Shown here piece by piece: positions 1-64,000 of a stretch of DNA of 64,000 bases. Position 1 is the first letter of the stretch, and every line of letters starts with the position of its first letter. The notes below the pieces were generated by a model. The model made no database searches. It was given only the letters and a program-made list of their open reading frames with translations, and was not told the origin of the DNA. The translations under genes were made by a program, and so were the position numbers. Source of the stretch: Octopus vulgaris (Eukaryota); contig OX597817.1 in NCBI GenBank assembly GCA_951406725.2, forward strand, positions 7,378,001 through 7,442,000. The letters are read 5' to 3'.

Positions 1-53
1 ATTACGCATACATACCTACATAAACATGTGTATATAAGTGTATATGTATATAG

Positions 54-84
<31 letters not shown>

Positions 85-99
85 CGTATATATATCGTA

Positions 100-600
100 A
101 ATATGAGGGTAATAAATTAGAGTAATATATTACCAGGGGTTAGTATGCATAATAATAAACGTCATGAAACATAACATATTTTTAAAAATATAGGAGTGTA
201 TAAAATATTTTTATACACAAAAAGATCATTGTCAGACACCCCCCCCCCCTTACATGCCAAAAAGGCAAGTTACCACCCAAACTATGAAAAAGAGAAAACA
301 TGAGACCCGCCAATATAACACTAGAACGAACAAAACAAAAATCAATTAGTTAATCCCGAACTCAAGTTTCGGTATTAATTACCAAATAAACTAATTTGGA
401 ATCTGTAGGTCGTCAGCGGAATCGCTAATTAATGAATAATTATGTAGTTGCAAATACGTACCGAAAACACGTGCGCAAGACAGTTACATCTTTATGCATT
501 ACGGGTTCGAACTTAGTAAGAGAGCGTGAATCTATAGTTCAGCAGTAATTAAAGAAATTTAAGGCTGTCTCCTATAGAGCATCGGAATTATAAATAATAT
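100..600 (-). mobile_element. Penelope-like element 3' end/pLTR remnant with hammerhead motif
   Basis: Abuts (TA)n; minus strand carries an HHR-like motif (354-421); 100-345 recurs as a diverged direct copy at 610-785. Confidence 0.6.
354..421 (-). ncRNA. Minimal type-I hammerhead ribozyme-like motif, irregular stem II
   Basis: Minus strand UUCCG-CUGACGA-...GGUA auuaa UACC-GAAA-CUUGAG-UU-CGGGA; stem I UUCCG/CGGGA, near-palindromic stem III, GUU site. Confidence 0.6.
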
Positions 601-609
601 CATTGTTAA

Positions 610-946
610 TATGAGGGTAATAACTTAAAATAATTTATCACCAGTGCATAAATAAAGTTATAAAACATAACATATTTTTTTTTATATTTTTATACCAAAG
701 AGGAGACTATTGACAGGACTCCTTACATGCTAAAAAGGCCAGTTAAAACCCAAATCACGCATGAGGCACGCCATAATATTAGCTAATTCATTTTCTCTTG
801 TTCTTTCTAGTGTTATAATGGCGTGCCTCATGAATTCTCGTTTTCGTGGTTTGGGTTTTAACTGGCCTTTTTAGCATGTAAGAAGTCCTGCCAATGGTCT
901 CCTATTCTTGCATAAAAATTATTTTATACACTCTTATATTTTTAAA
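610..946. mobile_element. Fold-back PLE-type terminal fragment
   Basis: Arm ~680-777 (…cttacatgctaaaaaggccagttaaaacccaaa…catgaggcacgccat) is inverted at ~815-925. Confidence 0.6.
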
Positions 947-981
947 CACACACACTCGCAGATATATGTATATACATATAT

Positions 982-1048
<67 letters not shown>

Positions 1049-1052
<4 letters not shown>

Positions 1053-1526
1053 AATTAAATTAGAGATAAAACCACTATTATGCAAATCAAACATTGAAAA
1101 ACATAAACCAAAGTATAGAAATAAAAATAATTAATATAATATACAAAATATATAAAATATAAAATTTAAAACTTAAATTATTTAAATTTAAAGTTAAAAA
1201 TTTAAAATTATTAATTTATATTTATAAATTTATATATATATATATATATATATTTATTTATTTTTATTTTTATTTTTACTTTTTATTTATTTATTTATTT
1301 ATTTATTTAATTAATTAATTAAATATATATACCTATCAAAAAGTATTAAAAAAGTTTAATATAAGATATTAGTTATTTTTATGTCTATGTTTTGATTTAT
1401 GTTTTTCACTGTTTGATTTGCCTAATAGTGGTTTTATCTCTAATTTAATTTATATTTATACTGTAAAATTAGATTTAATCCTAAATCTAATTTTTCCCTA
1501 TCAGTTTGGATTTACTCCCTAATATT
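1049..1526. mobile_element. Fold-back element with AT-rich spacer (PLE-type end)
   Basis: taaattaaattagagataaaaccactatta…aaacat (1051-1125) is inverted at ~1378-1452; the same arm recurs at 4700-4761. Confidence 0.6.
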
Positions 1527-1934
1527 GTGGCTGTGTGGTAAGTAACTTGCTAACCAACCACATGGTTCCGGGTTCAGTCCAACTGCGTGGCATCTTGGGC
1601 AAGTGTCTTCTGCTAGAGCCCTGGGCCGACCAATGCCTTGTGATTGGATTTGGTAGACGGAAACTGAAAGAAGCCTGTCGTATATATGTATATATATGTA
1701 TATATGTGTGTGTGTTTGTGTGTCTGTGTTTGTCCCCCTAGCATTGCTTGACAAACGATGCTGGTGTGTTTACGTCCCCGTCACTTAGCGGTTCGGCAAA
1801 AGAGACCAATAGAATAAGTACTGGGCTTACAAAGAATAAGTCCCGGGGTCGATTTGCTCGACTAAAGGCGGTGCTCCAGCATGGCCGCAGTCAAATGACT
1901 GAAACAAGTAATAGAGAGAAAAGAGAGAAAGAGA
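1527..1934 (+). mobile_element. tRNA-derived SINE family A, near full length
   Basis: A box tggctgtgtgg, B box ggttcagtcc, internal (TA)n(TG)n, tail ggcggtgctccagcatggccgcagtcaaatgactgaaacaag; high identity to 3159-3555 and 53935-54360. Confidence 0.9.
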
Positions 1935-1937
1935 TAT

Positions 1938-2068
1938 ATACGACTAACTTCTATCAGAATCTTTCTCCGAAATCCAGGTACGATGATCTGGACAGCCCGG
2001 AGGTGAAGAAGAAAAACATTTTCCAATGTAGCACTCAGAGGAACTGAGCCTGGAACCATATGTCTCGG
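1938..2068 (-). mobile_element. Degenerate SINE family A 5' fragment
   Basis: Diverged match to the reverse complement of the family A head (…actgagcctggaaccatatg). Confidence 0.6.
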
Positions 2069-2409
2069 GAGTATATATATACATATATGTGTTTGTGTTT
2101 GTGTGTGTGTGCGCGCGCGCGCTCTTATGTGCTTAAATGTACACTGTAGGTATTATGCATATATATAAATACATACATATATAAGATGATGTTGATATCT
2201 ATCCATAGATCGCTTATGATTAAGCAGACGTATAATCATAGGCGCTCTCGCCATGCAAAAATGTAGCCGCATCATAAATATTCTAATACGTTTTATATAC
2301 AAACAACTACCAAGTACACCCTTTCTTTAATGAAAGAAATAAGGACAATTTAACTGCTTTTACTAGCAGCTTAACGTGCCTGTGGAGACTGTCATCAATA
2401 TGTATCTTT

Positions 2410-2572
2410 GTTTTCAAATTTTACATCGACCCCAGTGCTCAACTGGTACTTATTTTATTGACCCTAAAAAGGATGAAAGCAAAAGTCGACCTCGTCGGAA
2501 CGTGAACTCTGAACGTAAACACAGACGAAATACCGCTACGTATTTTGCCAGGCATGCTAATGATTCTGCCAA
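2410..2572 (-). mobile_element. tRNA-derived SINE family B fragment (Meta-domain-like core)
   Basis: Reverse complement of gaggtcgacttttgctttcatcctttttagggtcaataaaataagtaccagttgagcactggggtcgatgtaa; shared with 30746-31161. Confidence 0.8.
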
Positions 2573-3158
2573 GTTCACCGTTTCATCAGTATTATTAACT
2601 ATTGTGTTACTGTTAGTTGTCTTCCTACAGCTAGTAGCGTTGCTACTGTTAGTGGTAGTGTTAGAGAGCAAACAGACGATCAAAGCCACGGATGCCATTG
2701 TCATTCGACATTTTCTTTATAGTATAGTGTGGGTAAGACTACCCATTAAACAATATATGGTTTGTAGAAAATTCGTTTGCTATTTGATGCATATCGCGCA
2801 ATGAGGTAGATAATCCACATTTGTTTAATTTGTGTTGATGTGCCGGTAAGACTTTTGCGAGTGATGGTAACGGCTTTGCTGGTATTTGATGGAGATTTTG
2901 TTGTACTCTTATCATTTAATGAAAATACGCTTATCATTTAATGAAACTAAAATACTTAGAATTAAATAAGCTGCTTCATAGATGATTACCTAAAAAAATA
3001 GATCCGTGGAAATAGCTTTCTAATTTATGCACAAATACCGCTCACTTCATAAAGCGATACGTAACAGTTACTTCGTCTTAAAACAAGTACACTATAAAGT
3101 ACTCGAATGCGAGCGAATTTTCGCACGCGTTTTTCACACTATGTCCGTGTATATATAT

Positions 3159-3555
3159 ACTCTCTCTTTTACTCTTTTACTTGTTTCAGTCATTTGACTG
3201 CGGCCATGCTGGAGCACCGCCTTTAGTCGAGCAAATCGACCCCGAAACTTATTCTTTGTAAGCCCAGTACTTATTCTATCGCTCTCTTTTGCCGAACCGC
3301 TAAGTGACGGGGACGTAAACACACCAGCATCGGTTGTCAAGCAATGCTAGGGAGACAAACACAGACACAGAAACACACACACACATACATATATTTATAT
3401 ATATATACATATATACGACAGGCTTCTTTCAGTTTCCGTCTACCAAATCCACTCACAATGCATTGGTCGGCCCGGGGCTATAGCAGAAGACATTTGCCCA
3501 AGATGCCACTGCGTGTGGGACTGGACCCGGAATCATGTGGATGGTTAGCAAGCTA
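3159..3555 (-). mobile_element. tRNA-derived SINE family A
   Basis: Near-identical reverse complement of 1527-1934, slightly 5'-truncated. Confidence 0.9.
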
Positions 3556-3569
3556 AATATATATATATA

Positions 3570-3783
3570 ACGGGAAGCTTTATGAAAATAGACAAAAGAC
3601 GAAGGCAGGTGGAAAACAAACAAACAATTGTATTAGTATGGCGCTCAGGAAATATAAATAAAACAAGTCTTTAACGTTTCGAGCCTACGCTCTTCAACAG
3701 AAAGATACACAGAGAGAAAAAAAACACAGAAAGAAGGAGAGAAAAAAATGCGTGCAGTAACTAACGAATCAACATGGCGATCG
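3570..3783 (-). mobile_element. ~200-bp hammerhead-bearing non-autonomous element, family H1
   Basis: Aligns end to end with 46615-46806 (+) and 50251-50459 (-); flanked by (TA)n. Confidence 0.8.
3668..3705 (-). ncRNA. Minimal hammerhead motif, A6U core variant
   Basis: UCUUU-CUGUUGA-A-GAGC guag GCUC-GAAA-CG-UU-AAAGA. Confidence 0.7.
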
Positions 3784-4020
3784 TATATATATATTGTAAA
3801 CAATAACTCTCTACTTGAGTGGGCCATAGTGCCCAAATTCTGACTTGAAAGACTTCACCAGGTGGTGCTATTAAGTTAGACATGGCCTGGGCCAATAATG
3901 GCCGAAACCTATCAAAGTATCAAAGTATATATATATATTCATGTGCGTGTGAGTGTGTATAAGCTTGTATATTTCTGTATTTGTGTAGTGTTTATTTATA
4001 AAGGCCAGAGTATATTTGTA

Positions 4021-4310
4021 TCCTTAAATCCTTAAATCCTTAAATCCTTAAAAGTGTTTTAGCCCGAAGGCCGCGGCCATGCTGGCGCACCACTGCTGTT
4101 GCATGGACAATATTTTTTTTAGTTGTGCGTTGATGTGTTGGGTGGGATGTTTGCGTTTGACACATGCCATCTTTTGACAACAGGTGTTGGTTTGTTTGTC
4201 GCCCTGAGACTGCGTGTTTCGACAAAAACAAGATAGAATAAGAACCAGATTTTAAGAAAAGTATCGAAGGCGATACCAGTACGGCCCCAGTGTAATGACT
4301 GAAAAACAAA
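4021..4310. mobile_element. Two outward-facing SINE/LINE-like 3' tails
   Basis: Minus: gtggtgcgccagcatggccgcgg… ending in (GGATTTAA)n; plus: aaggcgataccagtacggccccagtgtaatgactgaaa; both resemble the family A tail. Confidence 0.5.
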
Positions 4311-4314
4311 TATA

Positions 4315-4885
<571 letters not shown>

Positions 4886-5011
4886 GAGAGATAAATAATA
4901 GATAGATAGGTAAACGTGATTGTTTATTACAAACCTCCTTTATACTATACATAAATATATATTTATATGTGTATGTGTGTGTGTATGTGTGTGTGTAGCC
5001 AAAAGGTGTAG

Positions 5012-5180
5012 ATAAGATCCAGGCTACATATGTTTCATAACTAGCAGAACCATGAAAGTATTTTTTTTTTTTACTAAGCTTCCTTTGGCCTGACGAGTAG
5101 CCAGCGGACGAACCCTCGGTTGGGTAATTACTACTTCTGAAGTTCTGCTAGTTATGAAGTATATGTAACCTGGATTTTAT
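5012..5180. mobile_element. Fold-back PLE-type fragment with degenerate hammerhead in spacer
   Basis: Arms 5012-5050 and 5142-5180; spacer has CUGACGA…GAAC-CCUCGG-UU. Confidence 0.5.
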
Positions 5181-6094
5181 GTACCCCATTCCTTATATTT
5201 GGACTTCTATCAACCAACTCTATCTTTTCGCACTTCAATATTGGAAACAATTCCAACCATCTACGTCATTAAACTGCTATTGTTCCCGAAAGATGTTTTT
5301 TTCACTTTATATATATATATTATATAAGCACACACACATCATATCAGTCGTAATATCGTCGTATTAAGATTCATCTACCTTTTATCCGAAATATTAGATC
5401 TTAGATTTTTCTCTATTGTTTCTTCAATTTTACTACGTAAGAAAGACATACTAATTGTTGGACTTACTAACAATTGAGCAATTATATTTGTTCCGGCTTT
5501 TTCGTCGAATCTTTTAATTGTATTAACAGTTTGTTTTGCTAATTTTAAAGTACCGCAATGTTTGTTGAGCCTTTTCTATTTTGAACTTGATTCAATATTA
5601 ATTTTCATTTCCAGAAAAAAATCAACTTTACTTGACGTTTCAAAAATTATAATTGAATCGGAAAAATACTTCACAACATAAAAACATATCTTTATTGAAT
5701 TGTTACTTTAATGTTTGGTTCAAGTCACTATCGGCGGAGTGAATTGAAAGTAAATTAGAAGGGAGATGAAAAACCGAAATGCAAACAGCAACGTGTTACC
5801 TCTATAGACGTAACATATAAAGAGAGGAATCGAAATAAAACCAAACTGCAATAAAGTTGTGCCGACTGAGATCCGTATGAATCAAGATGTGGTCTCACAC
5901 ATGCGCGTGCACATGTGTGTGTGTGAGAGTGTGTAAATATATATATAGATATAGATAGATATAGATAGATAGATAGATAGATAGATAGAATCATGAGTGT
6001 GCGTGTATATATATATATCAATATATATATACAGGCACATATATATGAATACATATATACATTTTATGTATATATGTATATATATATTCTTGTG

Positions 6095-6150
<56 letters not shown>

Positions 6151-6211
6151 ATGTATGAGTCTGTTTATCAGTTTCAGTGGTTAGGGTATATAAAATAATT
6201 CACAATTGTGC

Positions 6212-6264
<53 letters not shown>

Positions 6265-6266
<2 letters not shown>

Positions 6267-6467
6267 GGATTAAACACATAAATGTGAAACAAGGTGGAAA
6301 AAGGAGTACTCAAATACCAGTGGTAGAGTAATATGCTTTATTTAAAGCAGCAGAAGATTCAACAAAACCTATTACTCTGATTTTCCCGTTGCAAAAGCTG
6401 TCCGATGAACGGCAACGGGAAACTCAGAGTAACAGGTTTTGTTGAATCTCCTGCTGCTTTAAATAAA

Positions 6468-6473
<6 letters not shown>
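6265..6473. mobile_element. Fold-back PLE-type terminal fragment between (TA)n tracts
   Basis: Arms 6331-6392 and 6412-6473, about 4 mismatches. Confidence 0.75.
6398..6435 (+). ncRNA. Minimal hammerhead motif, U4C variant
   Basis: CUGU-CCGAUGA-A-CG gcaa CG-G-GAAA-CUC a GAG-UA-ACAG. Confidence 0.65.
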
Positions 6474-6513
<40 letters not shown>

Positions 6514-6515
6514 AC

Positions 6516-6578
<63 letters not shown>

Positions 6579-6709
6579 GTATGTGGGAGAATATTTATAT
6601 TATGTATCAGTATGTGAGTATATTTTATGAAACGTATCTTGCCCACTAAACGCATCGAGTCCTCGACAATTGGGCTATATATGTGTTTGTGTTTGCTTTG
6701 TTTGCTTGT

Positions 6710-6756
<47 letters not shown>

Positions 6757-7287
6757 AGTGTGAGTGTGCGTGTGCGCAAATACGTATGTATGATTAATAT
6801 GAGCCTCTCTGTCTCGTTCGTGCCTGGACGGGCAATGGGAAAGAAAAATATAAAATTATTTTGGCAAAGTTTTAGAGAACTGCTATTATTAGGTTGTGGT
6901 TTTAATGAAAGGAAAATGACTGAAGCAAGAAAGCCGATTCTAATAATACAGATTAGATTTGAATTTTAGAATATATTAAACGAATATTTAAAGATACAAA
7001 CAGGAAAGGAAACAAACATGATTAAAAAGCCTTCATTTTTTAATTTCCAATAAAGGTAAGTTTCATGAGATGCTTACGATAGGACAGAATTAGGCTCAGA
7101 AAGGATAACACGGTAGAATAATATTATACATTAAGAAGTGCATCGATTATAATCCGAGGTGGTTGTAAATGAAGACTCGGCATATATGAGTTAACCATTG
7201 ACTACTTCTCTCTCCCTCTCCCTCTATCACTCTCTATCTCCTCTTCCCCCACAATTCTCTCTCACACACAATACATGTATGTATGTA

Positions 7288-7331
<44 letters not shown>

Positions 7332-7527
7332 ACAAAGTAAGATAGGGGTTATGAGGGTAATCCACGATGGGATATCAGTTATTCAATATACTGCTGGTGA
7401 AGTACCCAAACACTAAATACATAAATGCTTATAATTGCAGTGTAATTAATTCATTTATTGTATTTATATTGTATTTATTGTATGTATATTATGTATATTT
7501 GTATATTTTATATGTATATATGTGTTT

Positions 7528-7575
<48 letters not shown>

Positions 7576-7613
7576 CATAAACACATATATACATATAACA
7601 TATACAAATATAC

Positions 7614-7694
<81 letters not shown>

Positions 7695-7698
<4 letters not shown>

Positions 7699-8116
7699 TA
7701 TTTTGAGTATCTGTTTTACCATTTATTTTCTTGTTCTTCTTGGATAGTATGGAAAGCATGTTTTTTATATATCAATGTTATTATTATTATATTAATGATA
7801 TTATGATAACTTTGTAGTTATGCATATCCTCTGACGAGGCCTTTGGTTATTTAAACAAACAAATATAATATTTAAAGCTTAAGACTATACTATAATGGCA
7901 TATATGAGCAATTTAAGGTGGGTTGCCTCTTGACCATATACTGAAACAGCTGTAAGAAGCAGTTTATTTGTATCATTTTTATTGTATTATTAATTTACTT
8001 ATTGATGTATATTGTTTTGTTCGATTTTCATGTTCCTATTTGCATAATTAATAAATAGCATGGAATTGGAATATCCGTAAGTTGATGATCGAAATGAATT
8101 TGTTCCTACATTTTCT

Positions 8117-8120
<4 letters not shown>
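7695..8120 (+). mobile_element. Degenerate PLE-type pLTR with hammerhead-like motif
   Basis: CUGACGA at 7831 and GAAA-CAGCUG-UA at 7943-7954; flanked by (TA)n. Confidence 0.45.
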
Positions 8121-8189
<69 letters not shown>

Positions 8190-8193
<4 letters not shown>

Positions 8194-8395
8194 CGAGATG
8201 AAGTACGAAAACAAATGAGTTAAATATGCAAACAGCGAGAGAAAAAAATGGTAAACAGGACGCGTAAACGCTGAGAACAACCCTTCATCAGTTGTCGGCT
8301 GTCTATCTACTCGCTATTTCGAGCATTCAACGACAATACAGTTGCTCCCATTAATCCCAAACTAAAATTTGGATTTATGGAGGGTCAAAATATGG
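8190..8395 (-). mobile_element. Probable PLE-type terminal fragment
   Basis: Between (TA)n tracts, T-rich 3' end on minus strand, partial HHR-like words. Confidence 0.35.
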
Positions 8396-8790
8396 ATATA
8401 TATATATCTATATATGTGGGTGTGTGGGTATGTGCGTATGTATATATATGTTTATATGTATTTATATGTGTGCATGTGTGTACGTATGTATATATGAATA
8501 CAGAGATAGAAAAAGAAAGAGAGAGAGTGAGAGAGAGTGCACTAGTTTTTATATAACGTCACTATTAAAATATACGAGTGATGTAACCGTTTGAACTAGC
8601 CCTGCAAGCGTTAGTTGAATGCTAGTATAAAGCAGCCTTAATTCACTCACTGTATGTGGCCTAGGCATGACCGCCAGGTTAATGTGAAGCAATACAATGC
8701 CCAGGTGTACACGGTTACATATGTAACAGCTATCATTCCACAAATAAGATACCTAAGTTATTTAAGTGTTTCTCTTTAACAACTGAGCTT

Positions 8791-8837
<47 letters not shown>

Positions 8838-9937
8838 TAGATACACACCCATCGATAGATGGGCTGTGTGCGAGCCTATAGGTATATAATTTAATAGTTC
8901 TATGTATATATATATACAAGTATGCGTGTATACATGTGCATCAAATTATTTATTTACCTACATATATCCAAGTGTGACCGTTATCACCTCTATTTTCTCT
9001 TGGTATATACATACATACATGCATACATACATACGCAGACACGCACACGCACATATACATATATTTCCATATATATGTGCACAAACACGGGTAAATACAC
9101 ACTCATACACGCACACATATGCATGCTCACACACGCATGTTCACACGCACACGTACACATGCCCACACACACACAAGCATGCCCACACACACACACGCGT
9201 GCCCACACACATACACAAGAATGTCCACACGCGTGCGCGCACCACACACAAAAGGCGCCACACGCCCTTTGAATAATTAATTCAACGAAACGACTTAATA
9301 CGCGCTTATTGATATTATGGCGTTAAATTAATGAGTATCTCACAAGAATTCATCGTTCATCTAATAATATATTGTTATTGTTGTTGTAGTTGTGTTTGCA
9401 GAGAATTTTGTTTTGATTTGCTTCAGTTTGGTTGCTGTCACGATGCACCAGTAATTTATTCTTACTTAGTCATCAAATTCGTCGCAGGAAGCTATGAACA
9501 TAAACTAAGAAGAAACATTTGGTGGTCGTACATTGCCATCCGCTTTATCTCTGTCGCCAAGACGCCTAAATTTCGATGGCGTAATCCAATTAAATCTGAA
9601 AACTACTAAATGAAGTTTGGGGTTTAATTATGCATCGATTGAGCTTCTCTACGGTATTGCTACCTGCTTAAATAATAATCAAACTCCTTCAGATTACAAT
9701 GGCTTAAAAAATGTTTGAACTGATAGTAGATACGCGGTGTCTTTAAAAAAATATGTATTTGTTGCTCCTAGAAAGTCCATCATCATAGACGAAATGAAGC
9801 CAAAATCAATACCATCCTCTTCATTTTACACCACTTCGTGTTTGAATCTATGATGCTCCTAGTAAGTACTGTGATTAATCCTCCTGCTACAGAAATGTTA
9901 CTCTTACTTCTCAAAGAGTAAATATCTGTGTTACAAT

Positions 9938-10243
9938 TATGTTGTTTGTCCCTTCTCAAGCCATGCCTGGCTCATAAGGACCGGTTTCCCGGTTTCTTGG
10001 CGTATAGGTTCCCCACCTGAACGGGACGCCGGTCCATCGCAGGTGAGCTGCAATATGCAGGAGGAAAGAGTGAGAGAAAGTTGTGGCGAAAGAGTCAGCA
10101 GAAGTTCGGCCAATATCTTCTGCCGGAGCCGCGTGGAGCTTAGGTGTTTCGCGCATAAACACACACATCGCCCGGTCTGACATTCGAACCTGCGATCCCT
10201 CTACCGCGAGTCCGCTGCTCTAACCACTAGGCCATGTGCTTCC
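9938..10243 (-). mobile_element. tRNA-derived SINE family C with V-domain-like segment
   Basis: Head ggaagcacatggcctagtggttagagcagcggactcgcgg…ggttcgaat; body cctgcgatggaccggcgtcccgttcagg…gaaaccgg resembles the V-SINE domain. Confidence 0.8.
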
Positions 10244-11019
10244 ACTGTTTTACAATTCCGACCCACTATAAGATTTCGAATCATCGAAAATGTCAATTTC
10301 CCCAAACAGAAGATCTTTCTCTATACATTTTCGTTTCCAAGAGTTATGGACAGTGGCGCTGTCTACGTTGCTTAGGAATGGCCAAGGAATGGAAATAGTG
10401 TATGATATATGGTTTTCTTGCCTTTTTTTAATCACTCATCTGAATGTAAAACCAGCAGAGATGTATTTATCAACTTGGAAAAAAATATCCAGCTTTTGAC
10501 ATCCATGAATAAACTTTCTGAGTTGGGTCCTTTCCTCAAGGTTATATGCATAAGTCGTTAACAGGAGTCGACTAATTGAAAAAATCAAACGGTTATTCAA
10601 CGCCACTACGTTTTGTGTGTGTGTCTCTATGTGTGTGTGTGTGTGCATCCATGTGTGTGTGCGTGCATGTGTGTGTGCTCGGGCACATTGTGCCACTGTT
10701 TGAAATCATGTAACCATTCCCAACTCTTGTAAAGATAGAAAAGGAGAAGTATGCGTTGAAATGTCAAAGTAACAAAATTTGTCAGATATATAAAGGAACT
10801 CCTGGTCGAAAATTTCTCGTGATAAATCTATTCAAATTTTTACGCCGAAAGCTTAGTTGTATAAGAATACATACTTTTGCCAACAGTTAACTTTATAAGG
10901 TGAATGATAAAGTCCAATTTTCTTGGATAGTCCATAGTAATTATTTGGCATAGTGACTTATCGTATTCCGAGAATCTTACGCTTGACGTACAATAGTAGA
11001 AGATATAATAGAATGTCTT

Positions 11020-11531
<512 letters not shown>

Positions 11532-11539
11532 ATGTGACC

Positions 11540-11742
11540 GCGTGTGTACCGTTGGCGATTTTTTTTCCTCTGTCTTCCCTTCTCTGGATCTTTTCTTTCT
11601 CCTATGTTTCCGACGAAGAGCTCCGCTCGAAACGTTAAACCCTCCATCTTTCCTTCTTTCCTGAGCATCCAATAATACTATATTTGTTCCACGTCCTCAC
11701 GTTGTTTTGTTTTTTTTGTGCTTTCTTGTTTGGATTAACTTT
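11540..11742 (+). mobile_element. ~200-bp hammerhead-bearing non-autonomous element, family H2
   Basis: Aligns with 58934-59133; shares the downstream ttcctgagc…taatac…tttgt block with family H1. Confidence 0.8.
11606..11640 (+). ncRNA. Minimal hammerhead motif, U4C variant
   Basis: GUUU-CCGACGA-A-GAGC ucc GCUC-GAAA-CG-UU-AAAC. Confidence 0.7.
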
Positions 11743-11820
11743 ATATAGAGAGAGAGAGACACACACTCACAGACACGCTTTCATGAAGGTATACCATATG
11801 TATTATAGTGTGTGTATAGT

Positions 11821-12217
11821 TACATACATACATACATACGTACATACATACATACATACATACATACATACATACATACATACATACATACATACATACA
11901 TACATACATACATACATACATACATACATACATGCATACATACATACATACATACATACATACATACATACATACAGACAGACAGACATACCTACCTACA
12001 TACATACATACATACATACATACATACATACATACATACATACATACATACATACATACATACATACATACATACATACATACATACATACATACATACA
12101 TACATACATACATACATACATACATACATACATACATACATACATACATACATACATACATACATACATACATACATACATACATACATACATACATACA
12201 TACATACATACATACAT
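11821..12217. repeat. (CATA)n microsatellite, ~400 bp
   Basis: Directly visible. Confidence 0.95.
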
Positions 12218-12616
12218 AGGTACGGACGTGCGCATATAAAAATATAATTTTAAAATATTTGAAATATCATTATGACGAATCGCTTGACTGAAATCGTCTT
12301 TCTATTCAAATTCTTCGTTAATCACTTGCCTTTAGTGCCTCCCGCCCCTTCGGATCACATTAACACCGGTAGCTCACTAATCGCCTGATAATGAAATGAA
12401 AGATATGTATCTTACATTTGATTATCTGGCAATTGGTCCAACCGCTCAGCAGAAGTTTTTTTTTTTTTTTTTTTTTTGCTTTAATTCTTAATCGTAACAT
12501 CATATTAGCACTAACTTTGAATTCTATGCGAAATTTATGACGTTTCGATTCGAGGTTACTGAAAAGAAGACATACTACAAATACACACACATACACACAC
12601 ACATATACACACACAC

Positions 12617-12703
<87 letters not shown>

Positions 12704-12727
12704 GACAGACAGAGATGTATATATATT

Positions 12728-12860
<133 letters not shown>

Positions 12861-13059
12861 TCACATATATGCATGGAAAGAAAACGATAAGAGATAGACA
12901 GATAGAGAGAGAGAGTGAGAGAGTGAGAGAGAGAGAGAGAGATACATACATACATACATACATACATACATCATATGAATCTGCGAGTAATATAGCAATT
13001 GACTAACTGACATTTAAAGTGTTTATTTTCATCAAGACAGCCGATTTCGATTGGACCGA

Positions 13060-13440
13060 AATTCTCAATTAACGGGTGCTGAGAGGAAATTAAGAGCATA
13101 CGTTATGTATTCCATAGAATACACAGAATGTTTCAAATGTGACAAGTTTTACATCGGCATTCCCACCCTTCCATTACGCATCCACATTGAAGTTTATACG
13201 AAAACCTCTTCCCTAAAAATCAACAAAAATATTATCAGTTGGAGATGGTTGAAAATGATAGTTAGAGTTTCTATGAAGGCTTCGAATAGAAATTTTCGGA
13301 AATTCTGTATATTAAAGAAATCATCATAATCAAATTTTCGAACTACACATTAACAACTATGAACAGCTTTTAGGCTGTCAAAATTCTTTTGGCTAATTTA
13401 ACAATTACCCACCAATCCACTAACTCCTCTGTGCCGTTCT
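13060..13440 (+). pseudogene. Degenerate GIY-YIG endonuclease fragment of a Penelope-like element
   Basis: Translation YVMYSIEYTECFKCDKFYIGIPTLPLR matches the PLE pattern VIYxIxCxxCxxxYIGxT; degraded downstream. Confidence 0.6.
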
Positions 13441-13982
13441 TTCGCTTGTCATAACGCTTTTGGTCTTATTAATATTTAATATTTCGAAGATAAATTTTCA
13501 GTTCATAATTAAGGCTTATTAAAGCAGAAATACAGAAAACACACCTACACTTGTATACACGCTCGCACACACGCATTCGCTCAAGCATACACACAGATTC
13601 TAGCATACACATATATGAGTATTTGTATGCATTACACGGAGAGAGAAACGGTGAGTTGTACAAACACGGGTAAAAGTACTGCACATACCAGTTGATCTTA
13701 TATAGTTAATTCGAAGATACAGATTCACTTTGTTGCCCTTTGAGTTTCTCATGCGTGGGTGGCTGGGAATGCAGAAATAGAGGAGGAACTTGGACCGGTT
13801 AATAACAGGAATAACTACCTAGGTACAAATAACATACACGCGCATACACGAAGCGACTTTGCCAACAGTGTTTTCAATAATATATTAGACACAACCATCG
13901 GCTTCTGAGACTATATTTCTTTCTACGTGCATATCTTTCTTTCTCTCACTCTCTCCCTCTCTCTCTCTCTCTTTCTCTCTGT

Positions 13983-14067
<85 letters not shown>

Positions 14068-14130
14068 TGACATACATATATACACATACATATATATGTA
14101 TGTTTATGCATATTTGTATGCACATAAATA

Positions 14131-14197
<67 letters not shown>

Positions 14198-14199
<2 letters not shown>

Positions 14200-14594
14200 C
14201 TATAAAATAATATGTTACATTACTCAATAGTCAAGTTTCAGATGCCGAAGTGGAAATCCACAACACCATCTCTTCGGTTATCTGGCCAGATATCTATGTC
14301 CTTATCTAACCATCTATTTACATACAGGTAAACACATGCTTATATTTATGTAGATGAGTATGTATGCACATATACATGTATGTTGCTTTTTTGTTGTGTG
14401 GTAACCGAAGAGATGGTGTTGTTGATTTCCACTTCGGCATCTGAAACTCAGATTTTTATCTTGACTATTGAGTAATGTAACATATTATTTTATAGATTAT
14501 TTTATTATTCTTATTATTATTTTACAGATAATTTCCTCTATTTACATAATATTGAGGTCTCTTTCTTTCTTTTGTTATCTTACCGTTTTTACCA

Positions 14595-14596
<2 letters not shown>
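14198..14596. mobile_element. Fold-back PLE-type end enclosing an inverted copy of flanking DNA
   Basis: Arms 14198-14281 and 14402-14497; spacer 14290-14404 is the reverse complement of 15020-15134. Confidence 0.75.
14400..14460 (+). ncRNA. Hammerhead-like motif, U4C variant, degenerate
   Basis: GGUAA-CCGAAGA-GAUG…CAUC-U-GAAA-CUCAGAU-UU-UUAUC; the inverted arm gives GAUAA, a perfect partner for UUAUC. Confidence 0.5.
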
Positions 14597-14628
<32 letters not shown>

Positions 14629-14633
14629 ATATA

Positions 14634-15031
14634 TTCTTTTACTTTTACTTGTAACGGTTTTTTTACTGTGGCCATATAGAGCACCGCTTTAAAGGCTTTT
14701 GGTCGAAGAAATCGATCCCAGGACTTATTCTTTGTAAGCGCAGTACTTATTCTATCGGTCTCTTTCGCCAAGCCGTTAAATTACGGGGACGTAAACACAC
14801 CAGCACCGGATTTCATGCAGGGGACGGGTACAAACACAGACATAAAAATATACAGCGATATATAAATATACATACATATACGACGGGCTTGTTTAAGCTT
14901 CCATCTACCAAATCCACTCACATGGACTTGATCGGCCCGAGGCTATAGTAGAAGACACTTGTCCAAGGTGCCACACAGTAGGACTGAACCCAGAACCATA
15001 TGGTTGGGAAGCAAGCTTCTTACCACACAGC
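14634..15031 (-). mobile_element. tRNA-derived SINE family A
   Basis: Reverse-complement match to family A head, body and tail. Confidence 0.85.
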
Positions 15032-17337
15032 AAAAAAGCAACATACATGTATATGTGCATACATGCTCATCTACATAAATATATGCATGTGTTTACTTGT
15101 ATGTAAATAGATGGCTAGATAAGGACATAGATATACTTTCAATGAGAAGATAGCTTCTATGGAATTAATTTAACATTTATTGAGATAGCCCCTTGACGAC
15201 AGGAAGGGAAACAGGATGGTCATAGATAGAAGGTCTTTTATCTTAGGTCTTTTCGATCAGACTCTAAACAAAAATATGAGCTTTAACCCTTCATTAATGT
15301 AGGCAACGAATCTCAGTCCGCTTCTATGATGAGCATTCGAGAGTTTAATCACGGGAATTCTTACTTATGTAAGCGACAGAATATCCCCAGACATGCGCTC
15401 AAACAAAATCAGCGTGACATAATATAACCTTTTATTTATATGCAGAACCCAGATACAGACATACAGGCAGATGAACAAATCTCCCAATTATAAGCCAAAA
15501 CAAATTTTAGTCAATTTATATTCGATCTGCAACGAAGAGAGCAATTTTAGAATTTATCACAATTCTCATCAAGAAAAACAAGGGAATCAACTCCAGAATG
15601 TAAATTGATGAGAAATTAAAATTAAAATACGAAATTGGTAGATTCTTTTGCATCAAACAATATGCGAAAATTTGTTCAATTATGAACAAATTGTAACATT
15701 TTCCCTAATGCTTACGTACAAAAACGGAAGTTCGATATTCATTTAAGAAGAAGAAAATATCTAGAGACAAGGAAACTGACATGAATAGTATATTAATAAT
15801 AATTCTAACAATAATTATGTAATACACACTTTTTAAATTCACACTTTTTAAAAGAATACATAATTGCTTTGGCTTTAGTTACAATATCCATGATTTTACG
15901 TGATTTAAAGATCTTTATAAGAATATTCAAATGTACATTACCAAAATAATTTTTAAAAATTGTTTACCAAAATTTTAAAAACTGTGAGGAAGCTTGAGTA
16001 CTATTTTCTTATCTCCTTTCACGCCCTAAATGGAAATTCCATTGCAGTCAAATTTGACTTGTGTCCCTCCGGAGTCTATAAAATTAGAAAACAGTTATAT
16101 ACTGAGGAATTGGCTGATTAAGATTGGTGACCTGTCAGTGTGAGAAATTGATATCATTAAGAAACTTATCCAAAAATTGATATTTTATTTTAAAGAAATA
16201 GACAGATCACGTGAGCTGGCTCAAGTAGATTAAAATGCTGTTAAAAAAATAATTATGCTAAAGTGGCATGCCTTTATCTAAGATTCGTTTCAGGAGAAAA
16301 ACTTCCTTGCTTAAGAGTAAAATTGAATAAAATAAAAGTCTTATCCATGATCAAGTGGAATAAAGCAGAATTAAAGTTCTTCAAATAAAAAGTTATGAAA
16401 ATGCCTCCAGCGAACTAAGAACTGATGGCTACATAGACTATGATACTGGATATCAAAATTTAAATAAACTGAAATACACTGAAAATAAAGAAGGAAAAAG
16501 TGTAATGGCACCTTATTTTGCCATTTGGCAATGACATCTCTCGAGAAAGAAAATACTCTTAAGTCAGACGTGAATAAAAACAATATTATTGTCGAAGCAC
16601 TCCGTTACTGCTAAACATTTTTTTTTAATATATCATTTAATTATATTTTGATATGATTTGAAATATTTAGAATTTAAAGAAAATATAGGTACTCCACCCT
16701 TCCTATCCTGGGTACATGACATTTGTTCTTCTTGCGTTGGTATTTCTATGTTTGTTAATACAGTGCCTACTCTGCATATTCGTTTGTCTTCTCGTCATCT
16801 TTACAGTAGCTAGCCATCAAGATCTCCCAGACGACGCTTCATCTTTTCATACGTTCTCCGAAATCAAACTTTCGGTGATAACCGCGTACCTCTCTCAACT
16901 TCTCTAAAGGGTTGCATCAGTCATGGAAATTAAACCACCATTCACTTGTTTAAAGGTCACGTGGATTGCAGCCCTCTTTTGATTGCTCTTAAAATAAAAG
17001 TAAACCTTGAAAACAACGTCATAAAAGCAATTCCTTCTAACCAGGTCTCGATGTCCATGGAAATCTACTCTATTGTTTTGTAACTGAACACCGACTTTTT
17101 TATGCCTTGTAGATTTGACTTTTTCAAGTACAGTAGTACTTCGGTTTTCGAACAACTCTGATCATGAATAAATCGTGCTTCATAGGTAGATATATATATA
17201 TAACACGATTTATTCGTGATCAGAGTTGTTCGAAAATCGAGATTCTACAATATACAGAAAATCACTTACGTATAAGATTATGTGGCATTCATGACAGATA
17301 TCTGTTATCTGTTACGAATAGAAAAATTTCGACTAAC

Positions 17338-17412
<75 letters not shown>

Positions 17413-17521
17413 ATTTATATGTATATATATACATATACACATATATAGACAATATTAACAATAAGTATTACACCGAAGTAGTAATAGAATGGCTTTTAAT
17501 TCTCTGATTATACACCGCCTT

Positions 17522-17580
17522 TTAAGACAATACACGTTGCAATTGCAACCACCCTACGGTAAATTTCTTCAGGGTCTTAA
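17522..17580 (-). ncRNA. Degenerate hammerhead in the PLE pLTR
   Basis: UUAAGAC-C-CUGAAGA-AAUU…AAUU-GCAA-CGUG-UA-UU-GUCUUAA (GAAA changed to GCAA). Confidence 0.5.
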
Positions 17581-17751
17581 CTTGATATCCTTCGGTTTGG
17601 CCGTTTAATGATTTTCTTTTATGAACAATGCGTTGTATGATTTAAAGTTGTCCGTTAAGTCAAACGCGAATAATATCTATTTCAAGTTCTGATTGAATAA
17701 TGATTTTCAGTCCATCATTTCAAAACTTGGTATAGCTTAAATGATAACCAT

Positions 17752-18180
17752 TCATTTATACTTCGCAAGTGTGACCTTCCTCGTGTGCACGCATCTCAAT
17801 GATTGCTCCTGTCTAGAATTTATTAGGTTACCCTTGGATGTGAAAATCCTGTAAAATTCTTCCAAACGTAGGTCACATCTATTGGTTCCAGGTCTGCATG
17901 ATTTTGCAGTAGAAATTAATGCCAATTTAATCGTATAGTTCTTGTTACTGTCCTGAAAAGATCAGATTAATTTGCTAAGACTCATTTGGAACAATTTATT
18001 TTTGTCTTTAAACGAACTCAAATGATTTGCCAGTTTCCTCTTAAAAATTAATGTTGTCCCACCGATGTAAAAGAATTCCTTAACCTCATATGTAGCTATA
18101 CATCTATATATAACATTTTTAGTTTTACACTTATTTTCCACATAACAGGATTCCCGTTTAGAACAATTGCAAAGATAGCC
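17752..18180 (-). pseudogene. GIY-YIG endonuclease domain (Naiad-type), one in-frame stop
   Basis: GYLCNCSKRESCYVENKCKTKNVIYRCIATYEVKEFFYIGGTTLIFKRKLANHLSSFKD…LSKLI*…RCDLRLEEFYRI…LINSRQEQSLRCVH. Confidence 0.9.
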
Positions 18181-19277
18181 TTTTATATTTCGCCCAGATT
18201 TAGTTTATTTGATCATTCATTGTAGAATTAAATTCATTTCCACAAAGTTCTTTATAGCAATTTACTTCTTCAGATAATGTTATCATTGTTCAATTTCTAG
18301 CTGAATTTTTATTCGATTTGACGTTATTATTTATGTTAAACTGGGGTGTTTCCCTTGCTACGACATTTAATTTCTTGGTATTCCCTTCTATTTGAGGTTC
18401 TTTATTGTGGTTGACGTTACTATACTTCAAATCTATTACGCTTTTCTAATCGTAATCGTTTTTGTGAAATTTGGATATTATTTTAACATTATGTGCTGCT
18501 ATAAGTTGTGCAATATTAGGGCTAAGACAATAACCCGATCTAATTTTATGTCGAGTAAAAATTTTATAATATTTGTGGTTTCTTGGAAAATATTTTTGAA
18601 TTGTTATATTAAACAATTTGGAAAAATTGTAATTGATATTTCAGAAATAGTTTATCTATTATTTCATTATCCAATATATATCATTTTCAATACACTAATG
18701 TGGTTTGATGGCGATTTTATTTCTATTACTAGAAGGTAAAACGTTCGCTTAGAGGTTTGCACGTCTTGTTATTTTTATTGCACACCTATCAAATACATTT
18801 TAGAAGTAGTCATCGCGTCATTTATCTCTGGCTGTGAACGACAATCGGCCTCTGTATTGTAACAGATTTCTTTTCTACAAGAATATATTCAGTTTGAATG
18901 AAATATGGTCTCTAGTTCCAGTCGGTTGAACAACCATATAGACGTTCAAGAGCCCCTCGCTCTCTCGAGTTTGTTTCTTTGTCTTTTTTTTTATGGACCT
19001 ATTTCACTATGACTGTCCTTCGTTTCCTGTTCGTTGTTTCAATAAAGAACACAATGGTATTTATATTAAAATACATGTTTGTTTGTTTTCTTTTGCTTTT
19101 GTTTTACAAAATGCCATTGCTTCATAAATTACATTACTTTATCTTCTTTCAATATTTTTTTACTATTTTTTTCTTTTTGTGGTGGTGGTAGAGATACATT
19201 TTTGTAGGTTTTTTATGATACGCTTAATATTTACGCTACTGGCTGTAAGTAGAAAGCGGTGTTGCGGTGCATATTTA

Positions 19278-19322
<45 letters not shown>

Positions 19323-20208
19323 GCGTATATAGTTTGGGTATCTCCATCATTTTGTCAGTATGGATGAAACGATTGACTTAGTATTAAATTAGGCGAGAAC
19401 ATAAAATAAACAATAACTATAGCAACACTAATAAAACACAACAAAAAAATAACAAAGTATATCTGCAATGACTACAATGGCAACAGTAGCAAAGCCTGCA
19501 AATTTATGCACCAGTCCGGATATTAGCAAACGTCAAACATTATTTTAAGATCAAAGGTGTTCTAAAATTTGTTAAAATATTCGGTTGACAATATACTGAC
19601 AGCATAAATGCATATATAAATTGAATATATAAGTATATCGCTCACCCCATCCCTTACTTTTATTTTCAGTTCCTGTCTTGTCTCTCAAAGAGATAGATTC
19701 AGACTTTGTTAGAGCGTACGCATACGTCTTAAGTAGAAATGTACACAACATTATTATAATCATTGCTATTTAGTATGGCATTAATTAACTTCAGCTTGAC
19801 AGAGCTTTGCACACGCCAGCAAATGTATCGATTGCTGTTTACTACATAAAAGAAGGGCATTTCTTATTGAGCTACGAACGATAATTTCTCTAAATGTAAC
19901 TGATGAAGAGTAACGATACTTACTTATTTGACCTAGAGTCGTATACGATCATTCATAGCTTAACTTGATGTATTACCACACGCATTGTTAATAAGGAGAG
20001 TTTCTATTTTTTTTCCGGTGAAGGTTATTATGGTGAAGATCCTTATATGCTAGATTGTACACAAGCATATTGAATGCTATGTACAAAGCTTTATTTTAAT
20101 CACCCTTGCTTCTTAATAGGTCTTTAATACACAAACACACACATTCGCTGTCACAAAGACACAGGCACACACACAATTTATATATGTATATATATATATA
20201 TATATATC

Positions 20209-20535
20209 AGTAATAATAAAGGGTGAAATTAATTAATTAGGGATAATTATCAATTACACCAAGTAAATTTCGGCATGTAAAAGCCCCATTCGAGGAAAAT
20301 TTAAGTAATACTAAGTAATTAAGGGTTTAGCAACGAATTGCCTCACCAACACACCGAATTTAGAAATAGCAGTCAAAGAGATATAGCTATTCCTTCTACT
20401 AAAAGGGGGATCTCAAGTGCTGTGTTTTTACTGAGATCCCCCTTTTAGTAGAAGGAATAGCTATATCTCTTTGACTGCTATTTCTAAATTCGGTGTGTTG
20501 GTGAGGCAATTCGTTGCTAAACCCTTAATTACTTA

Positions 20536-20539
<4 letters not shown>
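20209..20539. mobile_element. Fold-back PLE-type end with perfect 108-bp inverted repeat
   Basis: 20308-20415 is the exact reverse complement of 20432-20539; flanked by (TA)n. Confidence 0.75.
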
Positions 20540-20598
<59 letters not shown>

Positions 20599-20993
20599 GA
20601 GAGAGAGAGAGAGAGCTAGAGGGAGAGGGTGGATACAGACAGATAGATAGAAATGCACATACATTCGTATATATATATACGAAATTTAGCCCCTAGGTGG
20701 CGCTAAATTTCGAAACTGGTACCGAGTTGACCAGCATTTGCTTGTTCTGACCCATTTGAGGTAAGACATTATTATTGTTCACTGATATTTTTTCCTGTCT
20801 TGTCTGAAATAGATTTGTGACTATTCGGGGGAACAGAAGTATTTTTTTACTTCTATCTTTAGCGACATAGGTACTCATGTAGTACTCTTGTGTATATATG
20901 TACACATTTAATATTGTATGTATATATTTTATTAATTTACCTGTACGGCTGATAATTCGCTTACCACTTGTGATGGTATTTTAATGATACCAT

Positions 20994-21055
<62 letters not shown>

Positions 21056-21289
21056 GCATACATAGAAAGACAGAATGACAAACACAACAGGCGATAACAC
21101 AGACACATGGGATGGAGATACGTTGAAGAGGTCACAGGAAGTGTGACGAAAGACTCAAGGCAAAGGACACAAAAATAAGAACAATAACAAGAAACATAAT
21201 GAAGCTGAAGTGCAGAACGGATATATAGTGCGTATGTTTATTTAGCAAAAGGCATGACTGAAATATAACAATACATATGCACACACACA

Positions 21290-21372
<83 letters not shown>

Positions 21373-21901
21373 CGACATTGTAATCTATTAATAATCCTAT
21401 TCAGCTAGAGACGATAAATATAGATGCATAGTGATACACCCTCCTTTTCATATTAGGAAAAGAAAAGAAACTTCGACTTTCATTCCTAACACACATTCTT
21501 ATTGAACAATATACAATAGCTATCTCAAGAGTGACAAACTCTAAATATATATCTCTGTAATATCCTTATGAAATTTCCGTTCAAATACTAAACAATTGTT
21601 TCCGAAGTAATATAATAAAGCTGAATACAGTATTTCTAAAAGATAATCTGTGAGATCGTGCTCCTTAATTTATTAACCTAATATATCACAAATTATATAG
21701 ACGCTCAGTGCATAATAGATTATGTCCTGCATTTTCTTCCATAGTTAATGAGATACACATTGCTAATGAATTCGTAGCATAATAATTTGAGATTACAAAA
21801 TACTCACTCTCCAAGAGTGTCATGTAACAAAAGATTTCTATCGTGCTGAAAAGCATTAATTGCGTAATTTGTGGAAACGATAGCAAAAGATATCAGGTTG
21901 A

Positions 21902-22290
21902 ATTATTATCATTACTATTATTATTATTATCCTTCAGTAGTATAATTTTTATAGCGTGCTTTCACTTCTCTACCGAGCGCAGCTCTGTGTGCATTGGGTA
22001 TGTGCTGTGATTTGTTGTGATGCTCTGATGGTTATTGTATGGAAAGTGTTCTGCGTAGGATGTGTGCAGTGCCTAGTGGTGAAATTTCCTGTATGTTATA
22101 TGTGTTTGTAAGTCCTGGTATTTTTGTTATGCATTTGTCTGAATATTTTTTTATCATGCCTATGATAGGAATTGTTTCTGTTTTTAGATTCCACATTCTG
22201 GTTACCTCCATTTCTAGGTCTTTGTATTTTGAAAGTTTCTCCATTTCTTTTAGGGCTAATGGCATCGACTAACATTTTCCCCTCAAAATT
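21902..22290 (-). mobile_element. R4/Dong-type non-LTR retrotransposon 3' fragment
   Basis: KEMEKLSKYKDLEMEVTRMWNLKTETIPII…LGTAHILRRTLS (end of restriction-like endonuclease region), 3' UTR and (TAA)n tail. Confidence 0.85.
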
Positions 22291-22691
22291 GGTGATCAAA
22301 AACCATTATTAAATCAATTCTATAATTTTGAATAATTATGTGCGCATATGTGTGTGCCTATGAGTGCACGGATCTGGCCACGCGCGCATGTGTGTATGTA
22401 TATATGTGTGCACGTGACTCGACACGCTCGCGTGTATTTAAGGAACCAATAACCTCGTTACAATGGATCTTTTCCAAAACTCCATGGCCTGTATGTAGCC
22501 GAGAATACATTACTCTCTTCGGATAAATAAAAAAAAAACTCCAATTCATCATAAATCGAACTCCATCAGCCATTATGTACATATGTGCATTTTCAGTTGC
22601 ACATAACATAAGCAACGAGACATGATCGGTTTTTATTCAACAAAACGTCTCGCCCACAAGAATACGGTCATAAATGGAACTTTCTAACCAC

Positions 22692-22739
<48 letters not shown>

Positions 22740-23103
22740 TGAGTGTGTGTGTGTGTGTGTGTGTGTGCACATGTGCATGCATGTACGCATGTATATATGC
22801 ATGTATGTATACATATATACGCACGTATACAGACATATGTTCCATATATATATATATATATATACATAGACACATGCACACAAACACACACAGTGACGGA
22901 GATGGTGAGAAAGAGGAGCAAGACAGAGAAAGGAGAGAGGAGGAGCAGGAGGGGGTGGAGTTAATAACTCCATGTAACAATGCAAAGTTTGACAACGAAC
23001 AAAGGCATTCATACATTTTAACAAAGCTCTAATCTTCAACTAAAATTATAGCTTTTGTTACCGGGTACCCGGAGTAATGTATAATTCTATCATACCTAAC
23101 CTA

Positions 23104-23168
<65 letters not shown>

Positions 23169-23290
23169 GTATTTTATATAAAATATATATACATAAATAA
23201 TATGTATACAGATATACACACACACACATGTATATACATATATACGTACATACAAGCACACTTATAAGTATATATATATATATATGTATG

Positions 23291-23379
<89 letters not shown>

Positions 23380-23910
23380 GTATATATGCGCAACAACACA
23401 CACACATACACATATATTTGAATGTGTACCGACATATGTCTGTATTTACACGTGTATTTCAAAGTGTTAATTTTTAAAAAATATTGTGTATAAGTAAAGA
23501 CATTAGAACACTATGAATATATACGTCCATTGTATTCCTCTATATATTTTACGTATACTCATAGAAAATTACATTGATGTACGTAGGTATGTATGTAAGA
23601 ATGTATGCATGCATGTATGTATGCATATATGTATCTATTTATGTATGTATATATCTATTTATGTATGTATGTATGCTTGCGCAATTGTGTCTGCGCGTGT
23701 ATAGTGTTTTGTTTGTTTCGGTAATGGTGGATTTCTTTAAGGCGTATACGGAACGCACTGCTTTACTTTTCAAAGTTTCTGTACATATTCTATTTACTAT
23801 TCAATTCCACAGCTCCTCTGTTGCATATTTTAATTATTCATGTTGTGTATGTATTTTATTTTCCCTTTTCACAGATGCATGTACATTCATACGTATATAC
23901 ATATTTACAC

Positions 23911-23941
<31 letters not shown>

Positions 23942-23944
23942 TAA

Positions 23945-23979
<35 letters not shown>

Positions 23980-24040
23980 TATGTATCTATATAAATACTG
24001 ACAGACATATGCACAAATATGGATGTATGTATTATATAAA

Positions 24041-24123
<83 letters not shown>

Positions 24124-25584
24124 GTATATATATATATATATATGTATGTATATATATATACACTTAATACGTGTGCGTGTACACATGTGAATTTATGCAT
24201 ATATTCATTATGCATTATGTAGTTTACACAGGAAAGAAACCTTATGTTTTTTTTATTGTCTATGGAATGTATAAGAATTTGAAAGAAGGCGCGAGCTCCT
24301 CTGTAGAACTTGCTGCTCTCTGAATTTTACTAGAGGGAGGGTTGCAAATGCATACATCCACAATAGACTTACCTACATCGTGTAAGTTTCACTTGTGTTT
24401 CTCTCTTCTTTCTCCCTCTCTTTCTCTTCTAATTATTCTACTCCTTCTATACATATTCTGTATAGAATCTCTCTTTCTTTTCCCCCTTTTCACAGAGCGC
24501 GCGCACACACACGCACACACATACAAATGCATTGTTTTGCTTTTACCCTGTTTCTTTATTGTCGTATATATATGTTTCTACAAATAGGTGTTTTGTCTCT
24601 TTAAAAATTATGTTTGAAACGAAAGCATTGAATCTTAGAATCATTATAATTCTAGATAAAAATTCTCTGCCACTTACTTTTATATGCTTTTACATTCTCT
24701 ATACGAAACCCGTTTTAAATAGGCGGTACCATTCCAACGATTCAGTATAGTATTTAGTCGTTTAAATCGCTGCCGATATTTAATTGCTATTGGTAGTTAT
24801 AAATAAGTATTAGAACATCAATGTATAGGGCGCCCTAGTGTCCAACAGTTTTACAATAATGTCTGATGAACTGAAGCTTAGTGAGTAAAACCGGGTTGTC
24901 AGAAACTGAATAGAAGTCCATCCACACGAGGTATGCCTGTAATTCAAAAGTCTAGCTTTTTTCACAAGTGGGTCATGCGGATTTCGCCAAAGTATTACGT
25001 TGAGTACATCTACTCAGCCACTTCACATGACGCCAACACATCGAAATTGATGGCGAAGTTACGCATAGACATGAATACGCATACACACATACACACATAC
25101 ACACACGCACACATAATTTCAAACCAATCTAGTATTAAAAATTATAACTATAATTTGAGTTATTATGTCTATTGTGTAAAAGCCAGTGACGTAATACTTA
25201 ATGTACATCATAACTCATACATACAGCTGCAAAGACAGGCATACAAATACATACATATTAGTACGTAATTATCTGTGCTGTGCGTAGGTAAATAGATTAA
25301 CAAACACGGAGAGGGAGGAGAAGAGAGAAAGATAGATGAATAGACAAACAGATATATCAACAGATGGCCTTCGTAAGAGAAATAGTTGCCCGCGTGCGCA
25401 AGTCGCAGCTTGTCTTGCAACAAACGTTGTCCAAGAGAAAGACCAGGGCGACACTGATCGGCATTATTGGTCGCCGTAGCCACTGTCAGCACCTTATGTA
25501 TATATACATGTGCATATGTGTGTGTGTGTGTGTGTTGTTTTACATGCACATACACCACATAATATAAAGAATTTATATAGAGAG

Positions 25585-26158
25585 ATAGGGGGAGGGAAAG
25601 GAGAGAAAGAAGAAGAAGAAGAAGGAGGAGGAGGAGGAGAAGGAGGAGGAGGAGGAGAAGGAGGAGGAGGAGAAGAAGGAGAAGAAGAAGAAGAAGAAGA
25701 AGAAGAAGAAGAAGACGAAGAAGGAGGATAAGAAGAAGAAGAAGGAAGAAGAAGAAGAAGAAGAAGAAGAAGAAGACGAAGAAGGAGGATAAGAAGAAGA
25801 AGAAGGAGAAGAAGAAGAAGAAGAAGAAGAAGAAGATGACGAAGAAGGAGAAGGATAAGAAGAAGAAGAAGAAGGAGAATAAAAAAGAAGAAGAAGAAGA
25901 AGAAGAAGAAGAAGAAGATGACGAAGAAGAAGAGGAAGAAGAAGAAGAGGAAGAAGAAGAAGGAGAAGAAAAAGAAGAAGAATAAGATGTCGAAGAAGAA
26001 GAAGGAGAAGAATAAGATGTCGAAGAAGAAGAAGGAGAAGAAGAAGAAAAAGAAGAAGTAGTAGAAGAAGAAGAAGAAGAAGAAGAAGAAGAAGAAGAAG
26101 AAGAAGAAGAAGAAGAAGAAGAAGAAGAAGAAGAAGAAGAAGAAGAAGAAGAAGAAGA
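25585..26158. repeat. (GAA/GGA)n polypurine tract
   Basis: Directly visible, ~570 bp. Confidence 0.95.
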
Positions 26159-26850
26159 CAAATGGAGTTTAAAATTCGTAACAGCTATTTCAGGTGTTAC
26201 TTCTTTGATATAAAGAAAATAGGTAAAAAAGAAAACAAAGCAAAATGTGTTAACGTTATTGAAGGTGTTAAATAATATTATAATGTTTTCAAAAATGCTT
26301 TGGTAGAAATATTTTAGTGGTGGGCCAATACGAAACTTAGAAAACAAAACGGAATGTTGAATCTGAAATATTTCTTTTTGCATTATACAATATTACTTTC
26401 CCTGTGGTAGCTTAATTTTTGTTTTTTTCTTTGTTTTTTTTTTCTTTTTTCACGGATGTAGTTGAAAGTGTGATTGTTTGAAATTATCTCATCAGATACG
26501 AATATTTCACCCTTAGGTTCTTAAACTAATATTTATGAAAGCCCTGAGAACTCGATTATTTCAAGTTGTGATATACATAAAAGCCTTTATTAATGTTTAT
26601 CTTGGAAATGAATGAAACATTGGCTTCGCGTTAACTCTTCTGTGTATTCGAAAATATTATGAATATTCGATGGAGTAGAAGATGGAATACAACAACGGTG
26701 TTCAGATATTCCAGTGGAAGTTAAATGTAGTGGTAATGAAGCTGAATAGTATTTAAAAAGAGAACATCTAGATCATCTTACTACCATAGGGTGTTGGGTT
26801 AACTGGATTTATTACACACCTGGGAGTGAGAACACTTTGAGATATTTTTG

Positions 26851-27310
26851 GTATCTAACATATGTTAGATACTGCGAGCGCTGCTTCTGATTGGTCAATC
26901 CATGGTGATGACCCGAGGTCACGCGTGACAGCGCTGCTTCTGATTGGTCAATCGATGGTGATGACCCGAGGTCACGCGTGACAGCGCTGCTTCTGATTGG
27001 TCAATCGATGGTGATGACCCGAGGTCACGCGTGACAGCGCTGCTTCTGATTGGTCAATCGATGGTGATGACCCGAAGTCACGGTGACGGCACTACTTTTG
27101 TCATTCATAAGTTACAACTAAACGTGAAGAATTTAGTTATTGGGTTAATAAAATATGGTCGTTTATTCGTGTGTAATAAAAAAAATACCAAACTCATTCC
27201 CTATGGATACCGTATTTATTATAACTCGTGGCTCGTAAACGTATACATGCCACTCGTGTTGTAATAAATACGGTATCCATAGGGAACTCGTTTGGTATTC
27301 TCTATATAGT
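26851..27310. mobile_element. Crypton-like non-autonomous DNA element (tentative)
   Basis: Left 22-bp palindrome then ttctgattgg motif; right subterminal hairpin 27184-27299; no TIR pair or obvious TSD. Confidence 0.5.
26878..27088. repeat. 53-bp tandem repeat, 4 copies
   Basis: Unit gcgctgcttctgattggtcaatcgatggtgatgacccgaggtcacgcgtgaca at 26878, 26931, 26984, 27037. Confidence 0.95.
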
Positions 27311-28472
27311 GTATCGACAAGAAATCAGATTCGCAGTGTTCACTTCCGTAAAAGTTATAGGCACAGTGAGTTTAGTTTAGGTATATCTCGTTTTTACAAG
27401 GTGGCATATAATACAAGATTCAGCAGAAAATCTGTTGACATTTCTTGTGATTATATTTTTACGTTCTTCATTCAGTTTCCTGCGCACTCAGAGCACATTT
27501 GTTGTCGTCGTTGTTGTTGTTGTTGTTCATGATCGAAAAGAACAAGGTGTACCAGCCGTGCCTATATCTATGTTTTTTGTTTTTCTTTGTTTTTTTATTT
27601 ATCTGTTTTTATTATTGTTTTTTTTTTGTTTTTTTCTTTGTTTTATACTTTCTTTTTCTTTCGTTTGTTTGTTCGTTTTTTTGTTATTTTTGTTTTGATT
27701 TTTTGCTTTGTTGTATTTTTCTAAACACTAAATATCTATATTTAGACCAACTGTAAATAAATCTATTTGTTTATCAAACCCCTATTCAACTTTCTGAAAG
27801 ACAATACATAAATACAGTATACAGGATTCGACAGATGATAGCGTTACATATAGAAAATTTTAATGGGCCCCAGTAAAAAAGTAAGATCTGAGGTGTAGTT
27901 GAGTTCAGACTCAGTGCTGTGGTTCGCCCTATCCCAATAACATCTAAAGGTTTAACTGTTAAGTTCCAATCAATATTATTACTTTATCACTAAATCATTT
28001 AACTCTCGATATATTCCACATTCAAATGGACAGTTGTATATAACCTCTTCCTGTGCCAAATCTGCTACACGATTTCTAATGCAAATTAAATCCATTTAAA
28101 TTCAGAACAACTGCAACAAAGAGATGATCTGGTAGAAATCTTAAAGCACTGGATTAAATGTATTCGAGCATTTTAGCTTTCCTCCCTTCATGTCCTCATT
28201 TTAATTTATGTTTGAAACACATTAATGTTTCATCCTGCCTTGAAAATGTTTGATCTCTAAGGCTAAGAAAAATCACGATAAACTTGTTCACCTTAACCAT
28301 CGGGAAATTAGCAAAGGACACCATCTGAATGAGACAAAATAGTTAAGTTCATGTAAATAAATATAGCTCGTGAAATGAACAAAAATATTAATTTAATTAA
28401 GTTTAACACAGAAGAGAAAACAAGTGTACACGAAACAACTAACGACAAAGACAAATGATAATAAATCCGAAA

Positions 28473-28552
28473 AACGGGCATATGGCGTAGTGGTTAAGAG
28501 CGCTGGTGACTAACCCCAAGATTCCGGGTTCGATCCAAGCAGTGACCTGAAC

Positions 28553-28596
<44 letters not shown>

Positions 28597-28788
28597 TAAT
28601 AACATCGAAATATACCTTAGGAATGAGAACCCAGGTGCGAAATTTCCCCAAGATACCTGAAGAAGGCTGGAGGGTATAACAGCCGAAACGTTGTGTTAAC
28701 AACAAACAAGATGAGGACAAATGTCCGTCGAATATAAATAATGTAAATAAAGTACATAATTCCTCATCTCTTAAATATAGAACTGAAC
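28473..28788 (+). mobile_element. tRNA-headed SINE carrying a hammerhead ribozyme motif, flanked by a 10-bp TSD
   Basis: A box tggcgtagtgg (28483), B box ggttcgatcc (28527), (AAT)n, HHR; aaatccgaaa at 28463-28472 and 28789-28798. Confidence 0.8.
28653..28696 (+). ncRNA. Minimal type-I hammerhead ribozyme motif, canonical core
   Basis: AUAC-CUGAAGA-A-GGCUG gaggguauaa CAGCC-GAAA-CG-UU-GUGU. Confidence 0.8.
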
Positions 28789-29523
28789 AAATCCGAAATT
28801 TTAATTAATTTGAATTAGATTTAAAACCAAATGAAGAAACAAAATCATTAGCTTGATGATTAATATTATTTAATCTGATTTTTTTTTCTTTTGGCGAAGA
28901 TGTTAGCACCATCAAGACCTGAAGGTCAAGTGGTTGGAAATCAGTATGGTGATGTGCAAGAAATATACATGATTTAGTGTGAATGTAACCTAGTTAGAAA
29001 TTCATTTCTTCATCTGAGTTGGAGTTAAATCAATTGCTTCTCTTGTCTGAGAAAAAAGTTCCTAACCACACTGTTCGGGCTGTTTTGCTTTACCACCGGT
29101 TTTTCGCCCATTTTTTTATTGTTTTCTAATGCTTAATAAGTCCTCACCGGTAAACTTCTTTTCCAAAGCAATAAACTGGGCCAGATTTTTTATACGACCA
29201 TCCGATACTAGAGCATAAAACCTGAACCATTCAAGTCACTAATGTTTTTTTTTTTCAAAGGAAAGTCAAAATCGATAAATCTTAATATCCATATCGTTGT
29301 AGGCATCGGAGCCAAACTGCAAATTATCTTCGCTACTCTAAATTTATGTATTGAACCTGAACTGGTGAAAGACAAGCACAGGTTTACTAGGCTGCGTTTT
29401 AAATCAGAAGTCACTGAGCTGGTACAAATACCGCAAGGCACTCTATCAGATGCCAAAACGAATCTGACAGCTCGCTACCTATTTCAACTATGTTTACTAC
29501 TACTATCACTACAACTGATAATA

Positions 29524-29728
29524 ATCCTTTCTACTATAGGCACAAGGCCTGAATTTTGGTAGGAGGGATCTAGTCCATTACATCGACCCCAGTGTTTCAT
29601 TGGCACTTAATCTATGTATCCCGAAGGGATGTAAGCAAAAGACGATCTCGGCGGAATTTGAACTCAGAAGGTAGTGGCAGACGAAATACCGCTAAGCATT
29701 TAACCCGGCGTGCTAAAAATTCTGCCAG
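29524..29728 (-). mobile_element. tRNA-derived SINE family B
   Basis: Reverse complement of ctggcagaa…ttagcacgccggg…ttctgagttcaaattccgccgag…cactggggtcgatgtaa. Confidence 0.85.
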
Positions 29729-29756
29729 ATCACACCTTACAGCAACTGATAACGTT

Positions 29757-29764
29757 GATTATTA

Positions 29765-29831
<67 letters not shown>

Positions 29832-29845
29832 CATCATTATTATTA

Positions 29846-29905
<60 letters not shown>

Positions 29906-29929
29906 CTGTTGTTGTTGTTGTTGTTGCTG
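29757..29929. repeat. (ATT)n(GTT)n microsatellite
   Basis: Directly visible. Confidence 0.95.
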
Positions 29930-30334
29930 TCTACTTGCTGCCATTTCATATTCTATTTATCACAAATGAAACAGACTGGTGATACGGATATTCAGGTGGA
30001 TAAGCTAGCAGTTACTACATCAAGTTGTCAGATCCCTGAAGCCAACGGTGCCTTTCATCCTTTCGAATTTGTAACATTTTGGGAGTAAGAATCAGTTGAT
30101 TTGACTTCCCACCCCTCCTCAATATTTGAATTTTAGAGTTTTGAGGTGAAGTCAGTAGTTTATAATTACTTCTGATGTAATCATATTACCACAAATATTT
30201 TGGGGCTCTGTGTAAAAAGAAAGTCTTTCCTCACTAGTTAAGATAATTTCATTATTTCTCTGCAACATATACTATTTACGGTAATGTACTTACATAGCAA
30301 GTGTTTGGATCTGAGATCGTATGCTGTATGAAGA

Positions 30335-30560
30335 CATAAGTCATTCAGAAACACAATAAGACAGTCAGTTTGACTTAAACATTTATTTGTAACATTTTTC
30401 ATCGCTTGAAACTGCAACCTGTTAGCTAAGAAAAAGATGTGCAGCTACATATTAGTGAACAGGTCGCAGTTTCGAGCGACGACAATTTTGACACAATATC
30501 ACAAATAAATGTTTCAGTGACGTTGACGGTCTTTATATGTTTCAAAATGGCTAAGTTATG
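30335..30560. mobile_element. Degenerate fold-back element
   Basis: aaacatttatttgt…tcgcttgaaactgcaacctgtt is inverted as aacaggtcgcagtttcgagcga…acaaataaatgttt. Confidence 0.6.
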
Positions 30561-30745
30561 TTTTCCATGTTGCAATCGCTAATAGTAGTTTCTATGACGA
30601 ATAATACTATCATTTCCAATATCGATATTGCGTCTAGTACTAGCTTCAAATACAAACCACAAACACAACTATTCTCCTTTACTTATTTCCCACCGTACTC
30701 CCACTGGAGATAGTAATACGTCTTCTTACTACTACTATTATTACA

Positions 30746-31161
30746 TATTTCTTTATGGCCCACAAGGGGCTAAACATAGAGGGGACAAACAAGGACAGAC
30801 AAAGGGATTAAGTCGATTGCATCGACCCCAGTGCGTAACTGGTACTTAATTTATCGACCCCGAAAGGATGAAAGGCAAAGTCGACTTCGGCGGAATTTGA
30901 ACTCAGAACGGCAGACGAAATACCTATTTCTGTCTCTTTACTACCCACAAGGGGCTGCACACAGAGGGGACAAACAGGGACAGACAAACGAATTAAGTCA
31001 ATTACATCGACCCCAGTGCGTAACTGGTACTTAATTTATCGACCCCGAAATGATGAAAGGCAAAGTCGACCTCGGCGGAATTTGAACTCAGAACGTAGCG
31101 GCAGACGAAATACGGCTACGCATTTCGCCCGGCGTGCTAACGTTTCTGCCAGCTCGCTGCC
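30746..31161 (-). mobile_element. SINE family B, dimeric copy
   Basis: Full head at 31161; body and tail occur twice (30746-30925 and 30925-31110). Confidence 0.9.
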
Positions 31162-32671
31162 TACTACTATTATTACTACTAGTAGCACCACCATCACTAG
31201 CATTACTACTCCTGATACTAACATTAGCAGCAGCAGCAGCACGCTCTCCACTCGCACAACCAATAATGTTAAAACTACTACAAACATTAACACCTAAGCT
31301 ACCATCAACACAACAACTAAAACAAATGCAACTATTTACACTATCAATGCTACAACGGCCACTACTACCAATAAATACCGTCACAACATATTTTGTCCTC
31401 CATTATCACTTCAAACCTCCGGTGCAACACATTATCACCTCAAACCACCACTGTTGCACAACTAACTATTATTTCTGCTGAATTATCAGGAAGAAGGGAA
31501 AAAAAGCCCTTTCATCTTACATTTTGTTTGGTTGCATTTTAAAGCCATTATATTTTATTTTACGGTATTTTATTGTACTGTATTGTATTATATCAATTGT
31601 ATTTGTATTTTTTTTTTCATTTTGTATGTGTGTGCTGGAATACAGAGGGGGGGGTGTTTTCTATCATTTCACATGCATACATATGGACAAAACCCCACAC
31701 GCACATACAAAGTCATACAAGAACAAACACAATCATCCCCAAACACATAATGTCAGATACACAACTGCATTATCGCACACTGTCATACATGATCAGAAAA
31801 ATACAGACACACAATTACTGGTACACAGTCTTATTCACATACAAATAAATGCACGTACAAATATTGTTTTACCCACACACGCTAACACGCAATACACGCG
31901 CACACACAATTACGCTCTCTCATGCACATGCACACATATACATATTTTAATTAGTTTTATATATTTTTAAAGTTATTTCTTCCCTATCACTGTTTTTTAT
32001 GTTTCATTAATCGTGGGAAAGAGACCTTTTTAAAAATTCCAGCTACCAGAATTGACGCCATCACCAACCCTAGTACCATGAAAAACAACAAAACAATATA
32101 AAAACAACAACAATAACAGCAGCATTATACTAATATTTTATCATATTCTTTGTCGTCATCCTCATCTTCGTCATCAGCATCATCACCCCCACCACCACAA
32201 CTACAAATAATACTAACCAAATAACATAATACAACACATCCAAAATTTGAGTTCCACCTCCAAACTGCTACCATTTCATATTCTGTTTATCACAAATGAA
32301 ACAGACTGGTGATACGGATATCCGGGTGGATAAGGTAGCGGTTATTATATCAAGTAGTCAACTCCTCGTAATGATTTGCAACCAACAAAATTTCTGTCGA
32401 ATTCTAAATCCATTTTCATCTGGTTAAATTCATCAAGGCAAGTAGTGTCAGTGTCGAGCAAATGATGAGTAATGTATGATTAATTCAATATCTAATGTTT
32501 TAATTTTCCTTCAATAGACTAGCGGCCTTGCAAGAGGAAGATAGTTTCTTCTAAATTCACTCATCCATCTAAAGTTTTGCATAAAAGAAATAAGAACTAA
32601 CTCTATAGACCCTTGTGTTTAATAATAGCGAAGTATGAGCTAATATTACTCAGATAGCAGCACCGTTACCA

Positions 32672-32826
32672 TGCCAGGCGAAATGCTTAGCAGCATTTCA
32701 TCCGTCTTTATGTTCTGCGTTCAAATCCCGCCGGGGTTGACTTTTATTTTCATTCTTTGGGGGGTTGATTTAATCAACTTAGCTTTTCCCCAGTAATTAA
32801 TGGCCTTGAGTCAAAATTTGAAAACG
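32672..32826 (+). mobile_element. Degenerate SINE family B
   Basis: gccaggcgaaatgcttagc…gttcaaatcccgccggggttgactt…caaaatttgaaa. Confidence 0.7.
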
Positions 32827-34759
32827 GTTTTAGCGAAAAGCATTGGCATAACAGTAACACTATTCGTAGAGGCATAAACTTCACAATATATCGTTTCTCC
32901 TCCTCTAAATAGTTATTTTCCATATTAGCATTGGGCTATAGGTTTTTGCGTCACATTATATCTCAGTGAAAACACTTGAGATATTTTCAAATATCATGGA
33001 TGCGGGAACTCAACCTTTAAATAGTCCTAACTATACGATACTACACGTTCACAATCCGACAGTCGACCATTCTTGCTGTTCTACTGCTTTTCCCTTCTTC
33101 GTTCACTCCTGCCTCATATTTCTAATACATTAATAACTATTTTGATCACAAACTTACGTATTTGTGGAGGGGAAAACAGTTGATTATACCTTTTTCAGAA
33201 ATTAAGTAGCGCTTATTTCTTTTTACCAATTCTGGTATTCTAACTCACATTGCAAAGGAAGGTAATTTAGATGGTAAATTTGCTCGAAGCTTAACTATAT
33301 CGTCTCTTAAAATATCGTATATTTATTGTGATTAATTCGGTTGAAGAAATACGTCGTATGAAAATCGAGATTACGATACATTTCCGATGTCATTTTGAAG
33401 CCTTATATATATTACGTACTCGATCGGTTAATGCTTTCATTAAAGACATAACCATCAAGCATTTCATTTCCTCTTAGCTATAAACTTTGTGCGTTGCCAA
33501 ATTGAAACGAATTTCAAAGACAAATTTCTGGAGAATACCTTACAGCAAAATGCAAAGTTCAAGGAGTTGAAAATTCTATTAGAATTAAAGTCAGGTTATA
33601 CTATCGAAACGTCAGCTTTTTTTAGCTCATTATGTTAACTGATTTGATGCAAAAACTCTCCTTTAACTATTAATATCATTCTTGTCAAAGATGTCTCACA
33701 TCAGTGTTCTGTGATTCCGAATTTTGCTCTCATTTTAAGCTTGCATTGTCTTCAGGAGAAGGATGAATATAATTACACTCCATTTTTATTTCATTTCTTC
33801 TAAAATATAAGAGAGAGATTTGGGATTACTTATTAATATAAATGAAGCTAAAGGTTCCAATTTGAAATCCTTTTATTTCATATCTATGTTTAATAATCTT
33901 CGGAAAGCATAAACGTCACAACATATTAATGTGAGTTCTTGTACCTATACAAAACATATTGCTATGCAGCCGATGGCTGAATCAATAGATTGAGGGATAA
34001 AATAATGTATAACGTGCTATTTGCTTGCATCATTTTACGCTCAAATTATTTGTTAATCCAACCGAAGCTAACTTTGTTATTAATAAAGCAGAGATAAACA
34101 AAATGTACTGGTAATTAGTGAATAGACAAAACTGATTATACTTGAACCCTTGAAAAAATCAACTTTCTCATCTGTCGAAAGAAATAAGCTGCTCAGTATA
34201 CAATAGCGAACTTCATACTTTTCAATATTTTGCTCAATATTCTGCAGGTGTAGACTGCTGCATTCTAGTCTTCAGGAAGCAAGTGGCTGTAATATAACAC
34301 TGTTTGTTAAATCGACTTTACCATTACCAAATAGATAAGTTTATAAACAGTAGAGTCTCACAGGTACATTGAGTTGAAAAAAGTTTCCATAAACTGCTAA
34401 TGAACATGCGATTTGTAGACAAAAATCTCACTCCAGGTTATTTAAAAATCTAAAATCAACAGACAAGAATGACAGTTCCTATAATATCAGTTAGAGGATA
34501 TTTTTGGAAAATAAAGTCAATGCACACTGGAATGGCTCTTGTTTTTTTAACTTTTATATGTTTGTACTGCAGTTAGACATTCTAATATAAGGCATGATTT
34601 CACCAACAGCAAATATTAAGCTCAGAGCAAGTAAAAGATACCTTAAAGCCATTTATTTTTCATCATATAACTAATATATTAATATTATAATTTTGCGTTA
34701 CTTGCGTCCTACCAAAATAAACTACTAATATGATATCTTACAAATATATTTTGAAAGAT

Positions 34760-34925
34760 TTGGTCAATCGAACTTGATTCCAATACTTGACAACCGTTAC
34801 ATTTATCGAACCCAGAATGGCGAAAGTTTAAACTGAAATCGCCCAGAATCGAAACCTGGAGTTAAATAGAACATAATGAAAATGAATGCGACAGAGAATT
34901 TCGTCCGTTACTCAACCTATTCTAC
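34760..34925 (-). mobile_element. Highly degenerate SINE family B
   Basis: Weak similarity (atttatcgaacccagaatggcgaaag…atttcgtccg…attctac). Confidence 0.35.
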
Positions 34926-35890
34926 GGTGACGAACACGTTCCGTACAGCAAGTAGTTAGAATCACAAGCCGAGAATGCAATTTTGATTTCTGATTGTATT
35001 TTGAATTTGCTCAAAATATAGGCTCCATGTGCCAACATTAAATGATTATTAGGCATTATTAGCGAGAGAAAATGTCACGTTAAATAGGCAATTTTCATCT
35101 TGAGCAAAGATTTGATCACTCTAATTTCACTTATTATCTATCTCTCTATCTTGAAGAAAAATATTTTTTAAAACCCTTTCTCTTTATTTTTTATATAATT
35201 ATCTACATGATTTGAAAATTTAATATCTGTCCCATTATATATTATATATTGCTTTTGGAGGCATTTTGTCTGTGTTTTCCGTAGTTTTTTTTTCTTTGCG
35301 GTTTTTGTGGTATATTTGCAATTAATGCATTTTTGTTTTTATATGTGCTGTAGTGTTGGCGTTGATCGATAGGTGTGTATGGGTTGGTGAGGAGTTCTCC
35401 TTATAAATTAGGGATGTGGATGATGTTAGATATCATGGTGACAGCTTATTAATTTATGATGTCCAAATCAATTTCAAAAAACATGAATTTAACGAACTGA
35501 CAAACTCCTTAGAAGAAAGTTGATTATTAACTTTAGGAAATTGGATGGGAATGATGATGATGATGATGATGACGAGGACGATGATAATGATGATTATGAT
35601 GGTAGTGGTGGTGATGGTGGTGCTGGTGATGGTGGCTGTGATAGCAATGTAAAAGAATGGTGATGAGAATGATGATGCTGCTGTTAATACCGGTGCTATC
35701 AGGATGGCTGTGATAGTGAAGCGTTGAAAATAACGATAGAGATATGATACGGTTGTTTAATAGTAAAAGTAGTAGTAGCAATTGCGTCAGCGAGGGTGAT
35801 TGTAGTTCTATTTTATAAAGATTATTCAATGTGTTATGCCATCGTGTGTGATATTATGATTAAAAAGTTTGTTAATACCGAATATACATA

Positions 35891-36103
35891 GTCGCACGCA
35901 TGGCTACGTGGCTGAGAGGCTCGCTTTCGAACCTCGTTGTTTCGTGTTCTCTCCCATCACGCGACACCTTGGGTGAATGTCTTCTACTTCAACTCTGGAT
36001 CGACCAAAACCTTTTGAGAGGAGTTAGTAGATGGGAACTGTGTGGAAGCCCAAATCTTTAAGGTGGTGCCCCAGCATGACCGTAGTCTAACGGAATAATA
36101 AAA
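35891..36103 (+). mobile_element. Degenerate, internally deleted SINE family A
   Basis: Head-like catggctacgtggctgagag…caccttggg…gtcttctac joined to tail aaggtggtgccccagcatgaccgtagtc. Confidence 0.65.
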
Positions 36104-36425
36104 ATGGGATATAAGAGATAATATGTAGACTATATTTTGCCAGAAATTTGGTTGTTTTTTTTTTAGCATATCGAGCAATGGTGAGAGAAAACCAGAGATT
36201 TTAGGACTAAATACCTACCAATATTCAATTTAATTATTAGTTCTACGTTCCGGATCAAATCGTACTACAAGTCTATTTGAATTTCATTACACTGTTTCCG
36301 GTAAACAAAACACTGAGCCTAGAATGGAGACAATTCAACATTCTAGACATGGCCGTACAAATTGTTGGCCTCGAGTCAATGTTTAAAGCAGCTGTTAACG
36401 CTAGCATATGGTGCTAATGGGACAG

Positions 36426-36490
<65 letters not shown>

Positions 36491-37183
36491 TTATGGTGTG
36501 CTGTGGGTTTCATGGTATGGGTGCTTCAACATTGCAGGCGTTTGTGTTTCTACATATACGTGTGCCCGTGAACGCATGCGAGTGTGTGTGTGTGTACGAG
36601 TGCTCTCGTGTATACGATCTATTGCGATGGCAGGAAGCTGGTCGGGTAACTGTACAGCAGCTCTCTTCGCTAGTTTGCCCCTTTGTGCCGGTATCAGAGG
36701 CTGGTTCACGTTGTTCAATAAGTGCCTGGGAATGAATGAAATCGATTCAGAAGACGATATTGTTCCTATGGATAAATTAGTTAATTTTTGCTAATCTAAC
36801 ACATCAGCATTAATTCAATTTCTTTTTATATAGATTAAAATCTGAAAGATCTCTAAAAAACAATTTATTTTATCACACTCACACATGCAATTACATACAT
36901 ATAATTACATACAAAAACACATATATATATAGTTAGGTATGTATGTGTATGTGTTCATTATATATGTATTATAGATATGTATTTTATATGTATGTATATA
37001 TATATATATTTACAGTGAGAGAGAGAGAGAGAGAGAGAGATACATACATATATCTCTATATGTAGTTAGGTGTATATGTGTACATGTGTATGTATGTATT
37101 ATATATGTATTATGCATGTATTATATATGTATTTATACATATATATACGTATATGTGTGTTTAGGTGTGTGTGTATGTGTGGC

Positions 37184-37228
<45 letters not shown>

Positions 37229-37282
37229 TCATGTATGTGTGTATATATGTACTACTCATGCATGTGCGTTTGTATTATATGC

Positions 37283-37320
<38 letters not shown>

Positions 37321-37845
37321 GCGTGTGTGTGTATGTGTCTGAGTGTGTGTATATGCGTGTGTATGTGCGTCTGCCTGTACGTATGTATATTCTTACATCA
37401 AAAGAACCCTTGAGACCTCACGTGTGTTTCTATGGGTACTAATAAACGCATTCATTGTACTCTGTAGGAATACTGAGAACTACTTTGAAATATGGTCCTC
37501 TCAGTTAAATAGAGTTTATACTTTCTCTTTCTCTCTCTCTTTCTCTCTCTCTCTTTCTCTCTCTCTCTTTCTATCTCTCTCCCTTTCTCTCTCTCTGTCT
37601 CTGTCTCTACACACACACACATATATATATGCGTCCGTGAGTTTTTGTGTATTTATTTGTGTGAGTGTGTATCTGTGTGTGTGTGTGCATATACATATAT
37701 ACATACATAAGCATATATATGCACATAGATAGATAGATAGATTATATGTGAATAAAAATTTCACTCCATAGGTAGTTGCAAGTTTGCAAGTTCAATTCAG
37801 TTGTATATTTCTTATTTTTAATATTTTAATAGCCTAGAAAATATA

Positions 37846-38015
37846 GGCTTAGCGGCGTTTCGTCCGTCTTTAGGTTTTGACTTCCAATTCTGCGAAGGTC
37901 GACTTTGCTTTTTTATTCTTCCTGGGTCGATAAAATAAGTGCCAGTTGAATACTGGTGTTGATGTAATAGACTTACCCGCTCCCCAAACATTCCTGACAT
38001 TTTGCCAAAATTTGA
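37846..38015 (+). mobile_element. Degenerate SINE family B
   Basis: aggtcgactttgc…gggtcgataaaataagtgccagttg…ccaaaatttgaaa. Confidence 0.7.
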
Positions 38016-38440
38016 AATTTATATTCTAATAGCCTATGACAGTAATTTTAGTTGAGATTAATGCTCGTACATTCGGAACTCTACTGGTGTTCCACAAACA
38101 TCTTGGGCGATAACACAAGAAACGATTTCATTGATTGGTATGAATTTGCTTACAAACACACATCTACATTTGTCACGCAGGCGCGTTGCTGTCTCTCTTC
38201 CCCTCTCTTACATCTACTTTTGCACTTAACACTTCTGCCCCACTCAAAAATGAATCATCCGATGTTATCACCAATCACTCACTCTATTTCTTCTTGGCAG
38301 CCATATTTTATATTCCACCAGGGCATATACTAAATTTTAAGCCTGGATATCCTTCCCCCGCCAGAACATTGGATCTCTGGAATACCTTCTAATAACCTAT
38401 CTATCAATCCATTTATCTATTTAACTGTGCGTGCTTGTAC

Positions 38441-38453
<13 letters not shown>

Positions 38454-38534
<81 letters not shown>

Positions 38535-38542
38535 GTGTGTGC

Positions 38543-38603
<61 letters not shown>
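38454..38603. repeat. (TG)n microsatellite
   Basis: Directly visible. Confidence 0.95.
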
Positions 38604-38604
<1 letters not shown>

Positions 38605-38913
38605 AATTTCAAGAGCAACATTAATTACGTTAATTTCACTAATTTTGACGGCCTTCAGTCTCTTCCATACAATCCAACAAAGGAAAGTAATATCATCATA
38701 TGCCAGCTACTTCCAACTGCATGTTTTCGAACACTACAGCGCACACACACACAAATACACGCGCGCGCACATATGAAGAGTTTTCCGTTACAGAAAGAAG
38801 TTCCCAAATTTTTTTAGAGTAAATTATACACTGACGCTTTTAAAATGGAAACCTGAATATTTTGATATTTTATAAAAAGAATTTCCTCTATACGTGCATG
38901 TAGTTGCTATTGT

Positions 38914-38996
<83 letters not shown>

Positions 38997-39005
38997 TGAT
39001 TGATT

Positions 39006-39092
<87 letters not shown>

Positions 39093-39101
39093 TGATTGAT
39101 T

Positions 39102-39176
<75 letters not shown>

Positions 39177-39181
39177 TGATT

Positions 39182-39244
<63 letters not shown>
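38914..39244. repeat. (GATA)n/(GACA)n/(GATT)n compound microsatellite
   Basis: Directly visible. Confidence 0.95.
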
Positions 39245-39245
<1 letters not shown>

Positions 39246-41607
39246 TAGGTGAGGTAGATAGATAGACTAACAAACATACAGACATACAGATAGAGAGATA
39301 GATAGATAGAGAGATAGCTAGATAATATTGGCCTGGTTTTACCTCATATATTGATTTATTGATCTTATACGTCCAGGTTTTATTTATCCATTTCTATCAT
39401 AGATCCTACTTTCAATTTGTATAGCCGTGTAGTTAATTATAAGTGGCAAATTACAACGCTTAATGTAATTGAAAAATAAAGAAGTGTTATCTTGTGTCTC
39501 GTTAGTCTACAGCGAGCCGTTGATAATGACATTGAGAGGCTCATTGTTGCGTGTGGTTAACACGTTAGACCTTGGACTAAAAGTTACGCTACAATTTGCG
39601 AAAACTTCAATGAGAAACCTTATCGCCATCTTATATTTAACGCTACTTGTCATTCCCTCGAAAATAAATATTGCAGTTGCCGGCCATCGAGAGCCATTAC
39701 TACACGTATTCTCTGGTTTGCTTTATACCCATATTTCTTTTATTGATATTTACATTAATTTGTTTGGTCGATATATGCACGCTATGGCCTGTAAATATCG
39801 TTGAGTTCTAGATATTGCGTATATACTTATCCTAAATATATTGACTGATTGATTATTTCTCTCCACATATACAATTAATCTATTGTCACGTGATATACAC
39901 AGATTCCTTCTATATATAGTGGTTGTATGCATGGCATATGTCAGATATATATTGTTAAAAACACATTCATTGGCTATTGTCTAGCTAGTCTATCATTTTC
40001 AAGGTAATTTGTACTTAATCAACATGCAGCGTCATTTTAAGGAATAATAAAGGAAATTTCCGCGAGAGTATGAATCATAAGCGAACGATTAGGTTTGATC
40101 AAATCAGTTTCCTATTAAAAGATATATGATTACATATGCAACTGAGTGCCGCTTCTAAGCAAAATAATTGACGAGGTTTTTAACTGATAATGGATATAAA
40201 TGTAAATCTTACCGAGATATACTTATGGTAAATTGCTAACGTCTGATCATGAGCACAACTCATAAATAAGAGTAGAATTTGTAGTTTACTGATGAATTAT
40301 ATTGTCAACAACTGGATTGGGGATACAGCCTGAATAGATGCACTTTGATGTGCTGTGAAATGAATTAGAGACTAATGCTTCACACAGAGGCAAATGACCA
40401 AAACCAAAATATTCTCCTGTATATAAACTCAAGGTAAACCAACATCTAGCTTGAGTCACAAGAGAACCGCTACATCACCATCCAACAGGCTAGAAATAGC
40501 AAGTGTATCTTCCTCAACTAAGACACCACCATTTTAAATAGGAAAAGGGTGCATTCAATGATATGGTCTTACATACATCTCAAAAATAGGGTTGTTTTGA
40601 TCAAATGTCTGCTCGATGAAAACTATACAAAAACAATAAGATTATTTGACCCTATCAGTTTTTAGTACCATTAAACGATGTGACTATTACAGTTAACATG
40701 TGATTAATGTATATCTATCCGCTACGAGTAACATCTACAGGCCGGCGATCCGTTGAAGCAGTAATGGCTGCAGCAACTCTTCAACAAAAGAGGCTACATT
40801 ATCTTGGAAATATTTGGTTGGTCACTATTAAAGAATAAGAATGAAATCTACTGCGTGTGAAGCTAGGGTTGAACTACCTCCTGTTTTGAGTGAATAACCA
40901 AGGGATACTAGGACAGGTCATATTCATATATAACCGATATCAGAATTTTAATACACATGCTTAGCATGTAGTGTTCTTCTAAACTGTTGAAGAATTTTTG
41001 GGCAATGCAAACCTAAATAAGTGGAAGTTGGGGTATGCAAGAAAAACTATGGGCAGAAACAAAACTTGAGACTTGGATAAAAGCAATGCAACACTGTGAA
41101 ATTTTCTAATGATACCTAAAGAGCTTGTGACAAACATAAATTTGAAATGAATTATCTTATTTCAGTTGATCAGAAAAGTAACAAGATTCACCAAGGATAT
41201 ATGTCTCTATTTTAAATCTATATTGTGTTATATTACGATATTAAACATTTCACCACGTAGATATTTGATGTTTCTGTAAATGAATTTTTTCTGTTTGTTT
41301 CTTGAGCAATATACCACTGGAGCTTTCTTCATTTCTATCACACTTTACATTCATCAGTTGTTGTGTAGTTGTTGTTTGGAGCTAGGCTCAGCATGAAAAA
41401 CCTGTCATTTCGAATTTGACGGTGTTTGAGGAGTATCTAGGTCTATTATGATCTTTGTACGCCCTAGATCTAAATAGTCTTTCTTTGAGCTTCGGTTGTG
41501 TTACTACAGATATGATTCTTCAGATATGATTCTTTGAACTTCAGGTGTGACTTTAGAGTGATATAGGTGCCACTATTATTAAACAGAATATACTGGCGTA
41601 CTGGCGA

Positions 41608-41696
41608 TATGATGAGTATGATGGTGATGATGATGGTGATGATGATGACGACGACGGTGACGACAACGATGACGAGGATGATGATGATAATGATGA

Positions 41697-41741
<45 letters not shown>

Positions 41742-41837
41742 GTGCAGCAGGAGCAGCAGGAGCAGTGGCGGCGGCAGCAGCTGTAACAGCAATAGTAGTA
41801 GTAGTAGTAGTAGTAGTAGGAGTAGTAGTAGTAGTAA

Positions 41838-41876
<39 letters not shown>

Positions 41877-42018
41877 GAGGAGGAGGAGGAGTAGCAGCAG
41901 CGATGGCGGCACTGGTGGCAGGAGCAGCAGCAACAGGGACAGCAACAGGGGCAGCAGCAGCAGTAGTAGTAGCAGTAGTAGCAATAGTAGCAGCAGCAGT
42001 AGTAGTAGTAGTAGTAGT
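41608..42018. repeat. (GAT)n/(AGT)n/(AGC)n compound trinucleotide tract
   Basis: Directly visible. Confidence 0.9.
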
Positions 42019-42754
42019 TACTATAGTGACGATGAACTTCTTTGTTGGTTCGATGACCCGTTAGTTATACACTTCTTGTATTGATTAGTTAAGTTTTTCT
42101 AATTCGCAGCTAAGAGTTCTGAGACATTCAACTACACATATGTTGGTCAAGTACCAGCGATGCCAGGATACGAAGTACTGACACTTCGGTCAGCAATGCG
42201 ACACATTACAATTCAATTATTGGTTGCGATTTTGCTTATCTAGTCTACTTATCAACATTTATGTTATATACATATTTCACCTCGTTATAATATCGATTAC
42301 AAGTTTAATCTAGATATTTTGTGATACTCATCTAAGTTTCTAAGTTTTTCCTTATAAAATTTTCCATTTTATTTAGGTATTCCTTATCGTTATTTTTTAT
42401 ATCAGAGAATAGATATATAAACAAAGGAATAAGAAATAAAAAAAAAATCTTGCATTTCTTCAGAAGCGGTAGGTTCTAACTATATCTGCTTATAAGAATA
42501 ACCATAAAAGTTGCAAGCAGATTCCCACTACCTAAGAGCAAACATACAAAAACAAAGGATGCAAAAGATATAACTGAAGATATCGGCTGTTGGATAGCTT
42601 GAGTATACTACATATCTTGAGTATCATGCGCTCATAAATCTTATATTGGGAAATACAGCTACAAGATTCTGATAGGCTGCTGTCGGTGAGAAAGTACACA
42701 CAGCTTGTACAAGAAACCTACTTATATAGAAGCATAAGGATGTGTGAGTTTGTG

Positions 42755-42818
<64 letters not shown>

Positions 42819-45800
42819 AATGTGTAAGTAGATGTGTATGTGCCGGGTGTGCAGAAATAGATACATGGAAATATATATTGTTTTTACAGGGGAAAAAAGT
42901 TAAAATTTACTTCGAAGTTTCAGTTCTGTTGCTTTCATCATTTAATGTTTGACTGTCCCTTCTACAAATGCATCATACACATTCATATATACGTGTGTGT
43001 GTGTGTGTGTGTATGTGTTTGCGTTTGTGTATGTGTATAAAAACATACACACACGCATATATAAGCAGAGGGAGAGTGAGAAAGAGAGACAGCCGTCAAC
43101 TCATATCTGGGTACATTGAATATTTGTTATCTTTTTTTTTCTGCTTCTAATTGTTTGAAAGACGAAAAGAGCACATTTTATCATTCTAGTGTGAAGTTAC
43201 TATTTTAGGCGGATTATCCTTGAACGATAAGCACAAGTCGTTACTGTTAGCTGGAGCACATAATGAAACCACGATGAAAGGCAGCTCTGCACAAAAGATA
43301 GAAGTAATCTCCATCGCTTTGGTTCGAAATGACAGTGAAATAGAAGTATCTTGTGAAAAATTTCGGTAAAATGTTTGGAAAAATATGAACAAAAAATAGC
43401 TTAAAGGTTAGCCAAGAGAGAACTGACAAGGGATACGGAATATTGTTGCACTAAGTGCAGTCTCATAAAGAAAAGCGACAGTTGTAAGCTCAGATGATTA
43501 AGAAAGTTACTTTGTTGATGCTGTGTGTGTGCGTGCGTGCGTGCGTGCGTGCGTGTGTGTGTGTGTGTTTGTATAAGTGTAAGAATATATATGTAATGCA
43601 TTTTAATGTGTAGTACTATGGTGTGTTAATTTGTTGACCGAGTGTGTCAATCAAAATATAGAGATATCCCGTGTCACTCTGCTTTCTGCTAATCGGAATA
43701 TTATGGGCTTAATGTATAGCGTGAATAATATACCTTCAATGTAAATCTCATGTAGACAAATATGAATGCTAATCACCAATAACAGAACTCATTTTTAAAC
43801 ATATTAATAACTAATGCCAAAAGATATTTGACAGTTGAAACAATGCTCTTTTAAAAATGTCATTACTTGAACACTCAAAACGATCGGAGGTTCTGTAATA
43901 TAATTTGCTGCACTACCAATATTTATAAACTGTATATAAAACTACAAACATGTGTGATAAGAACATGTGAATCAGAAATAATACGGAAAATAAGATTTTG
44001 TAAACGCCATATTTTCCAACATACGCTAAATTCTAATCTGGAAAACTAAGAAATTTAAGAAACCTTCTGCGTTTTGTAATAAACTAAAACTGTTTAATTA
44101 GATATTGATATGTGTATCAAACTGCAACAGTACAATATCGCTGTAAACTATTGAAATTTCAATTCACACACGTACAACGATATCAGTATCGTAGCCAAAG
44201 ATATTTTAACTCAATTAAAACTAGAACAACTTATAGAATGCTTAGTCAAGCGTGAAGTACACATCACATTAAAAGCTAACAAAGAGAGCTTCAATTACAA
44301 ATGTAGATTAATCAACTCAACTGAAAGCCGAATCGAATTAATTAACAGACACATTTTAAGTAATGTAAATGTTGCAGTCAGGAAAGGCAACATCCGACAG
44401 TAGTGTAATAGCAATTCAGAAGTCAGTTGGTTCGAGAGTGTCAGTTATAAATTAATTGTAACTTTACACAATTTAATTTATTTGTCAATTTTTATGCATT
44501 GGTTCTAACCATTCCTCTTCAATCCCTTATTCACCAGTGTCTAAACATTTGTCAAAATATGTTACGCTGTAAATGATATTGGTGTGAAAATAATCTTGCA
44601 TGCCAAATCATAAAAAAGAAAAACGTCACTTTCTTGATAAAACTTCTCTTTCAGTGTTGGGAGTTAATTGTGGTGAATTAGTATGTATGGACACGTTTCA
44701 TGGTGATGAAATATGGGAAATGATCGAGTTACACATTTTAAACACCCTAAATGATAAATTCAAATCGTTAGATTTAGGCTTATGTAAAGACAATAAATGT
44801 CTTATCACGCACCAAATCTAACGGCCAAAATTTGGGTGAATTCACAAAAGATTTAATCAGTACCTTTAATAGCTCTGTTTTTAAAATAGCATTATCAATT
44901 AATGTAAGCATAGCTATTTTTTATTTGTTTTATATCTAATATTAAATTTAGATTCAAACTGATATCAACCACACAAGAAAATTAAATCTTAAATCTGTGT
45001 GCGTAAATATAAGAAACCTGATCACCATAAAATCACATCGCTCTCAAATATGCTATATGTATGCGAAAGAATTGTTGACCTTTTGTTACAAAAATATCTT
45101 TATTCAATTTGTACTGGAATAATGCTCTAAAGAATAGCAGATTCAATGATATGATTTGCTTCACTTCTAAGGCCAAAAAATCGACAAAGCGAAACGAAGT
45201 TATAGCATTATATCTTTTAACTCACCCTCGATTTTCAAACACTATAACCAAAATAAAAATACATGTCTGTACTTCAATGATAAACACATCTCATTAAACA
45301 TTTTTATGGAAAATTGTTTCGTCGAAACACTACCAAAGGTAGTACAATGAATATTGAAAAATCTTTTTTTAAAGAAATTATTTTTGCATGCATGTAAGCA
45401 AAGAAATGTTAAGTTCAGTCAGTTTACACAATATGGAGAACACTTGGAGTTTAAATTCCGTTGCACGAAAGAATGACATTTTCATCTTTAGTGTATCAAA
45501 CATAACTGGGAAGAATTCAACTGCGAAAATCTTGAGTATTTTAAATTGCACATAGATAAAGACGATTGCATCGATCGTTGTATGCACTGGCAACAATAAT
45601 CCATTTTCGATTATGTTTAGTTTGTCGCCCGTCTCTCAAAAACCAAATATATTCCACTAGAGATGTTACATAGCACATATTTCGGGTGTAAAGTAACGGG
45701 ATTTTAGCCTTAAATATGTTACCTCTAAAGCAGTTGATATTAACGATGCTAGAATTTCATTGTCTTCATTATCTTTTATGTCATATTCTGGAAATGTGAT

Positions 45801-46318
45801 TTTGCAACCTATCCAGACTTTGCCTTTTTTTTTTTTTTTTTTTTGATAAGAACACTATCATCTCTTTGAATTGGTCCATTCGTGTTCAGTAAAGGCCACT
45901 GAAACGTTCTATAAACTGCTCTATTTGAGTGGGTTATAAAATGATAGGTGATAAAAGTACATGTAGAATATTTTGAAACACGTTGGCATGATTAAAGCTT
46001 AATGAGCCTAATTACTTTAGCTAGAACTTTTCAGGATGTTGTTTCTGCCGTTGATTCCTCTTATAAAAGTGGGTTCATTTGTTTAGACTTAATAAATCCC
46101 ACGAACGACTAATATGATCGGTTTTATGTACACAATGATACGTTACGGAAAGAAGCAACACTACGTCACGCTGCCTTAAGAAAAAGCTTCTAAACACGTA
46201 ATTTAATTAACACCGTCCTGGTTATTAGACAACCCAATATACATAAAAAATCACTTTATCTGTTCAATACTATTTTCGCTTGTTCGTTATGAGAGAGACA
46301 GACAGACAGGCAGAGAAA

Positions 46319-46350
<32 letters not shown>

Positions 46351-46478
46351 CACAGGTATATACAGGTATACTTATATATGTATGTATATATATATATGTA
46401 TGTCTGTATATCTGTATGTATGTATGTATGTATGTATATATATATATATATATCCGTATATATATATGTCCGTATACA

Positions 46479-46573
<95 letters not shown>

Positions 46574-46614
46574 ATGTATGCATGAATGTCTGTATACATA
46601 AATATATATTTATG

Positions 46615-46806
46615 TGTCGTTAGCCACTACACACATTTTTTCTCTCCTTGTTTCTCTCCTTGTTTCTTTCTGTGTCCCTTTCTGTAGAAGAGCGTAGGCT
46701 CGAAACATAAAAGACGTTTTCTATTCCTGAGCGTTATACTAATACATCTGTTTGTTTTGTACACCACCTGTCTTCGTCTTTTGTTTTTTTCATAAAACTC
46801 TTCCTA
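46615..46806 (+). mobile_element. Hammerhead-bearing element, family H1
   Basis: Paralog of 3570-3783 and 50251-50459; ends at (TA)n. Confidence 0.8.
46678..46713 (+). ncRNA. Minimal hammerhead motif, A6U variant, stem III mutated
   Basis: CUUU-CUGUAGA-A-GAGC guag GCUC-GAAA-CA-UA-AAAG. Confidence 0.65.
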
Positions 46807-46819
46807 TATACATATATAT

Positions 46820-46899
<80 letters not shown>

Positions 46900-47491
46900 G
46901 TAAGATCCAAGGATTGGGGTGTAGAAAGAAAGTTAGCTTCGAGCAATCCGTAGTAAATATAAAAAACAACTTTGAGGAACAACAGCTGCTTTTTCAGACG
47001 GAAAGTTGCAGATTAAGTTTCTTTATCAGTAAACAATTAGCAGAAAACTGGTTCTTTTTATAATCCACGGTAGGCAACCAAGGGCTACAGAGAGAGGAAA
47101 AAAGATTACAAGAACAACAGAATGGAGTAGGAAAAATTCAGTCTACATATGTTTCATATCCTTGGCCTAAGGATATACACATCGTTTGGATTTTACCACT
47201 TCTGAGGTTCCACTTGCTGTGGAATATACGCATCCAGGATCTTTCCACCTCCATTCCGCAACTCTTGTATATATATATATATACATATGTAAATATATAT
47301 ACATATGTATATATATATACATATGTATTATGCATTACGTATACACATGGATATAGATACATAGACAGATACTTAGATATTATATATGCACTTATAAATA
47401 TGGATTCCTGCGCTGTAACATCCGTTTGGGTATGATTGTGTGCGTGTATGTATATATGATATTTATGTGTGTATACATATGTATATGTGTA

Positions 47492-47532
<41 letters not shown>

Positions 47533-47817
47533 ATATTTGCATGTGTGTGCACTTAAAATATGGATTCTTCTTGCGAGAGATTTGTTTGATGAAGATATTT
47601 TCAACTGATTTCTCTAAAATTGGAGCGGCAATAGTATCATATTTTATTTCTTTATTGGAAATTTTACAAAAGGAGGGATTGGTGGAATATGAATGACATG
47701 TAAGGAGGTATGTTATTGAGTACTCAAAATATATCATATTTATTGTATTGTTATATAAGACAACGTGAAAGAAAGATTTTCGAATAGCAGTAACACTGAG
47801 ATATAGCTTTAGGGAAC

Positions 47818-47864
<47 letters not shown>

Positions 47865-47966
47865 TTCTCCCCCTCCCTCTTTCTGGCTATCTATATAGAA
47901 TGTATATATATATATATATGTGTGCGTGTGTCTGTGTGTGTATTTTTATATATATGTATATGAATA

Positions 47967-48001
<35 letters not shown>

Positions 48002-48065
48002 AGATTTATATATATATATCGATAGATAAATACATAAATGTATACACACACACATACATATATAT

Positions 48066-48142
<77 letters not shown>

Positions 48143-48347
48143 AACATATATATTTCAAGATTTTCTAATCTGTGTAGAGAATGGTGAAAAATCTTTCTTT
48201 AAGGATATTTATGTAATTACTATATTTAAGTGTTTGTTTTACTTATTTGTATTTTATTTAATGTTTAATTTTTAATATCGTGCGTGTTTTTTGTTTCCTG
48301 TTGTTGTTTTGGTTCACATTTTTACTTTCTCTACCTTGGTTAATATT

Positions 48348-48414
48348 ACTATTATTATTGTTGTTGTTGTTGTTGTTGTTGCTGTTGTTATCATTATTAT
48401 TATCATTGTTATAA

Positions 48415-48484
<70 letters not shown>

Positions 48485-48530
48485 CATCATCATCATCATT
48501 ATTATTATTATTGTTATCATCACCATCATC

Positions 48531-48562
<32 letters not shown>

Positions 48563-48565
48563 TAT

Positions 48566-48636
<71 letters not shown>
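48348..48636. repeat. (ATT)n/(GTT)n/(ATC)n/(AGT)n compound microsatellite
   Basis: Directly visible. Confidence 0.95.
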
Positions 48637-49371
48637 CAGTCATCATTATTATCATGTGTCTGCTATTGTTGTTGCTGTTGTTGTTTATTTTTTTCAAAGC
48701 CAAATTAATTTCTTTCAGTTATTAAATAAAGAACTTGATGTTATTAAAATAACCTCAAAAGGTTATAAATTCTTCGATTTCACGAGAAATAAAAATAAAT
48801 GCAATTAGATATTCACAGAAACATACATATTCACATGCATGAACGTATACATATATACACTTACACGTAGAGATTACGTATAAATGCATTTGCTTTCTCT
48901 TTATATATGCATGTGTAGATTTGTGATAATAAGTGCATACAGTTTAGTGTGTCTCTATGTATACACGTATATGTCTGAAATTATTTCAAAAGGTGTAGAT
49001 TTTGAAGCAGTTCTCTATATGTAGGCGTGTATGTCTATGTATGAGGTGTATGTGTTTTTATGTTCATCCCCTATTGTGGTAATCCATTATGTCTGAATAT
49101 ACACCTGAGTTTTGTACCTACTCGTAAACAGACATACATGTGTGTGCGTAGAGATAGAAAATTGACAAACACATCACAAAGTTGCACAAACAAACACACA
49201 CATACATACACGCGTATACGCACATACACAAGCGCACATACATGCACATGTGCATACGTACATGCATATACAGACACGAATATGCATCGGTAGAAATGTA
49301 TGTGCATTTGTAGATAGATAGGCCGATAGATAGAGAGAGACAGAGACAGACAGACAGACAGACAGACAGTC

Positions 49372-49570
49372 ATAGGTACAAGTCTATCAATCTCGAAGAT
49401 GTTGGATCAGTCGATTATATCTAATCAAATATTTGATTAGTGCTCTGTTTTATCGACCCACAGAGAAGGAAGGCAAATACAACCTCGGCAGGTTTCGAAC
49501 TCAGGCGTAACACGCCAAAACAAATGCCGCAATGTATTATGTTAACCCGATACTGTAACAATTCTGCCAT
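49372..49570 (-). mobile_element. Degenerate SINE family B
   Basis: ttttatcgacccacagagaaggaaggcaaatacaacctcggcagg…gaactcag…aattctgcca. Confidence 0.65.
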
Positions 49571-50140
49571 CACTACCACCACCCATACACACACACGGCG
49601 TCAGATATCAAATAACATCACCTAACATCACCATTCCGTCAGCTCGATTATCGATGACAAAGACTCAAAGACTTAACAACAACCAAACAAACATATTACA
49701 TCGACAAGAAGTGTGCCAACAGGGAATTCTATGCGATCACTTGGCCTGCTAGACATAGCAGTTAAATTATTTTCCAGTCTTCTTACACCAGTGAAGAATT
49801 CAAATATACATTGAATAATATACACCTAGAGTAAATCTCAATGGTAAAAAGAAAGAGCGACGAGATATATTTGCTTTTCATTATAGATACACAACTTTAT
49901 ATTAGCATCAGCTTCATGAACAGATGACCAAAGTCCTGAGTTAGTGTATTCTGTTGCTGGGGCAAGTTGAATTTCGGTGTTTTAAAAAAGAGACATATAT
50001 GTATCACCCAATGCATCACATGATGTATACATACATTCATAAATATATACATACATTCATACATACATAGATACATACATACACGTACGTGTATTTATGT
50101 ATTTACGTATATATGTATCTATGTATACATGTAGGTATAC

Positions 50141-50173
<33 letters not shown>

Positions 50174-50216
50174 CATGTGTGAGTGTACACATATATATAA
50201 ATGATATACATATGCA

Positions 50217-50249
<33 letters not shown>

Positions 50250-50250
50250 T

Positions 50251-50459
50251 ATAGGGAGAATTCACGAAAAAAAACAAAAGACGAAGACAGGTGATGTAGA
50301 AAACAAACAGATGTATTAGTATAACGCTCGGGAATTGAAAAAGTCTTTTACGTTTCGAGCCTACGCTCTTCCACAGAAAGGAACACAGAAAAAAACAAGG
50401 AGAGAAACAAGGAGAGAAAAAAAATGTGTGTAGTGGCTACCGATCCATCATGGCGACGT
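50251..50459 (-). mobile_element. Hammerhead-bearing element, family H1
   Basis: Paralog of 3570-3783 and 46615-46806. Confidence 0.8.
50345..50380 (-). ncRNA. Minimal hammerhead motif, A6U variant
   Basis: CUUU-CUGUGGA-A-GAGC guag GCUC-GAAA-CG-UA-AAAG. Confidence 0.7.
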
Positions 50460-50477
50460 ACTATACATATATACAAT

Positions 50478-50788
50478 GGACTCTCACGTCGAAGATGACG
50501 TATGAGCGCTCTGCTTTTGCCGAACGACCTGTACAAATGTTTTTTTTTTTATATTGATCAAATGTCCGTGCTGCACACTACACATTAGGTCACTCCCCCC
50601 CCCCCCATCGAATCGACGTTGTCTGAAAAGGTGCACTGTGTAACACGCGCCAGGTGTCGAAGGGATCGCGGAGCAACGCAAAATGTAGAGTTTTGCTCAA
50701 GAACACAACGCACGACCTGGTCTAGGAATTGAAACAACGATTCCGCGATCGTGGGCTCAACACTCTAACCACAAGGCCATGCACCTTC
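50478..50788 (-). mobile_element. tRNA-derived SINE family D
   Basis: Head gaaggtgcatggccttgtggttagagtg…gtttcaattcc then ttgtgttcttgagcaaaac. Confidence 0.7.
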
Positions 50789-50823
50789 ATATATACATAC
50801 ACACACAAACTCACATATATACA

Positions 50824-50921
<98 letters not shown>

Positions 50922-51907
50922 ATATATATGTGTATATATATATGTATATATGTGTGTATATATATATATACATATGTATCAATACATGTAGATGCATATT
51001 GGACTAATGTCATTATTACAGTGAATTTTAAATATAGATTATCTATTTTATTATTTTCCTCCCCCTCCCCACTTTCTTTCGAAATTTTCAAACACGGAAT
51101 GTCGATGCTCAAGCATTTGACACCGCGGGATGAGGGTAACTTAAACGGGTCCTATAAAAGAGCGAAGCTTCCCGAGCTACAAATACTGGTTACATCTCCA
51201 TAAAGCTACTCCCAAGCGTTTAAAAGGTAAAAGTGAATACTGAAGAATGAAGACGATGTTATCCGAAACGAAATGTTGGCCTAAACAGGAACGCTGCTGC
51301 TGTCATTGTCTGCTAAACAATAATACAATCCGATTATTATCAACAACACTCAAGCATACACTATGTTTACTTTGGCAGCTTATAACGAACGGATGCGAAG
51401 AATGAAACGCGCCAAACAACAAAACAAGGAATTAATAGGTTTAAAATGCACTGACATTTCTCAAACTCTGAAGATGGTAAATAAATCTAGTGTGAATAAG
51501 AAACACTTCAATTGACAGAATTTTGATGAAATATGGAAATTAGAATTGTTGAATGATACTGCTGAAGACAACGGCAGCAATGTTTGAGGATGTTTGAGAA
51601 TAATGGTTAAACTGTCCCATATGTGTGGGTGTGTCTGTCTGTCTGTCTGTCTGTCTGTGTATGTGTGTGTGTGTGAAACTGTGTGTTAGTAATGCTTGTT
51701 GAGTTTCATACATACATCTATATTTATATATATGCACATACATACATATATGCGTGCATGTGTGAGTCTATGTGTTTGTTTTTGCCCCCTCCCCTCCAAT
51801 CTCTAGATGTTCGTTTGTTTATCTCACCATAACTTCTCTCTCTCTCTGTTTGTATATATATATATATTTGTGTGTGTGTGTTTTGGAAACAAACCATATA
51901 TGTGTGC

Positions 51908-51959
<52 letters not shown>

Positions 51960-52882
51960 ATATATATATAAATACATACATACATACATACATAGCATTG
52001 TCAATGCTTGCTAGTGAACACTCTTAATATACTCCTAAGATAACGGGATTGCGATATATAGAATCGAAAAAGGAGATATATACACTCGGCTGTGATATAT
52101 ACGTGTTTTCATGCAGAATGTTTTTCATAATGCTATATTTGCACACAGAACAAACACAACTGCTTAAGCATAGAAATATATACGAATATTCATATATTTC
52201 GTTTCGTCTAATATTGCATTCTACACTTGTTCAAATTTGCCTTCCGTACTCTCAAACATAGAAATATATACCCATACGAATAAAATAATTAATTAATAAC
52301 CGACCCTTCTATATTTTCTTTTACCAAAATCCAGGAACTTTTCAGCATGCTCTCGTAGTAAGGATTAAAATCGACAAAGACTGATGATTCAGAAAAGGGA
52401 AAGCCATTATTAACTCTCGACATGTGAAAACCACATATTTAATGACAAGCGAATACATACGGTCTTATGAAATACACATAAAATGTTTCCCATGAGTATC
52501 AGACACTCCAAGATAAAATGAAATATGGACTGGCTGAATCTTTTGGCACCAAACTGTATATAAAACATAAAAAATTTAAATATAATTAAGCAGAAGGAAG
52601 GAGTTAGTGAAAAACTATCATAACCCACCTTCGTTCTTTGTAATTAATTATATAAAAAATGCTTTGATGTCATAAACAGCGGTTTATCTCTCTATATTTT
52701 AATCTTTATTGTCATTAGTTCATCGGTGTGTTGCCTATGGCCAACTCTTGTCCAGCTGGATTATGTCTCCCATGGTTAGGACGACGGATCATAGTAATTT
52801 GTTCTGGTTTGAGCACTAATCCGGTCTGTATCTAATCTACGCTTGTTGACGTATTCTCTCCCACTGTGTATTTATATATGTG

Positions 52883-52946
<64 letters not shown>

Positions 52947-53934
52947 GTGTGTGTGTATTGGTGTATATGTGTGTGTGTGCGTGTGTATAAATGTATATTT
53001 GTATGTATGCATTCATGCAGTTATGTATACGTACATGTAAACATTCACACACACATTCATATTCATTTAATGCCTGTGCGCGTCTATACATTTGTACAGA
53101 AACCCAGATTTGTGCATATGTGTGAACACCTATCTAAAAGTACACTTAGGGGAGCGTGCACGCGGGTGCAAACACACACACAAACACACGCTCACACACA
53201 CAAACACACACACACATACACACACACACGTACACACACACACACTTATATACGCAGAACCTGCGTAAGAGCATATGGCATGATTTGGACGCTTGGAAAC
53301 CACGTTTCGCTACTCACTCAAATATGTTAACAGGTATCCATTTCTTAAGCAAAACACAAAATTTTAAATAAGTATATATATAAATACAATGATAAAAAAA
53401 ATAAAGTTTGGAATGGGTTTATGCAGTGGATAGAGGTGAGGAATTGAAAAAAAAATTATTTAAAAAACTCAAGTAAGCCTGGTAGGCTTGCAGAGACGAC
53501 AAAAATTATATAGTATAAGAGATAAGGTAGAAAGAAAAAAAGTGGAATTATGTGTAACTATTAGAGGCAGTAAGCATGACGTAGAATGTTGATAACATCC
53601 TCAGCTAATACGAAAAAAATAAGAACAATCGTGTCTTTTTCAGAAAAAGATTATCATAGTTGAAAATTCACGAGTTCCAAATATTGGATTCTCTATCTTG
53701 TTCCCTTCGTTAAGATTCATCTGTATTGAAAGACGTATCATAACTATTATATAGACTATGATCAAAGCCTGGTAGCATACATATGCGGTTACCATCTATT
53801 TTCTCATACACACAATTTCCTTTAAGAAAAATCAGAGAGGTAATGTTTTCACGTGATTTTTCATGGGAAGATGTTCCAAAATCGACGTCTTTAACATTAT
53901 CCTCTCTTTCTTTATCCATTTAGTTCATTATATA

Positions 53935-54105
53935 GGCGCAGGAGTGGCTGTGTGGTAAGTAGCTTGCTAACCAACCACATGGTTCCGGGTTCAGTCCCAC
54001 TGCGTGGCATCTTGGGAAAGTGTCTTCTGCTATAGCCCCGGGCCGACCGATGCCTTGTGAGTGGATTTGGTAGACGGAAACTGAAAGAAGCCTGTCGTAT
54101 ATATG

Positions 54106-54138
<33 letters not shown>

Positions 54139-54360
54139 ATGTTTGTGAGTCTGTGTTTGTCCCCCTAGCATTGCTTGACAACCAATGATGGTGTGTTTAT
54201 GTCCCCGTTTCTTAGCGGTTCGGCCAAAGTGACCGATAGAATAAGTACTGGGCTTACAAAAGAATAAGTCCCGGGGTTGATTTGATCGACTAAAGGCGGT
54301 GCTCCAGCATGGCCGCAGTCAAATGACTGAAACAAGTAAAAGAGCAAAGAGTAAAAGAGT
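53935..54360 (+). mobile_element. tRNA-derived SINE family A, full length
   Basis: ggcgcaggagtggctgtgtggtaag… through the (gtaaaaga)n tail, in a TA-rich site. Confidence 0.9.
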
Positions 54361-54749
54361 ATATATTTTATTTTCGTCAGTTGGTTTTATTATTGTTTTT
54401 TTTGTAATTAAACTGCTTTTATTCTTTTATCTTTTACTGGTCCTTGGGATGGACGCATAGAGTCGACAATACATGTGCTCCAGAACATGTTTCAGTTTGG
54501 TAGTTATTTTATCAATCGTTAATTATCTATCCGCTAGGTGATGTCATAAAAGCAACAAAGCCGATATTATTTTGACAGATGTAGGCATAAACAGTCGTAC
54601 AATCACACATCTACATAAACAGATACATATAAGTATGTGTGCGCGTGTATACACACACACATACACACACATACACGCACACATATGTGTATGTATATAT
54701 GTATGTGTGTGTCAATATATATGGGTATGTGTGTTGTTGTTGAGGTTTA

Positions 54750-55146
54750 GGTGGTGAGCTGGCAGAATCGTTCGCGCACTGGACGAAATTTTCAGCGGTA
54801 TTTCGTCTGCCGTTACATTCTTAGTTCAAAATCCGCCGAGGTCGACTTAGCCTTTCATCCTTTCGAGGTCAATTAAATAAGTACCAGTAACGCACTGGGG
54901 CCAATATAATCGACTTAATCTGTTTGTCCGTCCTTGTTCGTCCCCCCTGTGTTTAGCCCCTTGTGGGTAGTAAAGATATAGGTACTTCGTCCGTTGCTAC
55001 CGTCGGAGTTCAAATTCCGCCGAGGTTAACTTTGCCTTTCATCCTTTTGGGATCGATAAAATGAGTAGCAGTTGAACGCTACAATCAATGTAATCAACTC
55101 ATCCCCTTCACCCAAATTGCTGCCCTTGTGGCAAAATTTGAAACCA
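54750..55146 (+). mobile_element. SINE family B, dimeric copy with two different tails
   Basis: Head ggtggtgagctggcagaatcg; core gcctttcatccttt at ~54850 and ~55034. Confidence 0.85.
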
Positions 55147-55700
55147 TTATTGTTATTATTAATATTATTTTCGTTTGGCTCAGGTTCAGTCTGATTCCTG
55201 CAGGAATTATGTGGATAGCGGGTTACTACCTGCAACTTTAGGTATCCACAAGTTTTCAGCAGCTTTTCAAGTGCTTAGAACCCTCCTGGTAATCCTTACT
55301 GTCTCTAAAAGACAAACCTTCTGTGGGAGCCCCACCAGTAATTTTATTTCAATTTCCTTCAGCGATTTGTCTGTATCTTGGCTTACTATTCTCAACGCAC
55401 CAACACACACAAACAAATTATTATATTGTTCGCATGCTTCAAATTCTTCCAATTTCAAACTTTAAGGGACAGTATATTTTTTCTTTCTCTTACTTTACAG
55501 TTTAAAATCTCCATTTCCCGCAAACGTTCTAGTGTAGAACTTTTACAATTTGGTCGTGCCTCCCTTTCTTATATTCTTCATGTACCAACTTGGGGCAAGC
55601 CACTTCCACAGGCTTACATTTTTCTGACAAATTCTTTCCATATATTTTTTCTCAAGTTGTTTGTTTTTATCGCTTGATCTTAGACTGCTACAATTAAGCA
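55147..55700 (-). mobile_element. R4/Dong-type LINE 3' fragment, degenerate
   Basis: ACPKLVHEEYKKGRHDQIVKVLH* and VCVGALRIVSQ…QKVCLLETVRITRRVL. Confidence 0.8.
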
Positions 55701-55705
55701 CTCGC

Positions 55706-56290
55706 TATTATTATTATTACTATTGTTATCATTGAGTGAGAGAGCAGTTCATGCCATCAAAGTGACACTGGGGTAAAATATACGAAACCCAATATACCCA
55801 TCATGACTACCCGTCTGATAAAGGTACACCAGGCACATGCATCACAACCATATGTGCGCGACATGGTGATCTCATATCAAGATAAACAGCACATGACCTT
55901 GCAGGTGGAGCCCAGTTAGAATTTTCTTCAGGTTGAGTAGCCCATCCCACTCAAACGGTCCCTGAATAAGGGTTGTTTAAGGATGTTGAAAGAACCACCC
56001 ATGTTTCCAGAGATGAACTATTCAAACCCCAAAGAATCCCTCTCAACACATGGCTATGATGCTCCCCCACTACTTCTGCTCGTGATCAGAGATGCACATA
56101 TCGTCAGCCACTAAGGGACATGCTCAACTGGTTAAAGTCAAGCAACTGACAAGCAAATCTGTGGTATTGAGCAGAATATTTGCTGTAGCCCATCTTTTAT
56201 ACCAAGACAAAACAATGTACATGATAACACTTCCAATCAGTAAAGATCAGAAGCCATGAGAGCCACTGCCTGGTACTGCATCAGGGCATT
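55706..56290 (-). mobile_element. Non-coding derivative of an R4/Dong-type LINE (3' UTR plus distinct 5' head)
   Basis: 55734-56225 is collinear with 56385-56872, which is attached to Dong-type coding sequence; bounded by (TAA)n. Confidence 0.75.
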
Positions 56291-56291
56291 T

Positions 56292-56314
56292 ATTATCATT
56301 ATTATTATTATTAT

Positions 56315-56388
<74 letters not shown>

Positions 56389-57430
56389 AATCAGAGAGCA
56401 GTAATGCAATCACAGTGACACTGGGGTAGAATATATCTTAATATACCCATCATGACTACACGTCTGATAAGGGTACATCAGGCACGTGCACCACAACAGT
56501 ATGTGTACGACATGGTGATCTTGTATCAAAATAAATAGCGCATGACCTTGCAGATGGGGTGGTGAAATGCCTAGCTAGAATTTTCTTCAGATCAAGTAGC
56601 TCATCCCTCCCAAAACGTCTCTGAATAAGGTTTCAGAATGTTAAGTGAAACACCCATGTTTCTAGCGGTGAATTAATCAAACCCCAAAGAATTCCTCTCA
56701 ACACATGATTCTCCCCTTCCACTTCTGCTTGTGACCAGAGATTTACATATCGTCACCCACTAAGGAACATGCTCAACCGGTTAAAGTCAATCAGCTGACA
56801 AGCAAATCAGTGGTATTAAACAGAATATTTGTTGTAGCCCATCTTTTATACCGAGACGAAACATGTACATGATCTTTCTTTCTGTCAGTTTGATCGGTAA
56901 AGTTCCAGAAGAGTGCACGTGAAGACAACATAAGTGATGGTTTCATTTTGTTCTTTACATACACGACATGTTGTGCTACTGCCGTTCTTTAGTATGTTGA
57001 CCTGGTAGTTCCTTATTGGTAAACATTGATCTTGAACTTCTTGATAAACCCGTCTATCTCTGATTTTAAGCCAAATTACACTAACCAGTGATGGGTAAAT
57101 GCTTTGTCAACATTAGCATTATTAGCTCTCTTTGGATATTTGCCATTGAGACGTTTTTCTTGCGATTTATCAGTAAGAATATCTAAGGCAGTAGTTTTAG
57201 CACGGGTTTTCATATGCTAAGCTATTTCTGTGCTTGTTTCCAGTACATCTAATTCTGGGATTTGTAGTATCTGGAATTCACTTAGATATGTCTTTGTCTC
57301 TTTTGTTACTGAGTAAGATGTTTTCTTGTTTTCTGCTTTTAAGATAAGCTTTAACATCCAGTCATCAGAGTTTTTTCCGATAGGTGTTTAGGCCAATTGT
57401 GGCAATCTTCATTATTAATTCCAATTGTGC
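56292..57430 (-). mobile_element. R4/Dong-type LINE 3' fragment with coding remnant
   Basis: QLELIMKIATIGLNTY…KRLNGKYPKRANNANVDKAFTHHWL…GLKSEIDGFI, then 3' UTR and (CTA)n(TAA)n tail. Confidence 0.85.
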
Positions 57431-57488
<58 letters not shown>

Positions 57489-57645
57489 TGATGAAAAACT
57501 CTCAGCTTTGCTGGGTATGACAGAAAGCGTCGGTTGTCCACAGCCGGCACACTAAGTTGACACTTATTTACTGGTCATGCTTCAAGAACGGTGTGAAGAA
57601 TTCTTGCAGTTCCAAGCAATGTTGATTTTTGTAGGTGTTCTACCT
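57431..57645 (-). mobile_element. R4/Dong-type LINE extreme 3' fragment
   Basis: VEHLQKSTLLGTARILHTVLEA*, short UTR and (TAA)n tail. Confidence 0.8.
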
Positions 57646-58196
57646 ATTATTATTATTGTGAAGATAATTGAAATCAGAATTGATAGATTGTCAATGAAAA
57701 TACTTTGATCTATTTAGTTCCCAAACTGGGCCCTAATTCCAGGAAAATGTCAGCCCTGATTGGGTATAAACAGTTAGTTGGTATTGCTAGAGACTTGATG
57801 CCAATTCTAGAGGCGGAAATTATTGCTGTTGATTTCATGTGATCGTTGTTGCTGTTGTTGTTGTTGCTGCTGTTATTGCTATTGTTGTTGTTGGCAATAG
57901 TGGTTGCAAATATTCCTGCTGTTGCTTCGTAGGTTCATATCATGTAATCTAAATAGAGAAAGAAAATGTCACATCATAAGTAGATTATATAGGGAAACAG
58001 AATTCAAAAAAAAAAGATAAAGAAACAAAGGAGGTAGAGAATGAAAAGGAAAAGAAGAACAAAACGACACAAAAATCCATCCACTGAAAAGAAGCAGTAA
58101 CGAAAGGAAAGATATAGAGACAAAGGGACTGAGGGTGAGAGAGAGACAGAGGGACATAAGTCAACAAACTGATAAATATATATGTACATATACATA

Positions 58197-58567
58197 CAGG
58201 CGTGGCTGTGTGATAAGAAACTTGCTTTTCAACAGCATGGTTCCGGGTTCGGCAAGTATCATCTCGTATACCCTCGGGTCGACCATAGTCTTGTGAGTAT
58301 ATTTGTTAGACGGAGACTGAAAGAAGCCCGTCGTAGATATACATGTATATCTGTGTGTGCATGTTTGTGTGTCTATCTTTGTCTCTCAACAATCGCTTGA
58401 CAACCAATGTTGGTGTGTTTACGTCCCCGTAACTTAGCGGTTCGGCTAATGATATTAATATGATAAGAGCTAGGTTTACAAAGAGTAAAACCTGAGGTGG
58501 ATATGTTCGACTAAAGGCAGTGCTCCAGCATGGCCACAGTAAAAGGACTAAAACAAGTAAAAGAAAA
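58197..58567 (+). mobile_element. tRNA-derived SINE family A, diverged
   Basis: caggcgtggctgtgtgataag…gtgtttacgtccccgtaacttagcggttcggc…gcagtgctccagcatggccacag. Confidence 0.85.
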
Positions 58568-58609
58568 CACGGATATGTATACATACACACACATGTGTGC
58601 GTATGTATA

Positions 58610-58685
<76 letters not shown>

Positions 58686-58933
58686 CGTGTGTGTGTGTAT
58701 GTGCGTACAGAGAGACAGAAAGACATGCGGAAACATATCTAGATAGACAGAGAGACAGACAGACAGAAAACCAGACAGCAATGCATACTGACAGGCAGAG
58801 AGGCAGGCAGGCAGTCAGAGATATAAAAATACAATAATGATAGAAGTACACCGTTAAATATGACAGAGGAAAGAATGATACAAAAGTGCATATATATATC
58901 TATGTGATCTCTTGAGCACCACCAGCTCAAATA

Positions 58934-59128
58934 TTTTTTTCCTCTGTCTTCCCTTCTTGGGATCTTTCCTTCTCCTTGTTTCCGACGAAGAGCTCAGGTC
59001 GAAACGTTAAACCCTCCTCCTTCCCTTCTTTCCTGAGCGTCAATAATACTTTAATTGTTCCACGTCCTGCGTTGCTGTGTTTTTTTTTTTTTTTTTTTTC
59101 TCTTTTTTCTGTGTTTTCTTGTTTGGAT

Positions 59129-59133
<5 letters not shown>
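58934..59133 (+). mobile_element. Hammerhead-bearing element, family H2
   Basis: Paralog of 11540-11742; same 3' end ggattaact before a TA run. Confidence 0.8.
58978..59012 (+). ncRNA. Minimal hammerhead motif, U4C variant, one stem II mismatch
   Basis: GUUU-CCGACGA-A-GAGC uca GGUC-GAAA-CG-UU-AAAC. Confidence 0.6.
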
Positions 59134-59179
<46 letters not shown>

Positions 59180-59206
59180 GCATACATACATACATACATA
59201 CATACA

Positions 59207-59289
<83 letters not shown>

Positions 59290-59738
59290 CTACAAGATGG
59301 TTTAAAGCCTGATCAGAGTGAGAAAAGGAGATAGGTAAACAGAGAACTTAAAACATTGGCATTCAATGGAAATATTTTGCGATATTTTGTTTCGTCTAAT
59401 ATTGCAATGTTCTACGGCTGTACAAATTTGCTTCATAGACTTTCAAACAAGGGCCTGCAGTCAATGTGATCAACTAAAACGCTAAATGTTACATACAAGC
59501 ACACATACACGCATACATATATACATACATATATAATGCATTCACATATACACACATACGTTCGTAAAAACGTGTACATATATATATAAAGACAAAGACA
59601 AAGAGTTAATTAGAGAAAGAAGTGGGATAGTAATATAAATGATCGAGAGGCTGATATATATGTGTGTGTGTGTCTGTATATATATGGACATCAATCTATA
59701 TATATATATATATATATATAAGTATACAAATATATATG

Positions 59739-59778
<40 letters not shown>

Positions 59779-59858
59779 TTCATATAAATATTCATATGTA
59801 TATATATAGACATATGAATATATTCATATACATGTATATATGTACGAATATATATGTA

Positions 59859-59890
<32 letters not shown>

Positions 59891-60456
59891 AATATATATG
59901 TATATATGAGTATATATATACGTATTATGAGTATATATATGTATTATGTAAGTATTATGTATATATATGCAGGTATATAAGCTGTATGTGTATATGTGGA
60001 TAAGTGTATAAGAAAGAGTGGGAAGAGGGATTTTGTCGGTGAGATTATATGCGTGTATATATACATACATATATGTGCGTGTGTATGTGTGTATGTTTGT
60101 GTGCGTATTTCTATGTGCACGCGCACACGTGTGTGTGTGTGTGTGAGTGAGTGTATGCGTGGGCAGATATGCAAAACATATGGAAGACGTGACAGAGAAA
60201 TATTTCAAAAGATAAATGAAATAAATTCGGATGGAAGAAAACACATCATTCTTGTTGATCAAACATAATGTATTTACAACGTTATATATGTGCTGTAGTT
60301 CTTTAAAAGAAAGAGTGGAGGTAGTAAAAAAAAATCCAGCACGATGTAGCTGAATTCCACAAGGAGGCTTGCGATTGAAAAAGCTAAACTAAATAAGTAC
60401 GCACACAAATACAAGCACACACACACACATACACACACATATATATACACACACGC

Positions 60457-60517
<61 letters not shown>

Positions 60518-60615
60518 TACATATCCATATATTTTTCATTATATGCAAATATACCAATCTATATACACGAAAAACTACATATATATATCAATACGCATAC
60601 ATCAGTACATACATA

Positions 60616-60697
<82 letters not shown>

Positions 60698-61364
60698 GTA
60701 CATATACATATACACACATATATATATATACATATACATATACATATACATACACACATATATATATATATATATACATATACATGCATGTGTATATATG
60801 TGAATAAATATGTATACATATGTTTCTGTGTGTTCGTGTGTGCTAATGTGTGTTTGTGTGTGTCTGTGTATTTTTATGTTCGTGTATGTTTGCGTGAGTG
60901 TTTGTGCATGTGTGTGCGTTTCTGTGTACGTGCACGCGCGTAGAAATGTCTGTGTGTGTACGCTTATGTGCGCGTGTGTGCGTGTGCGTATGCGTGTTTT
61001 TAAAGGAATACGATTTCATTTCTGTATAGGTCACTATAGAAACGAATATATATATTACAGGAATACAGTTCATTTGTAATATGTTACAGTTTTCTTTGTT
61101 CTGGTGTTTGTTCTACTTCATGTTCAAGTGTGTGAGGGGTTGTCTCAATATATATTTTTTTCCTATGTTTTAGCTATATATTTGTCCACGTCAATTATAC
61201 ATAACGCTAGAACTATTATGCTATTCATACGTATGTTTATGTACTTTGACTATGCGGGTGTGAGTGTGAGTGTGTAAGAGCTTCTGTGTACAAACAGAAA
61301 TATATATGGATGCATGCATATATATATGGGCGCATGGATCGACACATATTTTTGAATATATGTA

Positions 61365-61449
<85 letters not shown>

Positions 61450-61542
61450 GTATACACACACACACATATACATATATATATATTACATACATATTTTATA
61501 TATACATAGATATATAATTTTATACATGTATATACGTATATA

Positions 61543-61594
<52 letters not shown>

Positions 61595-61672
61595 GCATGT
61601 TTACAAATCTGTACATATTTTTGTACAGTTGTATATATGTGTGTGCGCGTATATACATTTATTTATATCCTA

Positions 61673-61714
<42 letters not shown>

Positions 61715-61718
61715 AATA

Positions 61719-61761
<43 letters not shown>

Positions 61762-62303
61762 TTATTATGTATGTGTGTGTATGCGCGTGTGCGCCTAGGA
61801 ACGCGTGTATGAATGTGAGCATGATTGCATATCTTTATATTGAATAATCTCCCATAAAAAGCGCCAAAGACAACCCATTCATTTTGTTTATGAAGGTTTC
61901 TATTACCAAATAACAAACAGTAATTGAATGATTATTATTGATATTCTGGTTTATACATTCTATTTTCCTTTCTTTTTCCTATATTGAACTAGAACAGTAT
62001 TGATAATGGCTTTTCTTTGACAAGCTATGAAATCTTCATCTATATCTCAGGAGATAAGAAAACGTTTTCTATTATTGAATATCCTAGAAAACATGAGAAC
62101 AGTACCCACAGCCTTCGTTATTTCTCTGAACCTAAGTGGGGTCAGCGTGCTTCGTATTAATATTCAGCGTATCGTACGGCTTGGTGCCTACAGAGGAAAT
62201 ACGAACACTGAGGGAGCTCCAAAGTTTTATTCTTATGGGAAGTGAAGGATTGGAAGTAGTATTTACAGCAGAATTTGTGGGAGGCTGGCCCTGTATATTT
62301 GGT

Positions 62304-62504
62304 GTTGTTGTTGTTGTTGTTGTGGCTGCTCCTGCTGCTGCTGCTAATGATGGTGTTGTTGATGATAATGATGATGACGACGCCGACACCAATGACGAGG
62401 ACGACACCAACGGCGACATAGACGACGACGATAATGATGGTGATGACGATGATGAGGATAATTATAATGATAATAATGATGATGATGATGACGACGACGG
62501 CGGC
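62304..62504. repeat. (GTT)n/(GCT)n/(GAT)n/(GAC)n compound tract
   Basis: Directly visible. Confidence 0.9.
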
Positions 62505-63566
62505 GTTTCTTTATTTATTTCCGGTTAAATCATCTTTAGAGACGTTTATGATCAAAGATTTTCCAGACATGACTATACCGTATTTTATATTTGAAATATA
62601 CTATATGAAGGACTATGAACACTCGTGACTATGTGGGTAGCCTTCTTGACACGTGATTGTTGAGACCGCATTTTCGATTCCCAGACTAGCTAGAAATTTG
62701 TGTCCTTGAGCGATATCCTGCATTTCACATTATTCCAGTATTTAAAAAATACCCCAGCTCAAGAGTGAACTTTGTATTTTCAATTTTCTCAGGCATAGCT
62801 TCTTGAAAATCCCGATGGCCCCCGGTTTCATGAGCCTTTAAATTTGAAAGAGCATATATCTAGAAATACGTTAATTAATATGACCTCCATCTCTTTATTA
62901 AGGCGAGCTTGAAGGTGTTACTGCAAGGTGTTTTCGTAGCTTTATCAGTTATGTTACTCTATACGTTACTGGAGCTAATAAAATAAAAGTCATTTGAATT
63001 AGGATGAGCTTCAAAACGACCTGAGAAACGGCTCTGTTTGCAGTCGGAAGTTGTGCAGAAAGATACGACATGTTTTAATGATAATTTTTGTATGATAATA
63101 ACATGGAAAAGTAGAGTTACAGAGAAACAGAAATATATAGACTCTTAACATTTAGAAACCAAAAACAAATCAATTATGCATCACCAAGGACAGCTTCACA
63201 TTAATCCTCTTTCGGATTAACTCCTCCTCACATCCAGTAAAAGATAATCAGATAACGAATCTGCTCGAATCACATGAAATCAATGATGTCTAAACAGAAT
63301 ATTCAGTGTTACCACTCTCAAGAATGTCCCATACGTATAGCAGGATTTTGACGTAAATGTAATGTTAAAAGCAGCTTTATTTGTTGGGTAGCTGTCCCAA
63401 AGAATGTTGGAAGTATAAACATACAGTCTAGCATGGCATTAAAGACCTACTTTAGTATAAACATGTACGTTGTATATAAGTGGTGATGCTTTACTTATAG
63501 TGGTATTAGTTGTAGTGTCACTCTACTCATTATGGTGATTCTTATATATACATATGTATATATATG

Positions 63567-63607
<41 letters not shown>

Positions 63608-63620
63608 ATGTACAATATAC

Positions 63621-63661
<41 letters not shown>

Positions 63662-63822
63662 CACACACACACGTATGTATGTATGCATACACACACACAC
63701 ACGCACACACATACACACATGTTTGCAGACATAACTAAAGCAGTTAGGCGGCGTTGTCGAATTTTTTTACAGTGTGCACATGCATAAAGGCAGACAAACG
63801 ACAGACAGGCAGACAAACAGAC

Positions 63823-63838
63823 AGATAGATAGATAGAC

Positions 63839-63900
<62 letters not shown>

Positions 63901-63917
63901 GTAGGTAGGTAGGTAGG

Positions 63918-64000
<83 letters not shown>
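63823..64000. repeat. (GATA)n microsatellite running off the window end
   Basis: Directly visible. Confidence 0.95.

Follow-up and report, generated by a model that had tools for sequence, protein, structure and literature searches.

A Penelope-type minimal hammerhead motif with U at core position 6 in a high-copy retroelement lineage of Octopus vulgaris

The window analysed here is a stretch of 64,000 nt of the O. vulgaris genome, and a minus-strand insertion bounded by TA runs lies near its left end (Table 1). Judged from its sequence, this insertion is the 5′-truncated pLTR of a ca. 4.5-kb Penelope-like element (PLE), inserted in (TA)n and, by its linker and targeting, of the Neptune or Nematis type (criteria in the available text of PMC8557442). 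The original prediction had taken the unit for an element of ca. 200 bp; the upstream extensions and the reverse transcriptase (RT) ORF described below identify it instead as the truncated end of an autonomous-type PLE. To its left, the window holds 242-nt copies of another abundant short repeat (1680–1921 and 3167–3408), which lie in opposite orientation and are 94% alike.

Table 1 Coordinates of the hammerhead motifs and their host insertions in the window.
Feature	Position	Strand	Remarks
Target (TA)n next to the element's 3′ end	3558..3569		
5′-truncated 3′ end (pLTR) of a young Penelope-like subfamily	3570..3782	-	element's 3′ end at 3570
Hammerhead motif, minimal type I	3668..3705	-	predicted cut 3673/3672
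Stem I	3701-3705 with 3668-3672		part of the motif
Core	3694-3700		part of the motif
A6U (U at hammerhead position 6)	3697..3697	-	
Extra A	3693		part of the motif
Stem II	3681-3692		part of the motif
GAAA	3677-3680		part of the motif
ACGU palindrome	3674-3677		part of the motif
(TA)n flanking the 5′ truncation point	3784..3794		
Sister-family copy	11561..11639	+	core CCGACGA (U4C, A6 kept), stem II GAGC-ucc-GCUC, stem I GUUU/AAAC
Older copy, A7 subfamily	46617..46799	+	G16.2>A
Older copy, G7 subfamily	50266..50456	-	

A search of the insertion against its own genome gave 879 candidates, 40 of which were scored; all 40 were near-identical and were listed at 100% over ca. 213 bp. Each of 30 fetched loci had the same 3′ end base followed by TA, a few with only two or three TA units, and in most of them the sequence extended upstream by 60 to more than 1,500 bp beyond position 3782, where the window copy stops. 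When nine loci were extended to 10 kb, three (L031, L038, and L039) carried the motif twice, ca. 4.5 kb apart, flanking an RT ORF (Pfam RVT_1, E = 1.9e-7) that starts ca. 770 nt downstream of the hammerhead core. Direct reading of this ORF identified a Cx4CxxC linker preceding a GIY-YIG domain with the CCHH residues (IIY..CxxC..YIG, H, H, and E motifs; Pfam match E = 0.2). Its homologues are animal RT proteins, many of which carry GIY-YIG (PF01541), and copies of the older subfamilies also lie 3′ of endonuclease fragments in matching orientation. The pLTR–ORF–pLTR partial tandems and the 5′-truncated copies are both features of EN+ PLEs. The CX2-5CxxC linker and the targeting of a microsatellite (TA) agree with Neptune, and the linker is common to Neptune and Nematis (PMC8557442, available text). 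A stand-alone SINE, MITE, or retrozyme was ruled out, as each copy is one truncated end of an element that encodes protein; the non-coding tandem repeats of 170–400 nt with a canonical hammerhead that characterize non-LTR retrozymes were not found here.

All five long copies (L031, L032, L034, L038, and L039) lose the reading frame soon after their first ATG, at or next to a run of T/A near the ORF start, which may be due to assembly error or to decay. The length of this run differed between sequencing-run contigs. After the 5′ pLTR of L031, L038, and L039, the element sequence continues past the 3′ end point with a short TA stretch, which matches the (TA)n target and may be a source of priming microhomology.

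Read as minus-strand RNA, 3668–3705 consists of UCUUU (stem I), CUGUUGA, an extra A, GAGC-guag-GCUC, GAAA, C-G-U-U, and AAAGA. The three cores in the window are those originally described, namely CUGUUGA (C3 at 3700, minus strand), CUGUAGA (46682, plus strand), and CUGUGGA (50376, minus strand), and the base at H17 varies among them as claimed (U, A, and A, in this order). The shared extra A after the core, stem II GAGC-guag-GCUC, GAAA, and CUUU/AAAG closing were likewise confirmed in all three. However, the 46682 copy carries G16.2>A, a product of CpG decay that disrupts its ACGU palindrome for dimer formation and had been overlooked. In folding, the predicted pair probability was 0.79–0.96 for stem I and 1.0 for stem II. 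The exact 25-nt U6 pattern matched 17,610 times in the genome and its reversed control 0 times, so that the motif is not a product of chance. Rfam reported no hammerhead on 3600–3783 and none among the best 150 of 281 matches on the window, all 150 of which were microsatellite-driven.

A relaxed motif scan of the window gave eight candidates, three of which were the A6U family. The copy at 11561 belongs to a sister family whose relaxed pattern had 14,922 genomic matches; among the first 100 listed, 96 had a 3-nt loop, and in those 96, A6 was present in 94 and C4 in 67 (counted by eye). Since the older branches of this family have U4, its U4C appears to be a second derived core variant. No RT match was obtained by tblastn within 1.5 kb in 30 of 30 sister loci (L160–L189), so that its PLE status rests on the likeness of its pLTR. 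Two old sister copies (L174 and L176) have G at position 17. Additionally, 28657–28700 on the plus strand belongs to another repeat family and holds a canonical CUGAAGA minimal hammerhead with stem II GGCUG/CAGCC and an ACGU palindrome.

To count the base at position 6, exact matches to the common 25-nt context were collected over the whole genome. The 17,610 U6 matches made up most of 18,333, the remainder being A6 (226) and C6/G6 (497; 89 C and 11 G among the first 100 listed). For an unbiased set, copies were located by an anchor lying outside the ribozyme, which matched 19,440 times; the first 90 regions of contig 1 yielded 94 extracts. After removal of 2 duplicates, 17 copies truncated near or past the core, and 1 local inverted duplicate, 74 copies were aligned. 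U6 was present in 72 of them, while N7 was U in 30, A in 22, C in 16, and G in 6, and H17 was A in 58 and U in 12. U6 also prevailed in a G7 subfamily (95/100; A6 2/100) and in the oldest sampled subfamily (87/100; A6 4/100). The original prediction of a natural A6U lineage is therefore borne out, and the alternative that the consensus has A6 is not. A single copy (L105) combines a UUCG loop II with U6.

In a FastTree analysis of the flanks, in which many nodes were weakly supported, the A6 copies were scattered among the U6 copies of their own subfamilies; A6 copies within the family are scattered decay. The apparent A6/G7 and old A6 groups, tried as an A6 subfamily inside the family, dissolved in view of this scatter and the A6 counts above. 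An intermediate that combines A6 with a flank resembling that of the sister family was also rejected (1 of 27). Two A6 copies pair in the oldest clade of the flank-only tree, and there may accordingly be a small basal A6 group. A6 is present in the outgroup families, namely the two sister pLTR families and 56 minimal hammerheads of PMC4209133, whose descriptor demanded A6; from this we infer that U6 is derived and that A6>U arose once. The flank-only tree has the form of a ladder (U7>G7>A7>C7>U7) with four N7 changes along the master lineage, and the window copies match three of its rungs. Because these are rungs of a single master lineage, the window copies represent one U6 origin. The three had been called independent, which holds for them as insertions but not as origins of U6, all three having inherited one A6>U change.

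Sequencing runs labelled as four organisms (X15, X16, X17, and X20) were compared with 3570–3783, and the family was present in all of them. Depth peaked over the hammerhead, loose ends occurred at 3665 and 3703–3704, and N7 and H17 varied. At a threshold of 5%, no variant row appeared at 3697, which is not proof of identity at that position.

We examined constraint on a tree built from the non-ribozyme columns only, defining a shared change as a non-CpG change in at least three leaves; the analysis covered the first 12 Mb of one contig and used short alignments, simple parsimony, and low-complexity flanks. Sites with shared changes numbered 0/14 in the core, 1/16 in the stems, 1/4 in loop II, 2/2 for N7 and H17, and 35/78 in the flanks (p = 2e-5), and internal-to-tip changes were 2:30 versus 55:135 (p = 0.004). 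With a stricter flank set (17/50), p was 0.013 for the core and 0.002 when the stems were included. C3, U4, G5, G8, A9, G12, A13, A14, A15.1, and U16.1 were each retained in 71–74 of the 74 copies with no shared change, the extra A between 9 and 10.1 in 74/74, and G10.1 and C11.1 in 72/74 each. Loop II was also conserved in this alignment, and the ACGU palindrome (15.2–16.2) was present, departures from it being CpG decay. The per-position comparison thus shows that the core does not change at the flank rate, and the contrast between 0/14 and 35/78 indicates that the hammerhead fold is under purifying selection. These data also bear on the idea that A6U killed the ribozyme and that the motif has since been hitchhiking in the pLTR without function. 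Such a relic is highly unlikely, as many flank changes and four N7 changes have accumulated since U6 arose with zero shared core changes, even though A6 substitutions are deleterious in vitro (PMC3088659 and PMC9901934, available text) and hammerheads may just parasitise PLEs and be dispensable for their spread (Craig et al., PMC8557442).

The closing pair of stem I covaries, being C:G in 80 U6 copies and G:C in 19 copies of the sister family. This covariation between families, together with a sister loop lacking AG, speaks against an overlapping DNA or splicing signal (either a 3′ splice site behind the polypyrimidine tract or an internal promoter) as the cause of the conservation. We hold that explanation to be very improbable, although the motif follows a long pyrimidine tract, the last bases of loop II are UAG, and the intron end of D. 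virilis Penelope maps to helix I (PMC4209133, available text). Four runs presumed to be RNA gave contigs over the pLTR and over the 5′ part of the interior without a GT-AG joint, which counts neither for nor against this explanation.

For U6 itself, the chance that a single site shows zero shared change at the flank rate is ca. 0.66, so that U6 is possibly tolerated rather than selected. The original prediction of constraint at the core consequently stands for the fold, in which N7 and H17 are free, but not for U6, a single inherited event.

U6 is fixed throughout the master lineage, and we regard the motif as probably still a self-cleaving RNA, weak and assisted by dimer formation or by protein. 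Stem III would require two copies that pair through the ACGU palindrome; minimal hammerheads without a helix III loop are reported to cut only as double hammerheads and, in PLEs, to be slow and dimer-dependent (PMC4209133, available text). U6 would lower the cleavage rate through loss of the A6 contacts and through U6–A15.1 pairing in a rod-like off-fold. In the related case of A6C, cleavage is lowered but not abolished, at <0.1 per min and with a preference for Mn2+ (PMC3088659 and PMC7151607, available text), and mutants of the CUGA region score low in a deep mutational scan (PMC9901934, available text).

The off-fold was examined by folding five natural contexts. U6 completed the helix U4.G16.2/G5-C15.2/U6-A15.1 with a pair probability of 0.44–0.98, versus 0.00–0.23 with A6, and this helix is predicted to hide the dimer palindrome. 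The predicted cost of opening the core was higher with U6 than with A6 in only three of the five contexts. For the sister family, a common off-helix stabilised by both U4C and A6U was ruled out (pair probability 0.01). A selected switch, in which U6–A15.1 would lock the monomer and keep the 3′ hammerhead off until the element's protein or a second pLTR refolds it, seems unlikely to us. If it did operate, the RT-initiation end of the template would be protected, the lineage would have been helped to ca. 20,000 copies, and U4C in the sister lineage would have attenuated the same ribozyme a second time, independently.

The same predicted helix could instead serve a motif that no longer cleaves and is kept as a binding structure for the RT/EN protein or as a positioner of RT initiation, with U6 aiding the rod hairpin. 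This is possible, but we consider it doubtful. G8, G12, A9, A13, A14, and U16.1 have no shared change while N7 and H17 change, which is a catalytic pattern and not that of a simple hairpin, yet for the eight core bases that the rod fold leaves unpaired, conservation is not significant when they are taken alone (0/8 vs 17/50, p = 0.09). The conservation of G8 and G12 in these alignments favours a ribozyme over the RT-recognition structure. A binding role would nevertheless be in line with the effect of U6 on the off-helix, the conserved loop II, the damaged CUGA in each of two sister high-copy lineages, and the unimpaired in vitro insertion of PAc when its hammerhead was mutated (PMC11167929, available text), as well as with the absence of a pile-up at the cut site, described below.

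The predicted cut site lies 103 nt upstream of the 3′ end of the element, and copies run across it. Therefore, the RNA that was reverse-transcribed must have been uncut there or re-ligated, which is consistent with PAc, whose hammerhead needs the element's protein and whose main template is uncut RNA (PMC11167929, available text). Since such a template is required, we propose that slow cleavage by the putative ribozyme would be tolerable or of benefit. Of 91 unbiased copies, none had a 5′ end between −6 and +11 of the cut site, and ca. 7 of 49 TA-junction loci were compatible with the cut site in a 14-nt window (by eye), which is no excess given microhomology. As an indirect sign of self-cleavage, the 5′ ends are thus negative, a result that is compatible with re-ligation.

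These results bear on the questions of in vivo cleavage by Penelope hammerheads and of their retention in these elements. Across several subfamily replacements, purifying selection has maintained the entire fold in one lineage although a nearly invariant base of the core is altered, and the same holds for a sister lineage with U4C. As natural U6, A6, and C4 versions occur in near-identical context, a weak ribozyme and a protein-binding structure are directly testable against each other. Descriptors that demand CUGANGA miss ca. 18,000 motifs in this genome, so that statements that such elements lack a hammerhead may be wrong.

A natural A6U hammerhead was not found in the literature searched, outside which lay most subscription papers and the survey by Lunse et al. 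2017, reportedly a large survey of PLE hammerhead variants that may contain U6 examples. The one work retrieved for hammerheads together with A6U concerned a twister ribozyme. Natural U6 did not occur in the available portions of PMC6155905, PMC7229834, PMC11014351, PMC6765202, and 10.64898/2026.07.22.740005, nor is A6U mentioned in that of the PAc study (PMC11167929). Hammerheads in the pLTRs of PLEs are already known, and the present sequences suggest that U6 adds a new core variant to the Penelope minimal hammerheads, one that stands outside the consensus because the anatomy of minimal hammerheads is found here but the canonical CUGANGA core with A6 is not.

According to the available text of PMC4209133 (Cervera and de la Pena 2014), the metazoan PLE minimal hammerheads resemble the present motif in their location in both pLTRs, a helix I of 4–5 bp, the extra base between A9 and G10.1, G10.1–C11.1, palindromic 15.2/16.2, the lack of a real helix III, and mostly solitary truncated copies. 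They differ in that all 56 representatives in Fig. S3 have A6, although the descriptor demanded A6; the core variant reported there is U3-A8. The Bcep176 A6C hammerhead (Perreault 2011, PMC3088659; Naghdi 2020, PMC7151607; available text) is likewise a natural position-6 substitution, with low but detectable activity. However, it has C and not U, is one phage sequence compared with ca. 18,000 genomic retroelement copies here, and prefers Mn2+. The Neptune and Nematis EN+ PLEs (Craig 2021, PMC8557442, available text) share the RT, the CX2-5CxxC linker, GIY-YIG with CCHH, pLTR partial tandems, and (TA)n insertion, whereas their hammerheads are described as canonical. PAc, a Poseidon element of Anolis (PMC11167929, available text), resembles the octopus element in having a hammerhead in the pLTR, insertion 3′ ends downstream of it, and no RNA ends found at the cut site, but its ORF starts at stem II and not ca. 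770 nt downstream of the core.
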